Shown: positions 1-63,728, counted from the whole stretch's first letter. The stretch: DNA of 63,728 nucleotides, filler included, from Pseudomonadota bacterium (GCA_040387495.1; 5 parts of 4 records of this genome joined end to end with filler, not necessarily neighbours in it), one strand, 5' to 3'. A program made the numbers and translations. The notes: a model not told the origin generated them from the sequence alone.

Positions 1-65
1 ATACAAAAATGTACGCAATCACACCGGTATGGCTAAGGTTGAGTATCGTTTCTAATAAAACGCGC

Positions 66-860
66 TTAGCAAATTGGTTTAGCCTTATTAAACACATTAA
101 AAAAGTTGGCTGTCGTCATGTGTGCAACTTCTTCTAAAGAAAGCCCCTTGACCTCAGCAACTTTTTCAGCCACAACACGTGTCCACGCCGGCTGATTTGG
201 CTGCCCACGATGCGGAATTGGCGCCAAAAATGGCGAATCGGTCTCAACGAGCATACGATCAAGTGGCGTAAATCGCACAACCTCACGCAATTCCTCAGCC
301 TTTTTAAAGGTGATAATCCCTGAAAATGAAATGTAATACCCACGATCAAGTGCGGCCTTTGCAAGTTCTACACTGCCACTAAAACAATGAAACACACCCG
401 TTGCTGTGGGATGATTACTAATAGCAGCCAACGTATCTGCGTCTGCATCACGCGTATGAATCACAACAGGCAAATTCAGCTTTGCAGAAGCCTCTAGATG
501 GATATCAAAACATGCAATCTGTTCTTCGCGCGGGCTATTATCGTAATAATAATCAAGCCCTGTTTCGCCAAGACCAACTACCTTTGGGTGTTTTACATGG
601 TCTATCAATTGCGCCATCAAATCCGTCGGTGAATGATCTTTTGCATCATGCGGGTGGACACCAACGGTGCAAAAAACCTGTGGGTACTTATCAGCAATGG
701 TTTTTAAAAGATCTGTTTCGGAAAGACGAGTATTAATGGCAAGGCAATAACGAATATCATTTTCCGCTGCATGCGCTAAAACCTGATCAAGGTTCGGAAA
801 TAATTCTGGATAATTTAGGTGACAGTGACTATCGACAAGCGTGAGCAATTTGGCTGACAT
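66..860 (-). CDS. tatD: TatD family hydrolase/DNase
   Basis: DSHCH, VGVHPH, GETGLDY, VIHTRDA, FHCFSG and ETDSPFLAP motifs; start moved to ATG at 860 (MSAKLL). Confidence 0.95.
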   Translation of the reverse strand: MSAKLLTLVDSHCHLNYPELFPNLDQVLAHAAENDIRYCLAINTRLSETDLLKTIADKYPQVFCTVGVHPHDAKDHSPTDLMAQLIDHVKHPKVVGLGETGLDYYYDNSPREEQIACFDIHLEASAKLNLPVVIHTRDADADTLAAISNHPTATGVFHCFSGSVELAKAALDRGYYISFSGIITFKKAEELREVVRFTPLDRMLVETDSPFLAPIPHRGQPNQPAWTRVVAEKVAEVKGLSLEEVAHMTTANFFNVFNKAKPIC

Positions 861-969
861 TACGTTGAATCTTTGAACTTTAAACATGTAAAATACTACA
901 CATATCTTGTGTGTGAGGAAAGCGCATAGTATCAATTAACTAAGGATTAAAAAAAGATTGGGAATAAAA

Positions 970-2397
970 ATGATTGATAAGATTGGTGTATTTTGGTTTA
1001 GACAAGACCTTAGGCTGTCAGACAACCCTGGTCTTACTGAAGCATCAAAAGATGGATCAGTACTGCCAATTTACCTTTTAGATGACGAGAGCCCCGCTGA
1101 ATTTAAAATGGGAAGTGCCAGCCGATGGTGGTTGCATCATTCTCTAAATAATCTTAATCAATCACTAGACGGCAAACTAAATGTGTACGTCGGGTCAGCC
1201 AAAGAAGTACTCCTTAATATCATAAAAACAAACAATGTCAGGGCAGTTTATTGGAATCGCTGTTACGAACCTTGGCGCATCCACGATGATGCAGAAATCA
1301 AAGCCGAATTAACTTCGCTTGGCATTGAATGTAAGACTTTCAATGGATCATTGCTGTGGGAGCCATGGGAAGTGACTAAAAAAGACAATACGCCCTATAA
1401 AGTTTATACACCCTATTTTCGTAATGGATGCTCACAGGCAAAATCACCTCGAATTCCATTACCCAAACCAGAAAACATAAAACTTATTAAAGACGGTAAA
1501 TCTCAAACAATTAATGATTTAAATCTCTTGCCCACAATACCCTGGGATAAAAAAATGGAGCCATGCTGGGAAATTGGCGAATCTGCTGCACAGAAAAAGT
1601 TGGAGGCGTTTTTAGATGATGGTTTGCCAGGCTATAAAGAGAATCGAAATTATCCAGCAAAACCCAATGTTTCACGATTGTCCCCTCACCTCCATTTTGG
1701 TGAAATTTCTCCCAATCAAGTTTGGTACAGCGCGCAAGCACATGGGCTGATTCAAGGCGTAGAAAATGACCTTGATTGTTTTTTAAGCGAGCTTGGGTGG
1801 CGTGAATTTTCCTACTATTTGCTGTATCATTTTCCAGAATTGCCACGTAAAAACTTCCAAAGTAAGTTCGATCATTTTCCCTGGCAATATAATATTGATC
1901 TTTTAAAGGCTTGGCAGCACGGGCAAACGGGTTATCCAATAGTTGATGCGGGTATGCGCCAGTTATGGCAAACAGGATATATGCATAATCGTTTGCGCAT
2001 GATTGTTGCTTCCTTTTTAGTCAAGAATTTATTGCTCAACTGGCATCATGGGGAAGATTGGTTTTGGGATTGTTTGGTCGATGCTGATCTTGCCAATAAC
2101 AGCGCAAGCTGGCAATGGGTTGCAGGGTCTGGTGCCGATGCTGCACCCTATTTTAGAATATTTAATCCAGTGCTGCAGGGTGAAAAATTTGACCCTAATG
2201 GTGCTTACACGCGTCATTTTGTGCCCGAACTTAAGAACATTCCAAATAAATATTTGTTCAGTCCATGGAAAGCCCCTGAACATGTGTTAAAGGCTTCAGG
2301 TGTTACGCTAGGAACAACATACCCAAAGCCTATTATAGATTTGGAAAAATCACGCAACAGGGCTTTAGAGGCATTTAAAATGTGCAAAAACCTTTAA
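970..2397 (+). CDS. phrB: Deoxyribodipyrimidine (CPD) photolyase
   Basis: WFRQDLRLSDN, SRLSPHLHFGEIS, ELGWREF, TGYPIVDAGMRQL, GYMHNRLRMIVASF, DADLANN motifs. Confidence 0.95.
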   Translation: MIDKIGVFWFRQDLRLSDNPGLTEASKDGSVLPIYLLDDESPAEFKMGSASRWWLHHSLNNLNQSLDGKLNVYVGSAKEVLLNIIKTNNVRAVYWNRCYEPWRIHDDAEIKAELTSLGIECKTFNGSLLWEPWEVTKKDNTPYKVYTPYFRNGCSQAKSPRIPLPKPENIKLIKDGKSQTINDLNLLPTIPWDKKMEPCWEIGESAAQKKLEAFLDDGLPGYKENRNYPAKPNVSRLSPHLHFGEISPNQVWYSAQAHGLIQGVENDLDCFLSELGWREFSYYLLYHFPELPRKNFQSKFDHFPWQYNIDLLKAWQHGQTGYPIVDAGMRQLWQTGYMHNRLRMIVASFLVKNLLLNWHHGEDWFWDCLVDADLANNSASWQWVAGSGADAAPYFRIFNPVLQGEKFDPNGAYTRHFVPELKNIPNKYLFSPWKAPEHVLKASGVTLGTTYPKPIIDLEKSRNRALEAFKMCKNL

Positions 2398-2406
2398 TGC
2401 ACATAA

Positions 2407-2454
2407 AAACAACATGTTGACACAAGGAATTTATCCGAATACCATATATAGTGT
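2407..2454 (+). promoter_or_regulatory. Tandem NrdR boxes overlapping a sigma70 promoter of nrdAB
   Basis: AAACAACATGTTGACA (2407-2422) and ATACCATATATAGTGT (2439-2454) match the NrdR consensus and lie 32 bp apart; TTGACA (2417)-N17-TACCAT (2440). Confidence 0.75.
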
Positions 2455-2626
2455 TAATGGTGTTTTATGTAAGACGTTACATGAACTTAAAAGGGAATTT
2501 GGTTAAATACCAAAGCTGCCCCCGCAACTGTAAGCGATGAGTGTTTTTTTAATAATGCCACTGGATTTTTAGGATCTGGGAAGGCCGAAACGACGCAATG
2601 ACTCGCAAGCCAGGAAACCTGCCCTA
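2455..2626 (+). ncRNA. Cobalamin (B12) riboswitch
   Basis: AAAAGGGAA..GGT..AAATACC, GCTGCCCCCGCAACTGTAA, GCCACTG..GGGAAGGC and B12 box AGCCAGGAAACCTGCC; upstream of B12-independent RNR; ends approximate. Confidence 0.93.
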
Positions 2627-2736
2627 ACGCATAACAACAAAACCAATTTCATCTATGAAATTAGGAAAAATCATCGGGCGGGGTGCACCGATAGAGGAAG
2701 ATTAGGCACGATGTGCTTTGTTTTCGCTATCACCTG

Positions 2737-2754
2737 CCCTCATTAAAAAGAGGG
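2737..2754 (+). promoter_or_regulatory. RBS-sequestering hairpin of the riboswitch expression platform
   Basis: CCCTC-ATTAAAAA-GAGGG pairs the Shine-Dalgarno 6 nt before the nrdA ATG at 2761. Confidence 0.6.
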
Positions 2755-2760
2755 TTAATC

Positions 2761-4692
2761 ATGAGAAGCAATATAACAAACGCCTACGACTTTGACCATA
2801 ATGGTCATTTGATCGATTACCAACCACAAAACCTTATTAAATTCCCCGAAACACAAGAGCAAAAAGAACTCTATCGTAAATCTGCACAAAAACCTGATGT
2901 TAAACCCAAGGTAGCTGCTTCGGTTATAATATTAGACTATTCTCGCGATAACCTGTTAACTGATTTCGGCAAAGCAACGCTAGATGATCGTTATCTTCTA
3001 GATGGCGAAAACTACCAGAAAATGTTCGCCCGCGTTTCATCCGCATATGCCGATGATGCCGACCATGCGCAGCGACTTTATGACTACATGTCGCAACTGT
3101 GGTTTATGCCTTCAACTCCGATTTTATCCAATGCTGGCGCTAAACGTGGCCTGCCAATTTCATGTTTTCTCAATACAGTTAGTGATTCACTAAGCGGCAT
3201 TACGACAACCTGGAATGAAAATATATTGCTGGCATCCAACGGTGGCGGCATCGGTACCTATTGGGGATTTGTGCGTGGTGTCGGCGAATCTGTAGGGCGT
3301 GCTGGAAAAACTTCTGGTATCATTCCATTTATCCGCGTCATGGATTCGCAAACACTTGCTATTTCGCAAGGCAGCCTTCGCCGTGGTTCTGCCGCCGTTT
3401 ATCTGGATGTACATCACCCAGAGATCGAAGAATTCCTTGAAATCAGAAAGCCATCTGGCGACTTTAATCGTAAAAGTTTAAACCTGCATCATGGTATTAA
3501 CCTCACCGATGAATTCATGAACGCCGTTAAAGATGATACAGAGTTTGCACTGCGATCACCAAAAACGAAAGATCCTATCAAGTTCGTTAACGCACGTCAG
3601 TTATTTCAGAAAATCCTTGAAATGCGCCTACAGACAGGTGAGCCATACTTAATCTTCATAGACTCTGCGAATCGTGCCATGCCCAAGCATCAACGCGAAT
3701 TAGGACTCAACATTTGCATGTCAAACTTATGCAGCGAAATTCTACTTCCAACAGGCCCAGATCACTTAGGAAAGGATCGTACTGCAGTCTGTTGCCTATC
3801 ATCCTTAAATGCCGAACAATGGGATAAGTGGCATGATCACCCACATATTATCGAAGACATATTTCGTATGCTTGATAACGTGTTGCAGGAATTTATTGAT
3901 ACAGCACCCGATGGTATGGCACGTGCAAAGTACTCGGCTATGCGTGAACGTTCGGTGGGGCTAGGTTTGATGGGTTTTCATTCGTTCTTACAACAAAAGG
4001 GCATCCCTTTTGAAAGCGTGCTCGCAAAATCATGGAATATGCGCATGTTCAGGCATATCAGGCGTGCAGCCGATGCGGCGTCTGTAGCTTTGGCAACCGA
4101 GCGTGGTGCTTGCCCAGATGCTAAGGAACGTAATATCAACACACGTTTCAGTCATAAATTGGCCATCGCACCCACAGCATCCATCAGCATTATTTGCGGC
4201 GGTACATCTGCATGCGTAGAGCCTATCCCCGCCAACATTTACACACACAAAACACTGTCTGGTAACTTTGCCGTTAAAAATATTTATCTGGAAAAATTAC
4301 TCACCGAAAGAGGCATAAACAATGATCCCACATGGCAATCCATTGTTGAGCGAGAAGGATCAGTACAACATATTGATGCACTGACGCCAATCGAAAAGGA
4401 TATCTTTAAAACGGCATTTGAAATTGATCAACGCTGGGTTATTGAGCTAGCAGGTGATCGTGCTGCATTCATCTGCCAAGGGCAATCTATTAATTTGTTT
4501 TTGCCCGCTGATATCAACAAATGGGATCTGCTCATGTTGCATTGGTCTGCCTGGGAAAAAGGCGTTAAAAGTCTATATTACTGTCGTTCAAAATCAATCC
4601 AGCGTGCTGAATTTACTGGCGGTGAAGGTAAACAAATCGCGACACTTGAAGCCAAACGTACCGATTATGAGGAATGTCTATCATGTCAATAA
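2761..4692 (+). CDS. nrdA: Class Ia ribonucleotide reductase alpha subunit, no evident ATP cone
   Basis: PISCF, SNLCSEI, AVCCLSS, AIAPTASIS, KSLYYCRS and C-terminal ECLSCQ. Confidence 0.96.
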   Translation: MRSNITNAYDFDHNGHLIDYQPQNLIKFPETQEQKELYRKSAQKPDVKPKVAASVIILDYSRDNLLTDFGKATLDDRYLLDGENYQKMFARVSSAYADDADHAQRLYDYMSQLWFMPSTPILSNAGAKRGLPISCFLNTVSDSLSGITTTWNENILLASNGGGIGTYWGFVRGVGESVGRAGKTSGIIPFIRVMDSQTLAISQGSLRRGSAAVYLDVHHPEIEEFLEIRKPSGDFNRKSLNLHHGINLTDEFMNAVKDDTEFALRSPKTKDPIKFVNARQLFQKILEMRLQTGEPYLIFIDSANRAMPKHQRELGLNICMSNLCSEILLPTGPDHLGKDRTAVCCLSSLNAEQWDKWHDHPHIIEDIFRMLDNVLQEFIDTAPDGMARAKYSAMRERSVGLGLMGFHSFLQQKGIPFESVLAKSWNMRMFRHIRRAADAASVALATERGACPDAKERNINTRFSHKLAIAPTASISIICGGTSACVEPIPANIYTHKTLSGNFAVKNIYLEKLLTERGINNDPTWQSIVEREGSVQHIDALTPIEKDIFKTAFEIDQRWVIELAGDRAAFICQGQSINLFLPADINKWDLLMLHWSAWEKGVKSLYYCRSKSIQRAEFTGGEGKQIATLEAKRTDYEECLSCQ

Positions 4693-5777
4693 AACAGCTA
4701 GAAAATTACAGCAACGAAAACCCAATGTCACTGCAAGGAAAAGGCCTCATTGGCCTACTTGAAACGTCAAACGGCTACGACGTCGATCGCTACCCATGGG
4801 CTTTTTCCGCATGGAAACGTCAGCAACAAATTCACTGGATGGGTGAGGAAGTCGCACTTGGTGAAGACATAAAAGACTGGAATAGCGATCGGCTTAGCAC
4901 GCAAGAGCGAAATCTATTAACCCAAATATTTCGATTTTTTACACAATCCGATGTTGAAGTCAGCGACAATTATTTCAAACGCTACATTCCCATTTTTCAG
5001 CCGCTTGAACTGCAAATGATGATGGCGGCATTTACTAATATGGAAACGGTGCACATTGACGCATATGCACTGCTGCTTAAAACACTGGGTATGCCAAAGA
5101 CTGAGTTTCAGATGTTTCGTGAATATGATTCCATGCGTGCAAAAGCGGATTATATGCATACCTTTGGCACCAACACGTGTGCAGATGTAGCGCGAACACT
5201 TGCCATGTTTGGCGCATTTACCGAAGGCATGTCATTGTTTGCAAGTTTTGCCATGCTGATGAATTTTCCACGCTTTAATAAAATGAAAGGCATGGGACAG
5301 ATTGTTAGCTGGTCAGTGCGCGATGAATCACTCCATTGCGAATCCATCATTCGTTTGTATCATGAATGGGCACGCGAAACCGGCGCTGTGACCAAAGCTG
5401 TTGCCGACGATATCATTGAAGTCGGCACGACAATGGTCTCCCTTGAAGATAAATTTGTGGATTTAGCCTTTGAACAAGGCGCTGTAGAGGGTATGAAAGC
5501 CCAGGATATCAAAAACTATATTCGCTACATTTGTGACTGGCGATTGACGCAGTTAAAACTAAAACCAGTGTATGGCTATTTTGAGGAATCAGCCGGTGAC
5601 TATCAACAAAGGCAAGAGCACCCCCTACCCTGGCTCAGCGCAATCTTAAATGGTGTTGAACACGCGAATTTCTTTGAAGCACGATCAACAGAATATTCCA
5701 AAGCTGCCACACAAGGTGACTGGCATGGTGAAGGTGGTGTGTGGGCATCATTTGAAAAGATGCGAAAAACTGTTTAA
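4683..5777 (+). CDS. nrdB: Class Ia ribonucleotide reductase beta subunit
   Basis: FFTQSD, METVHIDAY (radical Tyr), FTEG, RDESLH, NFFE; start 4683 or 4725. Confidence 0.96.
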   Translation: MSIKQLENYSNENPMSLQGKGLIGLLETSNGYDVDRYPWAFSAWKRQQQIHWMGEEVALGEDIKDWNSDRLSTQERNLLTQIFRFFTQSDVEVSDNYFKRYIPIFQPLELQMMMAAFTNMETVHIDAYALLLKTLGMPKTEFQMFREYDSMRAKADYMHTFGTNTCADVARTLAMFGAFTEGMSLFASFAMLMNFPRFNKMKGMGQIVSWSVRDESLHCESIIRLYHEWARETGAVTKAVADDIIEVGTTMVSLEDKFVDLAFEQGAVEGMKAQDIKNYIRYICDWRLTQLKLKPVYGYFEESAGDYQQRQEHPLPWLSAILNGVEHANFFEARSTEYSKAATQGDWHGEGGVWASFEKMRKTV

Positions 5778-5803
5778 CAATGGAAATCAAACTCTCCAAA
5801 ACC

Positions 5804-5999
5804 TGTGGATAACTCTGTGGATAAGTATAAAAAAAAATTACATAAAATCCAACATATCTAAATCTATGGGTGATTCTTGAGAAGGAATCACCTAAAAGAA
5901 CATGTAGTTTTATTGAATCTTTAACACAAAATACAATAAAATATTATGTTTGCCTCACATGTCAAAATTAAAAATGCAGGTAGAAATAATTGTGGATAA
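5804..5999. promoter_or_regulatory. Cluster of three perfect DnaA boxes in an AT-rich intergenic region (candidate oriC or DnaA-binding locus)
   Basis: TGTGGATAA at 5804-5812, 5816-5824 and 5991-5999. Confidence 0.6.
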
Positions 6000-6174
6000 C
6001 TTTGTATATAAAAACAACCAGAAAAGATGATATTTTATGAAAGTTATCTCTATTTTTCACATTGTATTAAAACACATAATGAAGTAAATAGTGAAAAATA
6101 ATCTTGTTAATTTTGTGTCCAAGACTAGGTTTAACAATAAATACCTTTGAGTTTTAATCAACAGATGAGCTTAA

Positions 6175-6947
6175 TGGCTCATAAAAATAATAGATAATGG
6201 GATCATAACGACAAAACTTAATGAATTTACAGCCGTAGATGAACTGAAAAACAAACAAAACGTACAAAAATTCTACGAAGAAATTTTTAAGCTTATTCAA
6301 GAAACAAAGAAATTTGCAACTTACAGACAAAATGCAATAGGTAATCCAGATGATGATGCTATCTTAGCATGCTTAAGTCAGATTAAAAGAAATTTGCTTG
6401 CCGTTGGAATGATACTAAACATGCATATGAATACGTGCTTTCAAAATGGCCAATCAATGAGCAAAGAAGAATTTGAAAAAAATACTGTAATAACTCAGAA
6501 CATGGCAAATCTTTAACTGGCTTATTTGAAAAAATAGAAGATCTTCATCCAATTAATTTTCTTTTAAAGCATGGAACGTTGGATTGTATTTATTTTCATA
6601 TGGACACATTCATTTCCAATATTTTTAATTTTCTTAGAGGAAAAGGTGAGATAACAAAGAATGCGAGAACGTTTTACGAACAGTATCCATCGGTCTTAAA
6701 CATAATTTTTAAGAATGCCCTTGCGCTAGAGGCGTCTCATACCAAAAATCTAAAAGCTCTCTCTACCATCAGAAATTCTTACCAAAATAATGGTTTTGAT
6801 AAACATAACCATAAACTAGCCTCATTTACAACATTAGAATTTATTGATATAATACGTAATAATATTACTTTAATTCAAGAAATATCTTGTATCCCTCACA
6901 TAGAAATAGAAAGCATCACAGATAAAGCAGCAAGTATGATTATCTGA
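6175..6947 (+). pseudogene. Frameshifted hypothetical gene (~255 codons)
   Basis: Open frame 6175-6516 (…EEFEK) continues into the frame of ORF 6579..6947 (KYCNNSEHGK…HGTLDCIYF) if the A7 run at 6476-6482 is A8; start not identified. Confidence 0.55.
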
Positions 6948-6954
6948 TAAGCAA

Positions 6955-8715
6955 CTAAAACGCAATATCTTCCAGCATAAGCGTTACAGAATTTCGTCCA
7001 CCGAATGTATCATTCTTGATTGTTACAACAACGTCAAATTTCTCTGTTCGCGCACGTTTTATTGCAGCCTCAAATGGTGTGCCTGTCACACGAAATGCCA
7101 TTAACTTCGCCCCCGCACCGGTTTCATCTTGAATGCGGCATCTAAAATGAGATCCATCACCAATAGGTTCTGCATAAGGCATAGTTACATTTTGTATCAT
7201 AAATCGCGGTTGTGCATTGCCAGCGCCAAAGGGTTCTAGCTTTTGTAATTCCTCAATAAGAGCCAGGGTTGCCCCGCCAACAGAAAGCATTCCATCAATG
7301 TTTAACGTCGGTAATGATGCTCTAGCATTTGCGCCCAGCTCTGTATTTAGAAATTCGTAAAACGCATCATAACGCGCACGTAAAACAGTGAATCCAGCTG
7401 CCATGGCGTGCCCGCCGCCTTTATCAAGCAACCCCAGCTGCACCGCCTTTATCATGGCTTCCCCCATAATCACACCAGGTACTGAACGGCCTGATCCTTT
7501 GCCAATGTCAGCATCAAAGGCGACTACAAGTGCTGGCTTGTGGAAACGTTCTTTAAGACGGCTTGCAACGATGCCAATAACACCTGGATGCCAACCTTCG
7601 TTATGCACAAGTAAAATTGGATGTTGATCAAGATTATGCAATACGACTTGCTCCAGCGCCTGTTCTAAAACCAAACGTTCAATCCCTTGACGCTCTTCAT
7701 TATACGCATCTAACCGACTGGCAATTTGTTTGGAAAGCAACAAATCATCCGTTGACAACAAATGACTACCCAGCATCGCATCGCCTACACGTCCACCAGC
7801 ATTCACACGTGGTCCTAAGGCAAAACCAAGATGATACGCACTCGGCTTTTCATTGACTTTTGCAATGTCACTCAGCGTGCTAAGGCCAATATTAGTGCGT
7901 CCGGCCATGACTTTAAGACCTTGACGAACAAACGCACGGTTAAGCCCAATCAGCGGCATGACGTCGCATACGGTACCAAGCGCAACGAGATCAAGCAGTC
8001 CTTTCAAATCAGGCTCTGGCCTATCCTTAAAATGACCATCATTCCGTAGCGCACGATTCAGTGCCACCACAAATAAATAGGCCACGCCTGCTGCACATAA
8101 AAAGCGCATTTCATCACGTGGCAAGGTGGTCTGATCAAGCCTATTGGGATTCACAAGTGCTACTGTAATTGGCAACGTAGCCTCTGCCGTGTGATGATCA
8201 AGGACAATGACATCAAGGCCAGCATCCGCCGCAGCTTTAAGTGGTTCAAATGCTGTTGTTCCGCAGTCCACCATTAAAACAAGATCAGTTGGCTTTGCTC
8301 GGAGCATTAAAAGTGCTTCAGTATTAGCCCCATACCCCTCGTCAATTCGATCGGGAATGTATACATTAATAGGATGCCCGATGGAATCAAAATACCGCCG
8401 AAGAAGCGCGGATGATGTGGCACCATCAACGTCATAATCACCGTAAACAACAATGCTTTGCTTATTTTTGATTGCCAACAGCGTGCGCACGACGGCTTTT
8501 TCCATGTCGATTAAATGATTTGGTTCAGGCAAATAATGACGCAGCGTTGGGTTTAAATATGATTCAACTTGATCGATGGGAATGCCACGGTGCACAAGAA
8601 TTTGTGCCAAAATATCAGAGATTCCATATCGCTGAATCAAGGTCATAACTTGGCGTGGGTCGGGTTCAGTGTATAGCCATGCCTTGCCAGTGATAGATGC
8701 GCGTTTTGTTGGCAT
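6955..8715 (-). CDS. recJ: ssDNA-specific exonuclease RecJ
   Basis: YGDYDVDG, VDCG, LDHH, GTVCDV, PRVNAGGR, GGGHAMAAG, LEPFGAGN. Confidence 0.96.
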   Translation of the reverse strand: MPTKRASITGKAWLYTEPDPRQVMTLIQRYGISDILAQILVHRGIPIDQVESYLNPTLRHYLPEPNHLIDMEKAVVRTLLAIKNKQSIVVYGDYDVDGATSSALLRRYFDSIGHPINVYIPDRIDEGYGANTEALLMLRAKPTDLVLMVDCGTTAFEPLKAAADAGLDVIVLDHHTAEATLPITVALVNPNRLDQTTLPRDEMRFLCAAGVAYLFVVALNRALRNDGHFKDRPEPDLKGLLDLVALGTVCDVMPLIGLNRAFVRQGLKVMAGRTNIGLSTLSDIAKVNEKPSAYHLGFALGPRVNAGGRVGDAMLGSHLLSTDDLLLSKQIASRLDAYNEERQGIERLVLEQALEQVVLHNLDQHPILLVHNEGWHPGVIGIVASRLKERFHKPALVVAFDADIGKGSGRSVPGVIMGEAMIKAVQLGLLDKGGGHAMAAGFTVLRARYDAFYEFLNTELGANARASLPTLNIDGMLSVGGATLALIEELQKLEPFGAGNAQPRFMIQNVTMPYAEPIGDGSHFRCRIQDETGAGAKLMAFRVTGTPFEAAIKRARTEKFDVVVTIKNDTFGGRNSVTLMLEDIAF

Positions 8716-8870
8716 GGATAGGCTCCGATAATGGGAGGAAATGATTTTATTAATATACGCTGTTAAAGCATGTTGGTCAAAGATCATGTTTTTTAGAATA
8801 ATTATATTGAAATTAAAGGTAAATTAGATTACTAATGTCATGAAAGTTAACTTAATTGATAGGAAAGAAC

Positions 8871-9515
8871 ATGGAAAGCTATAACAATAAAACCATTTCT
8901 AAAAACAAACTAACGCATTACAGTAAGATAATAATTGGTTGCGTATTTATTGTTGCATGTATAACAAGTTCAGCGTCAGCGATGCGAAAAGGCTTGGTAC
9001 TGCTTGAAGAAGCTGCACGTTTAGGAGCCCATAACGTATCAATTTCACCTAATAATTTACTACAATTTGAAGAGAGTTTGGCAGCTTTTGAAAAATCAAC
9101 AACAGATTGGCGTGCAAAAAATCTTATTACTTTAAGAGAGCATGGTGTGCTGTTATTTGAAAATACTGCTATTTTACGTAATGACAGAGAAAACATAATT
9201 GCTGATAAAACGCAAACAATTAACAGTCTTTTGCAAATTCATAACCAAAAACTCAAATTTATAAATTCACAAATTATAATTAACGTTTTTAATAACTCTG
9301 TTAATAACGCTTCTTCATATGCACATATTGAAGAATATCTGAAATCTTTTGTGCAAGGTATTCCTGGTGAATTAAGGATAGGATTGAATGATCTAGAGCC
9401 TTCTCTCGCTAAGCTTGAAGGAAAGATAAGTGATACTGCATTAAAATCAATGTCCGCTAAACTCAAATGGAATTATAGCCGGAAGCTTATTGGTATTGAT
9501 ATGGGGATATGTTAA
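8871..9515 (+). CDS. Hypothetical protein with signal-peptide-like N-terminus
   Basis: Long ORF with hydrophobic IIIGCVFIVACITSSASA and a downstream terminator. Confidence 0.7.
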   Translation: MESYNNKTISKNKLTHYSKIIIGCVFIVACITSSASAMRKGLVLLEEAARLGAHNVSISPNNLLQFEESLAAFEKSTTDWRAKNLITLREHGVLLFENTAILRNDRENIIADKTQTINSLLQIHNQKLKFINSQIIINVFNNSVNNASSYAHIEEYLKSFVQGIPGELRIGLNDLEPSLAKLEGKISDTALKSMSAKLKWNYSRKLIGIDMGIC

Positions 9516-9560
9516 TAGATGATTTGTTTAAAACCATTTTTACAAAAATAAGACCAAGAT

Positions 9561-9588
9561 GGGAGCATTGTAATGCTCCCCTTTTTTT
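9561..9588 (+). terminator. Intrinsic terminator
   Basis: GGGAGCATT-GT-AATGCTCCC followed by a T run, between convergent genes. Confidence 0.8.
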
Positions 9589-10501
9589 AGCCACTATGCA
9601 TCGCAAGCGTACCCGACCTGCCATCAACGGTTCCTTGAACCATGGGCAAGCGTGGTAATTTTTCTTTGTGCTTTAATAAATCATTGGCAATTGTTTCAAC
9701 CGGCACAAACGTAATCCCTTTGGCAAGAGAATCATCTAAGAACTGAGTAAACCAATCAATAAATGCCATGCCCTCAAGCTCTGCATGAATCGTCAGTACA
9801 TTTAACGACTGTTTTCCAATTTGAGTGTGATACGTTTCAGTTAACTGTTCCATTGGGTATTCTGGTCGCCCAAGCAGCTCATCCAGCGTTGGCAAGGTTG
9901 TTGGAATTTGCAGTGTTTGAAATATACGTTGTTTTACCGTTGGGTAAAAGGCCTGAGTCCCACGTGCATCACTTGCATATACAAGTGAATGTTCATCATA
10001 CGCAGAAAGGCTCGATTTATTTGCTTGCCAACCTGCTGCTCCCATCGTGCGTGGCTTGTGGCCAAATACACGTGTAAATACCTCTACAGAGCGGTTAATT
10101 TCTTCACGTATGCGTGCTTCTGACCATGTAGCTAATTTATCTTGCCACGCATTATGGTCATAACAATGCACGCCTACTTCGTGTCCGCTTACGGCAATAC
10201 TTCGCATGATAGAACCATGGCAATTGCCAATATGTGGGCCGTTTCCGAATAATCCATTGAGTAATGTGCGAATGCCGTACACTTTAACGACACTGGTACG
10301 ACTGACTTTTTGAAAAAATCCTGGTTTAAAAATACGACGAATAGCACGCCCTGTATTGTCTGGCCCCATAGAAAAGAGAAACGTTGCTTTGATGCCTCGA
10401 TCATCAAGCAAACGCATCAAGTTCAAAGCACCAATACGCGTACCACGTTCTGTATCGACGTCAATTTTCAGACCGACAATTTTTTTCTCTAAAGAAGACA
10501 T
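9587..10501 (-). CDS. arnD: Undecaprenyl-phosphate Ara4FN deformylase (polysaccharide deacetylase family)
   Basis: LKIDVDT, FLFSMGPDNTGRA, HEVGVHCYDH, AAGWQ, QIPTTLPTLDE, TIHAELEG. Confidence 0.88.
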   Translation of the reverse strand: MSSLEKKIVGLKIDVDTERGTRIGALNLMRLLDDRGIKATFLFSMGPDNTGRAIRRIFKPGFFQKVSRTSVVKVYGIRTLLNGLFGNGPHIGNCHGSIMRSIAVSGHEVGVHCYDHNAWQDKLATWSEARIREEINRSVEVFTRVFGHKPRTMGAAGWQANKSSLSAYDEHSLVYASDARGTQAFYPTVKQRIFQTLQIPTTLPTLDELLGRPEYPMEQLTETYHTQIGKQSLNVLTIHAELEGMAFIDWFTQFLDDSLAKGITFVPVETIANDLLKHKEKLPRLPMVQGTVDGRSGTLAMHSG

Positions 10502-10513
10502 ATATTTTTCTTT

Positions 10514-11566
10514 TTAATTATCTATTGTGCTATCAAGTTCGCTTGATGGGCGTAGTAGGTGATAATCGAGCGTTTTGATGAGAGCATCTTTTATGCTCAC
10601 TTTTGGCGTCCATCCAAGTGTCTTCTGAATGTGGTCAATCTTTGGTACGCGGCGTGCGATATCTTGGAAATATTTTCCATAGTGATCGCCCGATGTGACA
10701 TCTTCAATAACAACGCGATTTGCTATATCAGCATATGCTGGATACGTCTTAATTAAATCGACAATCATTGTTGCTAATTCACGAATCGAAATATCATTGC
10801 TTGGGTTACCAATGTTAAAGATCTGCCCAGAAGCCTTACCATCCTTATTTTCAATAATTCTCATCAATGCATCGATGCCATCATCAATATCAGTGAACGA
10901 CCTACGTTGGTGTCCGCCGTCAACAAGTTTAATGCGTTGATGGTGCAGAACATCAGCAATAAATTGTGTAACAACACGTGATGAACCTTCTTTTGCAGCA
11001 AAAATACTATCAAGTTTTGCGCCAAGCCAATTGAAAGGACGGAACAATGTAAAATCAAGGCCATCTCTAACACCGTATGCATAGATAACGCGGTCAAGTA
11101 ATTGCTTTGAACATGAGTAGATCCAGCGTTGTTTTTCGATCGATCCTAAAATCAATGGGGATGTGTATTCATCAAATTCTTCATCGGTACTCATACCGTA
11201 TACTTCGGATGTTGATGGAAAAAGGACGCGTTTTTTGTACGTTACACATTGACGAATAATCGGCAGGTTTGCTTCGAAATCAAGCTCGAACACGCGAAGT
11301 GGATCTGTTACATAAATTGACGGCGTCGCAATAGCCACAAGCGGCAGCACAACATCACATTTTTTAACGTGGTATTCAATCCATTCTTTGTTGATTGTGA
11401 TGTCACCTTCGACGAAGTGGAAACGGGGATGCCCTACGCAATCGCTTAACTTATTGTCGGACATATCCATCCCATACACATGCCAATCGGTGTTTTTTAA
11501 AATGGATTCAGTAAGCGCACTTCCTATAAAACCGTTAATGCCAAGGATGAGAACTTTTTTAACCAT
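10514..11566 (-). CDS. arnA: UDP-glucuronate oxidase/decarboxylase, stand-alone ArnA C-terminal domain
   Basis: GINGFIG, EYHVKKCDVVLPLVAIATP, FPSTSEVYG, RWIYSCSKQLLDR, GSSRV; no formyltransferase domain. Confidence 0.9.
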   Translation of the reverse strand: MVKKVLILGINGFIGSALTESILKNTDWHVYGMDMSDNKLSDCVGHPRFHFVEGDITINKEWIEYHVKKCDVVLPLVAIATPSIYVTDPLRVFELDFEANLPIIRQCVTYKKRVLFPSTSEVYGMSTDEEFDEYTSPLILGSIEKQRWIYSCSKQLLDRVIYAYGVRDGLDFTLFRPFNWLGAKLDSIFAAKEGSSRVVTQFIADVLHHQRIKLVDGGHQRRSFTDIDDGIDALMRIIENKDGKASGQIFNIGNPSNDISIRELATMIVDLIKTYPAYADIANRVVIEDVTSGDHYGKYFQDIARRVPKIDHIQKTLGWTPKVSIKDALIKTLDYHLLRPSSELDSTIDN

Positions 11567-11777
11567 AAGAGATGCTCCTAAAATGTGTAATTGACGCTGC
11601 GTTCGAGCCGTTTATGTCTGGGCTTTTTATTTGTTAGATGTGTTTTTAATGGACAACATGATAATAGAGCAGAGGAGCCGGCTTCGCAACTCATTCTTTT
11701 GGGTAGAATTTTGCATTACTCACAACACCTTTGGTTATATTGATAACTAAAAGAAATATGCTACCTACACATCATAA

Positions 11778-11800
11778 ATCCGCGAGCTTGGCCCGCGGAT
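11778..11800. repeat. REP/RPE-like palindrome
   Basis: ATCCGCG-AGCTTGGC-CCGCGGAT downstream of the FKBP gene; resembles the 51807 copy. Confidence 0.5.
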
Positions 11801-11840
11801 CATCAAATAGAAAGTGTATTTCTGCCGAAGCGAAATATTC

Positions 11841-11932
11841 TTATTCAACCCCTAGCAACTCAACATCAAATTCAAGTGTTGCATTTGGTGGAATTAACCC
11901 GCCAGCACCACGCGCGCCATAGCCGAGCTCTG
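11841..11932 (-). CDS. FKBP-type peptidyl-prolyl isomerase, C-terminal fragment cut by contig end
   Basis: Minus strand reads ELGYGARGAGGLIPPNATLEFDVELLGVE*. Confidence 0.92.
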
Positions 11933-12032
11933 NNNNNNNNNNNNNNNNNNNNNNNNNNNNNNNNNNNNNNNNNNNNTTAATTAATTAANNNNNNNNNNNN
12001 NNNNNNNNNNNNNNNNNNNNNNNNNNNNNNNN
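11933..12032. other. Artificial contig linker
   Basis: N runs around TTAATTAATTAA, 100 bp. Confidence 0.99.
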
Positions 12033-12176
12033 TTAAAGCACGAAAAAATTGAAAAGATCGTTGATGCATCTCATGATTTACATGTATACGTTAATGAAAA
12101 AACACGTAAAACATTGGGAATCGTTTTGCCAGCCAGTCTCGACAAAAATGTTATCCTTGTAGGAACAGAAAAATGA
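12033..12176 (+). CDS. ABC transporter substrate-binding protein, C-terminal fragment
   Basis: LKHEKIE…VYVNEKTRKTLGIVLPASL…TEK*; ATGA overlap with the permease. Confidence 0.7.
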   Translation, partial: LKHEKIEKIVDASHDLHVYVNEKTRKTLGIVLPASLDKNVILVGTEK

Positions 12177-13060
12177 ACGTTATACAACTGACAGGTGCAC
12201 TCGAGCTTGGCTTGATTTACAGCATCGTTGCCATGGGCATTTACTTGTCCTTTCGCACATTGCAATTTCCAGACATGACCGTAGATGGCAGCTTTCCACT
12301 CGGCGCCGCTATTTGCGCTACTTGCGTGCTATATGGGATGCATCCACTCACCGCAACATTGATGGCAATGCTTGGTGGTGCACTCAGCGGATATATAACG
12401 GCACTCATGGCGACACGTCTGAAAATGTTAAATCTGCTTGCGGGTATTTTAACCATGATCGCGCTCTACTCTGTGAACTTGCGTATTATGGGGCGTCCGA
12501 ACATGTCACTTTCGGGTGAGAAAACCGTTTTTAATGAATTTTTCAGCTGGCTTGCAATTCCATCTGTGTCAACACTGCTGCTACCGTTGCTTGTGATTGT
12601 TATAATTGTAGGGTTGGTTGCGTTACTATTTCTGAGAACAGAGCTTGGGCTAGGTCTTCGCGCCGCCGGTAGCAATGCTAAAATGGCACGTGCAAAGGGG
12701 ATCAATGATCAACGGATGATTCAATTGGGTCTCAGTATATCCAATAGCTTTGTGGCCTTAGCAGGCGCACTTTTTGCACAAACGCAAGGTTTTGCTGACG
12801 TTACGATGGGGACAGGCACCATCGTCTATGGTTTAGCGGCTGTGATTCTGGGTGAAGCATTGTTGTCAACACGAACTATTAAGCAAGCACTGCTAGCATG
12901 TGTTTTAGGCGCTATTTTGTATCGCTTTGTTATTTCAATTGCACTCAACACACATGAATTTGGCCTGCATGCATCTGATTTGCAACTCGTAACCGCAATT
13001 ATTATGGTATTGGCAATGCAAGTGCCAGCACTTAAACGTCATATCAAAGCCATTCGTTAG
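12173..13060 (+). CDS. ABC transporter permease (putative aromatic amino acid uptake type)
   Basis: FPDMTVDGSFPLG, LLAGILTMIALYSVNLRIMG, ADVTMGTG; multiple TMs. Confidence 0.9.
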   Translation: MNVIQLTGALELGLIYSIVAMGIYLSFRTLQFPDMTVDGSFPLGAAICATCVLYGMHPLTATLMAMLGGALSGYITALMATRLKMLNLLAGILTMIALYSVNLRIMGRPNMSLSGEKTVFNEFFSWLAIPSVSTLLLPLLVIVIIVGLVALLFLRTELGLGLRAAGSNAKMARAKGINDQRMIQLGLSISNSFVALAGALFAQTQGFADVTMGTGTIVYGLAAVILGEALLSTRTIKQALLACVLGAILYRFVISIALNTHEFGLHASDLQLVTAIIMVLAMQVPALKRHIKAIR

Positions 13061-13069
13061 GGGATAAAC

Positions 13070-13858
13070 ATGATCACACTAACCGACATTCATGTTGTTT
13101 TCTCACCTGACACCATTCGTGAGCGAAAAGCACTTAACGGGCTTTCATTAACCATCGAAGAAGGCGAATTCTTAACAGTCATCGGTAGTAATGGCGCGGG
13201 GAAATCAACATTGCTGAATACCATCGCTGGTGAGATTCTGCCGACATCGGGCACAATCATGATTGACGATGATAACGTCAGCCAGAAAGAAAGCTTTGCC
13301 CGTGCAAATGCCGTCGCACGTGTGTTTCAAGACCCGTTGGCGGGAACATGTGGCGATCTAACAGTTGCGGAGAACATGGCACTGGCCATGGCACGCGGAC
13401 ACTGTCGCGGCTTTAAAAAAGCATTGCCACGTGCACGCCGGGAAGCAATTCGCGATATGTTAGCCGGTTTGAAATTAGGACTTGAATACCGTTTAGATAC
13501 TTCTATGGCATCATTATCCGGCGGACAACGTCAAGCGATCAGTTTATTGATGGCGACATTGAGCCCACTTAAGATTTTATTGTTAGATGAACACACTTCA
13601 GCGCTTGACCCCAAGACTGCTGCATTTGTGATGGATTTAAGCAAGCAAATCATTGCCGAGCATAAGCTAACCGCATTGATGGTAACGCACAGTTTGCAGC
13701 AAGCCCTTGATGTAGGGACTCGCACGGTAATGTTACACGAAGGACGCGTCATCTTTGATGTACGTGGTGAAGAACGCGCTGCACTTACTGTGCAAGATCT
13801 GCTCGCGCAATTCGGCAAGAATATGGATGACGATCGATTGCTGTTGCAACGCGGGTAG
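13070..13858 (+). CDS. ABC transporter ATP-binding protein
   Basis: GSNGAGKST, RVFQDP, LSGGQRQ, LLLDEHTSALDP, VTH. Confidence 0.93.
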   Translation: MITLTDIHVVFSPDTIRERKALNGLSLTIEEGEFLTVIGSNGAGKSTLLNTIAGEILPTSGTIMIDDDNVSQKESFARANAVARVFQDPLAGTCGDLTVAENMALAMARGHCRGFKKALPRARREAIRDMLAGLKLGLEYRLDTSMASLSGGQRQAISLLMATLSPLKILLLDEHTSALDPKTAAFVMDLSKQIIAEHKLTALMVTHSLQQALDVGTRTVMLHEGRVIFDVRGEERAALTVQDLLAQFGKNMDDDRLLLQRG

Positions 13859-13863
13859 GGATT

Positions 13864-14907
13864 ATGCCTAAACTTGCTGTTGTCCTGTTTAACCTAGGTG
13901 GTCCAGATACCCTAGCTGCTGTTAAACCTTTCCTGTTTAATTTATTCAATGATCAAGCGATTTTGCGCATGCCAAAGATACCGCGTTATCTGCTTGCGAA
14001 ATTGATATCTGGACTGCGTGCTAAGAAAGCCCGTGGCATTTATGAACGTATGGGCGGTGGATCACCATTATTGCCCAACACAATTGCACAGGCTAATGCG
14101 CTTGAGATAGCGCTAAACAAACAGGGGCTAAACGCAAAAACATTCGTGTGCATGCGTTATTGGCACCCAATGTCAGCTGAAGTTGTGCAGGCTGTGCACG
14201 ATTTCGCCCCTTATCAAATTGTTTTAGTTCCCCTCTATCCGCAGTTTTCAACCACAACAACAGAATCATCTTTTGATGATTGGCACAAATCATGGAAAGA
14301 TGCGGGTTACGCGCCCGTTTCCACAAAGAGTATTGGCTGTTACCCTGTTGACCCAAACATGATCAAAGCATTTGCAGAATTGTCTATTCCTATAATTCAA
14401 GAAGCCGCAACGCATGAGCGCCCAATGATTTTGTTTTCTGCGCATGGTTTGCCGCAATCCGTCGTTGATGATGGTGATCCTTACCAGTATCACGTAGAGC
14501 AAACTGCAAAGCACCTTAAAGCAGAGCTCACGACTCAACTAGGCGATATATTTGACAGCACTGTATGTTATCAAAGTAAGGTTGGTCCTAAAAAATGGAT
14601 TGATCCTGCAACTGATGTGATAATCAAGGATGCTGCAAAACAAAAACGAGCCATCGTTGTTATTCCAGTTGCCTTTGTGTCAGATCATTCAGAAACATTG
14701 GTTGAACTTGATCAAGATTATCGTGATTTAGCGCTGCAGTGTGGAGCGCCTTATTATGGCCGGGCACCAAGTTTGGCCTGTCACTCTTCGTTTATTGAAG
14801 CATTAGCTGGCCAAGTTCGACGTGCGATTAATAAGGATAGTGTTGAAAAAATATGCAGCAGTGGTATGATTTGTTTCTGCAAAACATTAAAAACAGACGT
14901 TAATTAA
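13864..14907 (+). CDS. hemH: Ferrochelatase
   Basis: NLGGP, GGGSPL, MRYWHP, PLYPQFS, FSAHGLP, FVSDHSETLVELD. Confidence 0.96.
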   Translation: MPKLAVVLFNLGGPDTLAAVKPFLFNLFNDQAILRMPKIPRYLLAKLISGLRAKKARGIYERMGGGSPLLPNTIAQANALEIALNKQGLNAKTFVCMRYWHPMSAEVVQAVHDFAPYQIVLVPLYPQFSTTTTESSFDDWHKSWKDAGYAPVSTKSIGCYPVDPNMIKAFAELSIPIIQEAATHERPMILFSAHGLPQSVVDDGDPYQYHVEQTAKHLKAELTTQLGDIFDSTVCYQSKVGPKKWIDPATDVIIKDAAKQKRAIVVIPVAFVSDHSETLVELDQDYRDLALQCGAPYYGRAPSLACHSSFIEALAGQVRRAINKDSVEKICSSGMICFCKTLKTDVN

Positions 14908-14923
14908 GTTGTCGGATAAAACA

Positions 14924-15892
14924 ATGAACAAAACAATTGCCCAAAAGGGCTATGAAGTTATTATGCATGAAGCTAAAGGGCTTAATGCGCTGGCAGAGTC
15001 TCTTGGTTCAGGCTTTGAATCAGCCGTAAAAACAATTGCTGAAACAAAAGGTCGGCTTATCGTTAGCGGTGTCGGTAAAAGCGGTCACGTAGGGCGTAAA
15101 ATAGCTGCGACGTTTGCATCAACTGGGCAACCGGCATTTTTCGTACATGCAGCAGAAGCCGGTCATGGTGATCTTGGCATGATTACAAAAGACGATACAT
15201 TGTTGCTGATTTCCTATTCAGGCGAGGCAAACGAACTGCATTCACTGTTTCACTATGCACATCGTCTGCAACTGCCAATTATCTCAATTACATCAAAAAG
15301 CACATCGCTATTAGCGACTCATTCAAACATTACACTCGTATTACCCGACGTTGGTGAAGCATGCCCTATGGGACTTGCGCCGACAACATCAACGACACTT
15401 ACGATGGCGATGGGAGACGCGCTAGCTGTTGCATTGCTATCCTTACGAGGATTCACAAAACAAGATTTCAACACCTTTCATCCAGGCGGGAATCTAGGTC
15501 ATCAATTGCGTTCCATCAAAGATTTTATGCACCATGGCGATCGCGTGCCGTTGGCACAATCAAATACGTCTATGACGGATTGTTTGATGCGCATGTCGGC
15601 CTCTGGTTTTGGGTGTGTTGGGGTTTTAGATGACAATGCTTGTTTAGCCGGAATTATCACAGACGGTGACTTGCGGCGTCATATGAGTGAAAATTTAATG
15701 AGCTTAAATGCACATGACGTCATGACAAAAAATCCAGTCACGATTGCGCCAGACGCATTAATGGGTGATGCATTAGCGATATTTGAGAAAAAATCAATCA
15801 CAAACGTCTTTGTTGTGGATCAAGCTTGTGTTAAAGGTAATGTGCTAGGGATCCTGCATTTACATGATTGTTTGCGCGGAAAAATAATCTAA
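14924..15892 (+). CDS. kdsD: Arabinose-5-phosphate isomerase (KpsF/GutQ; SIS plus CBS domains)
   Basis: GVGKSGH, HGDLG, EACPMGLAPTTST, HPGG, ITDGDLRR. Confidence 0.93.
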   Translation: MNKTIAQKGYEVIMHEAKGLNALAESLGSGFESAVKTIAETKGRLIVSGVGKSGHVGRKIAATFASTGQPAFFVHAAEAGHGDLGMITKDDTLLLISYSGEANELHSLFHYAHRLQLPIISITSKSTSLLATHSNITLVLPDVGEACPMGLAPTTSTTLTMAMGDALAVALLSLRGFTKQDFNTFHPGGNLGHQLRSIKDFMHHGDRVPLAQSNTSMTDCLMRMSASGFGCVGVLDDNACLAGIITDGDLRRHMSENLMSLNAHDVMTKNPVTIAPDALMGDALAIFEKKSITNVFVVDQACVKGNVLGILHLHDCLRGKII

Positions 15893-15922
15893 GAAATAAA
15901 ACAATAAGAATGGAGAATAATA

Positions 15923-16795
15923 ATGATTAAAACATTTAAAGGAATACTGTGCGCTGTCGCTGTGATGGGGGCTCATGGTTGGGCTGATGTGCGTGAAGAA
16001 TTTATAGGTAACGATAATAATGTCTATTACTTACGTCATGCAACGACGAACGACTTTGAAAGCGCAGCTGAGCAACTAGACTAAACCCCAGAACTAAAAT
16101 TGATTCTTACTAAAGCTACAAAAGATCGACTGAAGCCACGTCTTGAAAATCAGCACTATGGATTACTTATTGTAGAAGACGAAAATGGTCAATATCGTGG
16201 AAAAATGACTGCAGGACGAATTTCATTAGCAGTTATTGGTCGCTCGCCAGAAACTATAATAGATAGAACAGATAGATTTTCAATCGTAGGAGATTTTTAT
16301 GATTGGTTATTGAAATTACATGATATAACACCAGAACATGAAAATGTAAACTTTGGATCAAATCCAGGCACATTAATTCACAGAGACATTCATGCAGCTA
16401 CGGTATATATACCGCCTACATCAGATAATCCACTTGCTGCACAATTTAATACAACTGCAATGCTTGATGCATTCGTTAAGCTTGCACAACATAATACTTA
16501 CAAAGTTACGCCAGATGCAAGTATGGCAAAAGATGGCTCTCCTATTACTATAAAAGCAGCTTTTCCTTCTTTTATTATTTCAGAATCTAGGCCATCTACA
16601 ACTAAAACTGAAGATACTCTCAGCAATGTTTTTCGTTTACCTTACTATGATGCCTTAGCAACAGACCAGGGTGATACGCAAGGTATGCGTTATATGACAG
16701 TTACATCTATGAATGATATAGCTATACCAAACCTGCCAGAAGAACTATCTGCTAGATTAGATATATACAAGGCTAATAATTCTATCCTAAATTAA
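15923..16795 (+). pseudogene. Secreted hypothetical protein with one in-frame nonsense codon
   Basis: GGAG RBS, ATG 15923, signal peptide MIKTFKGILCAVAVMGAHGWA, TAA at 16082-16084, same frame continues as ORF 16100..16795. Confidence 0.8.
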
Positions 16796-16807
16796 TTAAT
16801 AGAATTC

Positions 16808-16847
16808 ATAACAGTATCCTAAAAATATTGAGATACTGTTATTTTTT
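16808..16847 (+). terminator. Intrinsic terminator
   Basis: ATAACAGTATC…GATACTGTTAT followed by a T run. Confidence 0.65.
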
Positions 16848-16974
16848 AACCACTTACAAGTGAAGCATTATTAACCAATTGTTAACACTTTTATATTAAA
16901 ATGTACATACATAGACTTTATTTTCAAAATAAATAAGGAGAATGTATGGACTGTAATTTAAAAATAATTTTTAA

Positions 16975-17029
16975 CGGCTCTTATGCAAAACGAGTGGGTA
17001 AGTAACTAAGCCAAGAATCTTATAAACGC
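16975..17029. mobile_element. End of a collapsed repeat, probably an IS terminus (IS5-family-like GGC end)
   Basis: 55 bp that are the exact reverse complement of 54001-54055; begins CGGCTCTTATGCAAAA; lies at a contig break. Confidence 0.6.
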
Positions 17030-17129
17030 NNNNNNNNNNNNNNNNNNNNNNNNNNNNNNNNNNNNNNNNNNNNTTAATTAATTAANNNNNNNNNNNNNNN
17101 NNNNNNNNNNNNNNNNNNNNNNNNNNNNN
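17030..17129. other. Artificial contig linker
   Basis: N runs around TTAATTAATTAA. Confidence 0.99.
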
Positions 17130-17736
17130 AGCCATTGCAGTGTTCCCATAGCCATATGCTCCTCACACAACAACACAAACTCTCTCTGCACCTCTATGCC
17201 GCTTGCTGCAAAAGCAACTTTACACCCTTGATTCTTATTCTTAAACTATCACCTTGCTTAATATATTTTGTGAACGTCCACATGCATGCTACAGCTTATC
17301 TCTTATAAACTGATTATAGAATTGAGTTTTCCACTAGTCCTATTTTTCCTATGGCTAAACCATAAAATCCACACATACATGGCCCACCACATTACAGATG
17401 AAGGAAACTAAGAGAGGTACTATCAACTCAATTAAAACGTGAACCACTATGTAGCGCTTTTCTCCTCAAATGATCAATGCATTCTCATCCCACTATACCA
17501 CATCATCAAGAGGAGGCTCATTAAGGGGTATAACTCCCCATTCAACTCCCTACTCAACTCCCCCTTTTATACACGTCTACGGAACACATGCGCCCAGCCA
17601 AGTATTACGGGGCGTTGCACCATGTTTAAACGAGCATTTGCAATTTCAAATTCCTCTTTCTAAAAATATATTACCTACCACTCATTTTTAAGTGGCATTT
17701 TCGCTTACTCTTTTGTATACTTTTAATTGTTAACGT

Positions 17737-17811
17737 TGGGGTATAGCCAAGCGGTAAGGCAGCGGTTTTTGGTACCGCCACCCCTAGGTTCGAATCCTAG
17801 TACCCCAGCCA
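17737..17811 (+). tRNA. tRNA-Gln (anticodon TTG)
   Basis: TGGGGTA acceptor stem, GCGGT-TTTTGGT-ACCGC anticodon arm, GGTTCGAATCC, encoded CCA. Confidence 0.97.
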
Positions 17812-17824
17812 ACATTGTTTATTT

Positions 17825-18505
17825 ATGAAAAAAATTCTCAAAAAAATCCTCCGTTCTGCAACAACAAAAACGATCTTAGCCTGGGTTGGTTATCATTACT
17901 TATGGTTTGTATTTAAAACTACCCGCTGGTCATACGTTGGGCGAGAACATCTAGAATATTTTCTAAATTCAGACTCTCCTTTTATTGCTGCTTTCTGGCA
18001 TGGTCGATTGGCAATGGTTCCTTTTTTGTGGCACTCTAACAAATCATTTTATATGCTTCTTTCTGAACATGCAGACGGTCGTTTCATTGCGAAGGTTGTG
18101 AGTTACCACAATATAGAAGGCATCTATGGCTCAAAAACCCGTGGTGGTGCCCAAGCCGCACTCTCATGTGTGAAAGTACTTAAACAAGGATGCCCCATTG
18201 GCATAACGCCCGATGGTCCAAAAGGTCCAAGACATCATGTGTCGGATGGTGTGCTCCATATAGCACGTCTGAGTAACACCCCTATCCTACCTATAAGTTA
18301 TGCACTAAAAAGACATCACTTCTTAAAGACCTGGGATCGATTTTTAGTCCCCCTACCCTTCACACAAGGCGTTTTTGTAATTGGCAAACCCATCGCGCAT
18401 AAAGAAAGGAGCGACGAAGCACTAGAGGCATCGCGCATACACCTAACACAAGCGCTCCTCATTGCAGAAGCTGAAGCAGATAGACATGTGATTATAAGTA
18501 AATAA
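17825..18505 (+). CDS. DUF374 lysophospholipid acyltransferase family protein (LpxJ-like)
   Basis: AFWHGRL, SEHADG, GSKTRGG, ITPDGPKGP, TWDRFLVPLPF. Confidence 0.88.
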   Translation: MKKILKKILRSATTKTILAWVGYHYLWFVFKTTRWSYVGREHLEYFLNSDSPFIAAFWHGRLAMVPFLWHSNKSFYMLLSEHADGRFIAKVVSYHNIEGIYGSKTRGGAQAALSCVKVLKQGCPIGITPDGPKGPRHHVSDGVLHIARLSNTPILPISYALKRHHFLKTWDRFLVPLPFTQGVFVIGKPIAHKERSDEALEASRIHLTQALLIAEAEADRHVIISK

Positions 18506-18507
18506 AG

Positions 18508-19737
18508 CTAATCTAACTTTTCTTTTTTATTTTTATCTTTGTTCTTATTTTTGTCTTTCACATGATCTACGGAAATCTCACATAACTTCTTTAATACGCG
18601 TGCAAGTCTTCCAATTTCATTGTCATTTTTAGTGAACTCCTCAAATGTTTCATTTTTGCCATTTAAATTATTTTGGATTATAGTAACAATAGTGTGAAGA
18701 GGAATCATTAAGAATACATTGTAAGTAATTACAGAAATAACGAAAACGAGTAAAATCTGCATGAGCTTGATAATAACATTTGTAGCAAATATAGATTGAT
18801 ACTGCGCATTAAGTTTATCAAAACTTTTCGAGACAACAATTGTACCAATTTTTGCACCACTAAAATCAAAAAGTGGTTCTATGGCAATCCCTTCTTCTTT
18901 ACCGTTAACAATAGGAAATACCGTATAGAATTCTGTTCCCTTACTCAGATATGTAGAAGTCATCAATGATATTATTTTTTCTTTATCTGTAGAATCTAAA
19001 TACCTAAAATTACCAATTGTATTAAGGACTTCCAGCTGTTCGTCCGTAATTTTCTTCTCATTCTTTTCCTGTTCATTTGAAATTTTTGTACAAACTCGCT
19101 TGTATGTATTTTTGTTAACAAAAATGCTAATATCTGCACCTGTAATTTTCTTTGTTTTGTTTATCAAACTTTTAAATGAAAATACAAATTCTAAACTGCC
19201 AATATGTTCTTTTTCATAAAATACGGGGACCACGCCACGAAGACCAAGCCCAGCTCTCCCTAACTCAAGGCCCTTTTGTGGACTTTTTAAGTTATTCGTA
19301 CTCACAACAGTCTGTCTAAAATCACTTAAATCTTCTCCATAATCACCATCTTTATGAAGTTTAAGAAAAGTTGATGCAGGCGCTTTATGGAATTGCATTT
19401 CACTCAGATCATATTTTTCATTTTGCTCAATAAACATTGGCCTTAATTGAGCCCATAACCACGTGCAATCTTCATCTTTAAATGCTTTTCCAATACTAGG
19501 CATAGTCGCAAGCATATCAGCGCGCGATTCAGCTTTTCCTGTTATTTTAAGAAAGTCCGATGCAATTTGTTCTGAGATAGCTTTTAACTCACTCGTCTTT
19601 GCACGTTCCAAAGCACGCTCATGATCTGAATAAACAGCAATAAGCGTAAGCACTAAAGAAATGCACGAAACCATAGGGATAAGAAGAGGAATCTTAAATC
19701 TCAAACTTCCTTTTTTAAATTTATTTACATAAACCAT
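18508..19737 (-). CDS. Membrane sensor: TM-Cache(dCache_3-like)-TM-HAMP, no output domain
   Basis: QFHKAPASTFLKLHK..YGEDLSDFR..GLELGRAGLGLRGVVP..IGSLEF; HAMP-like NEIGRLARVL; short Lys-rich tail. Confidence 0.8.
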   Translation of the reverse strand: MVYVNKFKKGSLRFKIPLLIPMVSCISLVLTLIAVYSDHERALERAKTSELKAISEQIASDFLKITGKAESRADMLATMPSIGKAFKDEDCTWLWAQLRPMFIEQNEKYDLSEMQFHKAPASTFLKLHKDGDYGEDLSDFRQTVVSTNNLKSPQKGLELGRAGLGLRGVVPVFYEKEHIGSLEFVFSFKSLINKTKKITGADISIFVNKNTYKRVCTKISNEQEKNEKKITDEQLEVLNTIGNFRYLDSTDKEKIISLMTSTYLSKGTEFYTVFPIVNGKEEGIAIEPLFDFSGAKIGTIVVSKSFDKLNAQYQSIFATNVIIKLMQILLVFVISVITYNVFLMIPLHTIVTIIQNNLNGKNETFEEFTKNDNEIGRLARVLKKLCEISVDHVKDKNKNKDKNKKEKLD

Positions 19738-19804
19738 AAAACAACCCTCAACTTTGAGATGCAAGATAAACATCTGATTCAAATAGTTAATAATATAACG
19801 TAAA

Positions 19805-20869
19805 TTACTTCATGGCATCAATAATGTAACCAGCCAATATAAAAATTGCAAATAGTGGCAATGCCCATTGACAATAACTAACAAGCGTTCTTAATATACT
19901 GTTTGAATAAACGGTAGTTACAATGTATTTCTCTAAAATACAGACGAAAAATAATATGGTTAATTGAAACATATAACCAATGCCAAATACTTTTAGAACC
20001 AAGCTGTCAACAACAGCGCTATCGGAATATTTTAAAGTGATCGTAAATTGCAATGTTATCAGTGCTAAAAGGGACGAAAGCACCACACTTATTTTTGCCA
20101 TAATATTTATATTGCTGACCCATAATAAAATAAGTGGAAATAGCATAATCATAAAAAATGGAAAGAAAATCATTGGCACATAAGTTGCCGAAGCACGTTC
20201 CGCCTTAACCATGAAACGTAAATTCTCATATAAATATCCATTCCAGCCTCGTAAAATTTTCATCTTTGTATGAAATCCATGTAAATACCATAAAGGAGTA
20301 CTTGCGCCAATGGTTATCCCTGAATCATATTCTTCTTCAACTTCATACACGATACGCATATCAGCCATTGTATTTTTTGTAGACTCAACATCAAGAACTA
20401 AAAGCTGCTCATCAAAAGGAAAAGCCTTTGTATCCAGCGGAGTTCCAAATTCACCTGTTATTGTTAAAATATATTCAACCTTGCCATCACTATAAATAAT
20501 GAGACCATGATGTTGTTTTTGCGGTGTTTTTAGTATATTTTTGATTTTTAAGTTTGGGTTCCAAATACTTTCTAATTTTTTGACTGCTTCTACGTCATCC
20601 AACATTATACGACTTACACCTTTTTCCTTTTTATCAAAGGCAAGATTTGGATCTTTCCATACTGTTTTCAACTGAATTATTCCGGAAAATCCCTCCAAAA
20701 GATTGCTAATGTCATCTAGTTTCAAAACCAAAAGCTCAACCTTTACAGGCACAGGAAATATAAAATCCTCCTTATTTTCAGCTTCCGATGAAAACAGTGC
20801 TGTCTGCGTTAGTAGAAACACTAAAAATAGAAAATATTTTTTAAAGCAAAACATCATTTTTAAACCCAT
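19805..20869 (-). CDS. Prokaryotic pentameric ligand-gated ion channel (GLIC/ELIC-like Pro-loop receptor)
   Basis: Signal peptide, WKDPNL, IWNPNL, DGKVEY, Pro-loop FPFDEQ, pre-M1 Arg (ER), four C-terminal TMs. Confidence 0.85.
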   Translation of the reverse strand: MGLKMMFCFKKYFLFLVFLLTQTALFSSEAENKEDFIFPVPVKVELLVLKLDDISNLLEGFSGIIQLKTVWKDPNLAFDKKEKGVSRIMLDDVEAVKKLESIWNPNLKIKNILKTPQKQHHGLIIYSDGKVEYILTITGEFGTPLDTKAFPFDEQLLVLDVESTKNTMADMRIVYEVEEEYDSGITIGASTPLWYLHGFHTKMKILRGWNGYLYENLRFMVKAERASATYVPMIFFPFFMIMLFPLILLWVSNINIMAKISVVLSSLLALITLQFTITLKYSDSAVVDSLVLKVFGIGYMFQLTILFFVCILEKYIVTTVYSNSILRTLVSYCQWALPLFAIFILAGYIIDAMK

Positions 20870-22106
20870 ATTCCATTACATCATCTTCAGAATTCTCAGA
20901 TGTATGCTCGTTTTCCATAGCATTATTTTCAGTGATAAAATTTTCATTAGATGTAAGCGTTGGATGCAACTGCTTTATCAGATGTGAAATAGTATCAAGT
21001 TGATTATGATGGTGAGCAAAATCTGACAAGGACACATTTTTACCACGCACCATCGCATTGCATCGCTTAGTCAATTCACTTAATGGATAAAGTGTTATAC
21101 CGTTAAACACGACGAAAACAATGCTGGCAAGAACAATAATTCGAACAATAGCATTAACGATTTCCCATAATATTTTTTTATAGAATTTTATATGAAGATC
21201 TTCAAATGATTTTACAACTGCAATCTTACCAATAGTCTCCCCATGAAAATCATTTAGTGGATAAAATATAATTCCAAAATGCTGTTTATTTATTACAGGA
21301 AATATAATTTCTGCGAAAGAGCTTTTCTTAAGATTTTCATTGTTAATGAATAAAAATATTTTTTCTTTATTACTTGATTCAGTATGAGTATAATCACCTA
21401 TAATATTTGATTTTGCTTCTGCTGAATTAGTGTTATCTGATTTAACGCTTATAAGTGTGCAAACCTCTTCAAAAAGCTTTGTTTCAATAAACACACCTAT
21501 CTCAGAGGATGTTAGGGATTTGTATTTGTTGATTATATTTTTCATTGTAAAGACAAATTCCATACTCCCGATGTGCCCCTCATCATCAGAAATTGGCACA
21601 ACACCACGAATTCCAAGACCAGCCCGACCAAGTTCAAGACCTTGTTGTGAACGTTTTTCCTCGTTGGCTAGAACAACACTTTTGCGAAACCCACTTAAGT
21701 CTTCACCATAACCACCTTCTTTATGAATTCTCAGAAATGTCTTAGCTGGAGCTTTATGAAATTGAAGTTCACTCATAAAATATTTTTGCTTTTGTTTCGC
21801 AAACATTACTTTCATTTGATCAATGAGCCATTCCCGATCTTCTTTTCGAAAGGCTTCAACAATAGAAGGAATAGTCGCGAACATAACCGCACGTGACGCA
21901 GCAAGTGCAGCCGTTTCATCAACATCTGTTTGTATTTTTTCTATGATATCTTTTAATGCTATACGTTTTGTTTCTACAAGTTCTTTTTCTTGCACACTGT
22001 ATGACAAAAAAACAGCACTTGCTATTGATAACATAAGGCATAAAATTACCACCAATGGTGCTCTTACAGATAGTTGAGATTTTTTAAGTCTTGCAAAAAT
22101 ATGCAT
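20841..22106 (-). CDS. Second membrane sensor: TM-Cache(dCache_3-like)-TM-HAMP, no output domain
   Basis: QFHKAPAKTFLRIHK..YGEDLSGFR..GLELGRAGLGIRGVVP..IGSMEF; paralog of 18508; acidic tail; start 22106 or 22151. Confidence 0.8.
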   Translation of the reverse strand: MHIFARLKKSQLSVRAPLVVILCLMLSIASAVFLSYSVQEKELVETKRIALKDIIEKIQTDVDETAALAASRAVMFATIPSIVEAFRKEDREWLIDQMKVMFAKQKQKYFMSELQFHKAPAKTFLRIHKEGGYGEDLSGFRKSVVLANEEKRSQQGLELGRAGLGIRGVVPISDDEGHIGSMEFVFTMKNIINKYKSLTSSEIGVFIETKLFEEVCTLISVKSDNTNSAEAKSNIIGDYTHTESSNKEKIFLFINNENLKKSSFAEIIFPVINKQHFGIIFYPLNDFHGETIGKIAVVKSFEDLHIKFYKKILWEIVNAIVRIIVLASIVFVVFNGITLYPLSELTKRCNAMVRGKNVSLSDFAHHHNQLDTISHLIKQLHPTLTSNENFITENNAMENEHTSENSEDDVMEYGFKNDVLL

Positions 22107-22188
22107 ATATTTTTTAAATTCATTAGCGACTCTAAGTAAGATGTTAAGCAAAAAAATATTAACAAACTATGAATGAGGAAAAAAAAGT

Positions 22189-24075
22189 CTATACACGAAT
22201 CAAGCCGTGATCTACGGCAAATCCCATCAGTCGATGCCGAAGCGTCACAGATGTGCGTTGCAAACATCCTTCAGAGCTTAATAAATGCTGACAAGCAGTA
22301 TCGATGTAGGTTTTCAAATTACCTTGATGCACGCGCGTAATCATACTATAAAGGCTGCTAACCTGCGAAGGAGAAACCGATAAATGTGTCATCCCAATGC
22401 CAAGCAACGCAAGCACATTAAGACGATGACTTGCTGATTCTCCGCAAATAGATAAAGGAACACGGCCACCCACACGTTCAATAATTTGTTTCAGAAAAAC
22501 AAGAAAGCTTGGTGATAAAAAATCATAACGATTACTCATTTCCGGTTTATCACGATCATATGCGAAAAAGAATTGCTGCAAATCATTCGACCCAATCGCC
22601 AAAAAATCAACAAAGGGTAATAGTTGATCAAGCTGATATACAATCGATGGAATTTCAATCATTGCGCCAACCTGAATGACAGCAGGAACATCTCTCCCTA
22701 GCATCTGCTCTCGATTGATCTCCATTTGAATAATTTTACGAATTGATAAAAATTCTGAAACTTCAGCAACCATCGGGATCATAATCGAAAGGGGTATATC
22801 ACGATAATTGCATGCAACTTTTGCTCGCAAAAAAGCACGTATCTGATGGCGAAGAAGCATTGGCCGATCCAAAGATAGTCGGATTGCACGCCATCCACTC
22901 GCCGTTGCTTGGGTGGTTGCTTTCCCCTGCTTTTGTAAAAGCAACATTTTATCACCACCAATGTCCAACGTGCGAAAACACAAAGGCTTCGCACCTGCTT
23001 GATTTAGGATATGACTATAGAACTCAGTTTGGCCGCACACACTGGGTAATTCATTCGCAATCATAAACGGTATTTCTGTACGGAAGAGCCCTACCCCATT
23101 AATGGAAGGTTGATGCACATGAACCAAGTCATCTGGTAGATTTGCATTGATTGAAAGCTTAATGTGAATTCCATCTAATGTGACTGGCGGTGGCCCATCA
23201 AGCTCTCTTTCATTAGGGTCTACCACAGAAGTCTTCAAAATTGATGCTGCACGCAACCCAATTTCTCTTATTGGACGCACATAAATTTCTCCTTTATCCC
23301 CATCAAGCACAATTGGATCGCCTGCAGTAATCATATAAAGCACAGAGTGATCACCCGCCACGACAGGAACACGAAGTGATTTCGCAATGATCTCAACATG
23401 AGAAGTATAACTACTTCCCGCTAAAATCAATCCAACCAAATTATGATGATGATAATCAATTAAATCTACTGGACTAAGCGATGATGCTACAACAATAACC
23501 GGGCTATCTGATTTGACGTGCCCAGGAATATTAGAATCCCCAGTCGACGTGTGCAAACACCCGAGAAGACGTCTACTTAAATCTTCAAACTCATACAAAC
23601 GACTTTGCCAAAATTGCTCTTTAGAAAACTGAGTTTTCATCGTATCGAGCACATCAACAATTGCTTCTTCGCACGTGCAGCCATTTTCAATGCACTGTAT
23701 AAGACGACGTTCCCACCCACGATCATGCGCCAACAAACGAAGACTAGAAAAAACATCCTTTGCGTCTTCTTTACCTTTGGAATCGCACGTAGAAATATCT
23801 GCAGCAGAAATTAGCAACTCAATTTTGCTACGCAAGCGTGTTAATGCCAAACTAAGTCGATCTGTTTCTAATAACGATACGCTAGAATTCATTTCTGAAG
23901 AAAAATGAGAAAACGCTGTTTTAAGTGCGGATTGTATCTGGTTGTTTGAGTTTGAAATAGAATTATGAAAATGTGCAAAACCTTTTCCAATCCCTCCATT
24001 AATACTAATGCCATTTAAGATAAGAGGCTGCATTGATCGCCACTGGTTGACTTCAAGAGCAGGTTCAAGAGACAT
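22189..24075 (-). CDS. PEP-protein phosphotransferase, PtsP (EI-Ntr)-like, without N-terminal GAF domain
   Basis: TSHVEI (phospho-His), GVGLFRTE, RTLDIGGDK, GWRAIRL, MIEIP, IGSNDLQQF, SICGE. Confidence 0.88.
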   Translation of the reverse strand: MSLEPALEVNQWRSMQPLILNGISINGGIGKGFAHFHNSISNSNNQIQSALKTAFSHFSSEMNSSVSLLETDRLSLALTRLRSKIELLISAADISTCDSKGKEDAKDVFSSLRLLAHDRGWERRLIQCIENGCTCEEAIVDVLDTMKTQFSKEQFWQSRLYEFEDLSRRLLGCLHTSTGDSNIPGHVKSDSPVIVVASSLSPVDLIDYHHHNLVGLILAGSSYTSHVEIIAKSLRVPVVAGDHSVLYMITAGDPIVLDGDKGEIYVRPIREIGLRAASILKTSVVDPNERELDGPPPVTLDGIHIKLSINANLPDDLVHVHQPSINGVGLFRTEIPFMIANELPSVCGQTEFYSHILNQAGAKPLCFRTLDIGGDKMLLLQKQGKATTQATASGWRAIRLSLDRPMLLRHQIRAFLRAKVACNYRDIPLSIMIPMVAEVSEFLSIRKIIQMEINREQMLGRDVPAVIQVGAMIEIPSIVYQLDQLLPFVDFLAIGSNDLQQFFFAYDRDKPEMSNRYDFLSPSFLVFLKQIIERVGGRVPLSICGESASHRLNVLALLGIGMTHLSVSPSQVSSLYSMITRVHQGNLKTYIDTACQHLLSSEGCLQRTSVTLRHRLMGFAVDHGLIRV

Positions 24076-24158
24076 GTATTATTTTCCCTGCAGCACATTA
24101 ATCGGTTATTAATAAAATTTGAATTATAATTTATACGTTAACCTATTTTTATCAGGAG

Positions 24159-25286
24159 TTGCAAATGCCCTTTTATCGTTTTTGGGCACTCAACGAACAC
24201 AAACAAACCATCACCGGTATGATGATAGGTAATTCTATAAACGATATTGACGAAACTTTACGGCAGTTCAACCAGCATCCGCTTAAAATTCGAGGGATTT
24301 TCCATTTATCACTCACACGTTTTAATGACATTGACCGGTTTGAACTCTGCCATGCCCTTACTGAAATGCTAAAAGCAGGTGTTACACTCATTGATGCCTT
24401 AAATGCACTTTCTACGGATCAACGTGACCTTAAACGTCGCATTCTTTGTTCTACTTTTGCACGAAAAATACATTTCGGCTGTGGGATGCATGCTTTCAAC
24501 CAAAATGAGTTTTTTGATGAAACTGGGTTTCAAACACTTTTGCGTGCAGAACAAACCGGAAACCTAACCGCTATTTTTTCAACACTCGCCGAACATTATC
24601 AAGCACGTCATACCTATCGTACAGAATTACATCGTATCATTCGTTATCCAATATTTTTAGCAACGATGCTTTGTGTACTTATTGGCATACTTTCAACACT
24701 TGTTTTACCAAACATAGAGACACTTACACCACCATCATCTCGTGGATTCGCCTATACAAGTTTTCGTTGGTTTTCATCTCATTTAGATCAAGTCGTAGGA
24801 TTTTTAGCAGGGTTAATACTCATATTATTTCTCAGCAAAGCACTTTTATATCGTATTCCGATTGTAGCGAGAGCATATATGGGGCAATTCTGGCATGATC
24901 TTTCCTTTTGCTTGCACCACGACATCCCTTTAATTGAAGCATTAGGTCTTATCGAAAAAGGCTTGCCTACTTTTTTTCAAGAACATACCACACTCACACG
25001 AGAAAAACTTCTCAACGGAATCAGTCTAAGTGACTCCTTTCATAGTCTTCCTGCTCAATCACAAACGCGTTCATCACTCATTATGCTCGCTCAAAAAACA
25101 GGAGATGTACCTGGAATAATCCATCATTTAGCAAAAATTGAGAATAATTATATAAATAATTTAATTAAAAAACTATTATCCTGGACTCAGCCCCTCTTAA
25201 TACTTATCATGGGGTTAGTAGTGTTATGGATACTCCAAGCAACGATTGTACCCCTTTATGATAGTTTGGCAGAATTTAAAGATTAA
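24159..25286 (+). CDS. Type II secretion/type IV pilus platform protein (GspF/PilC family)
   Basis: MLKAGVTLIDAL, AEQTGNL, RYPIFL, QKTGD, QPLLILIMG..IVPLYD; duplicated domain. Confidence 0.85.
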   Translation: MQMPFYRFWALNEHKQTITGMMIGNSINDIDETLRQFNQHPLKIRGIFHLSLTRFNDIDRFELCHALTEMLKAGVTLIDALNALSTDQRDLKRRILCSTFARKIHFGCGMHAFNQNEFFDETGFQTLLRAEQTGNLTAIFSTLAEHYQARHTYRTELHRIIRYPIFLATMLCVLIGILSTLVLPNIETLTPPSSRGFAYTSFRWFSSHLDQVVGFLAGLILILFLSKALLYRIPIVARAYMGQFWHDLSFCLHHDIPLIEALGLIEKGLPTFFQEHTTLTREKLLNGISLSDSFHSLPAQSQTRSSLIMLAQKTGDVPGIIHHLAKIENNYINNLIKKLLSWTQPLLILIMGLVVLWILQATIVPLYDSLAEFKD

Positions 25287-26820
25287 TTCGTCCCCACAGC
25301 TTCTTGAGCTCATGCAAGAAACATGTAAAAAGGTAATCACACCTTTTAATCAGGTATGTAAATACGCGCAAGAAGTTCTTGCACATACACCGCCAGAATT
25401 TATAAAAATTCATATTCATCCCAATCACATCACTTTGTTTCACATCAAAAATCGACATATTCTTGATCGTTTTGAAGTGGAAACGTCTCAGCTAAAAACA
25501 GGTGCATTAGCCTTTTTTCTAGCTCCTCGCTCTGCCTTACCTCTACAAATTCTTATTGATAATGAAGATGTAAATTATCGGTTGATATCCTTACGTCAGA
25601 CAAAATGGTGGAATCGTCATGGTCTTTTTAATCAAATTAAAATCGCAGAATTTGACAAAACTGATTGGGTATATCATGAACATGTACCATGCTCTGCTGA
25701 TTCTCACAGATATGTCTTTATTGCCTTCAAACCATCCACCACGCTATTAGAGACATTCATGTACCTTAATAATTTTAAAAACCCCGTTGCAAAAATTCAA
25801 TTAACTTCTGTTCAGCAAACTGTGGCAGCCATCGATCGAATCAAAAAATATGAGCCAATGCGTAGCTTTTGCCCATGGTCATTGTTTATTCGAAGAATAT
25901 CAGATACCGACTGGCTTTTGTCAGCACAACAATATGGTGCAATTGTCCTTAGCAGACGTGGAAAATTCGCTGCTAATAATTCGGAAGAATCCACGATAGA
26001 AGCTGAAATCGCAACAACCCTTCGCTATTTACAACGAAATGGCTATGAAGAAGGCGAAAATCTTACGCTGATTACTGCAGGATTTTCAGATGAATTCAAT
26101 GGGCATTCATTTGACTCCGTCTCTATAACAGATGTTATTCCAGTTCCTGTACGTGATATCGACACACGTATTCAGTTAGATTCACATTTTAGTGATCTTT
26201 CAGAAAATGGTTTTTGGATCTTAAATCATGTAAGAACTATTTTAAGAAAACCAAATTCATTTTATACGAAAGGTTTTAGTCCTCGTCTCATGTTAAGTCA
26301 ACGTCTCGCCTATTGGATCCCATATATCTGTAAGCGCGTTATTATACCGTTAAGCATTGCATGTTTTTTTACCCTCATTACATACGCATCAAAAACACAT
26401 ACTCTTAAGGAAAACATTAAGGCGACTCTTTTTAAAAAAGAAGCTATGTTTTCCACAACAGGAGATGAAAAACGTCGACAAGCTGCTGCAAATTTTAATG
26501 TATTCAAAGATCTCACTGGTGAGAATCCATTAATATTCTTAAAAACATTATCCATATCACTCACAAAAGAAGCATATATCACGCAGTTTTCTTGGGACGC
26601 AAAGAAAACGAATAATCATTGGTTATCTTCTTTTGAGGCGATAATTACTCTGCCTGATCATTCATTACTAACGAAGCGAAAAACAAAGAACAACAAGAAC
26701 TTAGCTACTTATCAACAAAAAGTCCAAAGGAAATTACAAAAAAGTTATCCAAACGCAAAAATCATTTGGTTGCCAATACATGGAAAGTCGGCATATACAC
26801 TGGGGGTCTCATGGGATTAA
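25246..26820 (+). CDS. Hypothetical protein, possibly PilM/PilN or GspL-like
   Basis: Overlaps gspF/pilC; LSRR..EIATTLRYLQR; single TM near residue 370. Confidence 0.5.
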   Translation: MYPFMIVWQNLKINSSPQLLELMQETCKKVITPFNQVCKYAQEVLAHTPPEFIKIHIHPNHITLFHIKNRHILDRFEVETSQLKTGALAFFLAPRSALPLQILIDNEDVNYRLISLRQTKWWNRHGLFNQIKIAEFDKTDWVYHEHVPCSADSHRYVFIAFKPSTTLLETFMYLNNFKNPVAKIQLTSVQQTVAAIDRIKKYEPMRSFCPWSLFIRRISDTDWLLSAQQYGAIVLSRRGKFAANNSEESTIEAEIATTLRYLQRNGYEEGENLTLITAGFSDEFNGHSFDSVSITDVIPVPVRDIDTRIQLDSHFSDLSENGFWILNHVRTILRKPNSFYTKGFSPRLMLSQRLAYWIPYICKRVIIPLSIACFFTLITYASKTHTLKENIKATLFKKEAMFSTTGDEKRRQAAANFNVFKDLTGENPLIFLKTLSISLTKEAYITQFSWDAKKTNNHWLSSFEAIITLPDHSLLTKRKTKNNKNLATYQQKVQRKLQKSYPNAKIIWLPIHGKSAYTLGVSWD

Positions 26821-27467
26821 AAACTCAACTAGATAACTTTCGTAAAAATACATTCAATTTTGAGACATGGCATATTCCCTGGCTTAGTCAAAAAACAGGT
26901 GGGATTCTTGTGTTAACAAGCGTCCTGTTTTTAACCAGCATCATCGGTGTTATGACAACCTATACAACCTACACAATTAAACAAGAAAACCTAAGAGATG
27001 AAAAAAAAGACCTTGAATCTATTAAAAATCTTTTTTTTCTTGAAGAACAATACCAGTCCGCAGTTGATAATAAAACCAGCTCTCACTTAAGCGCACATTA
27101 TTTAAAATTCAATCGGCCAACATCTTTTGCTGCGATGAAAGCTTATCTTAAAAAATGGCAATCAACGCTCCGCATAAAAACACTCAATGTTACAATGGAG
27201 TCTGCAAAACCGTATACGCGTGGCAAAGGTATTATGGTTGTCCCCATCACGCTCAAAGCACACGTATTAAATGACAAAATGCTTTACCAATTATTGGAAA
27301 AATTACAAAATGATGCGCCTGGCCTCATTGTTCTTAAGCATATCGATTTAAAGCGTGTAGTGGGATCATCTCTGCAAACAATTAATCAGTTATTATCTGG
27401 CAAAAAAAACATCCTTGTTGAAGGAACAATTGTGTGTGACTGGTTTTTCATTGGTGAAGATAAATAA
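26811..27467 (+). CDS. Hypothetical bitopic protein, possibly PilO/GspM-like
   Basis: N-terminal TM, coiled coil, C-terminal LYQLLEKLQNDAPGLIVLKHIDLKR; operon position. Confidence 0.5.
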   Translation: MGLKTQLDNFRKNTFNFETWHIPWLSQKTGGILVLTSVLFLTSIIGVMTTYTTYTIKQENLRDEKKDLESIKNLFFLEEQYQSAVDNKTSSHLSAHYLKFNRPTSFAAMKAYLKKWQSTLRIKTLNVTMESAKPYTRGKGIMVVPITLKAHVLNDKMLYQLLEKLQNDAPGLIVLKHIDLKRVVGSSLQTINQLLSGKKNILVEGTIVCDWFFIGEDK

Positions 27468-27958
27468 TGAATAAAATCAAAAACTGCGTTCTTCTATTTA
27501 TAATCGTGTTCTTGTATGCTTCCATTCTAACAGCGGAATCACCCAGAAAAGGCTCACCTGCAGCAACGACGCCTTCTCCCAAGAATGCATCTACTCTTAT
27601 CCCAACGCCCGCTTCTCAAGGCCCAAGTGAAACTTTTTCTCTCATGTTAAGCGATGCTGAAGAAAAAATGATTTCCAACGCTATGAACTGCAATAAAAAC
27701 CCTATAGAAGAGGCCCTCGTATGTCATTATTTAGGTGGCATTGTGTTCTCAACAACAACTAATTGGACACTCTGGCTCAATGACCAAGCGTATTCATACG
27801 GATCAGAAATCCCTGGCATTACAATCTTAGAAGTTACGAATAATAAGATTAGTTTAAAAGCTAGCGATTCAAAATCAAAAAGCGGTAGTTGGCTTGAAAT
27901 GGGGAAAACGTTTTGTTGTGACACCGGCCAAACACTCGCGGGCGATCAGCGACGGTAA
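27467..27958 (+). CDS. Hypothetical exported protein, possibly GspC/PilP-like
   Basis: Signal peptide; YLGGIVF..WTLWLND..YSYG..ILEV beta-rich motif; operon position. Confidence 0.5.
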   Translation: MNKIKNCVLLFIIVFLYASILTAESPRKGSPAATTPSPKNASTLIPTPASQGPSETFSLMLSDAEEKMISNAMNCNKNPIEEALVCHYLGGIVFSTTTNWTLWLNDQAYSYGSEIPGITILEVTNNKISLKASDSKSKSGSWLEMGKTFCCDTGQTLAGDQRR

Positions 27959-28073
27959 GTTTTCACACAAACCATTCAACGTGCAGATAGGTGTAAACCC
28001 TAGGAGATCCTTGTAAAATTAGAAGTATATATCGATGTCTTTTACGGGAAACGTATGAGATTAAGTCTTGCTA

Positions 28074-29132
28074 TCATGTGAGACTCTCCACATACTTCAA
28101 CAATTCATTATCATCCGCAGCGTCGCATTCAAAATCGGGCACATATGGCACATTGTCACCGCGAGGCCTGTTACGAAAGACTTTTATCGGATAGGAAAAT
28201 GTGCCCATTCCACTTGGCAGATCGACAGTACGTACTTCCATATATAGACGATCCGCTTTAGTCGTTTTACCGATCAACGTAATGGAATGTTCCATCATTT
28301 TGAGTGAATCAATAAAATCCAAAGCAGCACTTACATTCAGCGGCTGAATAATCACAAAGATTTTTGCCTTGACGCTATGTGCACGCACTATTTTAGTGGG
28401 ATATACAATCTCTGAAGACGCCGCATGATAATAAGGCTCGTGTTTAGTAATACTATCCTCAATACAATCAGCAACATGTCTCATCCAATCACTTTTGTAG
28501 CGCGCATACATTTCGCGCATATGTATTAGGTTTCCTGGGCTTGCACGCCAATCAACGGAAACATTTCGGTTAGCAATACGTCGCTGCTGACTTGCATAAC
28601 TTTCATCAAATAAATAATCCACAATTTGGTCACTATACTCTGAATTGCCGCCTTGATTGCCAAGCAAATCAAAGACAATTGCATCTTTATTTTTTAGATT
28701 TAGCAATTGCTGCAGAATATGCTCAAAATCCTTTTTTTGATCCACTTGAATGTCAAAAGTGGGTAATGTGATCCAGACAATTTTGGGGCTGATATGCTTG
28801 ATTGCAAATTTCTGGTTTTGTAATTTGCGTGGTGTATTTTTCTCTGCATCTTTCCAACTTACCCACAAGTGTGCATCATTGAAAGTCTTAGCAAATGTAG
28901 AAAGAATCAATTTTTTCTGGTTTGAGCCAGAATTATTGGCAATATTACTTCTTGCTTTTACATACGCTTTTTCAAGCTCGTCCTTAAACAACGGATCTTC
29001 GTGGTTATACATTCCTGGATGATTTTCTATGATCTGTTCGCGCATAAAATCAAGGTCTTCAAACGAAACGCGAGAAGATGTGCACGCTGACAATGCCAAA
29101 GCAATACATATGAGTTTATAAAGTCTACCCAT
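28074..29132 (-). CDS. S41 family peptidase, lipoprotein
   Basis: Lipobox LSAC, NHPG, FNDAHL, FDLLGNQGGNS, VSAALDF, IGKTT. Confidence 0.82.
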   Translation of the reverse strand: MGRLYKLICIALALSACTSSRVSFEDLDFMREQIIENHPGMYNHEDPLFKDELEKAYVKARSNIANNSGSNQKKLILSTFAKTFNDAHLWVSWKDAEKNTPRKLQNQKFAIKHISPKIVWITLPTFDIQVDQKKDFEHILQQLLNLKNKDAIVFDLLGNQGGNSEYSDQIVDYLFDESYASQQRRIANRNVSVDWRASPGNLIHMREMYARYKSDWMRHVADCIEDSITKHEPYYHAASSEIVYPTKIVRAHSVKAKIFVIIQPLNVSAALDFIDSLKMMEHSITLIGKTTKADRLYMEVRTVDLPSGMGTFSYPIKVFRNRPRGDNVPYVPDFECDAADDNELLKYVESLT

Positions 29133-29886
29133 CTTTTTTCCCGCCATTTAGCACCGCCACAACCAAATCAATAGCAAAGTAGAAATCCCCGTTTGCACTT
29201 TTCTCTTCCAAGTCTTGTCGCCACAAGAGAATATCTTCTTCCTTAAAATGGTCTTTTGCTACCGACAAAAGCATTTGAACCATCAGATAACCATAATTCC
29301 CAGGCATTAATTTTGTTTCAGTTGTTCTTATAGTTTTAATAGATGATGTATCATGAAAAAAACTTTGATTAATAAGACCGGGAATCTTTCTACCCATTTG
29401 CCCATCAGAGTGTTGTTGCCAAGCTTGTTTTGTGTCTGCAAAGTAATGAATTAAATCCCGCGTAAGCTGTACATATTTACTGTTAAAGATAGCTGAATCA
29501 AAATCGTGATGTGAAAGAATAAAAATTCCATTATCAGACAATAAATCTTGAAAGGCATTGATAAATTCAATCTTACTTTCTATGCATTCCAATACATTTT
29601 GACAAATGATTCTATCAAAACTCATTAATCCATTTAAATCTCTTGGGGTATCACAAAGCGCATATTGCACAACACCATTCGTAATTTCAGTATGAAATTT
29701 AGATTTAATGGTATCGATCATTTTCTCATTCGAATCAACGGCATAAATCAAATTTGGCTTGCTTTGATTCGATAATAAAAGTTCGATAAAATCACCCGTT
29801 CCGCAACCGTACTCCAGAATACGGGCATTATGCGTGTCACCTAACCTGGCTATAATTTCTTTTTTATGCGAAAGCACACGTGTCAT
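29125..29886 (-). CDS. Class I SAM-dependent methyltransferase
   Basis: ILEYGCGTG, AVDSN, FDRIICQNVLE, DFDS..DGQMGR. Confidence 0.88.
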   Translation of the reverse strand: MTRVLSHKKEIIARLGDTHNARILEYGCGTGDFIELLLSNQSKPNLIYAVDSNEKMIDTIKSKFHTEITNGVVQYALCDTPRDLNGLMSFDRIICQNVLECIESKIEFINAFQDLLSDNGIFILSHHDFDSAIFNSKYVQLTRDLIHYFADTKQAWQQHSDGQMGRKIPGLINQSFFHDTSSIKTIRTTETKLMPGNYGYLMVQMLLSVAKDHFKEEDILLWRQDLEEKSANGDFYFAIDLVVAVLNGGKKDG

Positions 29887-30371
29887 TTAACACCTCCAAC
29901 ATACCAACGCGTAGCGACCGACAACCCCACGCTTTCAAGAAAACCAATCTTCGCTTCATCATGATCTCCACAAGCAACAACCACTTGCACTGCCCCCTTT
30001 TTTTGTGATTCATGTATCAGCTGATCTAAAAGCACCGCTCCAATATCAGGCCAAAAAGCATCTTCTGCAACGCAGAAATCATCAATCATCAACGTCAATC
30101 CGCCGGGGCTTTATACTTCTGGTGCACGCATCAAGCGCCCTATAATAAAACCTACAATATGCGTATTTTCAGCAAGCAACACTATATGATCATCTACATT
30201 AAGCAAATGCATGAATCATTCAGCCTGACTATCATACGCATGTTCGGAACGTTTCCAGAATTGAGGCTGCGCCGTTTCATAAGCACGACGTTTTTGGTCA
30301 GACAAAGCAACCATAGCTGATACATCCGCTGCATTAACACACCTAATATTAGCCTTAGCAAATTTGTTCAT
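29883..30371 (-). pseudogene. GNAT acetyltransferase pseudogene with two in-frame stops
   Basis: MNKFAKANIRCVNAADV…QAE*FMH…PEV*SPGGLTLMIDDF; TGA at 30216-30218 and TAA at 30111-30113. Confidence 0.85.
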
Positions 30372-30681
30372 ATTCTTCCTTGCCGTATACATTACAATCC
30401 AATATATCGTGTAAAAAACGCAAGAACAACTCCACCCTTTCTATATTATATAAAATGGGCCTAGTTGACGTTTGGGAAGGTGTTTTAATATAAAATGATG
30501 AAATATATTTTTGGTTAATTTGGTCAGAATGCTACGCTTTCTTTTGTTTCGAACATAAAATGCCTTGGTTTATTGTACACTCACATTTTATTTATGCCGC
30601 GAACGAAGAAAAGCAACGTGCTCTTCAATAATTCAAACTAGCAATCAGTTGTCTGTGAGTGTTCATTTTTGCATTACAGCA

Positions 30682-33600
30682 CTAATAAACACTTGTTCCG
30701 GAATCAGATAATTTCTCATCATTCCCCACAAATGCTTCATATGATTGATCACCTAAAGAGTCTGTAGGACGGCTTCTCGCATCATTGTTCACATAACGTG
30801 CCAAATACCTTGATAGTGACGAATGTTCAGAATTTATTTCCACACTCCTCAAAAAAGATTTGTGTGATGAATAAACTGAAGAATTCGAACTGCCGTTATC
30901 AGGCTCAACATTCGCGTGGTTTGATATTGATGAATGTGCAGAATTTTTTTCGATATCCATCAAAAAGGATTTGTGCGATGAATAAACTGAAGAATTTGAA
31001 CTGCCGTTATCAGGCTCAGCATTCGCGTGGTTTGATATTGATGAATGCTCAGAATGGTTTTTTGTGCTTCTCGGTGAAGGATAGTTTGAAGAAGTCACAC
31101 TAGGGTTGCTGGCATCATTGCCTAAATAACGTGCAAAATACCTTGATATTGATGAACGCTCAGAACCACTTTCTGTAATTCTCGGTGAAGGACAGCTTGA
31201 AGAACTAGAACTATGGCTTTCAACATCATCATCCCTATCGTTTGATATGGAGGAATTTTCGGAATCGCTCTCTCTACTTTGTTGTGGGTCAGAATAGGTA
31301 ATCATTGTTATTTCTGGTGATTCAATAGGTAAAATGTTTCTTCTTGACTTAGCCTTGTTGTAAACACACGTCATCAGTGGCATTCCTACAAAAACAAAGG
31401 CAGCCAATGTCAATCCAGAAATAATAACATAATTCTTAACCGCTGAATTAGAGCTAGCTTTGTCCGATGCCGTTAAAGTAGGTTGTGTAGACGTAAATGA
31501 TGGTATTGTGATGCTAGAGGACGATGGGGCAAAAGTAGGTGATATCCTGACACGTTGATTTGGTGCGGGTGTCGTAACGGGGCGTTGGCTCGGTGTATAG
31601 GTGGGCATTGCTGAATGATAGCTTGGGACTTGAGCCGAACTGGGTGATGGCGTTGGAGAGAACGAAGAATGATATTTTGAATTGGCTGTTGGCATTACAG
31701 TTGTTGTTTCGGAAGGCTTTGATGAAGGATTCTGGCTCGGCTGACCTGCTGTCGTTGGCTGATTCGTCGACTGAAGAGTTGGTTGGAGCAAATGACACGC
31801 TGGGGGCACTAGTCGGGATGCTGGTTGGGTTCGATGAGGGTATTGTAACGGGGATAGCTGTTGGCTTGTGTGACTGGCCAAATGCCGTTGGCTGATCCGT
31901 TGACGGATGCACTGTCGGAGAAAAAGATGCGCTGGGTGAGCTTGTCTGGATTCTGGTTGGGCTTTTAAAGGGAAACGCTGTTGGAGTGTACGTTGGCATG
32001 GCCGATGGATGTGTATAAGCCACACCTGACGTGGAATAATTAGAGATGTCTTGTGCGGTGGACCAAACGTCAGATGGGCCTGCCGCAAGGGCTGTTCTAC
32101 GAACCAAAATAAAATCTAAACGGGCCTGCAAGCTAGGCAGAATATTAGTTTTTAACGTGAGCTCCGAAGGAAGGTTCTTTGGAAGAAACGTATCTGCATC
32201 TAGAGACATGATAACGGTCTGATTACCGATGTTAAATACCAGCTCCAGGTCATTTGTCATTGGTTGCGGCAAAAGAGAGTGACTAAAAATATTGTCTGAA
32301 TTCTTGCTACTAATCTGAATGGCATCATAGGGAGTACCTGCAGCTTCATCCATTTTAATGAGAATCAATGTGGATCTATTTGTTTGTAAACCTAAGCCTG
32401 TCGCATCTCCCATTGCATATAAAACATTATTCTGTATGAGCATCTTTTTGATCTGGCTATTTTTTCCACCTAGAAACGAATAAGCCCAAGAGCCAAAACA
32501 AGCAATCAGTGCTTTTGTATTTCCAGTATCTGTTTGAAGCAGAGTTCCGCCAAAAATAAGCCCGCCAAATCTTGGCTCAATCATTAATGCATTTGCTGTA
32601 TCCAGGAGATTTGTTGGCTTATCAAACATTATTAGTGAATAACTTGACGTGACCGCGCCATCTGTGCCCAGCCCAGCAAAGATTACTCTATTCTTGCTTG
32701 TGTAACCTAACACATACGTCATAAGCTGGTCGTTAAGCATAATTGAATCAACATCCGTGAATGCGGCATCGATCGGATATGTTTTTTCCCATAAGAGAGC
32801 ACCTGAAGTTTGATTGAAAGCTGCAGCCACTGGCAGGTTTAATACGTTGTTGAAACTTATCGCTGTGATTAGGTTACTATCTGGATTAAAATCGATCGCA
32901 GACAATGTATTGTGATGGGAAACCTTGCCCCATTTGAGTTTCTGGTGGTTAAAATCGATACATGTCAACGTGGCAGAGGGATCACTCTGATTGTTTGCTT
33001 GACCTGCCAAAATAACCTCATTACCCATTGCAGATATTGCATGCGTTGTATTCCATGGCAGTTGTTCTGCTGCAACCTGGTGCCCATCCCAATTGGCAAA
33101 ACGAAGGCATTGTTGCCCGCCACAGAGAATCGTTTCTCCGGTTGTGAGGACAGACGTGCTGGTTAAGCTTGACCAAGGTGTTAGGACAGACCAATTGCCT
33201 GGAAGGAAGGGCGCTAGGGTAGGTTCCAACGTAGGTAATGCGCTTGGAATTGGGCTGGGTAAATAAGTAGGTAAATAGCTGGGATTTGCAGATGGACGAT
33301 ACGTGGGTCGATGCGTATGGATGGTTGGCGATTGAGAAGGCTTAGCTGAAGGAAAGCTAATGGGTTGTGCGCTTGGAGCACTGTTTGGTTGATCCGTTGG
33401 TTGCCCAGAAGGTTGCCCAGAAGGTTGCCCAGAAGGTTGCCCGCTTGGCTGACTTGATGGCTGACTTGATGGCTGATCTGTGGGCTGACTTGATGGCTGC
33501 GCACTTGGAGCACTGTTTGGTTGATCCGTTGGTTGCTCCGTTGGTTGAGCGCTTGGCTGACTTGATGGCTGATCTGTGGGTTGATTTGAGGGCTGCGCAC

Positions 33601-36499
33601 TTGGGGCACTGTTTGGTTGCTCCGTTGGTTGAGCGCTTGGAATACTGCTTGGTTGATTAGAAGGCTGAGTGGTTGGCTGCGCACTTGGCTGCGCACTTGG
33701 CTGAGTGGTTGGCTGATCCGTTGGCTGAGTGGTTGGCTGATCTGTGGGTTGATTTGAGGGCTGCGCACTTGGGGCACTGTTTGGTTGCTCCGTTGGTTGA
33801 GCGCTTGGAATACTGCTTGGTTGATTAGAAGGCTGAGTGGTTGGCTGCGCACTTGGCTGCGCACTTGGCTGAGTGGTTGGCTGATCCGTTGGCTGAGTGG
33901 TTGGCTGATCCGTTGGCTGATCCGTTGGCTGATCCGTTGGTTGTTCGGAAGGCTGCACGCTTGGTTGCCCAGAAGGCTGTGCTGTTGGCTGCTCAGAAGG
34001 TTGTACACTAGGGTCATTGGTTGGCTGCACAGAAGGTTCCGATGATGGCTGATCTGTGGGCTGCCCCGAAGGCTGTACACTTGGGTTTCGGATCGGTTGT
34101 GCGCTTGGCTGACCTGACGGTTGTCCAGAAGGCTGCACACTTGGTTGCCCACTTGGAGTGCTGCTTGGCTGCTTCGTTGGCTGCTCTGATGGTTGTGCAC
34201 TTGGCTGATTAGTTGGTTGTGTTGAAGGCTGCGCACTTGGCTGAGTGGTCGGTTGTGCTGAGGGTTGCACACTTGGTTGCTCTGAAGGTTGCGTGCTGGG
34301 TTGTTTCGTTGGTTGCACTGATGGTTGCATTGATGGTTGCGCACTCGGTTTGCGGATAGGTTGGGCACTTGGCTGATTGGAGGGTTGCGCACTTGGCTGC
34401 TCTGATGGTTGATCTGACGGCTGCACACTTGGAACACTGTTTGGTTGATTAGAAGGCTGATTAGTTGGTTGCACTGAAGGCTGTGCACTTGGCTGAGTGG
34501 TCGGTTGTGCTGAGGGTTGCACACTTGGTTGCTCTGAAGGTTGTATAGTGGGTTGATTTGAAGGTTGTGTACTTGGCTGCGTTGAAGGTTGACCTGACGG
34601 TTGTGCACTTGGCTGGTTTGAGGGTTGATCCGTCGGTTGAACTGATGGCTGACTTGATGGTTGAACTGACGGTTGCTTACTTGGGATGCTGCTTGGCTGC
34701 TCCGTTGGTTGGACCGAAGGTTGTGATGTTGGTGAGTGCGTTATAAAGCCACTTGCCGCGCCGTAGATGACATAAGCTTTACCAGCATTGAAAGAGCCGC
34801 CGTATGGGGCGCCAATGAGCATGTCAGCAAAGCCATCCCCATTAACATCACCGGCGCTACTGACTGAATAACCTGCGCGATCACCAATGTTAGCACCTGC
34901 GATGGTAATGCCGCTGTCACCGAGATTGGCACAATTTATATTTGTTGAATTTTTGCGCCCATAAACCAGGTAAGCTTTACCAGGGTTGGAAGAATAGCCC
35001 GGAGCACCAATGAGCATATCCGCATAGCCATCCTTGTTAACATCACCCGCGCTACTAACTGAATAACCTAGTAGTTCGTCACCATTTCCTCCTGTAATGG
35101 TAATGCCTTTATTGCCCAAATTAGCTAAATCTACATTTGTTGAATTCTTGCCGCCGTAAATGAGATAGACGATTCCGGTTTTGTAATAGTACCAAGGAGC
35201 GCCAATAAGCATATCCGCCTTGCCATCCCCATTGACATCGCCGGCATTACTGACAGAACAACCTGCTAGATCACCACTATTAGCCCCCATGATAGTCATG
35301 CCACTACTTCCCAGGCTGGCTAAATTTATATTGACTAACGCACTGTTACCGAAGATAAGATAAACCATACCTGTATTGGAAGAGTAGCTAGGAGCACCAA
35401 TGAGTATATCAGCAAACCCATCCCCATTGACATCGCCGGCACCACTGACTGAATAACCTGTTTGATAGCCAGTCTCGGCACCCGTGATGGTAATTCCTCT
35501 GCCACCGAGGCTGGCCAAATTGATATTCCCTAAACTACTTCCGCCGTAAATAAGATAAGCTTTACCTGTATAGGAAGAATAGCCATGAGCACCAATAAGC
35601 ATATCAGCAAAACCATCACCGTTGACATCACCGGCACTACTGACTGAATAACCTGTTTGATCGCCACTATTGGCCCCCGTGATGGTAGTGATGCGACTTT
35701 CTAATGGATTGGCCAAATCTATATTTGTTGAATTCTTGCTGCCGTAGATGATATAGGCCATACCTGTGTATGAAGAGTAGCCAGGAGCACCAATGAGTAT
35801 ATCTGCAAAGCCATCCTTATTTACATCGCCGGCGCTACTGACTGAGTAACCTGCTCTATCGCCAATTCCAGCACCAGTGATGGTAGTGACGCGACTTTCC
35901 AAGGTATTGGCTAAATTTATGTTCGTGTTATTAGGGCCACCGTAGATGATATAGGCAATACCTGCATTGGAACCATCACCAGGAGCTCCAATGAGCATAT
36001 CCGCATAGCCATCCCCATTGACATCGCCAGCGCTACTGACAGAGTAAGCAGCATAATAACCAGTCCCGGCACCTGTGATGCTAATCCCCTCTGTCGTCAA
36101 ACTCCCTAAATTTAAGTTAGCCGCACATGATTTTTGCACATAGGTAGCAAGACATAGAAAACCAACAAAAAACTGAAAGAATTTCGAAAAAGGTTCAGTA
36201 TAATGAATAGTTTTCTTTTTGTTTGCCGCAACTGCTATTAGCTGTTCAGATGGAACTTCTACATGGCAAATGGATTCTTGAAAAGATGCACACTTTTCTT
36301 GATGCGGATAGGCATTTTTCATTTCAATGAAAGGAAGCGAGCCATTAAATACATTCGTATCATGATATGAATCCATTGCAACGGCTTGACGTATCGTCAT
36401 CACACAAAAACAAAACAGCACAATCGTGGAAATAATTTTGCGGCAGATAGATGTTTTAACAGGCGCACATTGATAATCATAATGTGTATGTAACATCAA
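30682..36499 (-). CDS. Giant FG-GAP (integrin-alpha repeat) surface protein with PSxQ/PTxQ stalk, TM and Ser-rich tail; frameshifted at ~31779-31786
   Basis: Seven GYSVSSAGDVNGDGFADMLIGAP-type repeats, >100 xxQP-type tetrapeptides; ORF 31514..36499 shifts into ORF 30682..32088, which carries the TM YVIISGLTLAAFVFVGMPLMTCVY. Confidence 0.8.
33370..34735 (-). repeat. 12-bp tandem coding repeat (PSxQ) including a 168-bp duplication
   Basis: GGTTG/GGCTG 12-nt periodicity; the block at 33661 recurs at 33829. Confidence 0.9.
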
Positions 36500-36864
36500 T
36501 ATGCTTTCCTGATAGGGTTAGATAATATATATGTGTACGATTTTTTATCTTTACAAGAGGAATTCTTAAATAAATTACTATTTTTTTTACGTTAGAAATA
36601 TTCTAATGCATCTAATTTAAAAATTCCACGACATGCCGTAGAGGCATTTTGGGGGTACGCCCTCGGTTACCTTGATGATGTGAGAGTAAACATTCGATTC
36701 GATTCTTCTTTTGGAATTGTTGTCTTTTTTAAATCTACCGGTGTTTATTTATATGCGTGGTTTTTATTACGCAAGAAAAAATATTTTGTATTGCACAGAA
36801 TTTACATAATATTAACAATTACTGATGTATTATACATTATGTTAATTTAAAGTTTTAAGTTCTT

Positions 36865-38460
36865 ATGTACCTATGGATAATTATATTTTTGCACCTTCTA
36901 TGTATGAATATCTGTAATGCGGCTATTAATACCAACACAATTGAACTCGACACAACCAACACAATTGAACCTGAATTATTTTTAATTGCAGATACTGTCA
37001 ATCTTAACGCTCCGGCGAATGGTGGTATCATAGATGCCCCTCCTGTTATACCGAGCACATTTCAGCTTGGGCCGAATCAAATGAACGATCCGCTAAATGC
37101 ACTATTGCAGATTCAGCTTGGCACCAACGACGATATGATCTATGAAAATTTGTGTTGGCATTATTATTTTGGATTTCATCATTTTGAAATTACGCACAAC
37201 GGCCTATCCCCAAAGCAAACAAAGCTGATCGATAAATTTTACTACAGAGTATCTGATATTTGCACGCTGCATACGCGCGATACAACCCTGGATGAAACAG
37301 GTGCAGATCTGTCGTCATATCAATGGGTGTTAAATCTTACCGATAGGCAGATATTATATCCCCATAAATCGATGGCTGAAATTATTGCTGATAATGCAGA
37401 TCATCGTTCAGTATCTTTTCCTAGCTGCTTATATAACGGTTTTGTGCCGGATGAACCTAAAAAAATATGGCCAAAAACAGATGAGCTGCTGGCATACAGA
37501 GGTGCCATTGGGTTTGACAATCCGGTGAGGTTAACCAACAGTGCAGCGACAGGCGACGGGGTGCACATTTCAACAGATGCACATATCGCGACGTATGCGA
37601 CCATGGAAGAGGCGGCTCCGTATGCAGAGGATATGATACAGGATCAGTTGCCCTTTATGGATGTTATGCGGGAGTCGATTCAACATGCTTTTGTACGTAG
37701 CGAAAAACCATGGGATCATGAATATGTTGAGCCAATTATTCAAAATGAAGATGAAAATATATTAGATCAGTTTATTCAACAGAATGGAATAAACGAGTGT
37801 ATTAGATCAGGATCAAATTATTTTTATGTGAATAATCAAAAGAGTGCTAGCTCAAGCATTGCGAAAGCACATGTAAGCCATGAAATAAATAGAATAATCA
37901 ATTTCCCCCCTCATTGGGTGTTTCATAGTTTAACGAGTGCTATACATGATAGATATCAGAAAGTTTTAAATAAAAATAAATTCAAATTTACATGCGTGCG
38001 AAATCCATATGTTAGGGCCTTATCGATGTACCAGCATCTGATACTTCCGCACAAATCTTCGTATAGAATTACTCTTAATTTAAATGCGAACACAATTATA
38101 ACTTTTAAGGAATTTCTTAATGCTGTAAAAAGGACCCCTATTAAAGAAACTGATCTTCATTTCCGTCCACAATGGTGCCTAACGATGACGCCTCTAGTGC
38201 AATACACTCACATTGTACATCTTGAAAATTTCACAAATGAATTCAGACCTGTTATGGATTATTTAGAATTACCGGGTGAGCCTAATGATTACACATGGGC
38301 TGATCATGCAACAGGGTCATCTGGGAAGCTTTCTGATTTTTATGATCAAGAATGCGTTGATTTGGCAAGAGAAGTGTACGAAAAAGACTTTGATTATTTT
38401 GGTTATGATAAAACACCTTACTTTTATTATCTGGAAAATAGTTCGTTGATAAATTTTTAA
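36865..38460 (+). CDS. Signal-peptide protein with C-terminal sulfotransferase (Sulfotransfer_2-like) domain
   Basis: QKSASSS (5'-PSB-like), FTCVRNPYVRALSMY (3'-PB), HFRPQ, HLENF, VYEKDFDYFGY. Confidence 0.82.
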   Translation: MYLWIIIFLHLLCMNICNAAINTNTIELDTTNTIEPELFLIADTVNLNAPANGGIIDAPPVIPSTFQLGPNQMNDPLNALLQIQLGTNDDMIYENLCWHYYFGFHHFEITHNGLSPKQTKLIDKFYYRVSDICTLHTRDTTLDETGADLSSYQWVLNLTDRQILYPHKSMAEIIADNADHRSVSFPSCLYNGFVPDEPKKIWPKTDELLAYRGAIGFDNPVRLTNSAATGDGVHISTDAHIATYATMEEAAPYAEDMIQDQLPFMDVMRESIQHAFVRSEKPWDHEYVEPIIQNEDENILDQFIQQNGINECIRSGSNYFYVNNQKSASSSIAKAHVSHEINRIINFPPHWVFHSLTSAIHDRYQKVLNKNKFKFTCVRNPYVRALSMYQHLILPHKSSYRITLNLNANTIITFKEFLNAVKRTPIKETDLHFRPQWCLTMTPLVQYTHIVHLENFTNEFRPVMDYLELPGEPNDYTWADHATGSSGKLSDFYDQECVDLAREVYEKDFDYFGYDKTPYFYYLENSSLINF

Positions 38461-38623
38461 TTCAAATATTTTTTATAATAAAAGCGAATTCACATTTACA
38501 TTTACATTTAATATTTGGGATTACTAGATATTTGCGTAAGTCTTTCATATGCTATCAAGTGCTTTAGCAGGCAAATAATTGAGCTTACGCAAAAGATTTA
38601 TTATTCAAGTTAAAAAGACGTTT

Positions 38624-39331
38624 TTAAAAAGCTTCTGGATTTTTCCATAAATATACCCTTTTATGTCCGCCACCATTGTAATCAAGTAATAAATCCATTT
38701 TAAGATTATATGGTGCCTTAGTTAAGTCCAGCGGCCTCCATCCTCCATTTTGTATTTCACCATTAAAATTAGATTGATAAGCTAAATCACTGCTCTCACA
38801 ACAATTTGTAATAAGAACATATCTAAATTTATTCATTTGTTTTATGAATAAATCAATGTAAGATTTATTTAAATGTTGGAGTACGTCCTTAATAACACAT
38901 AAATTAGCAGGCTTGATATCTGTAAAATCACCTGAATATGCTACAAATGTTATGTTAGGTGCTCTAAATTTCTGCGCGTTCATGTCAATAATACTATGCG
39001 CAACATCATACCCAGTATATGTAACATCAGCGCCAATACTTATTAGCTGCATAAATTGCCAATCTCCACAACCGACATCCGATACCGACTTAATATCCTC
39101 TTGGCTAATTAAATCTTGTAATACTTCTCTATATCCCACCGTGTTTTCTGGAAAAGATCCTGGACCAGATCCTCCATTCCATTTATTTTCATCATATATA
39201 TTTTGAAAACAATCAGTTAAACCGGCGGATTTAGCTTGCAGTGACGATATAATAATGCACAGTACAATACTAATAATTCTATAAAAATTCCTGAATACTG
39301 CATTTGTAATTTTAGTATTTTTGTATCTCAT
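38624..39331 (-). CDS. Class I SAM methyltransferase with N-terminal signal/anchor
   Basis: W..GSGPGS, DVGCGDW, YTGYDV, IKDVLQHL, RPLDLTKAPY. Confidence 0.85.
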   Translation of the reverse strand: MRYKNTKITNAVFRNFYRIISIVLCIIISSLQAKSAGLTDCFQNIYDENKWNGGSGPGSFPENTVGYREVLQDLISQEDIKSVSDVGCGDWQFMQLISIGADVTYTGYDVAHSIIDMNAQKFRAPNITFVAYSGDFTDIKPANLCVIKDVLQHLNKSYIDLFIKQMNKFRYVLITNCCESSDLAYQSNFNGEIQNGGWRPLDLTKAPYNLKMDLLLDYNGGGHKRVYLWKNPEAF

Positions 39332-39429
39332 TTTAATTCTCCATTAATTTATTTAAATTTTTAGTTTCCAAAAGGTGTGATTTCTTATTACACAATAGGC
39401 CTCCTAAATTCCTCATTTTCTAATGAACA

Positions 39430-42285
39430 TTATTTATTTGTATTAAATAAGTCTACTTTTGTTTCAGTCAGACTTTTATTGCCAAGAATATTGTTTCGGC
39501 CCCATGAATTCATATGATACCTTCTATAATATGAATTTTTTTCTGGTACAAACAACACGTCATCTTGTTCATTTGTTGAATCTAACAAATCAATCATTAA
39601 CCCAATTGATCCACAAAATAAGTGTTGTTGAAAATATGGATCATGTTTCCACTTATCTTTAAACGTTTTCGATATGCCTTCTGGGTTAAGTAACCTTCTC
39701 AAATATGATCCTGTTATCTTATTATGAGGAGGCATCGCCATAAAATTATGATCTATTGCACCAAAATCGTACATATGAAAGATATAATTATATGAATTAG
39801 CCCAAGTTGAAATGTCTTCGTTAATTTCAAATCCTAAATCCATGTAATAACCACCTATTGCATGAATTAATGACATTCTAAAAATATCGTTGGCATTAGT
39901 GTATCTATTATCAGACATCAGTCTTTCATATATTTCTTTTCCTACAAAGGTTCCAGGAAAATTTTCAACTTCATGTATCTCAAGAAAGGGACATTCTACC
40001 ATCAATCTTTCAATACTTAACGGAATTAGCTTTTTATTATTACACCAAAACATATGACGCCAAGATTTTTGGTGGACACGCATAATTTTCAATGAACTTA
40101 TGTATTTATCTAAAATATAATCTGGTATTTCATTTGGGTTTGTAGTTGATGTATGCCATGACCGAAGATGAAAAAATGGTATAGCTCGATTTCTGATAGC
40201 AACATTATTTTGAGCAATACTATGGCTTCGCATGATTAAGGCATGAAATTTTTCCTGTAAATTTAAAGCATTCAGCCCGCATTGATCATTTGCATAATCG
40301 AAAGAAATGATTCCTGCATCTATGGGTAAGTAATTTTGATCAATATTAATAAAATTTATATTTAATGGTCTTTTTTGTCTTTGTAATGTTTCTACAAAGT
40401 TTGCATCACAATGTTCTTGCAAATAGGGTTCAAGATTAACTTTGTGTATTAGTATACCAAGGTTTCTTTCGTCCGTAAATCCACAAGTACTTGCAACAAT
40501 TGGGTTGTCAACAATTAATTCATATGTTTGGTTAAACTTTTCAAAGTAATCTATCATCATAAAGTTAAAGAAATCTGTTTCGTATTCTTCCCCTCTGAAT
40601 ACAGTTGCGCCATTCCTTTTAATTCTGAATTTAATAAAATCATGGATCGGATGCTTTAAAAATCGTGCTTTGAACTGTATTTTTACAAATCCTTTTTCGG
40701 GCGATATAAGAGAAAATTTTGCCATTTCTTTATCAGTCCAAACGCCGCCTCTCTGACTAACCCAGTTTTCTGTCCATGAAAAACCTTCCAATAAGGCAAT
40801 AGGGCTTTTTAATTGTCTTGGGGTATAAAATTCTCCATAACCTAGATTTCTATAATTTGTTACTCGCGCTTCTTCGCTGTCACGACAAAAATCTGTCATA
40901 TTAAGAATTTTATTTAATTTAAGTTTTTCAAATAAATTATAAAAAGATTGGGTTGATACTCTGTAATTATTAGCTGTGTTAATTTTTGATAAAGCACTAT
41001 CCATATAGTGTGCATCTAATATAACACTATCAAAAGGAAGATTAAAACTTTCGATTTTAACAACATTTTTCCTATTTAATAAGAGAGCAGAATATAGCCA
41101 AAGATCATCTTCTGTTGGGGTCAATTCTTTGAAAAGTGTATAGTTTTGTACTATTTGTGCAAGAGAATTGGGGGGGAATAGCACCCCTGTTACCCCTTCA
41201 GGAACAAGAATGTTAGATGGGCCTAATTTTCTTTCATCTATAAAACCATTCCAACCAGTAAAGTTCCATTCGCAGCATGGGTACACAACGCCTGCGTGAT
41301 GTGCAATTTCTCTAACCTCTTGAGCGATCACACAATCTGGGTGTTCTCTATACCCTGCGATCAGATTTTTCAAGCGATCACTTGGATAAATTATGTCGTC
41401 ATCCACTGCAACCACAGCTGCTTCTGGGAATTTCTGAATTGCTGGAATTACTTTCAAGAAAACCTTCAAATTCTCTGGGCACCAATTAATCTCTAACCCA
41501 CGCTTCATTTGCTGCCTAATAAACCAAGGAACCACACGGCCAGGAAATTCTCCTTCGAACAAATTTAACACAACACGATCAGGCTTTTCTTCTTGTCTTA
41601 ATAATGATTCAATCGCAAGCCATGTTGTTTGCATACGCGCAGGGTAAGATGTTAGTGATATAATCACTTCTTCGTCCCGTTTAACATCCGCTACCCCTGA
41701 TGGCTGTGCGATGAAATCATCCAACCAATTCATGGCCCCAGAAGTCGGAAAATATTTTTGATACAAACGTGCTTGATAAGCAAAATCTTTTACCATCAAA
41801 AACGATAATGTTTCTGGTGACGATATGGTTAATTTAGCTGTATCAAAACTGGAGACAATTTCGCCCACTTCAAAGCCCCAATTCAAAAAACCCGCCTGAT
41901 CACTTGCAGACCACACATCCTTAACAAAGCTTGCCCCCTTAAAATTTACCACACGCTCGGCCCCAGGATCCAACGTTACTTGCTCCGTCAACTCAGCTTT
42001 GACCTCATACGAACCGCTCCGTGTATTAAAATACGTGATTTCACCAATAGTCTTACGTTCACCAGATGCTAACGTTAACGTTTGTTCACTCACAACATTA
42101 AATGTTGCAGGTGCCGCTGTAGAATTTCGAAGACGTAAATCATGTAGTTGAGCATGCTGTAGTGCCTCTAACAATGTAGATGCACTCTCAGCTCTTGATT
42201 CATTCAATGATGCCGACATGACAAACGATGACAGTGAAAAGATGCTGCTTAAAATGCCCGCACGGAAAAGGGTAGTTAAGTTCAT
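39430..42285 (-). CDS. Multidomain glycosyltransferase with signal peptide
   Basis: IISLTSYPAR…VDDDIIYP…DDLW GT-A domain; C-terminal GT32/GT44-like DIFRM..GGYYMD. Confidence 0.78.
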   Translation of the reverse strand: MNLTTLFRAGILSSIFSLSSFVMSASLNESRAESASTLLEALQHAQLHDLRLRNSTAAPATFNVVSEQTLTLASGERKTIGEITYFNTRSGSYEVKAELTEQVTLDPGAERVVNFKGASFVKDVWSASDQAGFLNWGFEVGEIVSSFDTAKLTISSPETLSFLMVKDFAYQARLYQKYFPTSGAMNWLDDFIAQPSGVADVKRDEEVIISLTSYPARMQTTWLAIESLLRQEEKPDRVVLNLFEGEFPGRVVPWFIRQQMKRGLEINWCPENLKVFLKVIPAIQKFPEAAVVAVDDDIIYPSDRLKNLIAGYREHPDCVIAQEVREIAHHAGVVYPCCEWNFTGWNGFIDERKLGPSNILVPEGVTGVLFPPNSLAQIVQNYTLFKELTPTEDDLWLYSALLLNRKNVVKIESFNLPFDSVILDAHYMDSALSKINTANNYRVSTQSFYNLFEKLKLNKILNMTDFCRDSEEARVTNYRNLGYGEFYTPRQLKSPIALLEGFSWTENWVSQRGGVWTDKEMAKFSLISPEKGFVKIQFKARFLKHPIHDFIKFRIKRNGATVFRGEEYETDFFNFMMIDYFEKFNQTYELIVDNPIVASTCGFTDERNLGILIHKVNLEPYLQEHCDANFVETLQRQKRPLNINFINIDQNYLPIDAGIISFDYANDQCGLNALNLQEKFHALIMRSHSIAQNNVAIRNRAIPFFHLRSWHTSTTNPNEIPDYILDKYISSLKIMRVHQKSWRHMFWCNNKKLIPLSIERLMVECPFLEIHEVENFPGTFVGKEIYERLMSDNRYTNANDIFRMSLIHAIGGYYMDLGFEINEDISTWANSYNYIFHMYDFGAIDHNFMAMPPHNKITGSYLRRLLNPEGISKTFKDKWKHDPYFQQHLFCGSIGLMIDLLDSTNEQDDVLFVPEKNSYYRRYHMNSWGRNNILGNKSLTETKVDLFNTNK

Positions 42286-42362
42286 AAAAAACTCCAATGA
42301 TGATTCACTCTGTTTTAATATCTGCCTGCGCATGGCCAGGCTTGCGTTAGTTAGTTCAATGA

Positions 42363-43925
42363 TTAACGTGGTGTAATCTGATAACGCAAATCGTAATCGA
42401 TAGCCATCGCTTCCGGACTCAACTGTATTTTTTGATGCGTAAAGGTATCAGCATTTTCTGGAATCATTGGGCAAAAGACAAAAGGTCGCTCAACAAAGTC
42501 TACGCCAGCGCGCGATGCTTGCATGATTGCGATCGCCATAAGCCCACTGCCGTATTTTAATGCGGATGCATCTACATTAGCTGGCACACCCTTGAGATAA
42601 GATGGTCTCGTTGCTGCCGCTACATTACGAGCAATCAGCGATAACCCAGTCGTGATAATAGGGTGCCCTGGAATAGCGGCCACAACATTATCAGTTGTAA
42701 AATAATGTGACACGATATCTTGACCTGTGTAAAACTCAGCAGTCATGTGACTTGGTGCTAAGTCCTGGAGCACCTCAACAGTAGCGCCTCGATAAACGCC
42801 GCCATCTCGATTTAACGTCAGAAAGCGTAGCAGTAATGATAAGTCATTCGTGTTATGCGCATCAATAAGTTGCTTAAGCTCACTTTGCAAAGAAGATCGT
42901 AATAGGGCTGGAAAAGAGGGTGTTAATTCTTGAACTTCGTTAATAGTAACAGACCACGTTGAATTAACTCCAAGGGCATGCAACTGTTCATTCACGCTGT
43001 CAGCACTTGATTTTTCTACAACCCATACAATATGATTCCAACCATCATCGGGACGACAGCTTTCCATACTGGTCTTAAGGCGCTTGCAATAGGTTTCTAG
43101 GTCGCTACCATCGGGTAAAAAACTATGCATATTAAGCGGATTGCGCGGTGCAGTTGTTGGAGGTTGCGTGTTCGTTCTTTGTGCGTATTCTGCGAAAAGA
43201 GTGTTCAACTTGCTGGTAAATGCTGCAGGGTCAAAGCCTTCTGCGGTAGCCACAACGGATTTAAAATAAGTTAATGTCGAATCAGTGGTTACATCTATAC
43301 CGGAAAAATCAAATGTATCTGGTAGCGATCGAGTAAGCGGTGTGAACGCTTCTGTTACCGTCAACACAAAATCATTTCCCATAACCGTACGATTAAGGAA
43401 TACACCAGGTGTATTGAGTTTGATACGTGATAAATAACCCAATATTTTAAGATCTTTTTTCACATACGGAACTATTTTGACATTACCTTGCGTGGTGGGG
43501 CCTTGGTTAGCAGGCAGGTCATAATCTCGAATCATCCACACAGCGGAGTCTTCTGTAGGACTAGCACCGACTGTTGTGATAACGTTTTGCCCTTTTTTAC
43601 TATACTGCGGAAAACCATTGTCATCAAAAGAAGTGACTTTAATCTGTTCAAATGTATCCTCGATGATCATCATAAAACGCGAACCAGGTTCCCCCGGCTC
43701 TGGGTCATAACAACAACAGGTGATTGAAACTGATACAGGAATTTGCGTTAGGTTCTGAATGATGGTAGGCGTCACTTTTTTTCGCATCGGTAACATACGA
43801 TTTATTTCGCGTATGTTGCGCGCAACGGGCCGTGCGGTTTCCAAAGTTGTGTCAACTGCATGAGATGGATTTTGCGTAGCAACACCCAACATCAAAACAG
43901 TTAAAAACATTTTTATCTTGGGCAT
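42363..43925 (-). CDS. Signal-peptide protein with a degenerate GT32/GT44-like domain
   Basis: LLRFLTLNRDGGVYRGA, NVVAAIPGHPII; DxD absent. Confidence 0.65.
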   Translation of the reverse strand: MPKIKMFLTVLMLGVATQNPSHAVDTTLETARPVARNIREINRMLPMRKKVTPTIIQNLTQIPVSVSITCCCYDPEPGEPGSRFMMIIEDTFEQIKVTSFDDNGFPQYSKKGQNVITTVGASPTEDSAVWMIRDYDLPANQGPTTQGNVKIVPYVKKDLKILGYLSRIKLNTPGVFLNRTVMGNDFVLTVTEAFTPLTRSLPDTFDFSGIDVTTDSTLTYFKSVVATAEGFDPAAFTSKLNTLFAEYAQRTNTQPPTTAPRNPLNMHSFLPDGSDLETYCKRLKTSMESCRPDDGWNHIVWVVEKSSADSVNEQLHALGVNSTWSVTINEVQELTPSFPALLRSSLQSELKQLIDAHNTNDLSLLLRFLTLNRDGGVYRGATVEVLQDLAPSHMTAEFYTGQDIVSHYFTTDNVVAAIPGHPIITTGLSLIARNVAAATRPSYLKGVPANVDASALKYGSGLMAIAIMQASRAGVDFVERPFVFCPMIPENADTFTHQKIQLSPEAMAIDYDLRYQITPR

Positions 43926-44049
43926 ATGTATGATTCCTATTCCGTTATTATGACCATTCTCTTCTTAAAACCGATACTCAACCTTAGCCATACTAGTGTG
44001 ATTTCTCACATTCTTATACAAAGCACCCGAATACGACAGAATGAATTTC

Positions 44050-44149
44050 NNNNNNNNNNNNNNNNNNNNNNNNNNNNNNNNNNNNNNNNNNNNTTAATTA
44101 ATTAANNNNNNNNNNNNNNNNNNNNNNNNNNNNNNNNNNNNNNNNNNNN
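44050..44149. other. Artificial contig linker
   Basis: N runs around TTAATTAATTAA. Confidence 0.99.
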
Positions 44150-44197
44150 TCCAAAAAACCTTCTATCTCGTTTGATTTTTTAATCCCGAATTGAGGT
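44150..44197 (+). mobile_element. Right end of an IS982-family-like element
   Basis: Reads SKKPSISFDFLIPN* into IR TTTTAATCCCGAATTGAGGT, a perfect 20-bp inverse of 63677-63696; followed by TGAAA. Confidence 0.8.
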
Positions 44198-44640
44198 TGA
44201 AAGGATATTTATCTGGTACACCGCTCAAATCTCTGGCGCGCGAAATGAATAGAACACCCACAGCGTTAAATAAGGCGCTCACCCGGTTTGGCATCCGACG
44301 TGAACGGCCTCGACAAGAAAAATCACTGTGGAATGATTTTAGTAATGCTAAACCCGAACAAACACTTAGCCCAATGACGGCCATTCGGAAATTCGATCGG
44401 AAATTTCGTAAACAACAAAAAACACTGATCAATGAATGGGTTCCAATGGATCAAGTTTTAAGCGTTCTTGACGCAAAAGGACATCACGTCTATATGCTTG
44501 AGGCCAACAAAGATCCGCGTCGCAGCATCTATTCTCTAGATGATCGTAAGCTAAGCGCATTGCAACTTGTCTTTATGGCAAACCGTTATCGTATTGAACA
44601 AAACAAAGCTCCGTTTTATGTGGCGGAGGTCACATGCTAA
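44198..44640 (+). pseudogene. 3' part of an IS-disrupted HTH-containing gene (5' part at 63635-63676)
   Basis: GYLSGTPLKSLAREMNRTPTALNKAL HTH-like; the ORF-track start at 44191 lies inside the IS inverted repeat. Confidence 0.75.
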
Positions 44641-45182
44641 AAATGTCGCTACAACGTACGAACCAATGTGTCATCCGTAGGGGTGGCACAGGTATAACAG
44701 ATAAAAAAACAGGTGCGAATGGCAAGCGCGTAAAAATCATCGATACAGCCGCCATTGATTTCTTTCAGCAATTGTTCTTAAAAGAACAAATCACCCCTGA
44801 GCACTGGCGATTGATCACTGATATCCGCTGCTTGGCGTTTCGTGCACGCCGCAGGCAAGGTATTCGTGTGCGTTTGCAAAGTCATAGTCAATATTGGGGG
44901 ATGCCACTTGTGTGCTCTGATGATGGGTATGTGAATGCCCGTGCTGAGCGCAGATGGAAGCTGTTTATGTTTTATCTAAAGCCATTCATTGATCATCAGT
45001 GGCTGGATAAGCAGATGCTAGAACTTTTGCTATTTGGTGGGCATATGCTATTTGCAGATGATGTGTTACATAGTAAGCGGAAAGAATCAGATATTGATCG
45101 GCTGGGATTGACCCTGGAAATGATTCATAATTCGTTGCTTATTATTGAATATGTGTATGTGAAGGCGCATCGAAGACAGTAA
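44634..45182 (+). CDS. Hypothetical protein, weakly DUF6456/antiterminator-like
   Basis: GGAGG RBS, overlaps upstream gene; FFQQLFLKEQITPEHW..IRCL motif; family call tentative. Confidence 0.55.
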   Translation: MLKMSLQRTNQCVIRRGGTGITDKKTGANGKRVKIIDTAAIDFFQQLFLKEQITPEHWRLITDIRCLAFRARRRQGIRVRLQSHSQYWGMPLVCSDDGYVNARAERRWKLFMFYLKPFIDHQWLDKQMLELLLFGGHMLFADDVLHSKRKESDIDRLGLTLEMIHNSLLIIEYVYVKAHRRQ

Positions 45183-45195
45183 GGCAACCTAGGCT

Positions 45196-45219
45196 CCGGG
45201 CATGCTCGGGAAATACACA
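45196..45219. repeat. REP/RPE-like palindrome
   Basis: Reverse complement TGTGTATTTCCCGAGCATGCCCGG resembles 51807-51830. Confidence 0.45.
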
Positions 45220-45245
45220 GTGGGACGAGATGACACCATATATAT

Positions 45246-45271
45246 AAAAAGAGGCAAAAAAGCCTCTTTTT
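45246..45271. terminator. Bidirectional intrinsic terminator
   Basis: AAAAAGAGGC-AAAAAA-GCCTCTTTTT between convergent genes. Confidence 0.85.
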
Positions 45272-45295
45272 ACGTTTTATAATTATCGTTGCGTG

Positions 45296-46567
45296 CTACA
45301 TCTTCCGTATGATCAGCGACGCATTTGTCCCGCCAAATCCAAACGAATTTGTCATAATCGTATCGATTTTCTTTTCTTGTGCAACTTTGGCAACAAAGTT
45401 CAAATCACAGCCTACGGATGGATTCTCTAAGTTCAACGTTGGCGGCAAAATACTATCACGCATAGCAAGTATTGAAAAGATCGCTTCCACACTGCCTGCA
45501 GCACCTAATAGATGCCCAATGGCAGACTTTGTCGACGACATAGCCAATTTGTATGCATGGTCGCCATACAAGCGCTTTACGGCCTTAACTTCGATCGCAT
45601 CACCTAAAGGCGTCGATGTTCCGTGGGCATTAATATAACCAATTGATTCAGCTGAAACACCTGAATTCTTCAACGCAGCACGCATAGCACGGAATGCACC
45701 ATCGCCGTCTTCTGCGGGTGACGTCACATGATGCGCATCACCTGACATACCATAGCCAATCACTTCAGCGTAAATCTTTGCACCACGTTTTTTAGCGTGC
45801 TCGTATTCTTCTAGTACAAGAATACCGGACCCTTCGCCCATAACAAACCCATCACGGCCTTCATCCCATGGACGAGAAGCAAGCTCAGGTGTGTCGTTAT
45901 ATGCAGTAGAGAGTGCACGTGCAGATGCAAACCCTGACATACCTACGCGACATAATGCCGCCTCTGTACCACCAGCAATCATAACTTCTGCATCGCCAAA
46001 CATAATCATACGGGCAGCATCACCGATTGCATGCGCGCCTGATGCACACGCCGTTACTGGTGCATGATTAGGACCTTTAAACCCGTGAATAATAGAAACA
46101 TGACCTGCAGCCAAATTGATGAGGGAAGCAGGAATAAAATAAGGGCTAACGCGGCGTGGGCCTTTTTCCTGCAATGTTAGTGTTGTTTCTGAAATTTGTG
46201 GGAGTCCGCCAATACCAGAACCAATGATAACCCCAGTACGTTCACAGTCTTCAGAATTCGTTGGCATCCATCCAGAATCTTCAACGGCTTCTTTTGCAGC
46301 CGCAATCGCGAACATAATAAAACGATCCATTTTGCGCTGATCTTTTGGCGCAATAACGCCATCAAGCCAGAATCGTCCATCACGTGCGTCTTCGGCTGAT
46401 GATGCTAAAGGCACCATACCACCAATTTTAGCTGCGATATCACTGACATCGAATGCTGTGATTGGCCTGATGCCTGATTCACCGCGTATAATACGGGACC
46501 AGTTTTCATTAACTCCATAGCCAAACGGGCTAATCATTCCAAGACCAGTGACTACTACGCGTCGCAT
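45296..46567 (-). CDS. fabF: Beta-ketoacyl-ACP synthase II
   Basis: MRRVVVTGLG, TACASG, NAHGTST, GHLLGAAG, NSFGFGGTN. Confidence 0.97.
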   Translation of the reverse strand: MRRVVVTGLGMISPFGYGVNENWSRIIRGESGIRPITAFDVSDIAAKIGGMVPLASSAEDARDGRFWLDGVIAPKDQRKMDRFIMFAIAAAKEAVEDSGWMPTNSEDCERTGVIIGSGIGGLPQISETTLTLQEKGPRRVSPYFIPASLINLAAGHVSIIHGFKGPNHAPVTACASGAHAIGDAARMIMFGDAEVMIAGGTEAALCRVGMSGFASARALSTAYNDTPELASRPWDEGRDGFVMGEGSGILVLEEYEHAKKRGAKIYAEVIGYGMSGDAHHVTSPAEDGDGAFRAMRAALKNSGVSAESIGYINAHGTSTPLGDAIEVKAVKRLYGDHAYKLAMSSTKSAIGHLLGAAGSVEAIFSILAMRDSILPPTLNLENPSVGCDLNFVAKVAQEKKIDTIMTNSFGFGGTNASLIIRKM

Positions 46568-46665
46568 GCGAACTCCTTCAAAATTATATCCATACAAAAC
46601 CTTGGTATTTTCCAAGATTATTATATTTCATACACAATAACATCATTAAAAAATAAAAATGAGAG

Positions 46666-46911
46666 TTAAGCAGCTTTGCTTGCATTTGCTTCAATGTAAT
46701 CAATTGCAGACTGAATTGTTGTGATCTTCTCAGCAGCATCTTGTGGGATTTCAATGTTGAATTCTTCTTCGAACTTCATAACCATTTCAACTTGGTCAAG
46801 ACTGTCTGAACCGAGGTCATCAACGAAGCTTGCAGCGGATACAACTTTTGATTCATCAACGCCGAGGTGTTCAATAACGATTTTTTTTACGCGAGTGGTA
46901 ACATCTGTCAT
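46666..46911 (-). CDS. acpP: Acyl carrier protein
   Basis: [21 protein letters not shown]. Confidence 0.97.
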
Positions 46912-47227
46912 AGTTTAGTCCTTAATAATAGATTTATGAAACTTTCCAATAAATAGCAGATTTTGTCAAAAAAACAAGAACTGAGTGATAAAAAAAATGA
47001 ATATATTTAGTCGCAGGTGTTTAAACATGAGGAAAACTCATCTTTTCTGATGTATTTTTTTTAGGTATTTTTTTTTCTAGGGAAAGAAGCATTTAAGTAA
47101 TTAGACAAAGTTGCGGTTACATTCTTATAAATGATGAAACATTTCATTTAAGCATATAAAATATAGCTTGAACCTTTTTTATAAATTTCATATAAATAAT
47201 AAATTATGTACATTAAAAATGAAAAAC

Positions 47228-48082
47228 ATGAATCAAATTAAAAAAGTATTACGTGTAATAACATGTGCTTTCGTGATGCAAACAATTACTTTTCAAAGTT
47301 ATGCGATGATAAATAATGGTGATGTTGAGGGGAATCAAGGTTCTTCATTGTTCCCATCCACAGTCATACAAATAACCTCGTTTGCTAATAAGAATCTTCA
47401 TCGTCTGTGTTGTAACTTGAATCCGATACCACAATGGCTTTTTGAGGAAAAAATATTTGATTTTTATGAGTTAAAATCAGTTGACGAGGCAGGCATGGTG
47501 TCTTTTATTGATGATTATGTAAATGTCGTTAATGTTAATCAGCCGAGTGGGTTTAATATAGCGCTTTTGCATGCTGCTTGTGCAAAGGGGCACATAGATG
47601 TCGTAACGCGCCTACTAGATTTAGGTGCTGCTGTAAATGAGTTAAAACTTGATGAAAACAGAAATAAGTTAACCAGCGGCAGGGTGTATGAATCCGATAT
47701 GATAAGCTTTGACAAAAGCAGCACACCATTAATTCTTGCTGCAAAAAAAGGGCACGCAAATGTTGTAAGCACTCTTTTAAGGCATGGGGCAAAGATAGAA
47801 GAAACAGATGGATGCGGCAGAACAGCACTGCTTGCTGCAAGTTCTTTTGGAGATATTGGAACGGTTTCAACTCTTTTAAATGCTGAGGCAAACATACATG
47901 CTACATGTGATAAGTTTACAGCGTTAGATTTTGCGACGTCTTTTCGGAAATTTGACATAGCAATTTTACTTGCCGCAAGTGGAGTTACTACAAAATCTGC
48001 TATAGCGAAAGAAGAAAAAAATGTTAAGTCTGCTATAGAGAAGGAACAAAGCTTTCCTTATTTCAAAATTTTATTTAGTTGA
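47228..48082 (+). CDS. Ankyrin-repeat protein with signal peptide
   Basis: LLHAACAKGH, TPLILAAKKGH, GRTALLAASSFG, TALDFA. Confidence 0.88.
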   Translation: MNQIKKVLRVITCAFVMQTITFQSYAMINNGDVEGNQGSSLFPSTVIQITSFANKNLHRLCCNLNPIPQWLFEEKIFDFYELKSVDEAGMVSFIDDYVNVVNVNQPSGFNIALLHAACAKGHIDVVTRLLDLGAAVNELKLDENRNKLTSGRVYESDMISFDKSSTPLILAAKKGHANVVSTLLRHGAKIEETDGCGRTALLAASSFGDIGTVSTLLNAEANIHATCDKFTALDFATSFRKFDIAILLAASGVTTKSAIAKEEKNVKSAIEKEQSFPYFKILFS

Positions 48083-48112
48083 TTTCTGTTTGCCAGAAGT
48101 TTAAATGCATTC

Positions 48113-48691
48113 TTACTGTGTTTTATTCTGAGAGTAATCAACCTGGCTTACCATCTGTCCTTGACTTGTGCCATCTTGTCCGTACACAAATATGGTATTT
48201 TCTTTAGTTAAGATCGACAGTTCGACAACAACTTGATCAAGCTGTTGATTGAATTTCTGCACACGGCATGTTGTATAAACGAGTGTTTGCAATGTGACTG
48301 TTTGCATTTCAATGGTACCAAGACGTGCAATGGTGAGTCGTTGAATCATTGTGCCGGTATTCATGAGTGATTCGAGTGTAGTGGCATAACCACCATTTGG
48401 AATAATGACAATTAAATCAGTATGCCTAAGGGTTGCTGATGTGAAAAGTGAGTTTGCGACATCTCCCGATGTAAAACGACTTGATTCACCGTACCAACCA
48501 TAGAGTTCACAGAAATCTGTATAGCCATTCACACTGGATGACAAGAACGTATCCATTTTAATCATCCATTCAGGCGATTGTACGCTTGATGAGTTAGATG
48601 GATCATCACTTGTTGCAGAAGATCTATCACCCACAATAGGGATGCGTATATTCGATCGTCCAGGTAATTGAATTAGCGAAAAGCGAGCCAT
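48113..48691 (-). CDS. Divergent Hcp/TssD-like tube protein
   Basis: Hcp-like spacing: SSVNGY..FCELYGW, HTDL, L..LMNTG..I, DG..QG..VDY..NK. Confidence 0.65.
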   Translation of the reverse strand: MARFSLIQLPGRSNIRIPIVGDRSSATSDDPSNSSSVQSPEWMIKMDTFLSSSVNGYTDFCELYGWYGESSRFTSGDVANSLFTSATLRHTDLIVIIPNGGYATTLESLMNTGTMIQRLTIARLGTIEMQTVTLQTLVYTTCRVQKFNQQLDQVVVELSILTKENTIFVYGQDGTSQGQMVSQVDYSQNKTQ

Positions 48692-48980
48692 AAGAGTAAC
48701 CGATTAACGTATATTAATCTTATGATTCCACTCTTTTGAGAAAAAAACAAGATTTTAATAAACTTTTAATTAAAATAATATTTATCTTGAGGTTGCTGGC
48801 AATTAAAGTGTTACTTTAAAAGTCTTATCTTTTTTGATGTTTAAGCATGACATAAAATACAGATAGATTATCGTACTAAAAGCCAGATATGCTGGAATTA
48901 TTGGTGGCATAGAATTATCCTTTGCATTCGCCTTGATATGCGGTATAACAATATAAATTTATTAAAATAGTAGGTAATTT

Positions 48981-49436
48981 ATGATCGGTATTGTGCTTGT
49001 TGCGCATGGTAATCTTGCGCAATCCCTTCTTGATGTGGTTGAATTAATTAGTGGACCACAAAAAGCGTTCCGCGCACTGGCAATAAGTGCAGCCGATAAT
49101 ATTGAAACGAAACGATCTGATTTGATGGACGTGATTGATGCTGTTGATGAAGGTAATGGTGTGATTGTCTTAACAGATCTATTTGGGGGAACACCATCAA
49201 ATTTAGCGATTTCAGTGCTCGGTTTAAAGCACATCGAAGTAATGGCCGGTGTTAATGTGCAAATGATCTTAAAATTGTTGTCCGTTCATGCAAAAGATGA
49301 TTTACAAACATGCGTTACTAAAATCGTTAGCGAAGGTCAAAAGCATATTCGTGTAGCATCCGAATTTCTAAGGGCAAATGAAGCGTTAAATATGTCGTCT
49401 CAACAGGAGACAAAGAATGCGGTGAAAGGCATTTAA
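48981..49436 (+). CDS. PTS mannose/fructose-type EIIA
   Basis: MIGIVLVAHG, LTDLFGGTPSN, AGVN. Confidence 0.92.
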   Translation: MIGIVLVAHGNLAQSLLDVVELISGPQKAFRALAISAADNIETKRSDLMDVIDAVDEGNGVIVLTDLFGGTPSNLAISVLGLKHIEVMAGVNVQMILKLLSVHAKDDLQTCVTKIVSEGQKHIRVASEFLRANEALNMSSQQETKNAVKGI

Positions 49437-49438
49437 CA

Positions 49439-49735
49439 ATGAGTATTTCTTTTTCTGTTATTGTAAAGAATGAAGGCGGCCTACATGCCCGTCCATGTAG
49501 TATTCTGGTGCAATACGCTATTTCAAATGGCCTTGATATGATAGTGAGTTATAACGATAGAGATGTGAGTGCTCATTCATTACTTGATGTGCTAAGTCTA
49601 TGCGTCCCTAAGGGGAGCGAGGTTAATATTCAAATTGCGCAAGATGAGCATGGCGCATGCGGGACGATTCCCATTGAGGAAGCAGAACAGGATATTAAAG
49701 GATTGTTCGCAACCCGTTTTGGGATGAAAAAGTAG
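49439..49735 (+). CDS. ptsH: HPr/NPr phosphocarrier
   Basis: GLHARP (His15); SLLDVLSL (Ser46 region). Confidence 0.88.
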   Translation: MSISFSVIVKNEGGLHARPCSILVQYAISNGLDMIVSYNDRDVSAHSLLDVLSLCVPKGSEVNIQIAQDEHGACGTIPIEEAEQDIKGLFATRFGMKK

Positions 49736-49794
49736 GTTTTATTTACTCTCTAAAGACTAAGAATTAATACGTAGCTTTTCAGTTTATGAAACGC

Positions 49795-49830
49795 CGTCAT
49801 TACGAGGAACGGTAGTGACGCGGCAATCCA
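49795..49830. repeat. Alphaproteobacterial RPE/REP-like element
   Basis: CGTCATTACGAGGAACGGTAGTGACGCGGCAATCCA, with pairing CGTCATTAC/GTAGTGACG. Confidence 0.55.
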
Positions 49831-49859
49831 TGCATTTCTGCTTTAAATTAGAAACATAT

Positions 49860-50624
49860 TCATTCCCGCAACATATCCAGGCCCTGCGCATTTCGCAAAA
49901 TCGCATCGGCATCGCTTGTGAACTTGCCGTCCTCTTGATGCAATGTCATTCCTGGCATAAATTTAAACGCACCGTGGGAATTCTTAACACCGCTTACCAA
50001 CACACGTTTAGCCGCCTTATTTTTACCTGGCCATAATGGATACACAACAATATCGCCCAGTTTCCCTAGAAAATACGATAGTATCTCGGGCAGGCGATCA
50101 GCACGATGAACAAACGTTACAGTGCCTTTTGGCTTTACCATCAGCAAACAAAACTTTGCCCATTGATCAAGATCAGCGCTACCTTCATGATTCGCTGCGG
50201 CTTTAATGGGATTCATTGAAACACGGCCACGTGCGGTTTCTAAATACGGGGGGTTGGCCATCACATGCGTGAATGTACCGGCTGCAAGACGTGGTGGCGG
50301 ATGCAGCAAATCACCGTGCAATACTTCTACTCGGTCACGAAGACGATTTAAATTTACATTATCAACAGCATAACGCACATGTTCACGCAACAACTCAACT
50401 GCAGTAACTTTGATATCAGGACAACGCGTCGCCAAACACAACGATGCCGCACCCACGCCCGCGCCTACATCTAAAACAGTATGTCCTGGAGCTGCATGAA
50501 TAGAGGCTGCTAAAAAGATTGGATCGATGGCAACTCGGTACCCATCACGTGGTTGACGTATTAAAACACGCCCGCCCAGCAGAAAATCTTCGGTATAAAT
50601 GGGCTCAATTGGTGCATCTGACAT
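49860..50624 (-). CDS. tRNA1(Val) adenine-N6 methyltransferase family (TrmN6/YfiC-like)
   Basis: QPRDGYR..D..FLA, LDVGAGVG, NPPY; divergent from ispB. Confidence 0.85.
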   Translation of the reverse strand: MSDAPIEPIYTEDFLLGGRVLIRQPRDGYRVAIDPIFLAASIHAAPGHTVLDVGAGVGAASLCLATRCPDIKVTAVELLREHVRYAVDNVNLNRLRDRVEVLHGDLLHPPPRLAAGTFTHVMANPPYLETARGRVSMNPIKAAANHEGSADLDQWAKFCLLMVKPKGTVTFVHRADRLPEILSYFLGKLGDIVVYPLWPGKNKAAKRVLVSGVKNSHGAFKFMPGMTLHQEDGKFTSDADAILRNAQGLDMLRE

Positions 50625-50712
50625 AAAAATAGCTTTTCCTCATTCCAGATTTCATTTTAATCGGTTAAACTTATCTGTCAAACACTGATTTTTTTGAATT
50701 GAAATTTTACTT

Positions 50713-51735
50713 ATGAAATCTGCCGTAACACCTCTCACAACGCTTCATGACCTTTTATCGAATGATATGCAGGCGCTCAATAAGATTTTATTGACGCATC
50801 TTAAAAGTGATGTGCCGCTTGTGTCGAATGTGGCTGAGCATTTAGTGAAGGCGGGTGGAAAGCGTATCCGGCCAATGTTAACGTTGGCGAGTCAACGTTT
50901 ATTCGGCAAGTTGCATAAGGATAGCCTTTATTTGGGCACGGCAGTTGAACTGATACACAACGCAACGTTGTTGCATGATGATGTTGTAGACGAGTCAGAT
51001 TTGCGGCGCGGCCAAGAAACAGCGAATGTGATTTGGGGCAATACGATGAGTGTGCTTGCGGGAGACTTTTTGTTTGCACGTGCGTTTCAATCGATGGTGT
51101 CAGCCGATACAAAAAATGTAATGAAAGTGCTATCGGATGCATTGGCATTGATTGCCGAGGGCGAAGTTTTGCAGCTAAGTCAAAGCCATCAAATCGATCT
51201 TTCCCATGAGATGTATCTAAAAATCGCAGAGCGTAAAACAGCTGTATTGTTTGAGGCAGCCTGCACGGTTGGCGGCATGGTTGGTGAGGCTAGCGTTGAC
51301 CAGGTTCAATTATTGTCAACTTTTGGTCGTAACCTTGGTCTTGCGTTTCAAATTACGGATGATATTTTTGACTATTTTCCATCAGAACATTATGGCAAAA
51401 AGCCAGGCGAGGATTTCTTTGAGGGTAAAATCACATTACCGATTATCATCGCGCTTAAAACATTGGCAGATTCAAAATGGTTGAAATCATTGTTTGCAGC
51501 AGATGCTGTTCGAACAGAGGAAGACTTTAAGCGCGTTTGTACCTTATTTACGGCCGGCGGGGTTTTTGATGCCTGCATAGATGAGGCATTTTCCTATGCA
51601 AGGCAAGCGCGTGATGCGGTGACGTTGCTGCCACCATCCCCGATACGGGATATGATGGAGCAACTGCCAAATTACGTAGTTGCACGCGCGACTGAATCGT
51701 GCGTAACTGCTGCACCAATTGAGAATGTTGCTTAA
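50713..51735 (+). CDS. ispB: Long-chain polyprenyl diphosphate synthase
   Basis: GGKRIRP, LLHDDVVD..RRG, LAGDFL, AFQITDD, EGKITLP. Confidence 0.93.
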   Translation: MKSAVTPLTTLHDLLSNDMQALNKILLTHLKSDVPLVSNVAEHLVKAGGKRIRPMLTLASQRLFGKLHKDSLYLGTAVELIHNATLLHDDVVDESDLRRGQETANVIWGNTMSVLAGDFLFARAFQSMVSADTKNVMKVLSDALALIAEGEVLQLSQSHQIDLSHEMYLKIAERKTAVLFEAACTVGGMVGEASVDQVQLLSTFGRNLGLAFQITDDIFDYFPSEHYGKKPGEDFFEGKITLPIIIALKTLADSKWLKSLFAADAVRTEEDFKRVCTLFTAGGVFDACIDEAFSYARQARDAVTLLPPSPIRDMMEQLPNYVVARATESCVTAAPIENVA

Positions 51736-51806
51736 ATATAGCTATTCAAGCATAAATTTATCACACATCCCGATTCATCCTTTTTCGTGTATTCCTCTAT
51801 CCCCAA

Positions 51807-51837
51807 TGTGTATTCCCCGGGCTTGGCCCGAGGAATA
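51807..51837. repeat. REP/RPE-like palindrome
   Basis: TATTCCCCGGGC-TTG-GCCCGAGGAATA. Confidence 0.55.
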
Positions 51838-51878
51838 ATGGAAAATAAGGAAGCTAATTTAAGGACGTCGAACTAACT

Positions 51879-52832
51879 TTATTTTTTAGCTTCAGTCTCG
51901 CCTAAAGAATCATTTACTTCTTGATTTACGACCACAACTGTTTGTGTGGAATCCACAGTCGTTTTATCTTTATTTTCATCCTGTTTTTCAGCTGTTGATG
52001 CAGAAGCTGATGAGCTCTTCTTTCCTGACCCAAACCATGATGATGTAACACTCTTAGGCTTACTTGCTGTAGGTGTAACTACTGAATCTGCTGAAGCAGC
52101 AACCACTAGAGTATTCTTATCCGCTGCAGAAGGGTTGTTAAAAAGAGAAAATAATCCACCACGCTTCTTAGAGGTAGTCTTTGTTGGAGATGTAACTACT
52201 GGAGCGGCAGAAGCTGCTGAGTCTGCTGGAGCAGTAACCACTGAACTTTCAGGAGACACAACTGCTGAACTTGCTGGAGATGTAACTACTGAATTTTCAG
52301 GAGACACAACTGCTGAACCTGCTGGAGATGTAACTACTGAATTTTCAGGAGACACGACTGTTGAATCTGCTGGGGGTGTAACTACTGTGACAGCATCATC
52401 TACTGTAGAAGTGCTCTTCGTATCATCAGCAACAGGGTTAGGAACAAGAGGCGTTGCATCGGTTTTTGTTGTAGCCAACAATTGAGGTGCATTTGGATCT
52501 ATGACTTTTGAAGCTGATCCACTACAACAACCCCATGGATTACCTTTTGCTTTTGTTTCTTTGCCTTTCTCTTTATTTATGTTATTTGTGTCAGACAACT
52601 TATCCAAGGTATTTTTAACACTGGTCGCTATGTCATCATTTTCCTTTTTAGCCGCGACGTCTTGTAGGCTTCCATTTACTGCAACATCGCTAGCTGCGTC
52701 ATCTTTTTGTTCCTCAGGAATTATATCAAGTTTAGCGCCTGTGCTAGCAAGACTCTGATCTATTTCTGTTGCTGCATCTGCCGCATAACAACTAGCCACT
52801 GTTGCACTTAACATTAAAAATTTCTTGATCAT
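51879..52832 (-). CDS. Secreted low-complexity protein with three 16-aa repeats
   Basis: Signal peptide MIKKFLMLSATVASCYA; VVSPENSVVTSPAGSA-type 48-bp repeats at ~52220-52390. Confidence 0.8.
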   Translation of the reverse strand: MIKKFLMLSATVASCYAADAATEIDQSLASTGAKLDIIPEEQKDDAASDVAVNGSLQDVAAKKENDDIATSVKNTLDKLSDTNNINKEKGKETKAKGNPWGCCSGSASKVIDPNAPQLLATTKTDATPLVPNPVADDTKSTSTVDDAVTVVTPPADSTVVSPENSVVTSPAGSAVVSPENSVVTSPASSAVVSPESSVVTAPADSAASAAPVVTSPTKTTSKKRGGLFSLFNNPSAADKNTLVVAASADSVVTPTASKPKSVTSSWFGSGKKSSSASASTAEKQDENKDKTTVDSTQTVVVVNQEVNDSLGETEAKK

Positions 52833-53177
52833 AAACGTTTCTCCGTTTGGGGTTATAGTTATAAAGTTACTTATATATCGATCTCAAATGATTCTATGCA
52901 TTTTTAACGTGACCCTTTGAATCATCTAACAACGCATTTAAAAGCTTAGGTAGCGATACAATCTGCCGTTTAAAAGACTTGTTTGCTAATCAAAATTTTT
53001 AACGTTTAAAATAAACATTTTCATCTACGATATATATTAAGTAAAATTAATACTATTTTATTTAAAAAAGAAACGCAATTTCATTTATTTTTCTATGTAA
53101 TTTTTGTTATGTTTTTAAGGGGACAAAGGTTAATTTTATTAAACACAACTTCACTAGGCAGCCAATGGAAATGCAAT

Positions 53178-53750
53178 TTACCTTTGATCAATACGATTCA
53201 GCCAAGCGACACTATTCATATCCTCGAGAAAGCCCTCAAAGGTATTTGCACACTTGCCAAGTTGTTCTGGCACCCAATTATCAAGTTCTTCACGACGGAA
53301 ATTCGACAGCACATAGCCGGTCACGGCATCCTTGTGCCCTGGGTGCCCTATACCGATGCGCACACGCCAATAATCCTTACCAAGGCTCTGATCTAAGCTT
53401 CTAAGGCCATTGTGTCCGCCACTACCGCCACCGCACTTAATTTTGACGCGACCAGGTTCTAGATCAAGATCGTCATGAAACACAACCAAGTGATCGAGGG
53501 GGATTTTATAAAAAGCCAATAATGGTGCTACGCCACGTGCAGATAGATTCATGAATGTTTGGGGTTTAACTAAAAAAATACGCTGCCCGGGCATTGAAAC
53601 CTCAGACAGCGCTGCATTTGATTTAATTTTAAAGGCTGGCGCTCGTAGGTGATCAGCGATCACATCGAGTGCCATGAAGCCAACATTGTGCCGGTTGAGT
53701 GAATAATTGGCGCCTGGATTACCAAGACCTACAAACACCCAATCTGCCAT
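53178..53750 (-). CDS. pth: Peptidyl-tRNA hydrolase
   Basis: GLGNPG, RHNVGF, KPQTFMN, HDDLD, GGHNGL. Confidence 0.97.
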   Translation of the reverse strand: MADWVFVGLGNPGANYSLNRHNVGFMALDVIADHLRAPAFKIKSNAALSEVSMPGQRIFLVKPQTFMNLSARGVAPLLAFYKIPLDHLVVFHDDLDLEPGRVKIKCGGGSGGHNGLRSLDQSLGKDYWRVRIGIGHPGHKDAVTGYVLSNFRREELDNWVPEQLGKCANTFEGFLEDMNSVAWLNRIDQR

Positions 53751-53767
53751 TTTTTATGCCTTATATA

Positions 53768-53900
53768 TTATGCTTCTTCTTCTTTATCCTTAGCACCGCC
53801 AACAAGCGTTGCGATAACGTGATCACGTGCCGCGTTAGCTGGCTTAACGTTTGCAGGAAGCTTTACATCATCAAGAACAATGCTGCCATTCATATCAAGC
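53768..53900 (-). CDS. rplY: 50S ribosomal protein L25, C-terminal fragment
   Basis: LDMNGSIVLDDVKLPANVK…VIATLVG; directly upstream of pth. Confidence 0.8.
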
Positions 53901-54000
53901 NNNNNNNNNNNNNNNNNNNNNNNNNNNNNNNNNNNNNNNNNNNNTTAATTAATTAANNNNNNNNNNNNNNNNNNNNNNNNNNNNNNNNNNNNNNNNNNNN
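53901..54000. other. Artificial contig linker
   Basis: N runs around TTAATTAATTAA. Confidence 0.99.
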
Positions 54001-54055
54001 GCGTTTATAAGATTCTTGGCTTAGTTACTTACCCACTCGTTTTGCATAAGAGCCG
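54001..54055. mobile_element. Second copy of the collapsed repeat/IS end
   Basis: Exact reverse complement of 16975-17029. Confidence 0.6.
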
Positions 54056-54151
54056 AAAATCTAGAGAGATGAACGAGCGCGCAATTCATTGAGCGCTGTA
54101 GCGAGTTCATCTTTACACAAATTTTTTTCTTCAAAAAAGGACAAAAAATGA

Positions 54152-54610
54152 TTGACAGTTAAGACAGTATCAACTGCTGATTATGAAGGCGCATTCACGA
54201 TAGGCGAAAAAATTCACCGTGTATTCATACACAATGATGTGATTAAATTGCCAAACAGACCATTAGAAACTTTAGATGCACTTTATTGGGATTACAATAA
54301 TCATATTAATTTGAGAAATAACGAAGAATATTATAACAATAAACTGCATAATGAAGCACTTGATCATCTTATGCCAATGCCAATAGAGTTCATCGGGACT
54401 CATTATGAAAACGGAAGTATTCCATATGACGTAGTCGAAGAAAAGTGTAAATTTAATACGTTTAGAAATGCTGTTGGCAGTGCATTAAGAGCAAAGAATA
54501 ACTTCCCCCACAAACCTGCGATAGATAAATATGCAGCATACTTGATGTTGAATTCAGGCATAAATCATTCTCACACATCAGGATCTCAGATAAAAGATAA
54601 TCATAAGTAA
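54152..54610 (+). CDS. Hypothetical protein, probably a 5'-truncated remnant
   Basis: 152-codon ORF with TTG start, close to an IS end and followed by the array terminator module. Confidence 0.5.
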   Translation: MTVKTVSTADYEGAFTIGEKIHRVFIHNDVIKLPNRPLETLDALYWDYNNHINLRNNEEYYNNKLHNEALDHLMPMPIEFIGTHYENGSIPYDVVEEKCKFNTFRNAVGSALRAKNNFPHKPAIDKYAAYLMLNSGINHSHTSGSQIKDNHK

Positions 54611-54911
54611 AAGTGTCTTTAACGCCTGGGGATTGCACATAACCAAAAAACCTGGGCTATTTTAGAACATCAAAACCTGCATCAGGTTAGCCAAGCTGGG
54701 GGAATTTTCTCTAGTTTGGTTCTTTTTTAGAATTATTTATGTACTTTTAAAGTTATCACACATTTATTTACATAATATTACTTGAAATATAAAAAATAAG
54801 ACCCATATTAAGTTTAAGATAAGTGACATATAGCAAATAAACAGCATATAGGTCTTTCTGAATATAATTTGCATGGATAAATCAACGTATTTACAAAAGG
54901 AAATAAAGTTT

Positions 54912-55442
54912 ATGTTAATATTTAAGAATATTGTGTTAAGCATGGGGTTTTTAAGCGCATTTGCTGCAATGAGCAGTGGTTATTCGGCAACTCTTGATTT
55001 GGTTAGCGAAAGCAGGATACACCCTATTAAATCAACAACGACAGAGAATGCATTTCGATACGAAGCTAAAACTTTTGGTGCTCTAACTCCTACCTTAATG
55101 GATAGCTTAGTACAGGTGAGTTTCCCCGGGCATTATCATATTTGGCCTTCTGCAAGTCTTAGAATTGAATATATACCTGGACCAGAACAAAACTATCATT
55201 CAGGATATTGGCAATTAGCAAGGCTTGAAAATCAAGAGAAAAAAATCTTAGGTCAAGCTTTTTCTTGTCTTGATGAATCTGGGCAAATAAGTCCTTTTGT
55301 AGTTTGTTTTAAAAATCATCTTGATTCTAGTAAAATAGAACCAATATTTATAAATATTTCAGATACAGCGAATCCAATAATCATTCAACGTACTGAAGAC
55401 ATGGGCAATGCACTTGTGGGTACAATAGTTAACATGTTTTAG
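54912..55442 (+). CDS. Secreted hypothetical protein (array member)
   Basis: Signal peptide ending GYSATL; shared RBS block. Confidence 0.75.
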   Translation: MLIFKNIVLSMGFLSAFAAMSSGYSATLDLVSESRIHPIKSTTTENAFRYEAKTFGALTPTLMDSLVQVSFPGHYHIWPSASLRIEYIPGPEQNYHSGYWQLARLENQEKKILGQAFSCLDESGQISPFVVCFKNHLDSSKIEPIFINISDTANPIIIQRTEDMGNALVGTIVNMF

Positions 55443-55731
55443 CTACTTGGGCTCGATAAGAACGTCTACGTTGCACTGGGGGTAAATAAAAAGCCAGGGC
55501 TATTTTAGTTGGCTTTTTTTATAAAACGATGCGGCAGGCTGGGGGATTACCTCTAGCATGATTTTTTTATGTAGTATTTAAATTCTTTCAAATCTATTTA
55601 GCAATAATATACAAAATATTACTTAAAAACAGCAAAACAATAAACATATTAAATTTGAAGGAAGTGGTGTATATTTCTTTCTAGCGTCAATTATGGGTGA
55701 AACCAACGTATTTACAAAAGGAAATAAAGAT

Positions 55732-56715
55732 GTGAAATTAAAAAGAATTTTCTCTGCCTCACTTTTAGTTTTGCTGACCACTGCGCCTTTTACAATGGGA
55801 TACTCTGCAACCCTAGTGGAAAATGCCGAAACTTCTGCAGCTGTTCGGTTGCAACCAATTTTTGCTGAAAGACGAAATGAGACTGTTGACAAAGTATTTT
55901 TGCTGGTAACTGGTGATGACTCAGAGTTTACAAGTAATTATTTTTTCCCAGAACAAGTTCCATCTCGGGGGACTTATATCCATAATGATGGTCACTTGTG
56001 GCCAAAAAAATACCTTAATTCCACGTTTAAACATGGCTTATTAAATACAATGATTAATTATTCTTTTAAAGAAAATCAAAAAGTTCCCATAGGCGTTCTT
56101 GAATTTTTGGATAGGAAAATAGCACGTTCAAATGTTAAATATGAAGAGCGCATTCTCACTTGCCCATCTTCAATTCATCGCTGTTTTTTATCTGAAATTT
56201 TTAAAGAACGAGCTCATAACCTCATAGAGTATAGACGTGATATTTATGTTAAATTTCAAAGAGCTTTCCAAGAAGGATTACAAGAAAATGAGCGGTTAGT
56301 TGATATTGGATCCAATTACTTAAAACATAAAATACGTGAAGAGAAAAGAGGCATAAAAGGTACAGCAAGAGAACGAGCAGAGGAAACTCACCGTGGTGAC
56401 TTATTGCAAGATGCAGCATATACGATTGTACTTCATGCGACAAAAATTATGAATTCAGTTTTAGACGTAATTAAGAACGACCCTGATTTGCAAGGAATTC
56501 AGAAAAGTGATGTTAAACCAGCTCATGATGATTTGCTTAATGAAACAATAAATAATTATGCACAGGATATAAAAACATTTTTTAGAGCCTACAGACCAGC
56601 AATTAATGATATGCCTGAAGAAGCGTTTGGAATGCTTGAGTTGATTGATTTAGGACGTGAAGATATTCGTGCAGTTCCACTAAACTATAAACACGCTATT
56701 GACTCTTTAGTTTGA
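55732..56715 (+). CDS. Secreted hypothetical protein (array member)
   Basis: GTG start after the shared RBS block; paralog of 56981. Confidence 0.8.
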   Translation: MKLKRIFSASLLVLLTTAPFTMGYSATLVENAETSAAVRLQPIFAERRNETVDKVFLLVTGDDSEFTSNYFFPEQVPSRGTYIHNDGHLWPKKYLNSTFKHGLLNTMINYSFKENQKVPIGVLEFLDRKIARSNVKYEERILTCPSSIHRCFLSEIFKERAHNLIEYRRDIYVKFQRAFQEGLQENERLVDIGSNYLKHKIREEKRGIKGTARERAEETHRGDLLQDAAYTIVLHATKIMNSVLDVIKNDPDLQGIQKSDVKPAHDDLLNETINNYAQDIKTFFRAYRPAINDMPEEAFGMLELIDLGREDIRAVPLNYKHAIDSLV

Positions 56716-56980
56716 TGGAATGTCGATATGAGTAAAGAAAAAGACTGAGCTTTTTAGAACATCGGATTCCCCAGCATATTAGCTAAGTTAGGGGAAATAC
56801 CTCTAGCTTAGTTTTTTTATGAAATTATTCGCATATTTTTAAATCTATTTCACATATTCAATAAAATATTAATTGAAAACCACAAAAAAATACCATATTA
56901 AATTTGAAGGAAGTAGTATATAGTTCTTTCTAAAGTCAATTACGGGTGAAACCAACGTATTTACAAAAGGAAATAAAGCT

Positions 56981-58102
56981 ATGAAATTAAAAAGAATTCT
57001 CTCTGCCTCACTTTTAGTTCTGCTGTCCACTGCACCTTTTACAATGGGATACTCTGCCACCCTAGTGGAAAATGCTGAGACTTCTGCAGCGGCTCGGTTG
57101 CAAGCAGTTTTCACAGAAAAACAAAATGAAACTATTGATAAAGTCATTTTAGAAAAAGGTTATTTTAGCAATCTTTTTTTTCCAGAAGAATATAAGGAGG
57201 TTCAATTTAGTGTTCATGAGCGCGCTCATCTATGGCCAAGAAAATACGTCGATTTTAACTTTAAGCATGGTCTCTTAAATTCTTTAATTAATGGGTATAA
57301 TGGTAATTTTGATCTTATCAATATAGATAAAGAGAATGTAGCACTAAAAAGTAATTGGCAAAATGAATATTCACAAACAGTGTGGCATAATTCTCGCATT
57401 TTCTGCGCAACAACCAAAGATATGCCGACACACGTAGATAGAAGAAAGGTTACTCTTCGGTTATATAAAGCTTTTGTAGATGGCTTGCATGAGAATGAAC
57501 ATTTACTTTTTGTCGGAAGTAATTATTTGAAACATAAAATTCGTGAGGAATATATAGGAGATGAAAGAAAATGTACCATACGCAATTTAACCGAATCACA
57601 AAGAGCAGATAATAAAAAAGAGAGAAATCGTGGTGATTTATTGCAAGATCTGGCTTACACCATTGTCTGTGGTGCAAGTCGCAACATGTATTCAATTTTA
57701 AATGTAATTAAAAATGACAAACCTTTGCAACAAATGGTGACAGACCAAGAAAAACTAACACAAAAAATTAAAAAAGATTATCTTTCTAATCTTGCTGGCT
57801 TCGATTTAAAAGAGGAGCAACTCCAGATTGATGCCGATGGGATGTTAATCGATGAAACAGGATTATTTGAAGCAAGTTTCCCTGGGGAGAATTATGTAGC
57901 TACATACAATAACCGTGTTGAAGCTATTCGCGTAAAATTTGGTCAATACGAACAAGAAATAGAAACATTTTTTAAGGATTATAGACCAACAATCAATGGT
58001 GTTGAGGAAGCAGAATATAACGTGCTGGAGTTATTTGATTTTGGCCCAGAAAATATTGAGTCTGTACCAACGAAATTAAGACAAATTATTGATTCTTTGT
58101 AA
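56981..58102 (+). CDS. Secreted hypothetical protein (array member)
   Basis: Shares HLWPxKY, FKHGLLN, GSNYLKHKIREE and RGDLLQD with 55732. Confidence 0.8.
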   Translation: MKLKRILSASLLVLLSTAPFTMGYSATLVENAETSAAARLQAVFTEKQNETIDKVILEKGYFSNLFFPEEYKEVQFSVHERAHLWPRKYVDFNFKHGLLNSLINGYNGNFDLINIDKENVALKSNWQNEYSQTVWHNSRIFCATTKDMPTHVDRRKVTLRLYKAFVDGLHENEHLLFVGSNYLKHKIREEYIGDERKCTIRNLTESQRADNKKERNRGDLLQDLAYTIVCGASRNMYSILNVIKNDKPLQQMVTDQEKLTQKIKKDYLSNLAGFDLKEEQLQIDADGMLIDETGLFEASFPGENYVATYNNRVEAIRVKFGQYEQEIETFFKDYRPTINGVEEAEYNVLELFDFGPENIESVPTKLRQIIDSL

Positions 58103-58168
58103 ATAAATATTAAGCCAGGCTCACAAAAATCCTGGGCTATTTTAGAACACCAAATCCTGTATCATATT

Positions 58169-58206
58169 AGCCAAGCTAGGGGAATTACCTCTAGCTTGGC
58201 TTTTTT
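58169..58206 (+). terminator. Intrinsic terminator (best-preserved array copy)
   Basis: AGCCAAGCTAG-N11-CTAGCTTGGCT followed by a T run. Confidence 0.85.
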
Positions 58207-58299
58207 ATGGAATCATTGTTATCAATTACGACTAAATCCACTGCTCCACAATCCCACGGTCCACAATTCTTTGGTACTGATCCACATTTATCAGCATTT

Positions 58300-59598
58300 A
58301 TGCTTCCGCTAACCCCTGAACGAATTGCGTTGTGCAAAAGGCTGGGGGAGGCATTGAAAAAAGAACTCGCACGTCGCAAACGTGAAGAGTCTCGCTACGA
58401 TTGGACGGCACACGCCAGGGACACGCAGCAGCTACCCGCCGGTGATGATTGGCAAACATGGCTAATTCTGGCGGGTCGCGGGTTCGGAAAAACACGAACG
58501 GGCGCTGAAACAGTGCGGCAACTGGTTGAATCAAAACAAGCGCGGCATATTGGGTTAATTGGGCAAAGTATGGTAGAGGCAGCGTCTGTGATGGTGCAAG
58601 GCGAAAGCGGATTGCTGAATGTATTCCCGCCGGAGGAGCGCCCCTTGTTTAGCCCAAGTGGACAAAAGATATTTTTTAAAAATGGAGCCGTTGCAACCGT
58701 ATTTGGCGGAAACTCGCCGGAGCGGTTGCGTGGGCCGCAGTTTGATTTGGTGTGGATTGACGAGTTTGCGAAGTTTAAGAATCCAGATGAATTGTATGAC
58801 CAAGTGATGATGTGTCTCAGGTTAGGCGTGCATCCAAAATGCATTATTACGACAACGCCGCGACCGGTGCCGCTTTTGGAAAAGCTATTGAAAGACCCAA
58901 AAACCGTTGTGACACGCGGCAGTACATTTGATAATGCCCAGAATCTGGCGTCGTCGTATATTGCGCAGATGAAATCAACGTATGCTGCAACGCGCATCGG
59001 CGCGCAGGAATTGTATGCTGAGATCTTGTCTGAACGTGACGGAGCGCTTTGGAATCGATCGTTGATCAGATACCAAGTGCCGGTAAATGAGAACTGGCGT
59101 CGAATTGTCATTGCGATTGACCCTGCGACAACGCATCACGATCAAAGCGATGAAACGGGCATTATGGTGGTGGGCCTTCATGATGATGGGTTTGTGTATG
59201 TGTTAGAGGATTTAAGTGGGCGTCTGCCACCAACAGAATGGGGCACGCGCGTGACCGAGGCGTATTGGCGCTATAAAGCAGATCGCGTCGTGGCCGAAGT
59301 GAACAAGGGAGGCGATCTGGTTGAACGCGTCGTTAAAAGTATTGATCCACATGTTAGTTATAAAGCCGTACGGGCGACCCGCGGCAAAGTTGTGCGGGCA
59401 GAGCCAGTTGCATCGTTGTATGAACAGGGTAAGGTATTTCACATACGGCCGCTGACGTTGTTAGAGCAGCAAATTTGCGATTATATCCCGAATCGAACGG
59501 CAAAATCACCCGATCGGATGGATGCACTGGTCTGGGCGGTGACTGATTTAATGCTAGCGCGAGAGGCGTGCGCCGAGCCTAAGGTGTGGGGGGTGTGA
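58300..59598 (+). CDS. Terminase large subunit, GTA (RcGTA-like) type
   Basis: LAGRGFGKT (Walker A), PERLRGPQFD..WIDE, TTTPRP, AIDPA, SPDRMDALVWA; start probably 58300. Confidence 0.9.
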   Translation: MLPLTPERIALCKRLGEALKKELARRKREESRYDWTAHARDTQQLPAGDDWQTWLILAGRGFGKTRTGAETVRQLVESKQARHIGLIGQSMVEAASVMVQGESGLLNVFPPEERPLFSPSGQKIFFKNGAVATVFGGNSPERLRGPQFDLVWIDEFAKFKNPDELYDQVMMCLRLGVHPKCIITTTPRPVPLLEKLLKDPKTVVTRGSTFDNAQNLASSYIAQMKSTYAATRIGAQELYAEILSERDGALWNRSLIRYQVPVNENWRRIVIAIDPATTHHDQSDETGIMVVGLHDDGFVYVLEDLSGRLPPTEWGTRVTEAYWRYKADRVVAEVNKGGDLVERVVKSIDPHVSYKAVRATRGKVVRAEPVASLYEQGKVFHIRPLTLLEQQICDYIPNRTAKSPDRMDALVWAVTDLMLAREACAEPKVWGV

Positions 59599-59742
59599 GA
59601 CGAAATTAAAAAGCCAACATGATATAAATATATACTCAATATACTAAAATAACAAACATAGAAATACTGTGTGTTTATTTTGTTGGTGCTTTTTTTGTAT
59701 ATTTGATGTATTATCAATTATTGTTGATTAACACAGAGTATT

Positions 59743-60534
59743 ATGCATATGAATTTGATTTTAAATTTTGCAATCATATTTGTGCTTTTTAGTGTAACGC
59801 AATGTTCTTCCTTTGATATTATTGAAGACTATAATGCAAAAAGGCTTGAGGTATTTAACACTAAGCCATATTCTGGAAATAAGGTTTTTGATGAGTACGG
59901 TGAATTAAAAGATAAAAATGAGATCATTCACGATTATACAACTATGATTGATGATGCTTTTATGGATGACGCCGAATCTATTGCTAAAGACGCCCAAGGA
60001 TCAAAAACTGAGATATTTTTAAAAATCATTATGGGCTCAGCAATTATGGATAAGCCAGATATGTATAATAAAGGCAAGATTCCTGAAAATACATACGATC
60101 CATATTTTACCATTATTAGCGAAGCAAGAAATCTCTTCCGTGATCTTGTTAGTAACATTAGATGTAATGGATTTGGTCCAGTTAATACCAGTGATTTGGA
60201 TCAATATAAACATAGATATAATAATTTATTTAGTTTCAGCAGAGTTAAAAAAGAGGACTTCGCACTCTGGTTTAATGAAGTTTTTACCGAGCATGAGCCC
60301 GGGTTTCGCCTGGAAAATCCAGATTTAGGAATTAGGAGCTATCATCCCTTAGAGCCTGTTGTTACCAAAGGTATTATAAAGCCAGATGCAATTTTTCCTA
60401 GAATCACTTCAGATCAAAAATTATGGCGAACTCCTGTAAGCTTCGATTTTAAATGTGATTACCCACACTTATGCGATCATTCAGATCACCTAAAGTTTTT
60501 TAGGTGGAAGAGGCTCTCGCTGCTGCTAACTTAA
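59743..60534 (+). CDS. Secreted hypothetical protein
   Basis: 263-aa ORF with hydrophobic N-terminal leader. Confidence 0.7.
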   Translation: MHMNLILNFAIIFVLFSVTQCSSFDIIEDYNAKRLEVFNTKPYSGNKVFDEYGELKDKNEIIHDYTTMIDDAFMDDAESIAKDAQGSKTEIFLKIIMGSAIMDKPDMYNKGKIPENTYDPYFTIISEARNLFRDLVSNIRCNGFGPVNTSDLDQYKHRYNNLFSFSRVKKEDFALWFNEVFTEHEPGFRLENPDLGIRSYHPLEPVVTKGIIKPDAIFPRITSDQKLWRTPVSFDFKCDYPHLCDHSDHLKFFRWKRLSLLLT

Positions 60535-60667
60535 TACAGTTCCCCCGCCATAAACCCATGATAGTCCTCCGTTTGCAAGCCATCTGGGTTTTCCAGAATT
60601 TTAACAAGCTCTTTACCAAATGTTTCACTCGCTGTTTTTATGGTTTCATTCACGTGCATCCCAAAGT

Positions 60668-61588
60668 TCAAGATCTTTTCAGTAATTGAGGCACTATTAT
60701 TATCGTCGCTATCCCTACCACCGCTGCTGCGGCCTGGTAAAAAAAAGGTAGCCCTTCCCCTTCTTGATTATTAGTCAAATTATAGAGATACGATAATGGA
60801 TTAAATCCTTCCACAGCCGGGGGAGCTTGAATGTGTTGTTTCTTATTTAAGGTGCCATTGCATTCTTTTGCTCGCTTTTTGTCATCAATTATTGCTGTGA
60901 GTGGTTGCTGGGCTAGCTGAAGATCTGCCAGAGGATCTGTCATTGGAATTTCCAATGAACTAGCAGGATTTTCAGGTGCCGTGCCTACGGGTAGGATGGC
61001 ATCGCTTGTATGGATATCATCTGATATCACGATTTGTGTTTTATTTGCCTCCTCTTTATCAATTTTTGCGTCATCTTTTTCTTCTGCAACATCTTGAATA
61101 TGACCTGGGGAAATAGTCTTCTGTAATTCAGAAGAAGCGATTTTTACAAAATTGCCAGCAACGTGAGGAATACCATCCGCAAGAACAGTATTAGCAGCGG
61201 AAATTTGATCGCCTTCAGATGCGGGCTTTAAAGGATTGGTTGCGTGTGAACTGATTTCAAGTGTATTTCCAATTAGCGGCTTTGCTTTTGGCAGAACAAG
61301 TCCGACCATACCTTTCCAAAACCAATGATCTTTTTGCACAGAATGAGCTGTTACAACATTCTCAGGGCTTTGTTTCGAGCATGCCAATACGTCCACACCT
61401 GCAACCTTAATAAAACCCTTTGATTCATCATCAGAAGAATCCTCAAGAGAATCTTCATCATGCAGACTAGCGATATTATTGCTAACTATCGGTTTCTCAG
61501 CTTCTTCCATTGCCCATCCTTGATTCAGTCCATAAATACTGACAAGAAAAAACATTACGTGGACACTTTTTAACGTTGTTGATTTCAT
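60668..61588 (-). CDS. Hypothetical protein with signal peptide and C-terminal TM
   Basis: Leader ending GWA, acidic disordered body, AAAAVVGIATIIIVP..KRS tail. Confidence 0.75.
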   Translation of the reverse strand: MKSTTLKSVHVMFFLVSIYGLNQGWAMEEAEKPIVSNNIASLHDEDSLEDSSDDESKGFIKVAGVDVLACSKQSPENVVTAHSVQKDHWFWKGMVGLVLPKAKPLIGNTLEISSHATNPLKPASEGDQISAANTVLADGIPHVAGNFVKIASSELQKTISPGHIQDVAEEKDDAKIDKEEANKTQIVISDDIHTSDAILPVGTAPENPASSLEIPMTDPLADLQLAQQPLTAIIDDKKRAKECNGTLNKKQHIQAPPAVEGFNPLSYLYNLTNNQEGEGLPFFYQAAAAVVGIATIIIVPQLLKRS

Positions 61589-61760
61589 ATATCATCCCCC
61601 ATTGTTTTTTGATTGTAAAAGCAAATTATATTAAAATGAATGATAATTTTTAATATAAAATAATATAACAAGTATGTGAAACTTTTCCTTGATTTTAAAA
61701 AACAAAAATTGAATTGGTTTGGAAATAAATTTCTGATTTAAGGGCAAGATAAAGTACATA

Positions 61761-61946
61761 GGTCCTTCGATCGTGCCGAAGGAAAACTAATGAAAGGGTG
61801 GAGAAAATTAAAGAGAGAACGGAGAAAGCCACAAAAGGACGATATAATGATTCCTAATTTTCTTAGTTTCCCTCTGGCGTGACCAGAGGGACCATGTACT
61901 TTCTTGCGCTGTGCATGGATCCTCCGATCATGTCGAAGGAAAACTA
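61761..61946. repeat. Three alternating REP-like palindromes (REPIN/BIME-like)
   Basis: Copies at 61761-61789, 61864-61894 (inverted) and 61916-61946, each with a TAGTTT(T)CC end and an internal hairpin. Confidence 0.65.
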
Positions 61947-61975
61947 AAGAGGTGAGGAGACACCCCAAGCTAGTC

Positions 61976-63055
<1,080 letters not shown>

Positions 63056-63634
63056 TCAACCATTTTGTTTATTGGAAGACACCGGAATACACAGTTGTTG
63101 TTCAAAAATGCTTTCTTATTACTCAGTATGGACAGTATAAAAAATGAGTGAACAAGTATCGCTAAAGTGTCTTCTTTATATAAGAAATATATTATTTTCA
63201 CTTGTCATATTATAGAACTCACATGATTATTTCAAGCAATATCACAAAAGGTTTTTTTACGCATTCTGAAACCAAAATATTACGTCTTTGTCCAATCATC
63301 CTTCTTGCACGTTATGAGTGTAAGTTGCGATCCATCCACACTTAAAAAAGCAGTGGTTAACATCGGTGCAGTTACACAAAATAATGTCGATACAGTTTTT
63401 TCACAAAATGTCTATTCTTATCAATACATATTTTTAAAATTAATGACACAATATTTAACGTAATAAAAAAAAAGTCAATATATTAGTTTAAAGTCAACAC
63501 GACATATGTATAAAATTTTATTAAAATTCTTTGGGCGATTATTTTTCTTGACCTTTTTTTCTAAAATATCTCAGGATATTTATATAAATTGTGCGTATTT
63601 GTTTCTTTTATCTACTTCAGGAGAATAATTAATC

Positions 63635-63676
63635 ATGAAAACATTGACATCTTTCGATATTGAGCAATTAATGAAA
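63635..63676 (+). pseudogene. 5' part (14 codons) of the IS-disrupted HTH gene
   Basis: AGGAG RBS, MKTLTSFDIEQLMK, ending in TGAAA just before the IS inverted repeat. Confidence 0.75.
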
Positions 63677-63728
63677 ACCTCAATTCGGGATTAAAATTGC
63701 ACCATAACTGATTTTAGATTTTAATCAG
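63677..63728 (+). mobile_element. Left end of an IS982-family-like element
   Basis: ACCTCAATTCGGGATTAAAA is the inverse of 44178-44197. Confidence 0.8.

Follow-up and report, generated by a model that had tools for sequence, protein, structure and literature searches.

Organization of the locus

The locus was analyzed in a window of 63,728 nucleotides (the whole stretch of DNA, filler included, from the Pseudomonadota genome GCA_040387495.1). It consists of three ORFs, all on the minus strand, in the order Cache A, ligand-gated ion channel (pLGIC) and Cache B. The Cache A gene (20841..22151) has a longest ORF of 436 aa, with a probable start at ATG 22106 (421 aa). The pLGIC gene (19805..20869) codes for 354 aa, with a predicted signal peptide, extracellular ligand-binding domain and four TM helices. 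The Cache B gene (18508..19782) has a longest ORF of 424 aa and a probable start at ATG 19737 (409 aa), which is preceded by GAGG. Both Cache starts were placed 15 codons inside the longest ORF because of the orthologues and of the database gene calls (421 aa for Cache A, P0025; 409 aa for Cache B, P0008).

At its stop end Cache A shares 29 nt with the start of the pLGIC gene (the last codons of the Cache A tail), and the channel gene is separated from Cache B by 22 nt (longest ORF) or 67 nt (if Cache B is read from ATG 19737). A preliminary description made from the DNA alone had placed the channel between two Cache genes of the same strand, and this layout is confirmed; the motifs quoted there (WKDP, IWNP, FPFD, MAKISVVLSSLL, ENEHTSENSEDD and KDKNKNKDKNKKEK) are all found in the translations. 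A promoter and terminator scan, with counts close to the shuffled expectation, showed no terminator-like site between the three genes. The locus is flanked by genes for a PEP-utilising enzyme (PtsP-like) and a DUF374 protein, and by a T2SS-F-like gene.

The channel

The product of the middle gene matches Neur_chan_LBD (Pfam PF02931, E 2.4e-15, 57 bits; cut-off 26); the genome has no second match of this kind. Pfam Neur_chan_memb gives no match to the protein at E≤0.1, and NCBIfam TIGR00860 scores 84.8 bits, under its cut-off of 280. The extracellular domain (20186..20779, residues ~31–228) carries WKDP, IWNP and the FPFD Pro-loop, and residues W71, D73, W103, P105 and F150-P151-F152-D153 are invariant in three channel alignments (A1, A2, A4). 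Four hydrophobic segments follow, which form the putative transmembrane domain M1–M4 (19808..20185, residues ~229–354), with a very short M3–M4 loop. By its ligand-binding domain, Pro-loop and four TM segments, the protein is predicted to be a member of the pLGIC superfamily. The same superfamily comprises GLIC, GlyR alpha-3 and a GABA-A beta subunit, which phmmer aligns to the window channel through M3 at E ~1e-12 (the alignments end in the channel at residue 319 for GLIC and 307 for GlyR alpha-3). The similarity to these characterized channels is distant, with a best E of ~5e-13.

The pore-lining M2 helix (20042..20098, residues 258–276) was located with alignments to GlyR alpha-3 and within the clade; the former places Ala258 at -1', Lys259 at 0' and Leu268 at 9'. 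Compared with GLIC and the other characterized pLGICs, a difference is that position -1' of the pore is occupied by Ala and not by Glu. Lacking the cation-channel Glu, the pore may therefore be anion-permeable or weakly selective. The preliminary description had taken the Ala at -1' and the Leu at 9' as a hint of anion selectivity. Both residues are found, but the hint is weak, as position -2' is Met instead of the Pro of anionic channels and the -1' residue varies inside the Cache-linked clade (Glu in loci L020 and L036).

The Cache proteins

Both outer genes match Pfam dCache_3: Cache A with E 8e-25 (88 bits, cut-off 25.7; 21222..21920, residues 78–310 of the 436-aa ORF) and Cache B with E 6e-29 (102 bits; 18961..19536, residues 83–274 of the 424-aa ORF). 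The two proteins are paralogous, with 38% identity over 395 aa (E 5e-93), and have a common architecture of TM1, a double-Cache periplasmic domain, TM2, a HAMP-like segment and a charged tail. TM2 was assigned in Cache A (21087..21167, residues ~329–355) from the sequence and homology to the modeled Cache B, and in Cache B (18703..18780, residues ~335–360) from homology and the AlphaFold2 model. In this model (pLDDT 91.7, pTM 0.81) two PAS-like modules (~residues 60–320) stand between two long helices, and Foldseek relates it to the dCache ligand-binding domains Mlp24, PctA, TlpA, Tlp3, 3lid and DctB; a PDB sequence search with Cache B gave no match at E≤1. The C-terminal tail of Cache A (20844..20957) is acidic/polar, with a net charge of -9, while that of Cache B (18511..18576) is short and Lys-rich, with a net charge of +3. 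In the triad clade these charges range from -3 to -9 for A (6/6 rows) and from +1 to +3 for B (4/4 rows).

No MCPsignal, kinase or cyclase domain was detected in the locus proteins (Pfam, E≤0.1), and Cache A and Cache B are indeed without a recognizable output domain, as had been described. From TM1 through HAMP they are homologous to dCache_3-HAMP chemotaxis proteins (e.g. P0028, P0053, P0070; 26–32% identity), with which they share the distal-module motif QFH..PA..F.R.H. Unlike these chemoreceptors, both window proteins stop ~20–40 residues past the HAMP-like segment, without MCPsignal. Their closest relatives are all 357–421 aa long, with chemoreceptors and kinases appearing only at 26–32% identity, and ~35 full-length short forms are present among the best 150 representatives (50% identity clustering).

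The HAMP-like segment of Cache A (20958..21086), which begins with the conserved Pro356, is degenerate and lies under Pfam detection; that of Cache B (18577..18702) extends from Pro361 to ~residue 402. The earlier assignment of HAMP domains can be kept only in this qualified form. Pfam HAMP does not match A, B or their isolated C-terminal pieces even at E≤10, and a genome-wide HAMP search gave no match at either gene. On the other side, P0028, a homologous chemoreceptor, has a Pfam-verified HAMP (residues 311–362, E 1.8e-11) to which Cache B residues ~352–402 align, Pfam detects HAMP in 11 of 47 short family members, a conserved Pro stands directly after TM2, and the Cache B model continues past TM2 as helix, connector and helix.

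The HAMP-like cytoplasmic part is the least conserved and fastest-evolving region (C-terminal omega 0.18–0.56), and the Cache protein of locus L037 stops 7 residues past TM2, so that the HAMP-like part is absent. Among the short forms the cytoplasmic part varies or can be dispensed with, and its low conservation and its loss in one lineage point to coupling in the periplasm or the membrane. A cytoplasmic role is conceivable in some lineages, since 11 of the 47 keep a good HAMP and the tails keep their charge character. By entropy, TM2 is relatively better kept in short than in long forms, a weak difference between sets unmatched for divergence.

Conservation of the gene pair

A short dCache_3 gene lies directly upstream of the channel in every close or moderately distant relative with a readable neighborhood, and it usually overlaps the channel start. 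The arrangement recurs in 13 loci besides the window. Including the window, the survey comprises seven Cache-pLGIC-Cache triads (the window, G003, L003, L004, L005 (=G027), L006 (=G025) and L025), six two-gene loci with the Cache gene directly upstream (G029/L015, G094/L020, L029, L032, G490/L036 and G657/L037), and one fusion on a single contig. In the two-gene loci the partner carries dCache_3 alone by Pfam (6/6), and stop and start overlap or are at most 2 nt apart in all five with an unambiguous channel start; the sixth, L036, has an overlap of its longest channel ORF with the Cache gene. The fusion, P0075 (790 aa), joins dCache_3, a HAMP-like segment, a hydrophobic segment and a Neur_chan_LBD channel in one frame. 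It is a single sequence on one 5.9-kb contig with unfused nearest relatives (P0182, P0183), and may for these reasons be an assembly or frameshift artefact; a search with P0075 residues 300–790 found no further Cache-channel fusions.

In a 30-row pLGIC tree the 11 Cache-linked channels form one clade (ultrafast bootstrap 100, SH-aLRT 99). This branch is present in 200 of 200 bootstrap trees, with one change of state, and the other 19 channels have no Cache-family neighbor within the available sequence. A 29-row Cache tree separates 21 short or linked forms from eight long chemoreceptor and GAF forms (96/90) and agrees with the channel tree in its order of branching. Cache A and Cache B are sisters in it (100/98), with L015 as the outgroup (97/94). 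The sensor gene was duplicated in the window lineage, and the copies A and B therefore flank the channel.

Among 62 genomes of the order, all five with a strong channel match have one or more adjoining Cache genes, and the readable contexts showed no intact short Cache gene without a channel beside it. The adjacency is maintained at channel identities of 22–31%. The channel is the sole conserved neighbor, and the flanks contain no kinase or other cytoplasmic signaling gene. The linked lineages are few (~four deep branches and the P0075 lineage), were found with the window channel's own profile, and come from genomes of one phylum. Chance can be set aside, because the domain matches exceed curated cut-offs and other genomes show the arrangement again. 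Contrary to the lack of linkage that the preliminary description had named as a refutation, the Cache-channel linkage is conserved across deep divergence, with the triad in seven loci, and the pair is an ancient, co-evolving and tightly coupled gene unit.

All three genes are kept by purifying selection. The omega values (NG86) are 0.03–0.08 for the channel, 0.13–0.27 for Cache A and 0.09–0.22 for Cache B, and are rough because dS is saturated (>1).

The genome (1.66 Mb, 99.9% complete) encodes flagellin. MCPsignal and the CheA dimerisation domain have no match genome-wide, and thus no canonical chemotaxis pathway is apparent to take the signal. A single CheW-like match has an in-frame stop inside.

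Relation to known systems

Tasneem, Iyer, Jakobsson and Aravind (2004; PMC549065) described pLGICs fused to Cache or MCP-N domains, predicted an operon of a pLGIC and a stand-alone Cache protein in Rhodopseudomonas, and proposed cooperation of the two by analogy with the fused forms. Going by this published description, the operon resembles the window locus, in which the channel gene and separate Cache-domain genes likewise adjoin on one strand; it was described from an alphaproteobacterium. The term "new sensory channel system" used in the preliminary description is therefore overstated. In the available portion of the 2004 paper the operon is reported from one bacterium, and nothing is said of TM helices, HAMP or an absent output. 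In comparison with the Rhodopseudomonas operon, the pair described here is characteristic of an entire channel clade, whose tree agrees with that of the partner, and the window sensor is duplicated, flanks the channel and has oppositely charged tails. The novelty of the window locus is a sensor duplication with tails of opposite charge, in a genome with flagellin but without a match to MCPsignal or CheA dimerisation.

A second parallel is the output-less Cache_heme-HAMP (CHH) receptor, which binds an operon-encoded Ser/Thr kinase (bioRxiv 10.64898/2026.05.25.727664). Like Cache A and Cache B, it combines a Cache domain in the periplasm with a TM region, followed by a HAMP (in Cache A and Cache B a HAMP-like segment), and has no enzymatic domain of its own; its output is supplied by the neighboring gene product. 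It differs in its CXXCH heme motif, which is found in neither window Cache sequence, and in its partner, a cytoplasmic kinase touching HAMP, whereas the window partner gene codes for a membrane channel and HAMP is either degenerate or missing; the genes flanking the window locus include no Ser/Thr kinase. No experimental study of a Cache-pLGIC pair was found in the open-access PMC/bioRxiv literature, and a search by term in Jaiteh et al. 2016 (PMC4795631) returned nothing relevant.

Proposed function and alternatives

The reading that we favor, though with no better than even confidence, is a dedicated sensor-channel module in which the Cache protein senses and the ion flux of the channel is the output. 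The Cache protein would ancestrally have been a homodimer and would in the window probably pair as A/B or as A/A and B/B, binding a periplasmic small molecule in the membrane-distal Cache pocket. It would act on a homopentameric channel by periplasmic or intramembrane contact, either of the Cache TM helices with the outer helices of the channel or of the Cache domain with the extracellular domain. The output of sensing would therefore be ion flux and a change of membrane potential, not phosphorylation, through a pore that may conduct anions or have weak selectivity. The degenerate HAMP and the opposite tail charges would be secondary and may aid A-B pairing.

Two properties of the proteins speak against such a module. 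The channel has its own complete extracellular domain, including the core residues of the family, and could therefore be gated by its own ligand unaided; and a dimeric Cache protein does not match the symmetry of a pentameric channel. A complex prediction with Cache A 8–342, Cache B 10–347 and channel 31–354 weighs on neither side of the question of binding: it scored 0.00 in two runs, with controls not folded and with one channel subunit and a truncated Cache pair as input, unlike the real pentamer.

The same linkage would also be expected if the Cache protein were a helper without conformational signaling, which either concentrates ligand for the channel's own site or serves assembly, stability or localisation; we consider this rather unlikely. 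The full extracellular domain of the channel fits such a role, as does the HAMP-less L037 form, according to which periplasmic and membrane parts suffice, and "preliminary concentration or sensing" is among the proposals in the accessible text of Tasneem et al. 2004 (PMC549065). However, a membrane-tethered dimeric sensor would be an odd ligand shuttle, and the two TM helices, with a HAMP-like segment in most forms and the Pro after TM2, make up a signaling apparatus beyond a mere anchor.

It is less probable still that the HAMP-like segment and the charged tails signal to a cytoplasmic partner, with the channel merely co-regulated or acting downstream through ion flux. The CHH receptor, which binds its operon partner through HAMP (10.64898/2026.05.25.727664), is a precedent, and the Pfam-detectable HAMP in 11/47 short forms and the tail charge conserved in the triad clade point the same way. 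Against this stand the channel as the only conserved neighbor, with no kinase or cytoplasmic signaling gene in the flanks, and the fast evolution of the HAMP-like part and its absence from L037. Moreover, the channel offers HAMP almost no cytoplasmic mass, because its M3–M4 loop is so short.

That the Cache genes are truncated chemoreceptor leftovers, accidentally beside the channel in a reduced, chemotaxis-less genome, is rejected as highly improbable: the nearest long relatives are dCache_3-HAMP chemoreceptors, MCPsignal has 0 matches in the genome and the relative G026 retains just a 67-aa fragment interrupted by stops, but the Cache genes are intact at all readable loci and under purifying selection (omega 0.09–0.27), hence not decaying, the short forms group as a separate clade, with unreduced 4–5-Mb genomes among them, ~35 of the best 150 representatives at 50% identity are full-length short forms, the closest relatives are themselves short (357–421 aa), contrary to the truncation that the preliminary description had allowed for, and the adjacency persists at 22–31% channel identity.

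A more specific version of the sensor-channel module, to which we give little credence at present, is that an A/B heterodimer, as an auxiliary subunit, gates by physical contact a pLGIC with an anion-permeable or weakly selective pore, which could constitute a chemo-electrical pathway. If true, this would be the first case outside animals of a pLGIC regulated by an auxiliary subunit, and the module could replace classical chemotaxis signaling by linking a periplasmic cue directly to the membrane potential.

To our knowledge, the role and native gating of bacterial pLGICs are open questions; GLIC and ELIC serve as structural models, their biology being largely unknown, and we know of no counterpart in GLIC of the partnering with a sensor gene. 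A sensor that has been passed on together with one channel clade over deep divergences is a concrete handle on the gating of bacterial pLGICs. The duplicated form is a ready-made system for testing homodimeric against heterodimeric sensors, and the HAMP-less L037 form gives a first idea of the parts of the sensor that count. Should the sensor indeed gate the channel, control of the superfamily by accessory subunits predates animals, and bacteria can give a chemoreceptor-type sensor an electrical output.

Locus organization

The window contains paired runs of N at 11933-12032, 17030-17129, 44050-44149 and 53901-54000, which mark joins of separate contigs; synteny across them is therefore not real. 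All three genes under study lie on one contig, C12, which corresponds to window positions 17130-44049 only. The genome itself comprises 1.66 Mb in 20 contigs and is 99.9% complete.

ORF calling places Cache A at 20841-22151, the pLGIC homologue at 19805-20869 and Cache B at 18508-19782, all on the minus strand (total span 18508-22151). The Cache A stop codon lies within the channel ORF, 29 nt in. Orthologues and database gene calls indicate that the true starts are probably the ATG codons at 22106 for Cache A (421 aa) and at 19737 for Cache B (409 aa). The Pfam scan assigned dCache_3 to Cache A (E 8e-25) and Cache B (E 6e-29) and Neur_chan_LBD to the gene between them (E 2.4e-15). Each match exceeds its curated cut-off, and an output domain was found in none of the three proteins. 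The two Cache proteins share 38% identity over 395 aligned residues. ORFs and domains thus confirm the preliminary description of a pLGIC between two output-less Cache genes, and every motif and tail quoted there was found in the translations.

The three genes (18508-22106) have a GC content of 32-33% (GC3 0.23-0.29), compared with a genome mean of 39.4% and 41-43% for the flanking genes, and fall within the lowest 5% or so of the 1.2-kb windows of the genome. Together with the patchy distribution of the module, the low GC hints at lateral spread; the composition of membrane proteins may also contribute to it. On the same contig, 24159-27467 holds a T2SS-F (PilC/GspF-like) gene and, after it, an overlapping pair of ORFs (524 and 233 aa). 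These two ORFs lack a Pfam match and may encode divergent secretion or pilus components.

The Cache fold and the HAMP-like segment

The AlphaFold2 model of Cache B (47-row alignment, pLDDT 91.7, pTM 0.81) has every element expected of the architecture: it begins with a long helix, continues with two PAS-like modules and a long membrane-crossing helix, and closes with a connector and a last helix. In Foldseek its neighbours are ligand-binding domains of the double-Cache type, from chemoreceptors and kinases. A HAMP domain had been assigned to both Cache proteins in the preliminary description. The Pfam HAMP profile does not match the isolated C-termini of Cache A and Cache B even at E<=10, and a search of the whole genome gave matches in two other genes, none in Cache A or B. 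However, Cache B residues ~352-402 align with the Pfam-verified HAMP of a homologous dCache_3 chemoreceptor (P0028), the profile does match 11 of 47 short family members, and a proline behind TM2 is near-invariant across the Cache family. Given these observations and the architecture of the model, HAMP is a reasonable label for a segment that is probably there by homology, in degenerate form.

Maintenance of the short Cache genes

Among 5.8 billion proteins, the nearest relatives of Cache B are short throughout: the complete ones have 393-421 aa, the shorter rows are mostly fragments from short contigs, and chemoreceptors and one kinase are confined to 26-36% identity. Searched exhaustively, 1.84 billion representatives yielded 4274 matches at E<=1e-3 (50 at E<=1e-30), with ~35 full-length short forms (357-418 aa) among the best 150; the long relatives comprise chemoreceptors and proteins with GAF or PAS domains. 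Pairwise dN/dS (ω) against four orthologous loci is 0.13-0.27 for Cache A, 0.09-0.22 for Cache B and 0.03-0.08 for the channel, values that are rough since dS is saturated. With the nearest relatives all short, rather than full-length MCPs or kinases, and ω low, the reading of the Cache genes as chemoreceptor remnants is rejected.

Conserved linkage of Cache and channel genes

The Cache-pLGIC-Cache triad is kept in close relatives, namely at all 4 loci of public relatives, in genome G003 and at metagenome locus L025. More distant channels (22-31% identity where measured) occur as a gene pair, the short dCache_3 gene lying immediately upstream, in G029 (L015), G094 (L020, another family in the class sample), G657 (L037), G490 (L036, another class) and at two metagenome loci (L029, L032); in all six loci the partner carries dCache_3 and no other Pfam domain. 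Few genomes in any sample have a channel match (8 of 62 in the order, 6 of 401 in the class sample, 16 of 401 in the phylum sample and 9 of 56 in the class of G490), and the top-scoring channels of each sample are the Cache-linked ones. No Cache-family neighbour was found, in the available flanking sequence, beside the still more distant channels (L016, L017, L021-24, L026, L027, L031, L033 and L038-L047, with L036 and L037 excepted), which include three fusions to periplasmic binding proteins; L028, L030, L034 and L035 are too short for their neighbourhoods to be judged. The Cache-channel adjacency on which the preliminary description had staked its proposal is therefore present in close and distant relatives, and the linkage is conserved and specific to one channel clade, within a survey that covered one phylum.

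The unlinked metagenome loci L026 and L027 form a separate, GC-rich pLGIC group. Their divergent upstream gene resembles, by eye, an AraC-type regulator, which places this part of the channel family in another regulatory setting.

Viewed from the sensor side, the Cache family (E<=1e-10) is present in 7 of the 62 genomes of the order. Five of the seven also carry a strong channel match right beside the Cache genes, and in one (G004) the Cache copy lies at the edge of a 3-kb contig, where the context is unreadable. The seventh (G026, 72% complete) retains only a 67-aa Cache fragment (L049, G026:C18:8395-8658), corresponding to the TM2 and HAMP-like end of the gene; the match around it is interrupted by stop codons, and no channel gene lies close by. 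As two other genomes of this genus carry the full triad, L049 is an example of module loss.

Phylogeny and duplication of the sensor

A careful maximum-likelihood tree of the channels was built from 30 rows, leaving out fragments (L028, L030, L032, L034, L035, L045), duplicate records, P0006, P0007, P0182 and P0183. The 11 Cache-linked channels fall on one side of a single branch (support 100/99, 200 of 200 bootstrap trees). Since relatives do not count independently, the linked set represents some four deep lineages plus that of the fusion protein P0075. In the Cache tree (29 rows) a branch with support 96/90 sets 21 short or linked forms apart from the 8 long ones, and the branching order is identical to that of the channel tree. 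Cache A and Cache B are sisters (100/98) with the single Cache of G029 as the outgroup (97/94), so the duplication arose within the small-genome lineage. A 745-aa singleton from a single contig, P0031, contains two successive TM-dCache_3-TM modules in one polypeptide, a covalent 'double sensor', and its two halves both cluster with the Cache portion of P0075 (98/98, Cache tree). It is an independent duplication, and with it a two-sensor arrangement seems recurrent.

Within the triad clade, all 6 Cache A rows end in an acidic tail (-3 to -9) and all 4 Cache B rows in a basic one (+1 to +3); outside it the tails are short and of inconsistent charge. The opposite charges would fit pairing of A with B, and the two proteins may form a heterodimer. 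As a side observation, the last 82 Cache A residues are identical at L003:185-1450 and L004:4770-6029, although the two proteins share only 78% and 63% identity with Cache A of the window. The shared C-terminus reflects either recombination or chimeric assembly; judging by their record titles, both bins stem from one data set.

Possible site of coupling

The Cache protein of G657 stops seven residues past TM2, and the channel start overlaps its stop; lacking HAMP, it indicates that this segment is not needed in that lineage. In the ESM Atlas, an 80-member cluster of 337-aa forms has its alignment confined to residues 6-349 (a lead only). The C-terminal part of the Cache proteins evolves fastest (ω 0.18-0.56, highest entropy), and the very short M3-M4 loop of the channel offers little cytoplasmic surface. 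Taken together, these features favour a putative contact in the periplasm or the membrane. In P0075 (790 aa) a single frame runs from Cache through a HAMP-like and then a hydrophobic segment into the channel, with consistent topology. It is a lone sequence from one contig, the proteins nearest to it are not fused, and it lends weak support to a Cache-channel coupling.

The channel and its genomic context

The genome contains a single pLGIC gene, so the channel is presumably a homopentamer. Alignment of M2 with that of GlyR alpha-3 places Met-Ala-Lys at -2', -1' and 0' and Leu at 9'. With regard to the anion selectivity hinted at earlier, the Glu that cation channels typically carry at -1' is lacking, as is the Pro found at -2' in anion channels, and -1' varies in the linked clade (Glu in L020 and L036, 'PTR' in P0182, 'GAR' in P0183). 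Anion permeability is possible on these residues, and the channel may be anion-selective.

The genome encodes a flagellin (E 1.4e-21). In the genome searches MCPsignal and the CheA dimerisation domain had no matches, the sole CheR match was below the cut-off, and the one weak CheW match carries an in-frame TAA; the stretches concerned are C18:67463-67870 and C3:61097-61501. In view of the missing chemotaxis-domain matches, no classical chemotaxis pathway is apparent into which the Cache sensors could feed, and the organism looks like a flagellated bacterium without one.

A 288-aa gene model from a eukaryote protein set (P0026) combines dCache_3 with an enoyl-ACP reductase domain and, along one third of its sequence, is 58% identical to Cache B. 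At L005 and L006, a 269-aa ORF adjoining Cache B resembles, by eye only, such a reductase. P0026 probably derives from bacterial DNA of this lineage within a protist data set, and as such hints at a protist-associated lifestyle.

Relation to known systems

Tasneem, Iyer, Jakobsson and Aravind (2004, PMC549065) report bacterial pLGICs fused to MCP-N and Cache domains, pLGIC operons with PBP-II genes and, in Rhodopseudomonas, a predicted pLGIC operon with a stand-alone Cache gene, and propose cooperation between the proteins and a chemoreceptor role for the channels. The general sensor-channel idea is thus already in print. As shown in a 2026 preprint (10.64898/2026.05.25.727664), an output-less Cache_heme-HAMP receptor acts via a kinase that is encoded in its operon and binds its HAMP; it offers a precedent for output in trans, but differs from Cache-pLGIC in partner and contact. 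No experimental work on a Cache-pLGIC pair was found in the literature searched.

The Cache and pLGIC genes constitute a conserved, selected sensor-channel module, in which the Cache proteins may gate the channel directly. The preliminary description of a candidate new sensory channel system holds in a narrower sense: the kind itself was predicted in 2004, and what is new here is the duplicated sensors flanking the channel.

Follow-up and report, generated by a model that had tools for sequence, protein, structure and literature searches.

A rare modular protein family with a new propeller domain and a receptor-like anchor, and an apparently broken alphaproteobacterial copy of its gene

In the integrin α subunits of animals and their unicellular relatives, a leg bears at its tip a seven-bladed FG-GAP β-propeller with Ca-type loops; a single membrane helix and a cytoplasmic tail come next. 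All of these elements recur in the bacterial protein described here. Integrin α propellers are the best matches of its head among solved structures (E 1e-20), yet at only 18–20% identity. The thigh and calf domains of integrins are absent (no such Pfam family in P0001 at E values up to 0.01), and the leg consists of a disordered P[ST]xQ spacer and a second propeller. Integrin α subunits have a short tail with a GFFKR-type motif after the membrane helix; here the helix is followed by NKAKSRRN and a tail of 225 residues, and lies in another reading frame than the head. Integrin α subunits form heterodimers with a β subunit, and the bacterial protein is not known to have such a partner. The closest sequence relatives of the head are giant bacterial FG-GAP, VCBS and RTX adhesins (35–51% identity), with which the protein has modular repeats in common. 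Many of these relatives carry the Ca-binding RTX nonapeptide repeats (PF00353) of type I secretion, which P0001 and P0002 lack. Unlike RTX adhesins, the protein has a Sec-type leader, a C-terminal membrane helix and a long tail.

Three further systems bear on the remaining parts. In structural comparison, the second propeller is closest to the C-terminal propeller of CylK (PDB entry 7ron), a cyanobacterial Friedel-Crafts alkylating enzyme (Z 35.4, rmsd 3.9 Å over 327 residues, 16% identity), which scores about 6 Z units above generic seven-bladed propellers (Z 27–29.5). CylK itself is soluble and has a distinct domain at its N-terminus, and the shared fold says nothing about function. Both stalks are long, mucin-like spacers between folded modules, of the PT (XPTX) repeat kind (PF04886), a class defined by composition rather than by function. 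As originally predicted, no autotransporter or RTX family was matched, nor any sorting-signal family, in searches of the protein against Pfam and NCBIfam. In place of the C-terminal β-barrel of autotransporters (absent from P0001, P0002 and P0003), the C-terminus is a single helix and a disordered tail, and whereas sortase and exosortase signals end in a motif, a helix and a few basic residues, 97–311 residues follow the helix in all 12 family members examined, with no NCBIfam match to such signals.

The gene lies on the minus strand of the window, a stretch of 63,728 nucleotides made of five joined parts of the small (1.66 Mb) genome of an alphaproteobacterium, from a group known as protist symbionts. 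The original prediction described a single protein of about 1,940 residues. Its domain architecture is real, but is encoded in two overlapping frames (translation table 11), an interruption that had been missed: the span 30682–36499 comprises 5,818 bases, which is not divisible by three. ORF A (31514–36499, 1661 codons) encodes the leader, a second hydrophobic helix, seven FG-GAP repeats, the first stalk, the second β-propeller and part of the second stalk, while the membrane helix and Ser-rich tail are encoded only in ORF B (30682–32088, minus strand, 468 codons), which is +1 relative to ORF A. Reading through the frame break gives about 1,936 residues. The features, from the 5' end of the gene, are as follows.

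36494..36510, minus strand: probable start, with ATG at 36494–36496, one codon inside the TTG (36497–36499) that opens the listed ORF
36377..36436, minus strand: first hydrophobic segment, ORF A residues 22–41, IISTIV...RQAVA, with an Ala-x-Ala site at its end
36122..36184, minus strand: second hydrophobic segment, residues 106–126, with Lys before it and SCA at its end, directly before the first FG-GAP repeat
34745..36121, minus strand: head domain, a seven-bladed β-propeller made of seven FG-GAP repeats, with seven DVN[GK]DGxxD loops
33248..34744, minus strand: first stalk, P[ST]xQ tetrapeptides over about 500 residues, 25% Pro
32000..33247, minus strand: second β-propeller, a new sequence family, structured core at about 32096–33199
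31435..31999, minus strand: second stalk, rich in Pro/Ser/Thr, encoded by ORF A as far as 31784 and by ORF B from 31779 onward
31779..31786, minus strand: frame-change site, the tandem CCAACCAA (CCAA CCAA)
31514..31778, minus strand: out-of-frame end of ORF A, about 87–89 residues unlike any orthologue, then a stop
31360..31434, minus strand: membrane helix, ORF B residues 219–243, hydropathy 2.22, with NKAKSRRN next
30682..31359, minus strand: tail, 225 residues and the stop codon, 27% Ser, net charge -9

Direct reading of the sequence places an AGGAAAG box (36504–36510) upstream of the ATG at 36496, in keeping with the predicted leader, and the orthologues P0003 and G014 start at the equivalent Met. 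Scans for promoters and terminators gave no signal above shuffled sequences; CtrA-type TTAA-N7-TTAA sites occur six times in the window against 4.8 expected by chance, none of them upstream of the gene. Three short ORF pieces at 29883–30392 have no Pfam match. The first hydrophobic segment (hydropathy 2.06 over 19 residues) is the most conserved stretch of the N-terminus, is retained in P0003, G014 and G051, and is probably a Sec signal peptide. Genome G052 has a leader resembling this segment on an unrelated protein. The second signal-like stretch, previously quoted and located at ORF A residues 110–126, is conserved in the same three orthologues, and the model shows it as a helix of its own, apart from the propeller (pLDDT ~60); family member P0019 begins about 20 residues before it. 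Were both N-terminal segments to span the membrane, the ectodomain would lie on the wrong side, which counts against the export of a binding protein proposed below.

The seven predicted FG-GAP repeats are borne out by Pfam PF01839 (seven stretches, E 9.7e-63), by seven DVN[GK]DGxxD loops between residues 159 and 551, and by a tandem period of 195 nt (6.3 copies). The head was modelled with pLDDT 82.9 and pTM 0.82. An NCBIfam match related to XAC2610 (61 bits, no separate stretch) falls on an FG-GAP loop and adds nothing. The first stalk matches PF04886 over 10 stretches (E 8.6e-109; 355 bits, cut-off 26.2), comprises tandem arrays of 12, 24, 36 and 168 nt, and is predicted to be disordered or extended (pLDDT ~29). 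It had been put at about 450 residues of PSxQ/PTxQ; the stalk is present, but spans about 500 (approximately residues 586–1084). Its length is the least certain part of the gene, since an independent assembly is fragmented between 33401 and 34514; the stalk is partly without cover in the listed pieces.

Beyond it, the anticipated β-rich domain is an all-β model (pLDDT 82.2, pTM 0.83), and the translations contain the expected second Pro/Ser/Thr stalk, colinear with P0003 and G014. Matches below threshold to TcdB_toxin_midN (23.9 bits, cut-off 24.8, no stretch), to DUF7057 and SaoC, and to TM_ErbB1 on P0024 were set aside. The second propeller defines an unnamed family, and this copy has its propeller homology, including a Cys pair (C42 and C47) invariant among 11 aligned sequences; the same-frame helix and acidic tail of the family are lacking here.

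The family is rare and modular: the head varies from member to member, and stalk, propeller, anchor and tail stay constant. Among 1,835,955,588 representative proteins only 10 matches were found, with P0004–P0010 and P0012 matching the second propeller at E values from 1e-90 to 1e-6, and a word-indexed search yielded one. Full-length relatives are thus very rare, and not widespread in free-living bacteria. Heads are FG-GAP, Laminin_G_3 or of no Pfam family. The propeller part of the profile matches 4/62 genomes of the same order (G000, G014, G051 and G052), one carrier bearing the submitter label Holosporales, but none of six same-genus genomes and none of 400 other sampled alphaproteobacteria. 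So far, the family can be assigned only to genomes of this order; 6/8 full-length clusters have no taxonomic label. Conservation across 11 aligned sequences was nowhere sufficient to scan the collection, for which a five-sequence alignment was used. No family locus was found in scans of metagenome contigs for the distant and the close group, and the best ESM Atlas cluster (score 0.90, unnamed, no recorded taxa, recognition below the usual level) gave no usable lead. The titles and abstract openings searched, Holosporales with FG-GAP included, mention no such family.

Compared with G014, a genome of a different family, the second propeller is 71% identical in amino acids and PtsP 44–46%. Propeller dS is 0.68, far below the values for core genes between G000 and G014 (PtsP 2.1, FabF 2.9), which points to a recent transfer between symbiont lineages; the comparison uses two core genes and a simple Nei-Gojobori estimate, with saturated core values. 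Core-gene dS against same-genus genomes is 1.06–1.46. On these sequence comparisons, the gene was probably acquired horizontally from another symbiont, and the transfer would have taken place long after this lineage split from that of G014. A propeller dN/dS of 0.26 suggests that the family is under purifying selection.

At the C-terminus, the predicted single membrane segment and repetitive Ser-rich tail are both present, the former as a strongly hydrophobic helix and the latter with a 111-nt tandem repeat at 30810–31055. The predicted receptor-like type I design is upheld by the family as a whole: 12/12 proteins examined have a membrane helix and, after it, an acidic, Ser-rich tail, and the design is also seen in the unbroken G014 gene. 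Basic residues come after the helix, and near the membrane the tail has a conserved motif, K-[VI]-x-P ... D-[ILV]-E-[NS]. Its short D[ILV]E part, present in most tails, resembles eukaryotic di-acidic ER-export signals such as that of the VSV-G tail; a PIESPEI stretch occupies its position in this copy.

With a little more than even confidence, we read the locus as a bacterial, horizontally acquired and recently broken gene of this rare modular family, whose intact form would be a giant exported, stalked binding protein. It would comprise, in order, a Sec-type leader, FG-GAP propeller, Pro-rich spacer, new-family propeller, second spacer, C-terminal helix and disordered acidic Ser-rich tail, the tail facing the cytoplasm from the membrane in which the helix sits, whichever that is. 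The data show the domain content, the frame break, the rarity and conservation of the family and the contrast in dS; its export, topology, localization, function and binding of host structures are what we infer for it. Several points count against this reading. An anchor in the inner membrane would leave an ectodomain of about 1,700 residues, with very long spacers, in the periplasm, an awkward fit; the protein contains no evident route across the outer membrane; and long Ser-rich acidic tails are unusual in bacterial membrane proteins.

The same ectodomain, seemingly too long for the periplasm, is what would make sense if the product left the bacterium and its C-terminal helix entered a host membrane, with the tail in the host cytosol as a docking or sorting signal. 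The tail can be interpreted as a substrate of host kinases or adaptors, and genes for a secretin, a type VI sheath protein and a TolC-like channel are present in the genome. However, a protein with a Sec leader and a strongly hydrophobic helix (hydropathy 2.2) is predicted to stop in the bacterial inner membrane, the product has no secretion signal of a known system, a search with PF03135 found no VirB4-type type IV system in the genome, and helix and tail are out of frame here; we regard this localization as unlikely. Equally doubtful, in our view, is the wider proposal that a receptor-type membrane protein suited to a eukaryotic membrane is encoded by these symbionts and passed between them. 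The helix would then be planted in the host membrane or, alternatively, N-terminal and C-terminal helices would bridge the bacterial and host membranes; the tail would engage host sorting or kinase machinery. If true, the family would form a new class of host-membrane receptors that symbionts make, in which a swap of heads alters the ligand, and the broken copy would mark the very recent loss of the anchor in one lineage. To our knowledge, little has been described of how Holosporales-type protist symbionts contact their hosts.

The broken state of the gene, part of the reading we prefer, rests on the frame-change site. The orthologous proteins are colinear across 31779–31786, as expected from a four-base duplication there, and the intact orthologues P0003 (1518 residues) and G014 pass straight through. 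G014 matches the out-of-frame stretch 31514–31778 only through stop codons. Helix and tail are thus present and colinear but shifted by +1, and the gene is therefore a broken family member. Programmed +1 frameshifting was rejected, because the orthologues have no shift at the site. The frame of anchor and tail is still open over 365 codons, which argues that the break is recent. A four-base tandem duplication in the second stalk would thus shift the frame, and we infer that the product can be no more than an ectodomain lacking its anchor, with 1,572 genuine residues and an out-of-frame end of about 87–89.

That open, colinear frame would also be expected if the change had arisen in sequencing or assembly and the living organism carried an intact gene, and the site is covered by a single sequencing run, possibly from the same sample as the genome (runs X2–X4 gave small pieces elsewhere). 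A second assembler nevertheless recovered the same sequence on a 15,656-base contig (depth ~12) covering 30600–33401 with no differences and no gaps, the change involves four bases in a non-homopolymer context, and with a cut-off of 10% of depth no alternative allele was called. An error is accordingly quite unlikely.

The original prediction went further and proposed derivation from a host. In that case the constant module would come from a protist type I membrane protein fused behind a bacterial leader, as might be suggested by the type I layout with a Ser/Asp/Glu-rich tail in 12/12 members, by the D[ILV]E motif, by the unlabelled clusters, which could be eukaryotic contigs, and by the known association of the group with protists. 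The relatives of the parts say otherwise. FG-GAP head relatives number 7,834 (35–51% identity, over 68–99% of residues 100–645), and all 24 with a named organism among the 120 matches listed are bacterial; the different head of a distant family member likewise has only bacterial named relatives, so that both tested heads recombine with the bacterial giant-adhesin pool. No second-propeller match carries a eukaryote label, the closest solved fold of that domain belongs to a cyanobacterial enzyme, and both the ribosome-binding site and the leader of the gene are bacterial. Its third-position GC (0.28–0.40) lies almost within the range of its neighbors (0.23–0.38). Since the named relatives of both heads are bacterial and third-position GC matches the neighbors, a host origin is not supported, and we judge it very improbable.

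A chimeric contig or host contamination, to which the raised GC over the gene (0.47–0.54, against 0.31–0.43 around it) might point, is scarcely credible: the excess derives from amino-acid composition, given the third-position values; PtsP, a PilC-like protein and other bacterial genes flank the gene on both sides on its own 26,920-base contig; orthologues occur in three other genomes of the order; and in the independent assembly the 3' end (30600–33401) and the 5' end (34514–36600) lie on contigs of 15,656 and 9,511 bases with near-equal depths (12 and 13.1), both running beyond the ends of the compared region. Two upstream neighbors had no match in a sequence search of solved structures.

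Read as a bacterial gene, the locus represents a rare, horizontally moving family that joins a new propeller domain and exchangeable heads to a receptor-like anchor and tail unusual for Gram-negatives. The family is a candidate for host attachment or tethering, for which the broken copy would be a natural anchorless mutant. It also offers a test of whether the 'eukaryote-like' design of symbiont proteins is host-derived or built from bacterial parts, and the evidence here favors assembly from bacterial parts.

The span 30682–36499 (minus strand) holds two overlapping reading frames, not one, when translated with table 11, and its parts are laid out as follows:

31514–36499, minus strand: ORF A, 1661 codons
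ORF A, residues 22–41: leader, strongly hydrophobic, with AVA at its end
ORF A, directly after the leader: acidic, variable linker, about 65 residues long
ORF A, residues 106–126: second hydrophobic stretch, weaker than the leader
ORF A: seven FG-GAP repeats (PF01839, seven stretches, E = 9.7e-63), with seven DVN[GK]DGxxD loops and a 195-nt tandem period
ORF A: first stalk, P[ST]xQ, about 500 residues (PF04886, E = 8.6e-109)
ORF A: second domain, all-beta, about 415 residues
ORF A, continuing in ORF B: second P/S/T stalk
30682–32088, minus strand: ORF B, 468 codons, in a frame different from that of ORF A
ORF B: membrane helix (hydropathy 2.22), next to the basic stretch NKAKSRRN
ORF B: tail, 225 residues, 27% Ser, net charge −9, with internal repeats

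ORF A most likely begins not at the listed TTG but at the ATG one codon further in, at 36496, with an AGGAAAG box upstream. In ORF B, only the part from about codon 104 onward carries meaning. The original prediction, which quoted the second hydrophobic stretch and listed the FG-GAP repeats, stalks, beta domain, helix and Ser-rich tail, was mostly right, and all of these parts are real. It overlooked the frameshift, and the single 1,940-aa protein that it described can be obtained only by jumping frames between ORF A and ORF B.

Likeness to orthologues ends in ORF A after ‘...SVSFAPT’ and begins in ORF B at ‘TLQSTNQPT...’. The DNA at the break reads CCAACCAA (31779–31786); across the same place the unbroken orthologue P0003 has ‘SFSPTMLPSTNEPT’ and that of G014, a genome from a different family of the order, has ‘SFSPTVLPSTNTPT’. 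This colinearity is the pattern expected if four bases had been duplicated in the window. Another assembler's contig (15,656 bases, depth 12) spans 30600–33401 with zero differences and zero gaps, and no indel variant is reported in the independent-assembly data covering that interval. An assembler artefact is thereby excluded; the run behind this contig may be the genome's own sample, and hence it is not independent biological confirmation. The remaining sequencing runs gave small pieces, none spanning the break. As ORF B is still open for 365 codons past the break, the event looks recent. At present the gene can yield at most 1,572 genuine residues followed by about 89 that are out of frame, and such a product has neither anchor nor tail.

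The head (15 sequences) was modeled as a confident seven-bladed propeller (pLDDT 82.9, pTM 0.82); the second hydrophobic stretch came out as a helix apart from the propeller, and the stalk came out disordered. Among solved structures, integrin alpha propellers match the head best (E = 1e-20, 18–20% identity). Searches with the head sequence gave 7,834 matches among 8,000 scored candidates. The best 120 are 35–51% identical, and all 24 organism-named entries among them are bacterial (Ignavibacteria, cyanobacteria, Aminobacter, a Bathymodiolus symbiont and others); most partners of the head among the relatives examined carry RTX repeats. By sequence, the head groups with a large bacterial FG-GAP pool, and the proposal that the protein is host-derived is unsupported. 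The second domain (11 sequences) was modeled as a confident all-beta propeller (pLDDT 82.2, pTM 0.83). Foldseek returned generic propellers only (TM about 0.5). In a search independent of Foldseek the top match was the propeller of CylK, a cyanobacterial enzyme (Z 35.4, 327 residues aligned, 16% identity); below it came a plateau of seven-bladed WD40/YncE-type folds (Z 27–29.5), and an integrin propeller reached Z 27.9. The likeness to CylK is one of fold and implies no function. A Cys pair is invariant in the 11 aligned sequences, which would agree with an exported domain.

Host contamination or chimerism of the contig is very unlikely, given bacterial neighbors, contigs of equal depth and neighbor-like GC3. 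The gene's contig (window 17130–44049, 26,920 bases) belongs to a genome of 1.66 Mb in 20 contigs that is 99.9% complete, and encodes a PtsP-type enzyme I, a PilC/GspF-type platform protein, an S41 peptidase and a methyltransferase, with FabF further off. In the independent assembly the two ends of the gene lie on long contigs that extend past the span at equal depth (12 and 13.1). GC3 of the gene is 0.28–0.40 versus 0.23–0.38 in 15 neighboring ORFs; its raised GC is an amino-acid effect. N runs at 11933–12032, 17030–17129, 44050–44149 and 53901–54000 show that the window is made up of several contigs, and linkage to the gene is shown only within 17130–44049.

The family defined by the second propeller is rare. 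A word-indexed search of 5.8 billion clusters with this domain found one relative, P0003 (1518 aa, 70% identical), and 10 matches, six at E up to 1e-10, came from searching 1.84 billion representatives exhaustively. Eight of the 10 align across most of the propeller; P0011 and P0013, which match in short repeated stretches only, were left out as members. The propeller part of the profile was matched in four of 62 genomes of the order (the source genome G000, G014, G051 and G052), and stalk positions alone in five more. It was found in none of six same-genus genomes (75–98% complete) and, at E up to 1e-6, in none of 400 other alphaproteobacterial genomes sampled. A scan of species-representative genomes returned contigs of G014 and G051 only. 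No description of the family was found in the titles and abstract openings of the literature searched.

All 12 family proteins examined, cluster mates included, end in a P/S/T stalk, a hydrophobic helix (hydropathy 1.56–2.62), basic residues and then a tail of 97–311 residues with 10–26% Ser and 15–23% Asp+Glu. In most tails a D-[ILV]-E motif follows 15 to 40 residues past the helix: DIEN in four clusters, DDIEK in P0010, LDVEA in P0003, LDIES in G014 and IDLER in P0006; the tail in the window has PIESP. Heads vary, being FG-GAP in the window, P0003, P0009 and P0024, Laminin_G_3 in P0019 and a repeat without a Pfam family in P0022, whose named relatives are all bacterial giant RTX/VCBS/cadherin-type proteins. 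The G014 protein (L029, contig C39, 649–2547) has no folded head, if the contigs C39 and C4 are taken as two halves of one assembly-split gene. Its propeller and that of P0003 share about 93% identity (by eye from the alignment; 66% overall across 1,007 columns), yet the whole FG-GAP head is absent from one and present in the other, which suggests that loss or replacement of the head can be rapid. In four unlabelled giants (P0037, P0059, P0065 and P0080), FG-GAP propellers occur together with PSxQPT stalks, a C-terminal membrane helix and an acidic tail, but without the second propeller; the contig that bears P0037 has 1.55 Mb. There seems to be a wider class of stalked FG-GAP proteins that are ‘type I-like’.

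Between G000 and G014 the second propeller gives pS 0.45, dS 0.68 and dN/dS 0.26 over 409 codons, with 71% amino-acid identity. The same two genomes differ by dS 2.1 in PtsP (46% identity) and 2.9 in FabF (70%), and PtsP and FabF of G000 and same-genus genomes by dS 1.06–1.46 (80–93%), the comparison being one of two core genes, a simple estimator and saturated comparison values. Silent-site divergence of the gene is below that of congeners' core genes, and those congeners lack the gene; recent horizontal transfer, whether from one symbiont lineage to another or out of a common donor, explains this best.

Lineage-specific, too, are the flanks, and the locus shows no synteny with those of G014 or G051. 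The S41 peptidase (28074–29147, minus strand), present in one of five same-genus genomes, bears a faint likeness to the model of the chlamydial protease CPAF (E = 3.5e-06, far below cut-off). The divergent upstream neighbor (36865–38460, plus strand; 531 aa), present in none of the five, matches Sulfotransfer_2 (PF03567, E = 2.6e-14, residues 318–515), and a sequence search found no solved relative. Sulfotransfer_2 proteins are mostly eukaryotic carbohydrate sulfotransferases; that this one modifies the Ser/Thr-rich stalk is pure conjecture. A 967-aa ORF (39430–42333, minus strand) matches PF04488, a glycosyltransferase DXD sugar-binding region, weakly (20.5 bits vs. a cut-off of 23), and neither NCBIfam nor PDB gave a sequence match for it. 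Three short ORFs (58, 33 and 71 aa; 29883–30392, minus strand) follow immediately downstream of the gene, in head-to-tail order but in different frames; they have no Pfam match and look like remains of one decayed gene. Further away, a 354-aa protein (19805–20869, minus strand) resembles the ligand-gated ion channel families TIGR00860 (E = 5e-24) and NF033918 (E = 1e-11), both sub-cut-off; this small symbiont genome thus carries a gene resembling those of pentameric channels.

The first hydrophobic segment, with Ala-x-Ala sites and conserved in G000, P0003, G014 and G051, is likely a signal peptide. A similar leader occurs on an unrelated G052 protein (L051, contig C22, 159–1781; at least 541 aa, several hydrophobic segments), with 46% identity to the family leader over residues 1–42 (...IVLVSFLSMTIGQSYA, then M), and such leaders may be export signals typical of the lineage. 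The second segment lies directly before the first repeat, at the position of the sole signal peptide in P0019, P0080 and P0065, and the N-terminal part ahead of it would be a later extension; were the second segment membrane-spanning, the ectodomain would face the cytoplasm. The genome encodes a secretin, a type VI sheath protein and a TolC-like channel, and no VirB4 was found with the family searched. The protein contains no autotransporter, RTX or sorting-signal families, and is neither an RTX adhesin nor an autotransporter. In outline it resembles integrin alpha, from which it differs in legs and in tail motif; the head comes from bacterial stock.

A host-mimicking design and insertion into a host membrane, both part of the original prediction, may apply. 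The bolder idea of a symbiont-made receptor for a host membrane is improbable. In an intact member, the ectodomain would be exported via Sec and would present two propeller-shaped binding modules, spaced by long proline-rich spacers, with one C-terminal helix anchoring the protein and the tail on the cytoplasmic side. The gene product belongs with a known kind, the giant modular bacterial surface proteins, and is probably adhesion-receptor-like in its working.
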